Assembly (NCBI RefSeq): GCF_046462455.1
Contig: NZ_JBKGVC010000021.1
Coordinates: forward strand, 9,966-33,965
Direction: 5' to 3'
From: Fusobacterium sp.
GTDB taxonomy: Bacteria > Fusobacteriota > Fusobacteriia > Fusobacteriales > Fusobacteriaceae
DNA length: 24,000 nucleotides
Position 1 is the stretch's first letter; every line of letters begins with the position of its first letter. Shown piece after piece: positions 1 through 24,000 of this stretch. The notes under the pieces were generated by a model, which did not search any database, was not told where the DNA came from, and saw only the letters and a list, made by a program, of their open reading frames with translations. The translations under genes and the position numbers were made by a program.

Positions 1-1095
1 GCTCACAAGTTTTTCTCTTTTTATATTAAACTTATCCAGAGCTCCTGTTGTGAAAGATTCAAGCATAGATATACTTGATGAAAGTCCTGCTACAAACAGA
101 CAAAGGAAAAATACAAATCCTATTATTCCCTGTAACACTGTATTTGACGTTATTGTTGAAATAGCTATTGGAAAAGCAACAAATGCTATCCCAGCTCCAT
201 TTCCAAATGAGTTGAAATCCACTCCCAGATTATTTACCAGATATCCTAAAGTTGAAAATACTGTAATCCCTGCAATTATATCAAATGAAGCATTTGACAG
301 AACTGTTATAAATGAACTGTTTACTATATCCCACTTATCTGGAATGTAAGAACCATATGCTATCATCACTCCCACTGCAAGTGTTGTTGAGAAAAATACC
401 TGTGCATATGCTGCAACCCATATACTTGGATTCAGTATTTTTTCAAATCTCGGTGTAAAAAGTGCATTCAGTCCAATTGAAGCTCCATTGAGTCTAAGTG
501 AATTAAACATGAATATCACCATCAGAACCATAAGAAGAGGAGTAAAAAGTTTTGAGGCTTTTTCAATCCCTCCTGAGATACCTTTCTTAACAATTATCCA
601 GTTTCCAAACCATACTATCATTATAAATCCAAGCATGTATTTACTTATACCAGCTGCAAAGTCAAATGGTCCGTCAGCACTTCCAACTATGATTCCCATA
701 AGTTTTCCAGGCTCTGACATCCAGTCTACAATGCCAAATGCATGTGCAAGTGAATAAACCATAAACACCACTGACACAGAAATTATTGTACAGTAAAACA
801 TCATCACTACAATGGGTATCATTATCTGAACCCATCCAAACCATTCAAATCTTTTCCCCAGACTTCTGAATGCTTTAGTTGACCCACCACGGACATTTCG
901 TCCAAGCTGATACTCAAGTATCATAAGAGGAACTCCACATGTAAAAATAGCAACTATATATGGCAGAAAGAATGCTCCCCCTCCATTTTTATATGCCTGA
1001 AAAGGAAATCTCCACAGGTTTCCCAGTCCTATTGCTGCTCCAACTGCTGCATAGATAAAACCTTTTCTACTGTTCCACAACTCTCGTTTAGCCAT
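1..1095 (-). CDS. Neurotransmitter:sodium symporter (NSS/SNF) family amino-acid transporter, N-terminal 365 codons only (C-terminus lies beyond window start)
   Basis: Absent from the ORF track because its stop is outside the window. I checked all 365 in-frame triplets from 1095 to 1 on the minus strand and found no stop. ATG at 1093-1095 is preceded by GAGGAGAGG 5 nt upstream. Translation MAKRELWNSRKGFIYAAVGAAIGLGNLWRFPFQAYKNGGGAFFLPYIVAIFTCGVPLMILEYQLG... carries the NSS signature G-L-G-N-x-W-R-F-P and a multi-TM hydrophobic pattern. Confidence 0.85.
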   Translation of the reverse strand, partial: MAKRELWNSRKGFIYAAVGAAIGLGNLWRFPFQAYKNGGGAFFLPYIVAIFTCGVPLMILEYQLGRNVRGGSTKAFRSLGKRFEWFGWVQIMIPIVVMMFYCTIISVSVVFMVYSLAHAFGIVDWMSEPGKLMGIIVGSADGPFDFAAGISKYMLGFIMIVWFGNWIIVKKGISGGIEKASKLFTPLLMVLMVIFMFNSLRLNGASIGLNALFTPRFEKILNPSIWVAAYAQVFFSTTLAVGVMIAYGSYIPDKWDIVNSSFITVLSNASFDIIAGITVFSTLGYLVNNLGVDFNSFGNGAGIAFVAFPIAISTITSNTVLQGIIGFVFFLCLFVAGLSSSISMLESFTTGALDKFNIKREKLVS

Positions 1096-1126
1096 ATTAT
1101 CCTCTCCTCATTTTAAATTTATAAAT

Positions 1127-1155
1127 AAAAAAAGGCAATCTGCTAGATTGCCTTT
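1127..1155 (-). terminator. Intrinsic terminator / attenuator hairpin in the leader of the NSS transporter
   Basis: The minus strand reads AAAGGCAATCT-AGC-AGATTGCCTTT followed by TTTT-A-TTT. This is a perfect 11-bp stem, a 3-nt loop and a 7-U run counting the stem end. It lies about 30 nt upstream of the transporter ATG, inside the 5' leader and not after a gene. Confidence 0.7.
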
Positions 1156-1228
1156 AAAACACTATATAATAATACATACTCCTGGTAACATCCAGAAATA
1201 TATACATAAAAATCATATTATTTCGGAG

Positions 1229-1348
1229 TTACATAGATAGAGATATGTTATCAATAGACACAAGCCAATTTCTAACATTAAAAATTCTATGAAGTTTTAC
1301 TATGTAGCTCCACCACCAACATTGAAATTTAATATTAGTCTGTCTCAT
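1229..1348 (-). CDS. Candidate leader peptide, 39 aa (MRQTNIKFQCWWWSYIVKLHRIFNVRNWLVSIDNISLSM), with three consecutive Trp codons
   Basis: ATG at 1346-1348 sits 9 nt downstream of a strong SD, AGGAAAGGGAGG (1358-1369). Codons 11-13 are TGG TGG TGG (1310-1318), with a fourth TGG at codon 28. TAA stop is at 1229-1231. The ORF lies between a sigma70-like promoter and the terminator at 1127-1155. It is too short for the ORF track. Confidence 0.5.
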   Translation of the reverse strand: MRQTNIKFQCWWWSYIVKLHRIFNVRNWLVSIDNISLSM

Positions 1349-1383
1349 GTTTGATAACCTCCCTTTCCTAAATTCTTAAAACA

Positions 1384-1412
1384 AGTATATTATAAAAAAA
1401 GACATTTGTCAA
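1384..1412 (-). promoter_or_regulatory. Sigma70-like promoter for the leader ORF / NSS transporter
   Basis: Minus strand TTGACA (1407-1412), 17-nt spacer, TATACT (1384-1389). It sits about 15-25 nt upstream of the leader SD. Confidence 0.4.
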
Positions 1413-1473
1413 TAGATAATTACACCTTGAGAGTTCTCATGTCACTTACATGTTCTCACGGATATTTTTCAAT

Positions 1474-2130
1474 CTATCTGTTGTCTTTCAAATAGTTCAT
1501 CACATCAATGAGAGAATCAAATTTCATAGTTGCAAGTTTATTTTCCTCTGGTGTAAATTTTATAGTATCCTCAACCACAAAACATCTGATTCCACCATTA
1601 AATGCTGCAGTGGCTCCCATAACTGAATCCTCTATAACCACTGCCTGTGATTTATCCACTCCAACCTTTGCACAGGCCTTTAAAAACACCTCTGGATCAG
1701 GTTTACTTTTCCTAACCTCATCTCCAAAAATAAAACTATCAAAATAGTCGTATACTCCTGTAAACTTAAGATTTCTTGTAGCACTTTCCTTCACTGTTGA
1801 AGTAGCTATCACACACTTAAGTCCAACTTTTTTTATAAACTCAAGGATTTCAACAACCCCTTTTTTAAGTTTTACTCCCCCTTCTGATGCCATTATCTCA
1901 CGCTGTTTTTTCTTTTTCATATCAAGGATTTTTACAGCCATGTCACTTCCATATTTTTCACTTAAGATTCTGGTAGTTCTTACATAGTTACCACCTTTTA
2001 TGTGTCTCAAATCCTCTTCAGTCATTACTGCTCCAAGTTCTTTTGCAGTATCAAGCCATGCTATATTAGCTATTCTTTCACTGTCTAAAACAACTCCGTC
2101 CATATCAAAAATAACCAGTTTTATGTTCAT
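1474..2130 (-). CDS. HAD-IA family hydrolase (beta-phosphoglucomutase/sugar-phosphatase-like)
   Basis: 218 aa ORF. HAD motif I is FDMDGVVLDS, motif II is IATST, and there is a C-terminal K...EDS/GxxAA motif region (KPDPEVF...VVIEDSVMGATAAFNGG). SD GGGAG lies upstream. Confidence 0.85.
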   Translation of the reverse strand: MNIKLVIFDMDGVVLDSERIANIAWLDTAKELGAVMTEEDLRHIKGGNYVRTTRILSEKYGSDMAVKILDMKKKKQREIMASEGGVKLKKGVVEILEFIKKVGLKCVIATSTVKESATRNLKFTGVYDYFDSFIFGDEVRKSKPDPEVFLKACAKVGVDKSQAVVIEDSVMGATAAFNGGIRCFVVEDTIKFTPEENKLATMKFDSLIDVMNYLKDNR

Positions 2131-2155
2131 CTTTCCAACTCCCGCTCTGATATTT

Positions 2156-2869
2156 TCACTCTATTCTTTCTCCGTCTTTGTAGAGAATTACTCCTGACAA
2201 AGTACCATCTTCACGATACCTTTCACATCTTCCATAGAGTTTACCCATATAGTATACATTCTTTTCCTTGATTTTTCCATCAGGATAATATGTTCTTGCC
2301 ACTCCCGACAAAGCATCCCCTTCATAAAACCCATCAAATTTCAGTTTTCCATTTTCATAATATTCTTTATAATGACCGTTTAATTTCCCATTTTTATAAC
2401 ATGTTTCCATTTCAAGAGATCCATTTTCATAGTAATGTCCATGCCAACCATACAAAGAATCATCAATATAATATCCTTTCTCTCTTAAATTTCCATTTTT
2501 ATAATATACTTCCCATGGTCCATTAAGTCTTCCCTTATGAAATACACAAGTTGACTCCAGTTGACCATCCTCATAGTAACTTCTAGATATTCCACAAAGT
2601 TTTCCATATACATAAAGATCCACTTGTTTAATATTTCCATTTATATAGTAAAATTTGCTCACTCCGTGAAGCATCCCATTTCGATAACAACTTTCAACTG
2701 CTAGATTACCATTTCGATAATATTCCTTATACTCTCCATCTTTTCTTTTTGGCTCTGTATACAATTGATAATTTAAAATACTCTCCTCTTTTGAAAGATC
2801 ATTATAAAGATCTAGAGTAGCTAAAATCATGCATATACAGATGCTAACCAATAAAATTATTTTTTTCAT
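2156..2869 (-). CDS. MORN-variant (YwqK-like) repeat protein with N-terminal signal/anchor
   Basis: 237 aa. The N-terminus MKKIILLVSICICMILATL is hydrophobic. About 8 tandem units of 23-24 aa follow, of the form G-x-x-x-x-Y-Y-x-N/D-G-x-L-x-x-x-x-x-Y-x-x-G-K-L (aa 45-235, nt 2165-2737). Confidence 0.8.
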   Translation of the reverse strand: MKKIILLVSICICMILATLDLYNDLSKEESILNYQLYTEPKRKDGEYKEYYRNGNLAVESCYRNGMLHGVSKFYYINGNIKQVDLYVYGKLCGISRSYYEDGQLESTCVFHKGRLNGPWEVYYKNGNLREKGYYIDDSLYGWHGHYYENGSLEMETCYKNGKLNGHYKEYYENGKLKFDGFYEGDALSGVARTYYPDGKIKEKNVYYMGKLYGRCERYREDGTLSGVILYKDGERIE

Positions 2870-2911
2870 AGAGCCCCGCCCTTTTTATATGTATTTTGAT
2901 AATTATACCTC

Positions 2912-2941
2912 ATTATAGCAAAAAATTCCATAAAAAAACAA
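2912..2941 (-). promoter_or_regulatory. Sigma70-like promoter (extended -10) for the MORN-HAD operon
   Basis: Minus strand TTGTTT (2936-2941), 18-nt spacer ending in TGc, TATAAT (2912-2917). Confidence 0.35.
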
Positions 2942-3065
2942 TTTTATACACAATTTTTTATAACTTTTTTAAAAAAATATGTTGTTTTTTTCATTTTGAA
3001 AATTTAAAACCTTTTTTTGCTTTTCATTAACAATTGCTAAAAAGGAACTAAATTCCTGTTAAAGA

Positions 3066-3395
3066 CTATATTTTTATTAACTGCAAAAGGATTATATAGG
3101 ATATTGTTCCTCCAGCTATACTTAAAAGCATATTTCGTTTAAAAATATGCGCTCCTATCACAATTGCACTGGCTATCATTTTTATAATAAATCCCTTAGG
3201 ATCTGCAAACGACACATCTTTATATGAAAATACTACCAGAAGTCCCATTACAGCAAATGGTAAAACTTTTCCAAGATACCTTACAAAATCAGGAATCTTT
3301 TGAGGGTTTGGAAAAAGTATAAATGATATGCACCTTGTGAGCACAGTTCCTATTACAGCTAAACCTATTGTTATTACTATTTGATATTTATTCAT
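3066..3395 (-). CDS. azlD: AzlD-like small membrane protein (branched-chain amino acid transport)
   Basis: 109 aa, strongly hydrophobic. Its ATG overlaps the stop of the upstream azlC-like gene by 8 nt (ATGAATAA), the usual azlC-azlD arrangement. Confidence 0.7.
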   Translation of the reverse strand: MNKYQIVITIGLAVIGTVLTRCISFILFPNPQKIPDFVRYLGKVLPFAVMGLLVVFSYKDVSFADPKGFIIKMIASAIVIGAHIFKRNMLLSIAGGTISYIILLQLIKI

Positions 3396-4095
3396 TTATC
3401 TTCTCCTTTTTTCTTAATATTCCAAATACAATAAGCATCATTATCATAGCCGGTACAACAAAATAATCTGGTCTTGGAAATATATTTCTAAAAACAAGAA
3501 ATGAAATAATAGAACATAAAAGTCCCACTACAGCAGGAGTATGAACTTTCTGAGTCGTCCACTGCTCTACAAATATAACAAGAAACAAAGCTGTAAGAAC
3601 AAAATCAAGCCCCTCTATTTTTATAGTTATAAAGTTGCTTAAAATAGCTCCCAGAGTAGCTCCACCTACCCAGTAACTGTAATTCAGCCACGTTATATGA
3701 AGCATAAACCACCCTTTGTCTATACCTGGAGGAAGTTTTACATCACAGTTTATTGAAAATGTCTCATCACACAATCCGAAAATAAGAAAATACTTTTTCC
3801 ACCCTGTATTTTTAAACTTATCCAGCATAGAAAGACCATAAAAAATATGTCTTGCATTTACCATCACTGTAAGAAAAAATACAAGCAGTGGATTAAACGG
3901 AGCTTTTAAAATATCTGCAAATAAAAATTCCAGTGAACCCGCAAATACAACGGCACTGGTCACAATGGGATATATCATGGAAAATCCAGCACCAGTCATA
4001 ATAAAACCATAAGACATCCCTAAAAATAAAAATCCTGCCAAAATCGGTACTGTTCTTGGAAATGCGACTTTAAACGCATCTTTACATCTTGACAT
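3388..4095 (-). CDS. azlC: AzlC family branched-chain amino acid transporter permease
   Basis: Polytopic membrane ORF (FPRTVPILAGFLFLGMSYGF...) paired with azlD. The track start at 4101 is only 2 nt from the AAGGAG SD. The ATG at 4093-4095 has 8-nt spacing and is preferred. Confidence 0.75.
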   Translation of the reverse strand: MSRCKDAFKVAFPRTVPILAGFLFLGMSYGFIMTGAGFSMIYPIVTSAVVFAGSLEFLFADILKAPFNPLLVFFLTVMVNARHIFYGLSMLDKFKNTGWKKYFLIFGLCDETFSINCDVKLPPGIDKGWFMLHITWLNYSYWVGGATLGAILSNFITIKIEGLDFVLTALFLVIFVEQWTTQKVHTPAVVGLLCSIISFLVFRNIFPRPDYFVVPAMIMMLIVFGILRKKEKINE

Positions 4096-4139
4096 AATCA
4101 TTTCTCCTTATATTCAGTTATTTAACATATCATTCTTAA

Positions 4140-4169
4140 ATTCTACTACAATTACCACATTTATGTCAA
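4140..4169 (-). promoter_or_regulatory. Candidate promoter for azlCD
   Basis: Minus strand TTGACA (4164-4169), 18-nt spacer, TAGAAT (4140-4145). Confidence 0.3.
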
Positions 4170-4223
4170 TTTATTTGTTAACTTTTTATTTAAAAGACTA
4201 CTTTTTTAATACAGTTATAATAT

Positions 4224-4250
4224 AAAAAACTCCTTTCAAAAGAAAGGAGT
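4224..4250 (-). terminator. Intrinsic terminator after the PTS EIICB gene
   Basis: Minus strand ACTCCTTTC-TTTT-GAAAGGAGT followed by TTTTTAT. It begins 20 nt after the stop at 4270. Confidence 0.75.
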
Positions 4251-4269
4251 CTATATATAAACGTTATTT

Positions 4270-5754
4270 CTATAATCCCAATATTTTTTTCATATCTCCT
4301 GCTATAAACTGTGCTCTTGCACCGAATATAACCTGAATCCCTGTTTTTCCCACTTTTACCACACCGCTTGCTCCCAGTGATGAAAAAGCTTTTTCATCTA
4401 CAAGAGATGTATCCTTAACTTCCAGTCTAAGTCTTGTAATACAGTAATCAACTGAAACTATATTATCTTTTCCACCTAAATAGTTTATTACAAGTGCCGA
4501 AGTTTCTTCTGGTGTATAATCATCTTTTGGAGTACTCATATCTGTTGCTTCTCTTCCTGGAGTTTTAAGATCAAATTTTCTGATCATAAATCTGAATCCT
4601 GCATAATAACACACTGCCATGAATATTCCGAATATTATTACATTTATGTAGTTTGTTTCATAACCTGAAAATGAAGGTAATATTCCAAAAGAAACATAGT
4701 CAATAAGACCTGCTGAGAATGATTTTGCAATATGCACATTCATAAGATACATTGCCATATATGAAAATCCGGTAAATATAGCATTGAAAAGATAAAGCAT
4801 AGGTGCAACAAATATAAATGTAAACTCTATAGGCTCAGTTATTCCTGTAAGGAAACATGTAAGAGCTGCTGATGCAAGAATACCTCCAACCATCTTTTTA
4901 TTTTTAGGAAGAGCTTCATGATACATTGCAAGTGCTGCTGCTGGCAGAGCAAGTAACATAAGAGGATATTCTCCCTGCAGGAATTTTCCTGCTCCCATAT
5001 ATGTATCACTTGAGAAGTTTTTAACTCCCTCTTCAAGCATTTTGAACCATATTGTTTGGTCTCCATGAATCACATTTCCTGCTTTAGTTACATAGTCTCC
5101 AAAGTTAAACCAGTATGGAGTATAGAAAATGTGGTGAAGTCCTGTAGGTATCAAAGCTCTTTCTGTAAAACCGAATATAAATGTTGAAAGTGCCTGATTA
5201 CTTCCATTTGCAAGATTTGATAAAACTCCTATTCCATTCTGGATAGGTCCCCATATACTTGGAAATACAAGTCCTATTACAAATGAAACCACTGCTGTTA
5301 TAATAGGGACAAATCTCTTCCCTGAGAAAAATCCAAGAAAATCAGGAAGTTTGATTCTATAAAATTTATTATACATTACAGCAGCAAGTACCCCTGCTAT
5401 AAGTCCGACGAAAACTCCACTTTGAAGTGTAGGAATACCCATTACAAATGTGTAAGCTCCTCCTTCTTCAGCCATTGTAGGTGTTACCCCTGCTACAATC
5501 CCTGCAGTTGAATTTATTATAAGCATAGCAACTATTGAAGCAAGTGCCGCTATACCTGACTCTCCAGAGAGCCCTACTGCCGCTCCCACTGCAAACAATA
5601 CAGGCAGGTTGTCAAAAAGTATTCCTCCTGCATTTGTCATAAGATCTATTCCAAACCTATCTCCAAATGCTAGCAGAATTCCTGCTGCTGGTAAAATTGA
5701 AATAGGTAGCATTAAAGCCTTTCCTACTTTTTGTAATCCAGAAAAAACTTTCAT
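4270..5754 (-). CDS. PTS glucose/GlcNAc-family transporter, fused EIIC-EIIB (no EIIA domain)
   Basis: 494 aa. N-terminus LQKVGKALMLPISILPAAGILL and EIIC motif GITEPIEF. The C-terminal EIIB domain has the active-site Cys motif DYCITRLRLEVKD. SD GGAG lies 9 nt upstream. Confidence 0.9.
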   Translation of the reverse strand: MKVFSGLQKVGKALMLPISILPAAGILLAFGDRFGIDLMTNAGGILFDNLPVLFAVGAAVGLSGESGIAALASIVAMLIINSTAGIVAGVTPTMAEEGGAYTFVMGIPTLQSGVFVGLIAGVLAAVMYNKFYRIKLPDFLGFFSGKRFVPIITAVVSFVIGLVFPSIWGPIQNGIGVLSNLANGSNQALSTFIFGFTERALIPTGLHHIFYTPYWFNFGDYVTKAGNVIHGDQTIWFKMLEEGVKNFSSDTYMGAGKFLQGEYPLMLLALPAAALAMYHEALPKNKKMVGGILASAALTCFLTGITEPIEFTFIFVAPMLYLFNAIFTGFSYMAMYLMNVHIAKSFSAGLIDYVSFGILPSFSGYETNYINVIIFGIFMAVCYYAGFRFMIRKFDLKTPGREATDMSTPKDDYTPEETSALVINYLGGKDNIVSVDYCITRLRLEVKDTSLVDEKAFSSLGASGVVKVGKTGIQVIFGARAQFIAGDMKKILGL

Positions 5755-5881
5755 TCATTACATCTCCTTTTAGTATTTTTTGTATTATTTCATGTCTCTT
5801 TTAATATACTACTAGAGGTTATCACTTTTACTCTTCAAAGTCAAGTTTTAAAAATATTTTTTCGTAATTAAATGATACTTA

Positions 5882-5910
5882 TTGACAAAATAGGGAATTA
5901 ATAGTATTCT
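5882..5910 (+). promoter_or_regulatory. Sigma70-like promoter for the transposase-like HTH gene
   Basis: TTGACA (5882-5887), 17-nt spacer, TATTCT (5905-5910), about 15 nt upstream of the AAGGAG SD. Confidence 0.4.
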
Positions 5911-5938
5911 AAAACTATCATTATAAGGAGTCATGGAG

Positions 5939-7006
5939 ATGAAAAAAGAAAAAAAATATCAAAGATATGAGATTATAAAACCTTTTTTAGATGGAAAAAT
6001 AACTCTGAAAGAGATAGCTCAAAACAGTGATGTATCTTATCCCACTCTCAAAAGATGGGTAAAAAGTTATAAGAAAAAAGGAATAGAAGGACTGGACGTA
6101 AAAAAAAGATCTGACAGAAACTCTTTCAGAAAAGCTGACAGATCAATAATATCAAAGATTGAATCTCTTTATAAAAAAAACAAGGAAAAAACTCTACTCT
6201 CTCTATATGATGAAGTAAAATCTTCACTTGAGACCACATTGAGTTTCAATACCTTTTATCGTATTGTAAACAATCTTGACAGTTATCTTAAAAATAAATC
6301 TAAATTTCTTATAAATAAAAATATTGAACTTGGAGATGTATACATAGTCAAGGTTTTTCTTTCATACCACTTTGTAAACTGCAACGGGCAAAAAAAACTC
6401 CCTATAATACTTCTGGCTTTCAATGCCTCAACACTTGATTTTATAGATTTTCACATTGCTTTTGATACAAAATTTACAAGCTCTATCTCCGCTTTTTTGA
6501 GAGAGATAATACTCAAAGGTGCTGAAAACTATAATATTTCATATCTTCCAAAAGAGATACTGGTGGACACTTCAATATCTATTCCTAAAAAAGTGAAGGA
6601 ACAGATATTTGAAAAAACAGAGATTAAGATCCTTGATTTTGAAGCTAACAACAAAGAGATGGATGAGTTTATAACCTATATGAGTAAAGATCTCAACAAA
6701 ACATTTGGCGAGGAGACAGATTATGAAACCTTTCACAATTTTTTTAAAAATTACTCTGTATTCTACAACCTTGAAGCCAAAACAGGACTTTCTGAGAAAA
6801 ATTTTGAAAAGCTCAATATATTCCTGCCAAAGATAAAAAGAAAAATATCCAATTACGGAATAAGAATAAACAACAGATTTTACAATGCAGATTTTCTTAA
6901 GGATTATATAGGGAAAATTTTACACATTATCTACAACCCTATAAATTTTACCTCACTGAAGGTTTATAATAAAAAACATTTTATTGATGAGATAAAAATA
7001 AAATAA
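5939..7006 (+). CDS. HTH protein related to Mu/Tn552/TnsB-type DDE transposases, apparently lacking the catalytic acidic triad (possible exapted regulator)
   Basis: The N-terminal YEIIKPFLDGKITLKEIAQNSDVSYPTLKRWVKSYKKKGIEGL resembles the HTH opening of this transposase class. The C-terminal GIRINNRFYNADFLKDYIGKILHIIYNPINFTSLKVY resembles the Mu-transposase C-terminal barrel. The central region (DVYIVKVFLSY / ILLAFNASTLDF) lacks the expected D...D. The track start at 5933 is 2 nt from the SD, so the second ATG at 5939 (8-nt spacing) is preferred. Confidence 0.55.
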   Translation: MKKEKKYQRYEIIKPFLDGKITLKEIAQNSDVSYPTLKRWVKSYKKKGIEGLDVKKRSDRNSFRKADRSIISKIESLYKKNKEKTLLSLYDEVKSSLETTLSFNTFYRIVNNLDSYLKNKSKFLINKNIELGDVYIVKVFLSYHFVNCNGQKKLPIILLAFNASTLDFIDFHIAFDTKFTSSISAFLREIILKGAENYNISYLPKEILVDTSISIPKKVKEQIFEKTEIKILDFEANNKEMDEFITYMSKDLNKTFGEETDYETFHNFFKNYSVFYNLEAKTGLSEKNFEKLNIFLPKIKRKISNYGIRINNRFYNADFLKDYIGKILHIIYNPINFTSLKVYNKKHFIDEIKIK

Positions 7007-7007
7007 A

Positions 7008-7071
7008 GTACGGAGCTTTAAAGAATCTCTCCTCAAAAGAGTTGATATCCTTAAGTGATCCGTACTTTTTT
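7008..7071. terminator. Long compound hairpin, probable bidirectional terminator between convergent genes
   Basis: GTACGGA (7008-7014) pairs with TCCGTAC (7059-7065). The interior pairs imperfectly, with an apical CTCT-cctcaaa-AGAG. A TTTTTT run follows on plus and an A-rich run precedes it, giving a U-run on minus. Confidence 0.55.
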
Positions 7072-7073
7072 AT

Positions 7074-8504
<1,431 letters not shown>

Positions 8505-8957
8505 TTATTTATTTAAGAAATAGTTGTCCTCAATTGTAACTTTCAAGATAACTTTCTTAAGATTTTCTGCTCCCTTGAATCTGAAAGCCTCATCATTTTC
8601 AATTATAATTATATTCCCGGCTTTCATATCTAAAATCTCTCCATTTCCAGTGAAGTATTCACTATCATTTTCATCGCAGTAGTCTTTTGTTACAGTCAAA
8701 TCTTTCTTCTTAGCTATCTCCAGTTTTTCTTTCCCCTCTACATAATAGTGAATATCCATATATCTTCTGTGCCCCTGCATATCCACTTCATCTTTATGAT
8801 CCTCTGTTTTATACATATAAATTAAAGAGTCTCCAATACTGTGGTATCTGTTTTCTTTTATATTACCTATATTTTCAATAGCCTCTTTGCATCTGATCCA
8901 TTTTTTCCCAGTTCTAAATATATCTTTAAACTCTTCAAAACTATTTAAAATTACCAT
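8505..8957 (-). CDS. ebgC: EbgC-like protein (YhcH/YjgK/YiaL family; beta-galactosidase beta subunit)
   Basis: 150 aa. GKKWIRCKEAIENIGNI...HRRYMDIHYYVEG...KKVILKVTIEDNYFLNK closely parallels E. coli EbgC as I recall it (GKKWQRC.EAIENI...VLKVTIEDGYFHNK). It lies 10 nt after ebgA. Confidence 0.85.
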   Translation of the reverse strand: MVILNSFEEFKDIFRTGKKWIRCKEAIENIGNIKENRYHSIGDSLIYMYKTEDHKDEVDMQGHRRYMDIHYYVEGKEKLEIAKKKDLTVTKDYCDENDSEYFTGNGEILDMKAGNIIIIENDEAFRFKGAENLKKVILKVTIEDNYFLNK

Positions 8958-8967
8958 CTGTTCCTCC

Positions 8968-12018
<3,051 letters not shown>

Positions 12019-12072
12019 CTATACACAACCTCCTATTTATATACTTACGAAGTTTTTTTATTGCATGGCTTA

Positions 12073-12101
12073 AGTATACATTTTTCAATTAATTTTGTCA
12101 A
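12073..12101 (-). promoter_or_regulatory. Sigma70-like promoter for the ebgA operon
   Basis: Minus strand TTGACA (12096-12101), 17-nt spacer, TATACT (12073-12078). Confidence 0.4.
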
Positions 12102-12105
12102 TTGT

Positions 12106-12138
12106 TTTAGTAAAATATTTACTAAAATATTTACTAAA
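12106..12138. promoter_or_regulatory. 21-bp perfect palindrome plus a tandem repeat of its right arm (candidate operator)
   Basis: TTTAGTAAA-ATA-TTTACTAAA-ATA-TTTACTAAA. The first two arms are exact reverse complements, and the 12-mer ATATTTACTAAA is duplicated. It lies immediately upstream of the ebgA -35 in the divergent regulatory region. Confidence 0.4.
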
Positions 12139-12165
12139 CAATATTCAGGTACAGTATTTTAATTA

Positions 12166-12193
12166 TTGCAACAATAAAAAAATATGCTATTAT
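12166..12193 (+). promoter_or_regulatory. Promoter (extended -10) for the LacI-family regulator
   Basis: TTGCAA (12166-12171), 16-nt spacer ending in TGc, TATTAT (12188-12193). The -35 is embedded in the inverted repeat TTATTG-CAA-CAATAA (12163-12177). Confidence 0.35.
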
Positions 12194-12225
12194 ATAGGTA
12201 GAACATGATTATTATGGGAGGTCTC

Positions 12226-13197
12226 ATGGCAACTTTAAAAGAAATCTCAAAACTGACAGGACTATCTTCTGCTACTGTTTCAAGAATATTGAACAATGAC
12301 TCTACTCTGTCAGTTAAAGATTCAACTAAAAAAAAGGTCTTGGAAGTAGCGGAAAAAATAGGATATAAGCTTCCTTCCAAGGGGAATTTTCACGAGCAGA
12401 TGAACTTTCTGGCAATCTTTAATTACAGTGAAGAACTGGAGTTTAACGATCCATACTACCTGTCTATACGGTTTGCTATGGAGGAAGAGTGTAAAAATCT
12501 GGATATCAGCATTGATAAAGTCTACAATATGGAGCTTTCCACTATTGATAAAAAATATGACGGAATCTTATGCACTGGACAGTTCAATGAAGAACACATA
12601 AAGAAAATTTTAAAAATATCAAAAAATATTATTTTTATAGATTCTCACAACAACAGAGATTTTGACTCTATCACTCCTGACCTCAAAGAGATATCAGAGT
12701 GTATTGTTGACTTTTTTATTGAACATGGGTATGAAAAAATAGGATATATTGGCGGACGGGATTTTGAAGATATCTTAGATGAAAGAGAGGAAGCATTTTT
12801 AAAATACTCTCTTTTGAAAAAAGTTGCTGATGAAGATAACTTCTATGTGGGAGATTTTACCAGCAGTTCTGGATATGATCTTGCTAATGCAATGATAGAA
12901 AACAGAAAACTTCCAGATGCTCTTTTTATTGCAAATGATTCAATAGCTATAGGTGTACTGAAAGCTTTAAATGAAAATAGTATAAAAATTCCTGAGGATA
13001 TTGCAATTATCAGTATAAATGATATTCCTGCATCAAGTTTTACTTTTCCTGCTCTTTCAACAATCAGGATTCACTCAGACCTTATGGGAAAACAGGGAGT
13101 AAGAATCTTAAAAGATAAAATAGAAAGCAACAGAACAACTCCTCTTAAAATAACAGTGCCTTTCTCTCTTGTCTTGAGAGAAACAACAAAAAATTAA
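12226..13197 (+). CDS. LacI-family transcriptional regulator (EbgR-like by context)
   Basis: N-terminal HTH MATLKEISKLTGLSSATVSRILNN, followed by a periplasmic-binding-protein-like sugar-binding fold. The track start at 12205 has no SD. The ATG at 12226 follows GGGAGG and fits the usual LacI N-terminus. Confidence 0.85.
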   Translation: MATLKEISKLTGLSSATVSRILNNDSTLSVKDSTKKKVLEVAEKIGYKLPSKGNFHEQMNFLAIFNYSEELEFNDPYYLSIRFAMEEECKNLDISIDKVYNMELSTIDKKYDGILCTGQFNEEHIKKILKISKNIIFIDSHNNRDFDSITPDLKEISECIVDFFIEHGYEKIGYIGGRDFEDILDEREEAFLKYSLLKKVADEDNFYVGDFTSSSGYDLANAMIENRKLPDALFIANDSIAIGVLKALNENSIKIPEDIAIISINDIPASSFTFPALSTIRIHSDLMGKQGVRILKDKIESNRTTPLKITVPFSLVLRETTKN

Positions 13198-13200
13198 TTA

Positions 13201-13227
13201 AAAAAGCTCCCTTTTTAAGGGAGCTTT
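13201..13227. terminator. Bidirectional intrinsic terminator between convergent genes
   Basis: AAAGCTCCC-tttttaa-GGGAGCTTT, flanked by an A-run upstream and T's downstream. It lies between the stops at 13197 (+) and 13241 (-). Confidence 0.75.
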
Positions 13228-13240
13228 AATACTCTTTAAA

Positions 13241-14401
13241 CTATTTTTTTAATACTTTTCCGATACTGTTTAAGAACTTTTCTATATTAAATCTTGATGT
13301 TGCAAGGTTAACTCTTATAAATCCTTTTCCTGTTTTACCAAAATGTTCACCCATATAAACATTCACTCCAGCTTCATCAAGGAAAAGTTTTTGCAGTTTT
13401 TCATCTGAAAGCCCTGTTTTTTCAAAATTTATCCACACAAGATAGGTTCCTTCTGAATCTATCACTTCAAGTTCTGGTATAAACTCCTTCAAAAACTTTT
13501 TAAGAATATTTTTATTATTTTCTATATATTCTAAGACATCATCAACCCAGTATCCACATTTACCATATGCAATATCTGTAATCCCAGCTGCAAATATATT
13601 GGGATTGTGATATACAGCTACATCAAATATCTTTTTCACTTTATTTCTCAATTCCTCTCCTGGAATTATTACATTTGAAGTTATTACCCCAGGAAGATTA
13701 AATGTTTTTGTTATAGAGCTGCAAAGTATACTTATATTTTCAGCTCCCTTTACACTTCCAATAGGAATGTGTTTATTTGGTTTGAAAACAAGATCACAGT
13801 GAATTTCATCTGCAATTATTATAAGGTTGTGTTTAAAACAGAAATCCACCACTTCTTGAAGTTCTTCCCTTGTAAACACTCTTCCTGTTGGATTATGAGG
13901 ATTACACAAAATAAAGATTTTTGTCTTTTCGTCTATCTGTTTTTCAAGAGAGGTTAAATCCATCCTGTATTTTCCATCTTTCAGTACAAGAGGATTTTCT
14001 ATAAGCTTTCTCTCATTTTTCACAATAGCTTCTTCCAATGTCGGATAAGCAGGTGTCTGTAATATTATTCCGTCACCTTTCTGTGTGAGATTCTGCACTA
14101 TCATACTAACTCCGCCACCTACTCTTGGTGAGTATAGTATCCATTCTTTTTTTATCTCCCAGTTATGTCTTTTTTTATACCAGTCTGCAATTGATGTATA
14201 ATAACTTTGAGGAAACATTGTATATCCAAATACTCCGTGCTCTACTATATCACGCATTTTAGATATTATCTCTTCAGGTGATCTGAAATCCATATCTGCT
14301 ACTGACAGCTGTAAAACATCTTTTCCGCATTTTTCTCTGCATTCGTCCCACTTACAGCTGTTGGTTCCATATCTATCTATAATTTCATCAAATTTTTCCA
14401 T
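13241..14401 (-). CDS. MalY/PatB-family PLP-dependent C-S lyase (cystathionine beta-lyase / cysteine desulfhydrase type aminotransferase fold)
   Basis: 386 aa. RYGTNSCKWD opening, NPHNPTG motif, and PLP-lysine motif SSITKTFNLPG. Confidence 0.85.
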   Translation of the reverse strand: MEKFDEIIDRYGTNSCKWDECREKCGKDVLQLSVADMDFRSPEEIISKMRDIVEHGVFGYTMFPQSYYTSIADWYKKRHNWEIKKEWILYSPRVGGGVSMIVQNLTQKGDGIILQTPAYPTLEEAIVKNERKLIENPLVLKDGKYRMDLTSLEKQIDEKTKIFILCNPHNPTGRVFTREELQEVVDFCFKHNLIIIADEIHCDLVFKPNKHIPIGSVKGAENISILCSSITKTFNLPGVITSNVIIPGEELRNKVKKIFDVAVYHNPNIFAAGITDIAYGKCGYWVDDVLEYIENNKNILKKFLKEFIPELEVIDSEGTYLVWINFEKTGLSDEKLQKLFLDEAGVNVYMGEHFGKTGKGFIRVNLATSRFNIEKFLNSIGKVLKK

Positions 14402-14413
14402 CTCTTACCTCTT

Positions 14414-15859
14414 TTATAAATTTTTTTGCTCCTTTAAATAATCTAAATAAATAGGATCATTGTCATCAAGTTTTGCAATAAATTTTCCTGTATATCCCCA
14501 TATAAGTGCAAAAATCCAACCTGAATAACACAGTATTGCCCAAGGCAGATATTCAAGTGTCGGTACACCTAAAGTTGTTGCCATATATACTCCAGCAGCA
14601 GTCCACGGAACAAGAGGTTCTATTACTGTAGCTCCATCTTCCAAAGATCTAGAAAGATTCTTAGGATGAAGTTTTCTTGAAATATAGCTGTTTTTAAGCA
14701 TTTCTCCAGGTATAAGAATTGATAACTGTCCATTAGAAGTAACACATACAGCTGTAAAACATGAGATCAAAGTTACTAAAATCAGACTTCCAGTTGATTT
14801 TACACTTCTCATAAGTCTTTCAAGTACAATATCAAGAGAACCGTTTACAGCTATTATTCCTGCAAATCCATAAGCACAGAATGCTATTAAAACTGTTCCA
14901 AGCATTGAGTTCATTCCACCTCTGTTAAGTAAACGTGGAATATCAGAGATTATATTTGCTGTATCTATATTTGACATCATAGAGATATTAAATCCGCTTA
15001 TTGTTGATTCAAAAGCCTGTTGAAGTGTAAATCCTTGGAATACTATTGAGTTGACAAGTGCTATACAGCTTGAAAAAAGCATTACTGGAATAGTAGGTTT
15101 TTTCTTTATTGATCCATATAAAACAATAATCGGAGGAAGAATAACCAACAGGTTCCATTTAAACATATGATCTAAAGTTGAAAGTATTATTTCCACTTTT
15201 TCAGGTGTAGCAATATCTGCTGTAGGCATTTTAAATCCTGCTATTACATAAACTATTGAAGCCAGTATAAATGCCGGTCCTGTTGTAAATATCATATGAC
15301 CTATATGTTCATAAAGAGTTGTTCCTGCTGCTATTGGAGCAAGGTTTGTAGTGTCAGACAAAGGTGACATCTTATCTCCGAAATATGCTCCTGAAACAAC
15401 TGCTCCTGCAACTATAGGAAGAGGAATTCCCATTCCTGAAGCAACACCCATAAGTGCAACTCCTATTGTTCCAGCTGATCCCCATGAAGTTCCTGTACAT
15501 ATAGAAACAAATGATGTTACAAAGAATGATGTTATAACTATAAATCTTGGATTGATTATTTTTAATCCGTAATAAACCATCATAGGTATAGTTCCACCGA
15601 TCATCCAGCTTCCTATAAGCACCCCTACAATTATAAGTATCAGTATAGCTGGCATAGTTTTTGATAATTTTCCAACTATTGAATTCATCATATCTTCCCA
15701 TGTATACCCCAGTCTATAAGCTATAATTCCAGCTATTCCAGCAGAAATCAGCATCAAAATCTCAGCTCTAAGACCGTAAACTCCATAACCTATTCCTAAT
15801 AACAATACCATTGATACAATCGGTATAATCGCTTCAATAAAACTTGGTTTTCTCTTCAT
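14414..15859 (-). CDS. NhaC-family transporter (Na+/H+ antiporter superfamily; substrate unknown)
   Basis: 481 aa polytopic membrane protein with the family motif GAYFGDKMSPLSDTTNLAP. SD GGGAGG lies upstream. Confidence 0.85.
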   Translation of the reverse strand: MKRKPSFIEAIIPIVSMVLLLGIGYGVYGLRAEILMLISAGIAGIIAYRLGYTWEDMMNSIVGKLSKTMPAILILIIVGVLIGSWMIGGTIPMMVYYGLKIINPRFIVITSFFVTSFVSICTGTSWGSAGTIGVALMGVASGMGIPLPIVAGAVVSGAYFGDKMSPLSDTTNLAPIAAGTTLYEHIGHMIFTTGPAFILASIVYVIAGFKMPTADIATPEKVEIILSTLDHMFKWNLLVILPPIIVLYGSIKKKPTIPVMLFSSCIALVNSIVFQGFTLQQAFESTISGFNISMMSNIDTANIISDIPRLLNRGGMNSMLGTVLIAFCAYGFAGIIAVNGSLDIVLERLMRSVKSTGSLILVTLISCFTAVCVTSNGQLSILIPGEMLKNSYISRKLHPKNLSRSLEDGATVIEPLVPWTAAGVYMATTLGVPTLEYLPWAILCYSGWIFALIWGYTGKFIAKLDDNDPIYLDYLKEQKNL

Positions 15860-15870
15860 TGTTCCTCCCT

Positions 15871-17325
15871 TTAATTATAAAATTGTTTTAACATTGGATA
15901 AAGCATTTTAAACTTTTTATATTTTCTGTTGTACTCTTCAACCATTTTTCCGTCAGGGAAAAGTCTTTGTGAGGCTTTTATTATTGTACTGCATGCTGTA
16001 TCTATATCACTGTATGCCCCATCTCCTACTGCAGCTATTATTGCGGCTCCAAATGCAGGACCTTCCAGAGAGTTTACAGTCTCTGTTTCAAGACCGAATA
16101 CATTTGCTATTATCTCTCTCCAAAGAGGATTTTTAGCTCCTCCTCCACTGACTCTTATTATCTTTCCTTCTATCTTCATATCTTTAAGAATCTCATATGA
16201 ATCTCTCAGAGCAAAAGCCACTCCTTCAAGTACTGCTCTTGTCATATCCTCTCTTTTGTGATTCATACTCAGACCTATAAATGAACCTCTTACATTCACA
16301 TCGTTATGAGGTGTTCTTTCACCTACCAGATATGGAAGAAAATAAAGATCTTTGGATTCTGATTTTTCAGCCTCCTGTAAAATCATATTGTAGTCTTTTG
16401 TTTTATTTATCTCTTCAACCCACCATTTAAGACATGAAGCAGCAGAGAGAATAACTCCCATCTGATGATATCTGCCACTTGCATGGCAAAATGAATGGAG
16501 CCTTCCATCTCTGTCATGAACATATTTTGAATTGTTGGCAAAGACTACACCAGAGGTTCCCAGAGCAACTGAAAGATAATCATCATTTACTACTCCCACT
16601 CCAACTGCTCCAACTGCCTGATCTCCACCACCGATTACTATTTTTACACTGTTTTTTATTTCCAGTTTATCAGCTATATCTTTTTTCAGGACTCCTATCT
16701 GTTCATAAGATTCATAAATCTGTGGAAGATTTTCTTTTTTTAATCCTGATATCTCTATCATCTCATCTGACCACTGTCTTTTTTCAACATCCAGAAGAAG
16801 AGTTCCAGAAGCATCACTTACATCACTTGCAAATACTCCACTCAGTCTGTAAGCTATATAATCTTTAGGTAACATCACTTTGGATATTTTCTTAAAATTT
16901 TCCGGTTCATTTTCTCTTATCCACAATATTTTAGGAAGTGTGAAACCTGTAAGTGCAATGTTTCCAGTATGTTTCAGTAAAAAATCTTTTCCTACTTTTT
17001 TATTTAAATATATGCACTCTTTTTCAGTTCTCTGATCACACCACAGTATAGCAGGTCTTATTACTCTATCATCTTTGTCAAGCATTACAAGTCCGTGCAT
17101 CTGACCACTGAAACTTACAGCTGATATTTCATCCTCATATCCCTTTACAAGCTCTTTCAATCCGTCTAATACACTGTGAACCCAGTGATCCGGTTCCTGT
17201 TCTATCCATGTTTCTTTTATAAAAGACAGGGGATACTCTCTGCTCACACTTTTTTTCACACAGCCGTTTCTGTCCATCATAAGAAGCTTTACAGATGAAG
17301 TCCCCAAATCTATCCCTATATACAT
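15871..17325 (-). CDS. xylB: Xylulokinase (FGGY family)
   Basis: 484 aa. MYIGIDLGTSSVKLLMMD opening, FGGY motifs (GGGDQAVGAVG, SGGGAKNPLWREI). It starts 8 nt after xylA. Confidence 0.9.
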   Translation of the reverse strand: MYIGIDLGTSSVKLLMMDRNGCVKKSVSREYPLSFIKETWIEQEPDHWVHSVLDGLKELVKGYEDEISAVSFSGQMHGLVMLDKDDRVIRPAILWCDQRTEKECIYLNKKVGKDFLLKHTGNIALTGFTLPKILWIRENEPENFKKISKVMLPKDYIAYRLSGVFASDVSDASGTLLLDVEKRQWSDEMIEISGLKKENLPQIYESYEQIGVLKKDIADKLEIKNSVKIVIGGGDQAVGAVGVGVVNDDYLSVALGTSGVVFANNSKYVHDRDGRLHSFCHASGRYHQMGVILSAASCLKWWVEEINKTKDYNMILQEAEKSESKDLYFLPYLVGERTPHNDVNVRGSFIGLSMNHKREDMTRAVLEGVAFALRDSYEILKDMKIEGKIIRVSGGGAKNPLWREIIANVFGLETETVNSLEGPAFGAAIIAAVGDGAYSDIDTACSTIIKASQRLFPDGKMVEEYNRKYKKFKMLYPMLKQFYN

Positions 17326-17333
17326 ATATCCTC

Positions 17334-18644
17334 CTAAGCAAATATATAGTTATTTAAAATAGTTTCCAGTCTTTCCTGTCTTCCAGATCTGTTTTCTATA
17401 CCGTGAAGTTTTAAAGCATAATCTGACAGCTCTTTAAGCCCTACTTTATTTTCAACTATCTCTTTTCCTATTCCAGTTGTGTAGCTTGCATATCTTTGAG
17501 CTACTACATTTTCAAATACTTTATCTTCTATAAGTTTTGCTGCAACTCTCAGTCCTTTTGCAAATGTATCCATTCCTGCTATATATGCATAGAAAAGATC
17601 ATCTGTGTCTATTGAAGCTCTTCTTACTTTTGAGTCAAAATTCAGACCTCCAGTTTTAAATCCACCATCTTTAAGTATCTCATACATTGCCAAAACTGCA
17701 TCATATATATTTGTAGGAAACTGGTCAGTGTCCCATCCTAATAGCATATCTCCCATATTTGCATCTACACTTCCAAGCATTCCGTTTATTCTTGCCAGAC
17801 GAAGTTCATGTTGGAAAGTATGACCAGCTAAAGTAGCATGGTTTGCTTCAATATTAAGTTTAAAATCTTTATCCAGACCATAAGTTTTTAAAAATCCTAT
17901 CACTGTTGCAGAATCAAAATCATATTGGTGTTTTGTAGGTTCTTTAGGTTTTGGTTCTATATAAAACTGCCCGTCAAATCCTATCTCTTTTGCATACTCT
18001 TTTGACATTTTCAAAAGTCTTGCAAGATTATCCATTTCAAGTTTCATATCTGTGTTCAAAAGAGTTTCGTACCCCTCTCTTCCACCCCAGAATACATAAC
18101 CTGCTCCATTTAATCTTTTTGTAATTTCCAGTGCCTTTTTAACCTGTGCTGCTGACCATGCAAATACATCTGCATTGCATGATGTTGCTGCTCCATGTAC
18201 AAAACGCGGATGACTGAACATATTTGATGTTCCCCACAAAAGTTTTATTCCTGTTCTTTTCATTTCAATCTCTATTACATCAACAATCTCATCCAGATTT
18301 TTTTGATATTCTGCCAGTGTTTCTGCTTCAGGAGCTATATCTCTGTCGTGAAAACAGAAATACTCTATTCCCAGTTTTTCCATAAATTCAAATCCTGCTT
18401 TTACTCTTGCCTTGGCTCTTTCCATCGGAGTTAAACAATCCCACTCTCTTACAATGGTTCCCTCTCCAAACTGGTCATTTCCACCAGCTGTTAAAGTATG
18501 CCAGTATGACATTGCAAATTTCAGATGCTCTTTCATCGGTTTTCCCATTACTATCTCTTCAGGATTGTAATATTTAAATGACAGTTCATTTTTGCTCTCT
18601 TTTCCTTCGTAACTTATTTTTCCTATACCCTTAAAAAATTCCAT
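17334..18644 (-). CDS. xylA: Xylose isomerase (class II)
   Basis: Motifs FCFHDRD, WGGREGY and [18 protein letters not shown]. The track start at 18662 overlaps the SD (ATGAGGAGG). The ATG at 18642-18644 ([14 protein letters not shown]...) lies 9 nt after GAGGAGG and matches the usual XylA N-terminus. Confidence 0.92.
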
Positions 18645-18698
18645 ATTATAGAACCTCCTCATTTATAAAATTAAATTGACTTTAATTATCTTATTATA

Positions 18699-18727
18699 TA
18701 TATACTTCTTTTTTTAAAAAATGTCAA
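18699..18727 (-). promoter_or_regulatory. Candidate xylA promoter
   Basis: Minus strand TTGACA (18722-18727), 17-nt spacer, TATATA (18699-18704). AT-rich context, so false positives are likely. Confidence 0.3.
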
Positions 18728-18774
18728 TATTAAAATTGAATTTATTTATTTTAATATGTTTTATTCTAAATTAA

Positions 18775-18800
18775 GACACTAATTAGTGTATTTAGTGTCT
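18775..18800. promoter_or_regulatory. Candidate XylR operator: perfect 14-bp palindrome plus a third half-site
   Basis: ACACTAATTAGTGT (18776-18789) is a perfect palindrome. A third half-site, TTAGTGTCT (18792-18800), is the exact reverse complement of AGACACTAA (18775-18783). It lies in the xylA/xylR divergent region. Confidence 0.45.
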
Positions 18801-18815
18801 ACTATAATAATTAAT

Positions 18816-18844
18816 TTGACTTATATTTTAAAAAATGTTAAATT
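18816..18844 (+). promoter_or_regulatory. Candidate xylR promoter (extended -10)
   Basis: TTGACT (18816-18821), 17-nt spacer ending in TGt, TAAATT (18839-18844). Confidence 0.35.
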
Positions 18845-18849
18845 AAACT

Positions 18850-18876
18850 ATGTACAATGTAAAGTAAACTGTACAT
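18850..18876 (+). promoter_or_regulatory. Inverted repeat at the predicted xylR transcription start
   Basis: ATGTACA (18850-18856) and TGTACAT (18870-18876) are perfect 7-bp arms with a 13-nt spacer. This could be an operator or a 5'-UTR stem-loop. Confidence 0.3.
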
Positions 18877-18904
18877 AAATATATTTTTAAAATGAGGGTG
18901 TAAT

Positions 18905-20056
18905 ATGGGGGATATAATTTATCAGAAAAAGGAAAAAATCAGAAATATAAACAGAGTTTACTGGTTTATCTCTCAAAACAAATTTTTTACTAAAAAAGAA
19001 ATTTCAAACTCACTTAATATCAGTTTTCCTACAGTTACAAAAATAATAAATCTTCTTTTGGAGAAAAGAATTGTCATAGATATAGGTCTTTCAAAAAACA
19101 ATACTAAAAGAAAAGCAACTGTATATGAATATAATCCAAATTCTTTTTACTCTATAGGGATAAAACTGGAACTCAACTCCATAAGTTTCATTCTTATAAA
19201 TCTCAATGGGGATGAGATTAAAAAAACAGTGATTGTGAGGGATTTTTTCAATGAAGAGAATTTTGTTTCTTACATAATAGAGGAGTTGAAAATATTTCTG
19301 AAAAACTTTCCTTATCCAGAAAATATTATTGGAGTGGGAATCTCTTTGTCAGGTATTGTAGACAGTCAGAATAAGATTCTGAAAATAGGTACAAATTTCA
19401 ATCTTTATGAAAAAAGTCTGAAAACAATTGAAAATGCTGTGGGATATCCTATCTATCTTATTAATGAAGCCAACGCAGGTGCTATTGGGGAATTTTTTCT
19501 GAACAGAACTTTTGATGAACAGAACATAGCTTTCATCTCAATAGATTCAGGAATCGGAGCTGGAATAGTAATCGAAGGAAATCTCTATACAGGTCATTCT
19601 TCAAAAGCTGGAGAAATAGGACATTTTACTGTTGAAAACCATGGAAAGAAGTGTAACTGCGGTAATGAAGGGTGCCTTGAAATGTACTGCTCAAACAGAG
19701 CTTTAGTAAAAACATTTGAACAGGAGTTCAATATCAGCAACTTGAGTTTTATTGAGATTTTTTCAAAACATCTTGTAGATACAGAAAAAGGAAGAGAGAT
19801 TTTAAGACAGTATACTGATTATCTTGCCTCTGGTATAAGGGGACTGCTTTTTATGCTAGATCTGGATAAAGTCATTATAGGTGGTCTTATTTCAAATTAT
19901 TGTGATTACATCAAAGAGGATCTGGAAAATAAAGTTTTCAACAATATTTTTCTCAAAGATAAAACTGTTCTTGAATTTTCAAAATACAGTGATTATTCAA
20001 ATCTTATAGGAGCTGCTTTCCTGCCTTTTAACGATCTGTTTATACATCTGTTGTAA
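18905..20056 (+). CDS. xylR: ROK-family transcriptional regulator (XylR-type by context)
   Basis: 383 aa. N-terminal winged-HTH (FTKKEISNSLNISFPTVTKIINLLLEKRIV). ROK core with GIGAGIV and the zinc motif GHFTV...CNCGNEGCLEMYCS. It is divergent from xylAB. Confidence 0.75.
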   Translation: MGDIIYQKKEKIRNINRVYWFISQNKFFTKKEISNSLNISFPTVTKIINLLLEKRIVIDIGLSKNNTKRKATVYEYNPNSFYSIGIKLELNSISFILINLNGDEIKKTVIVRDFFNEENFVSYIIEELKIFLKNFPYPENIIGVGISLSGIVDSQNKILKIGTNFNLYEKSLKTIENAVGYPIYLINEANAGAIGEFFLNRTFDEQNIAFISIDSGIGAGIVIEGNLYTGHSSKAGEIGHFTVENHGKKCNCGNEGCLEMYCSNRALVKTFEQEFNISNLSFIEIFSKHLVDTEKGREILRQYTDYLASGIRGLLFMLDLDKVIIGGLISNYCDYIKEDLENKVFNNIFLKDKTVLEFSKYSDYSNLIGAAFLPFNDLFIHLL

Positions 20057-20075
20057 ATTTAATTAAAATAAAAAT

Positions 20076-20105
20076 AAAAAACTCCCTTTTTTCAAAGGGA
20101 GTTTT
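20076..20105. terminator. Bidirectional intrinsic terminator between xylR and eno
   Basis: AACTCCCTTT-tttc-AAAGGGAGTT, flanked by an A-run upstream and TTTT downstream. Confidence 0.8.
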
Positions 20106-20128
20106 AATATACTCAATTTAATTAATTA

Positions 20129-21433
<1,305 letters not shown>

Positions 21434-21468
21434 TTAAAAAACCTCCTAAGTGTTTTTGATTATTAATA

Positions 21469-21497
21469 ATTATACCATATTTTAAAATATTTTTTAA
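21469..21497 (-). promoter_or_regulatory. Candidate eno promoter (extended -10)
   Basis: Minus strand TTAAAA (21492-21497), 17-nt spacer ending in TGg, TATAAT (21469-21474). No terminator is visible between pyk and eno, so co-transcription with pyk is also possible. Confidence 0.45.
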
Positions 21498-21504
21498 TCT
21501 TTTA

Positions 21505-22917
21505 CTATTTGACTCTGATAACTTTAACAGAGTTTGTAGTTCCTTTTTGGAATATTTTTTCTCCACAAGTTGCAACTACAATATCCCCAGGTTGTGCAAG
21601 TTCTAATTCAACTGAAGCTCTTTCTGCAAGTTCAAAGAACTCTTCAAGATTTTCAATAGTTTTATCACAATATGCCTTTACTCCTCTAAGGATAGTCATT
21701 TGATTTGCTGTGATTTCGTCATTTGTAATACCTAAAATTGTTGCTTCTGGGAAGTATCTTCTCATATCTCTTACAGCTCTTCCTGACTGAGTAGCTACAG
21801 CTATTACTTTAGCTCCCAGCTCTTCACTTACATCAGCAGTTCCTTTTGCAACTGCAGAAGTTATAGTAACCTTACGTTTGCTCAGATTTCTTTGAACACT
21901 TACCATAGGGTCGATTTTCTCAGCAACATTGTTCATCACTTTTACTGCTTCAACTGGATATTTACCTTTAGCTGATTCTCCTGAAAGCATTACACAGTCA
22001 GTTCCATCTAATATGGCATTTGCAACGTCATTCACTTCTGCTCTTGTAGGTCTTGGATTCTTGATCATAGAGTCAAGCATCTGAGTGGCAGTGATTACTA
22101 CCTTTCCTACTTCATTACATCTTTTAATGATCATTTTTTGAGCAACTGGTACTGCTTCAACTGGTATTTCAACACCCAGATCCCCTCTTGCTACCATGAT
22201 ACCATCTGATACAGCAAGGATCTCTTCAAAGTTGTTAAGTCCTTCTCTGTTTTCTATTTTAGAAATTATTTTTACTCTTTTTCCACCATTTTCATCCAAT
22301 ACTTTTCTTACTTCTCTTACGTCATCAGCTTTTCTTATAAATGAAGCTGCAACATAATCTATCTTCTGTTCACAACCGAATTTAAGGTCATTTATATCTT
22401 TTTCAGCAAGTGCTGGCAGGTTAACATTTACATTTGGAAGGTTTACACCTTTATTTTCTCCAAGTTCCCCAGCGTTTTGTGCAATACATTTAACTTCATT
22501 TCCAGCTATTTCTTTAACTGTGAAAGCTAAAAGTCCGTCATCAATAAGCACTGTATCTCCTGGTTTCAAGTCTTTTGCAAATCCTTCATAAGTAACTGCA
22601 ACTCTTTCTTTATTACCGATTACAGACTTATCTGTTGTAATTGTAAACTCCTGTCCTGCATCTATAGTGACATCCTGTCCACCTTCAAGTTTTATAGTTC
22701 TTATTTCAGGCCCTTTTGTATCCAATAATAGAGCTGCTCTGATTCCTGTTTCTTTTTGAGCCTGTCTGAAGTTAACTATTCTGTTACCGTGTTCTACATA
22801 ATCCCCATGTGAGAAATTAAGTCTCATCATATTCATTCCTGATTGCAGAAGTGTTTTTAACATTTCCACTGATTCTGTTCTAGGTCCAATTGTACAAACT
22901 ATTTTAGTTTTTTTCAA
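21505..22917 (-). CDS. pyk: Pyruvate kinase
   Basis: Motifs MRLNFSHGD, KIENREGL and MVARGDLGVEIP. The track begins at GTG 22926, which abuts the SD. TTG at 22915-22917 lies 6 nt after GAGGTG and yields the canonical N-terminus (M)KKTKIVCTIGPRTES. Confidence 0.95.
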   Translation of the reverse strand: MKKTKIVCTIGPRTESVEMLKTLLQSGMNMMRLNFSHGDYVEHGNRIVNFRQAQKETGIRAALLLDTKGPEIRTIKLEGGQDVTIDAGQEFTITTDKSVIGNKERVAVTYEGFAKDLKPGDTVLIDDGLLAFTVKEIAGNEVKCIAQNAGELGENKGVNLPNVNVNLPALAEKDINDLKFGCEQKIDYVAASFIRKADDVREVRKVLDENGGKRVKIISKIENREGLNNFEEILAVSDGIMVARGDLGVEIPVEAVPVAQKMIIKRCNEVGKVVITATQMLDSMIKNPRPTRAEVNDVANAILDGTDCVMLSGESAKGKYPVEAVKVMNNVAEKIDPMVSVQRNLSKRKVTITSAVAKGTADVSEELGAKVIAVATQSGRAVRDMRRYFPEATILGITNDEITANQMTILRGVKAYCDKTIENLEEFFELAERASVELELAQPGDIVVATCGEKIFQKGTTNSVKVIRVK

Positions 22918-23026
22918 TATCCTCACCTCAAATTTTATATTCTAAATCTTGTCTTGTTTACACAGTTTTTTTAATATACCCATTCCCAATAATTAACCTT
23001 TATGATTCTGAACTTACCTATATTGC

Positions 23027-23055
23027 ATTCTATACCAAGTGGGATTTTTAATCAA
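23027..23055 (-). promoter_or_regulatory. Candidate pyk promoter
   Basis: Minus strand TTGATT (23050-23055), 17-nt spacer, TAGAAT (23027-23032). This implies a 5' UTR of about 100 nt. Confidence 0.3.
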
Positions 23056-23370
23056 GAAAATTAAAGTACAGTTTTTAATCTTTTTATGGGTAGTTTTTGA
23101 CTTAGAATAAATTTACTTTCACTTTTACAAATCCCCTTGTTTCCTATAATGGAATAGGGATAAGCAACTATTTTCCCAAAGAAAATTCATTCTATTTTTT
23201 CCCCTGTCAAAAATTTTTCATGTATATTAATTTTTTGTATAAAACAGACAAAATTTACTTTATTTTTTGATAAAAACTGATTTTAAAAATTTTATCAGTT
23301 GACATTTTAATAATCTTATAGATTATTTTTCATATATAGTTAACACATGTTAACTTAAAGTTGATAAATT

Positions 23371-23412
23371 AAAAGCACCCCTGCTAAATGATACTTGTAT
23401 CTCCAGGGATGC
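23371..23412 (-). terminator. Probable intrinsic terminator after nanE
   Basis: Minus strand GCATCCCTG...CAGGGGTGC forms a 9-bp stem with one G-U and an inner GATAC/GTATC pairing, followed by TTTTAATTT. It begins about 43 nt after the nanE stop. Confidence 0.5.
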
Positions 23413-23454
23413 CCTTCTAACTATTTCATCTTATAAGATGCTTAATTTTTAACT

Positions 23455-24000
23455 CTATTTTTCCATCTCATTTACAAATTTTCTAGTTATCTGCTGAGGT
23501 CTTGTTATAGCTCCCCCTACAACTACTGCAAAGGCACCTATTTCAAGTGCTTTTCTTGCTTTTGCAGGAGTATCTAGGTTTCCTTCTCCAATTACAGGAA
23601 TAGAAACAGCAGCCACTACCTTCTCCAGCTCTGTTAAAGGGTCATTTCCCTTAGTATACTCTGTGTAGCCTACAAGTGTTGTCCCTACTATGTCAAACCC
23701 TATTTTCTGTGCTTCTACAGCTTCTTCCACACATGAGATATCAGCCATAAAAACCTGATCTGGATATTTTGTCTTTGCTTCTTTCATAAGATCTTCTAGT
23801 TTACGACCATCAGGTCTTTCTCTTTTAGTTCCATCTACTGCTATTATATCCACACCTTCTGCAGCAAGAGCATCTATCTCTTTCATTGTAGGAGTGATAT
23901 AAACCTGATTATCTCCATATTGTTCTTTTATTATCCCGATTATAGGCAGGGATACATTTTTCTTTATCTCTTTTATATCTGCAACAGTATTGGCTCTTAT
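23455..24000 (-). CDS. nanE: N-acetylmannosamine-6-phosphate 2-epimerase, C-terminal part (start beyond window end)
   Basis: The track ORF starts at an internal Met (23886). The frame stays open to 24000 (38 further codons checked, no stop), reading ...[58 protein letters not shown]..., which is typical of NanE. Confidence 0.88.

Follow-up and report, generated by a model that had tools for sequence, protein, structure and literature searches.

What controls the transporter gene that runs off the start of this stretch of Fusobacterium DNA (24,000 nucleotides, hereafter the window), and does the short reading frame in front of it sense tryptophan? The gene lies on the minus strand, where its SD and 5' part (365 codons, 1..1109) specify a sodium-dependent transporter of the NSS/SNF family (NCBIfam NF037979). 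The initial annotation had interpreted the region ahead of it as a candidate tryptophan-sensing attenuator, and the in-silico checks that might have spoken against this interpretation all favour it. It is reasonably probable that the locus carries a ribosome-mediated (leader-peptide) transcription attenuator, which responds to the availability of charged tRNA-Trp and governs an NSS transporter that is itself probably specific for Trp.

Leader architecture in the window

All elements of the leader are on the minus strand. The first is a sigma-70-type promoter (1384..1412), with TTGACA at 1412-1407, a 17 nt spacer and TATACT at 1389-1384, present as initially annotated; it matches the consensus at 11 of 12 positions and should start transcription near 1377. 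The -10 hexamer and a CTTATYCTAAG block downstream of it are kept in every full-length variant of the related leaders described below. The SD of the leader ORF, AGGAAAGGGAGG (1358..1369), has 9 nt between its GGAGG and the ATG, and the ORF, MRQTNIKFQCWWWSYIVKLHRIFNVRNWLVSIDNISLSM (1229..1348), comprises 39 codons plus a stop codon at 1231-1229; the strong SD, its spacing and the frame that had been noted are confirmed at 1369-1229. Codons 11-13 form the TGG-TGG-TGG run, TGGTGGTGG (1310..1318), which provides the proposed regulatory codons, and a fourth TGG lies at 1267-1265.

Exactly 73 nt separate the leader stop codon from an intrinsic terminator hairpin, AAAGGCAATCT-AGC-AGATTGCCTTT (1155-1131), with a T7 run at 1133-1127; the whole element, AAAGGCAAUCU-AGC-AGAUUGCCUUU plus the U-run, occupies 1127..1155. 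It had been described as an 11-bp hairpin with a 7-U tail. The hairpin and its distance from the ORF stand, but three U were counted twice, and the terminator has either 8 G/C-containing pairs with U7 or else 11 pairs with U4. Folding places a further hairpin of 14 bp, P2 (1172..1205), between the leader stop and the terminator; a hairpin is found at this position in all variants, with differing sequences, and it may serve as a spacer or pause hairpin. The transporter ATG (1095) follows the terminator by 31 nt and has its own SD, GAGGAGAGG (1109-1101), in agreement with the assignment of an NSS transporter start past the terminator. The signs by which attenuators are recognized are seen here: a promoter-proximal ORF with SD and start, a run of cognate codons and an intrinsic terminator before the gene.

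The hairpin could in theory play no part in attenuation, and simply end transcripts of the upstream HAD-hydrolase gene or of the sORF, whilst the transporter gene has a promoter of its own or is controlled at translation only. This would fit with the lack of a terminator in the interval from the HAD stop codon (1474) to the leader promoter, and with two weak promoter-like matches (9/12) that overlap the terminator at 1138-1110 and 1125-1096. However, a transcript from either match would largely or entirely lack an SD. The transporter SD follows the U-run by only 8-25 nt in all variants but one (about 40 nt in the variant L179), and the intervening sequence is not conserved; with so short a gap, transcription of the gene has to pass through the terminator. 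Furthermore, the leader accompanies the transporter whilst the upstream gene varies (HAD hydrolase, KDGP aldolase, NSS paralogue or divergent AzlCD), and its own near-consensus promoter is conserved in every variant. An arrangement without attenuation is thus highly improbable.

The Trp run exceeds chance. In the window's long ORFs, 1.18% of codons are TGG, giving P ~6e-5 for WWW within 39 codons and bearing out the earlier estimate that three consecutive TGG plus a fourth would be very unlikely to arise by accident. The window has 96 sORFs of 20-60 codons that open with ATG, and WWW occurs in just one of them; TGGTGGTGG is found once in the 24 kb against 0.07 expected. The leader RNA also folds better than 200 of 200 shuffled sequences (z = -3.8). 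The decisive evidence, however, is conservation among relatives.

Conservation of the leader in Fusobacterium

The unit of promoter, SD, sORF, hairpin, terminator and SD precedes the orthologous transporter in several gut Fusobacterium species, as about 10 distinct sequences; two of these, L193 and L192, are strongly diverged. In the 10 variants the homologous leader ORFs have 31-40 codons and an SD of the GGAGG type. At least six indels distinguish them, each a multiple of 3, and frame, start, strong SD and stop are retained throughout. Variable sites are spread about equally over codon positions 1, 2 and 3 (15, 17 and 19 of 38), and amino-acid changes occur in 26 of the 28 variable codon columns, the other two being synonymous only. 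Seven of nine distinct peptides have WWW, and the L186 and L183 types (F. mortiferum-type) have WW, which occupies codons 6-7; WW(W) is retained in L193 and L192 despite a different remaining peptide. The expectation of a conserved sORF and Trp run in orthologous leaders thus holds for the sORF, its frame and its SD, but the full WWW is reduced to WW in the F. mortiferum-type. The C-terminal block SIDNISLSM is invariant within the main group only; the L193 and L192 peptides lack it and end in ..NVRIMSKFIDI* and ..NCLDFIESISI*, respectively. In L002 the second W is absent, and the RNA pairings are retained there as they are in L193 and L192. The invariant blocks of the ORF are base-pairing segments. 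Judged from this pattern, selection appears to act on leader translation and not on the peptide sequence.

The terminator is conserved in 10 of 10 variants, 96% paired, and compensatory AU<->GC changes at three pairs supply the covariation that had been suggested as a check on the hairpin. Its loop, CUA(G/A)C, is unusually conserved.

The leader orthologue P0001 is a hypothetical protein in the NCBI annotation and was the only match in a protein search with a 41-residue, N-terminally extended leader-peptide query. In a metagenome scan for the pattern TGGTGGTGG-N45-75-TTGATAACATA, chance matches predominate and six loci are true homologues. In L010 and L012, two further Fusobacterium genomes, the orthologous transporter has a second, unrelated leader (MKKLNNNY..FSWCWC*) with a terminator in front of it, which lends independent support to attenuation. 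Cys codons are intermixed with its Trp codons, and in simulation it behaves as a textbook attenuator.

Could the ORF and its Trp codons be by-products of another kind of riboregulator, such as a small RNA or a leader that binds a ligand or protein, or could the sORF encode a functional small protein? The coincidence of invariant ORF blocks with base-pairing segments, the unusually structured leader and the stable transcript of ~250 nt that a terminated leader would represent are all compatible with such a riboregulator, but the survival of frame, start, SD and stop through every indel, and of the Trp run amid diverged flanks in L193, argue for a translated sensor, as does the presence of Trp codons in the unrelated leader of the same gene. 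The absence of purifying selection on the peptide sequence speaks against a functional small protein. Across the window and 59 related loci, no relevant Rfam family reached the gathering score, and relaxing the threshold to E <= 10 over 1000-1520 added only weak matches confined to the terminator hairpin; Pfam has no family for the leader peptide. A T-box, a riboswitch and the known Trp leader (RF00513) were rejected because of this lack of an Rfam match. Regulation of these other kinds is considered unlikely.

The E. coli tnaC-tnaA-tnaB operon offers a different precedent, in which genes of Trp catabolism and uptake are associated with a leader peptide that has a critical Trp; the transporter family studied here is likewise usually found beside tnaA. 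TnaC senses free Trp via its nascent chain and blocks Rho. In a mechanism of this type, the nascent peptide and ribosome-bound Trp would arrest translation and the arrested ribosome would prevent termination, such that excess Trp induces the transporter to feed tryptophanase. The catabolic context of the orthologues suits this idea, as does the invariance of SIDNISLSM in the main group, and the W-x4-D of ..NWLVSIDN.. loosely resembles W12..D16 of E. coli TnaC. Nevertheless, the features that define TnaC (conserved W12, D16 and P24, and a Rho-dependent terminator) are not found in the leader: conservation is limited to the Trp run and the RNA-pairing blocks, the C-terminal Pro is absent, and an intrinsic terminator 73 nt past the stop takes the place of a Rho site at the stop. 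The peptide is otherwise unconserved, as the predominance of amino-acid-changing codon columns indicates, and the loss of the C-terminal block in L193 and L192 and of the second W in L002 has left the RNA pairings in place. In F. mortiferum, moreover, the transporter paralogue beside tnaA is the leaderless one. A TnaC-like sensor of free Trp is quite improbable, and a leader that reads charged tRNA-Trp is preferred.

Alternative RNA structures and the proposed control

In both the MFE and centroid structures of the window leader, a long hairpin, P1 (1235..1368, minus strand), joins a 5' arm made up of the SD, AUG and codons 1-9 to a 3' arm of codons ~20-37. The 3' arm includes UUGAUAAC, paired with GUUAUCAA, and the Trp codons form the apical loop. 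The lower helices of P1 are 80-93% paired across variants, and an analogous pairing with two compensatory changes can be read from the fold of L193. These models lead us to propose that P1 could act as an anti-antiterminator and shut off re-initiation. The alternative helix P1b (1225..1311, minus strand) is formed by GGAGCUACAUAG (1311-1300), directly 3' of the Trp codons, and CUAUGUAACUCC (1236-1225), which spans the leader stop; it encloses a hairpin, AUGUUA/UAACAU. P1b is the RNAalifold consensus of the 10 variants and the MFE structure in L179, L001, L062 and L002, and in L193 the pairing is retained with other letters, GAGAAAUCAAAU/AUUUAAUUUCUC. It corresponds to the '1:2' pairing of classical attenuators.

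No antiterminator had been recognized by eye in the initial annotation, which advised folding the region to look for mutually exclusive structures. There is now a candidate, although one that is absent from the predicted structure of the window's own sequence. The candidate strand, GUUAGAAAUUGGCUU (1262..1276, minus strand; codons V-R-N-W-L), lies inside the ORF as GUUAGA…UUGGCUU and can pair with AAGGCAAUCUAGC (1154-1142) of the terminator (5' arm and loop); this pairing is kept in all variants. Within P1, the same strand pairs instead with CUAAU of codons 4-5, so that GUUAG is common to mutually exclusive pairings, with CUAAU in P1 and with UCUA(G/A)C in the antiterminator. The candidate is the best duplex partner of the 5' half of the terminator in nine of 10 variants, and 95% of cells pair, against 24-44% in slid controls. 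Covariation is thin, with two double changes, both in L193, and a value as high as that observed arises in 38 of 500 shuffles. The duplex is weak, with an energy of -7 to -10 kcal/mol, a value that is not significant against shuffles for any sequence singly (p = 0.05-0.37).

Simulated ribosome stalling gives a divided picture. When a stalled ribosome is made to cover the 5' part, the antiterminator appears in the pre-terminator MFE structure (3' arm absent) of eight of 10 variants, and in L193, L186 and L003 it appears in the stalled state only. In the same model, the ribosome footprint at WWW in the window's own sequence does not free GUUAGA and the antiterminator is not predicted. The terminator persists in every MFE fold, whether of the full-length leader or of the segment downstream of a stalled ribosome, and no antiterminator is seen. 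The geometry is also atypical, the Trp codons lying 26 codons before the stop and within the apical loop of P1, and the antiterminator strands being separated by ~100 nt and a hairpin; an antiterminator formed with the lower part of P1 intact would be a pseudoknot. The evidence for an antiterminator function of GUUAGA…UUGGCUU is no more than suggestive.

The sequence of events that we infer, including its kinetics and direction, is as follows. Transcription would begin about 30 nt ahead of the 39-codon leader ORF, which has strong initiation signals. A ribosome supplied with ample Trp would pass WWW and reach the stop; in its wake, or if no translation takes place, the central part of the ORF would be locked in P1, with the SD, AUG and early codons, or in P1b. 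The terminator hairpin would then form and the transcript end 31 nt short of the transporter start. When Trp-tRNA is scarce, a ribosome stalled on WWW would cover the 5' partners of P1 and P1b, leaving GUUAGA..UUGGCUU free to form an antiterminator with the 5' arm and loop of the nascent terminator hairpin. RNA polymerase would read through, the transporter would be made and Trp would be scavenged. By analogy with known attenuators, expression at low tryptophan is the most likely direction of control. A variation in which a queued second ribosome covers the SD, WWW being ~30 nt from the AUG, was dropped because the L186 and L183 types carry WW at codons 6-7.

In P1, the Trp codons form the apical loop and the leader's own SD is sequestered in the stem, a placement that also allows for a new design in place of a classical starvation sensor. 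Here, ribosome position or a Trp-dependent arrest of the nascent chain would select between a pseudoknotted long-range antiterminator and the intrinsic terminator, and Trp excess could induce uptake to feed tryptophanase. We regard such a design as improbable; if true, it would be a mechanism without precedent, using an intrinsic terminator instead of Rho.

Transporter substrate and relation to known systems

At 31 of 56 loci, the gene immediately upstream of the orthologous transporter (65-72% identical), in the same orientation, belongs to the tryptophanase family, and because of this association the transporter is probably Trp-specific, as had been guessed. All homologues contain PF00209, and the window transporter is 93.7% identical to that of L179 and 70% identical to the tnaA-linked transporter of L033. 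Attempts to derive specificity from structures were abandoned, the nearest solved proteins (LeuT, DAT) being too distant. LeuT is the nearest solved relative; Val occupies the position of LeuT F259, as it does in the best-scoring chains, those of LeuT F259V (3QS4 and 3QS6), and this residue is the one sequence hint of tryptophan transport. An aromatic substrate other than Trp is possible, since the window gene is not adjacent to tnaA and in L003 a tyrosine phenol-lyase lies about 1 kb upstream. F. mortiferum has two tandem paralogues, 80.6% identical: paralogue A adjoins tnaA and a PAS_6/HTH_22 regulator and has no leader, and the other is behind the leader. Co-regulation of tyrS, which is downstream in some relatives, was considered and rejected, as tyrS has its own promoter-like region and an intervening terminator-like hairpin (L179); it is absent downstream of the transporter in L001 and L003.

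The bacterial NSS transporters TnaT of Symbiobacterium thermophilum and Tyt1 of F. nucleatum carry Trp and Tyr, respectively, and TnaT has been described in a tnaA-transporter operon. The likeness to them rests on the NSS/SNF fold and gene context: orthologues of the window transporter lie in tnaA-transporter operons, as TnaT does, and Tyt1 shares the Fusobacterium origin. The window gene differs in having its own leader-controlled promoter, and in relatives a MaAIMP_sms-like small subunit of 33-36 residues follows the transporter.

The trpL leaders of E. coli (RF00513) and C. glutamicum (with three tandem Trp codons) are leader-peptide attenuators of trp biosynthetic operons. The Fusobacterium leader shares with them a short translated ORF with tandem Trp codons, an intrinsic terminator before the structural gene, a segment just 3' of the Trp codons that pairs with the stop-codon segment and, by analogy, an expected read-through at Trp-tRNA shortage. 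There is, however, no similarity to trpL in sequence or covariance model, and trpL controls biosynthesis, whereas the Fusobacterium leader precedes an uptake transporter. The ORF has 31-40 codons rather than 14-18, its Trp codons are far from the stop, a long hairpin sequesters its own SD and an extra hairpin separates the putative antiterminator strands. The leaders of Firmicutes Trp transporters (trpP/yhaG) similarly couple uptake to Trp or tRNA-Trp status through a terminator and antiterminator, but there the sensor is the binding of uncharged tRNA by a T-box (Trp specifier) or the TRAP protein. No T-box was detected by Rfam in the window or 59 related loci, and no array of GAG/UAG repeats was seen by eye.

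A 2010 survey listed leader-peptide attenuation only for Proteobacteria and Actinobacteria and, newly, Firmicutes (PMC2965389), and the leader described here, in the phylum Fusobacteriota, lies outside these groups. Outside Proteobacteria, leader-peptide attenuators include the His leader of hisS/hisZ in Bacillus (PMC2965389) and the Leu-rich ilv-leu leader of S. aureus (PMC5794164). These resemble the Fusobacterium leader as independently evolved combinations of a cognate codon run and a terminator, often annotated as short hypothetical proteins, but differ in amino acid, target genes and phylum and are not homologous. In keeping with the initial annotation, which knew of no account of the element, literature searches found no description of a Trp-codon leader before a Fusobacterium NSS transporter; the control principle is familiar, and we found no earlier description of it for this bacterial group or gene type.

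If confirmed, the leader would extend leader-peptide attenuation to the Fusobacteriota and to a gene for amino-acid uptake rather than a biosynthetic operon, and would indicate the likely substrate and physiological role of an unannotated NSS transporter clade of gut Fusobacterium. The 'hypothetical protein' P0001 would be re-annotated as a leader peptide, and the leader could become a compact Trp-responsive part for Fusobacterium genetics. The two unrelated Trp-codon leaders and the tandem paralogues of F. mortiferum provide a natural experiment in the anabolic versus catabolic control of one substrate, in organisms whose metabolism of tryptophan and indole is of interest with regard to interactions with the host.

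A tryptophan-codon leader ahead of the transporter

The elements claimed in the initial annotation were all found on the minus strand of the window: a TTGACA-17-TATACT promoter (1412-1384, 11 of 12 consensus matches), a Shine-Dalgarno (SD) sequence read as AGGAAAGGGAGG (1369-1358), a called ORF of 39 codons (1348-1229) with the Trp codon run TGGTGGTGG (1318-1310), an intrinsic terminator, and the start of an NSS-family transporter gene (NF037979; SD 1109-1101, ATG 1095) that extends beyond the window start. The terminator hairpin (1155-1131) lies exactly 73 nt past the leader stop. Its description as an 11-bp stem plus seven U residues holds for the hairpin and the seven-T run but not for the separate counts, three of the seven U residues being already in the stem. 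The improbability of the Trp run is borne out: because TGG is only 1.18% of codons in the genes of the window, WWW would arise in a 39-codon ORF with a probability of about 6e-5, and among 96 comparable small ORFs of the window the leader ORF alone has it. The leader RNA fold beats 200 of 200 shuffles (z = -3.8). An Rfam search of the whole window at the gathering score gave no match, and over the leader at E <= 10 nothing appeared beyond weak matches to the terminator hairpin.

Screening a single genome per species with the transporter fragment yielded 56 loci, spread over Fusobacterium, Cetobacterium and many Clostridia. The same small ORF with WWW is present at the three nearest loci (86-88% identical), and searching at the protein level identified P0001, an orthologue of 40 residues and an NCBI ‘hypothetical protein’ of Fusobacterium at the same location in CP060637.1 and further assemblies. 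More leaders came from additional transporter homologues and their contigs; a metagenome pattern scan was largely noise, yet yielded three others, and the comparison set comprises about 10 distinct sequences in total. The F. mortiferum-type leader (MRAQYWWSYIE..SIDNISLSM) has WW only, that of the related locus L193 is MLKLQCWWWRNQIQNDSQICNVRIMSKFIDI, and that of L192 is ..SQYWWWSYIEQLYSSFFNVRNCLDFIESISI. The small ORF, the Trp run (WWW or WW) and the hairpin, with compensatory changes, are thus conserved in orthologous upstream regions, a comparison proposed in the initial annotation. Promoter, SD, ORF and terminator are kept across the variants as a unit 8-40 nt ahead of the transporter SD, and the gene upstream of it differs by locus (HAD hydrolase, KDGP aldolase, another NSS gene or divergent AzlCD). 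The space ahead of the transporter SD is short and unconserved, making it unlikely that the hairpin is a plain upstream terminator and the transporter has a separate promoter.

Other features of the window and its relatives may be recorded here. The window carries on its minus strand (2156-2869) a gene for a 237-residue repeat protein with MORN-like YYxNGxL repeats and a weak match to the Leptospira LIC20035 adhesin model; the L179 locus, syntenic in other respects, lacks this gene. A 357-residue ORF (5933-7006, plus strand), flanked by genes for a PTS glucose IIBC protein and an amino-acid antiporter, weakly matches IS481, IS630 and ISNCY transposases at its N terminus and may be an insertion element. 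In two relatives a lysine riboswitch (L001 5312-5484, minus strand, 97 bits; L003 6388-6560, minus strand, 91 bits) lies upstream of a gene for a 532-residue membrane protein (L003 4692-6290, minus strand) convergent with the transporter, and a c-di-GMP-I riboswitch (L017 5369-5453, plus strand, 73.5 bits) lies downstream of a Cetobacterium transporter locus.

Probable leader translation and predicted competing folds

Every indel within the leader ORF is a multiple of three, the first, second and third codon positions have similar numbers of variable sites (15, 17 and 19 of 38), and the amino acid is altered in 26 of 28 variable codon columns; no Pfam family matched the peptide. This pattern of variation fits a leader peptide in which frame, start, stop and a few codons would matter and the protein sequence would not. 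Each invariant block, be it the Trp run, AAUGUUAGA or the segment AUUGAUAACAUAUCUCUAUCUAUGUAA, falls on a predicted pairing partner. A conserved frame, a drifting peptide and the existence of a second Trp-codon leader (below) fit poorly with either an RNA-only regulator or a functional small protein. It is unlikely that the leader senses free Trp in the manner of TnaC, since the peptide is not conserved, its C-terminal block is missing from L193 and L192, and the leader terminator is intrinsic.

The terminator is retained in all variants, with 96% pairing, three pairs showing AU<->GC compensation and an unusually conserved loop, CUA(G/A)C. Folding of the leader, another suggested check, predicted two competing folds upstream of the terminator and no antiterminator at equilibrium. 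P1, the minimum free energy (MFE) fold of the window leader, pairs the SD, AUG and codons 1-9 with codons ~20-37, leaving the Trp codons in the apical loop. P1b, the RNAalifold consensus, pairs GGAGCUACAUAG, directly 3' of the Trp codons, with CUAUGUAACUCC spanning the stop codon, and is preserved in L193 with different letters. Stalling at the Trp codons would place the ribosome over the top of P1 and the P1b 5' strand. Between stop and terminator every variant has a further hairpin, P2 (1172-1205, minus strand, in the window), variable in sequence and constant in structure. One P2 strand is anti-SD-like (UAUUUCU) and the other SD-like (AGRGAUA); AUAUCUCU, where the small ORF ends, is a possible alternative partner for the 3' strand.

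A candidate antiterminator emerged when the 5' half of the terminator was searched for its most favourable partner in each variant. In 9 of 10 variants the top partner is a homologous site within the ORF, GUUAGA(0-2 nt)UUG(G)CUU, facing AAG(G)CAA-UCUA(G/A)C, the terminator 5' arm and loop. GUUAG also pairs with CUAAU in P1, so that the P1 and antiterminator pairings would be mutually exclusive. Pairing is possible in 95% of alignment cells, compared with 24-44% with the partner slid; two pairs, both in L193, are altered on both sides, a value reached by 38 of 500 shuffles, and the energies (-7 to -10 kcal/mol) are no better than shuffles in single sequences. The moment preceding 3' arm synthesis was simulated by masking the RNA as far as the 3' boundary of a ribosome positioned at the first Trp codon. 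The MFE fold was then the antiterminator in 8 of 10 variants, the exceptions being the window and L062. With only a 30-nt footprint masked, L193 and L186 formed it specifically in the stalled state, and L003 did so when the first Trp codon occupied the A site. Given these mixed results from alignment, energy and simulation, we regard the pairing as a reasonable candidate.

Tryptophan as probable signal and substrate

In two other Fusobacterium genomes (L010, L012), whose transporters are ~72% identical, the leader is unrelated (MKKLNNNY..FSWCWC*) and the terminator after it is a different one. The Trp codons of this leader are predicted to lie in the 5' strand of a long helix whose 3' strand overlaps UGUAUCUG, the partner of CAGGU(A/G)CA in the terminator arm and loop; in simulation the latter pairing is complete only with a ribosome on the Trp codons. 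That the same gene is preceded by one or other of two unrelated leaders, both with Trp codons, is a strong argument for Trp as the signal.

The suggestion that the transporter is probably Trp-specific gains from its neighbours and remains a best guess. The gene immediately upstream, in the same orientation, is of the tryptophanase family at 31 of the 56 orthologous loci (L011, L013-L016, L019-L023, L025-L030, L032-L035, L038, L040-L043, L046, L049, L050, L052, L053, L055), these being many Clostridia and one Fusobacteriaceae MAG. The L033 copy has an NF009709 score of 717 bits and stops 17 nt short of the transporter start. The upstream lyases form two groups, with ~75-80% and ~52% identity to the L033 enzyme, the latter neither clearly TnaA nor clearly TPL. 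A tyrosine phenol-lyase gene (TIGR02618, 854 bits, above cut-off) is also found at L003 437-1837, ~1 kb upstream of the leader with a HAD hydrolase gene between. F. mortiferum has two tandem NSS paralogues, 80.6% identical (L183 515-6581; also L184, L185). The first has no leader and adjoins a divergent tnaA-like (beta-eliminating lyase) gene and a PAS_6/HTH_22 (YheO-like) regulator; the second is preceded by the Trp-codon leader. The window transporter is of the second type (identity 93.7% with L179, 86.7% with the second paralogue and 83.9% with the first) and has Val at the LeuT F259 position. Tryptophanase linkage, the F. mortiferum paralogues and this Val make Trp the best guess for the substrate, with the L003 tyrosine phenol-lyase as a reservation.

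Directly 3' of every transporter in the clade is a hydrophobic ORF of 33-36 residues (MNTSAVIMMVFGCTIVWGGLL..; L179 5766-5873; L183 4507-4608 and 6471-6581; L186 4505-4615) weakly matching PF16951, the small subunit of the Met/Ala importer MetPS, and the transporter may need such a subunit. In several relatives a TyrRS-like gene (PF00579 + PF22421) follows (L179 6161-7387; L183 6651 onward; L186 4686-5909; L192 1958 onward); the gap ahead of it is promoter-like and AT-rich, and no T-box was detected upstream of it in those relatives.

Probable attenuation of a transporter gene

Leader-peptide attenuation is textbook regulation. A 2010 survey reported it in Proteobacteria and Actinobacteria and, newly, in Firmicutes (PMC2965389). 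Our literature search turned up no paper describing a Trp leader in Fusobacterium, in keeping with the initial annotation, which knew of no description of the element, and none on an NSS transporter under leader-peptide control; Rfam has no model for this leader. Compared with known attenuators it appears atypical in its long leader, stop-distant Trp codons, predicted self-sequestration of the SD and long-range candidate antiterminator. The reading towards which we lean, with some reserve, is classical ribosome-mediated attenuation, in which a shortage of Trp-tRNA would induce Trp uptake. The F. mortiferum paralogues suggest separate control of one substrate, catabolic for one copy and scavenging for the other.
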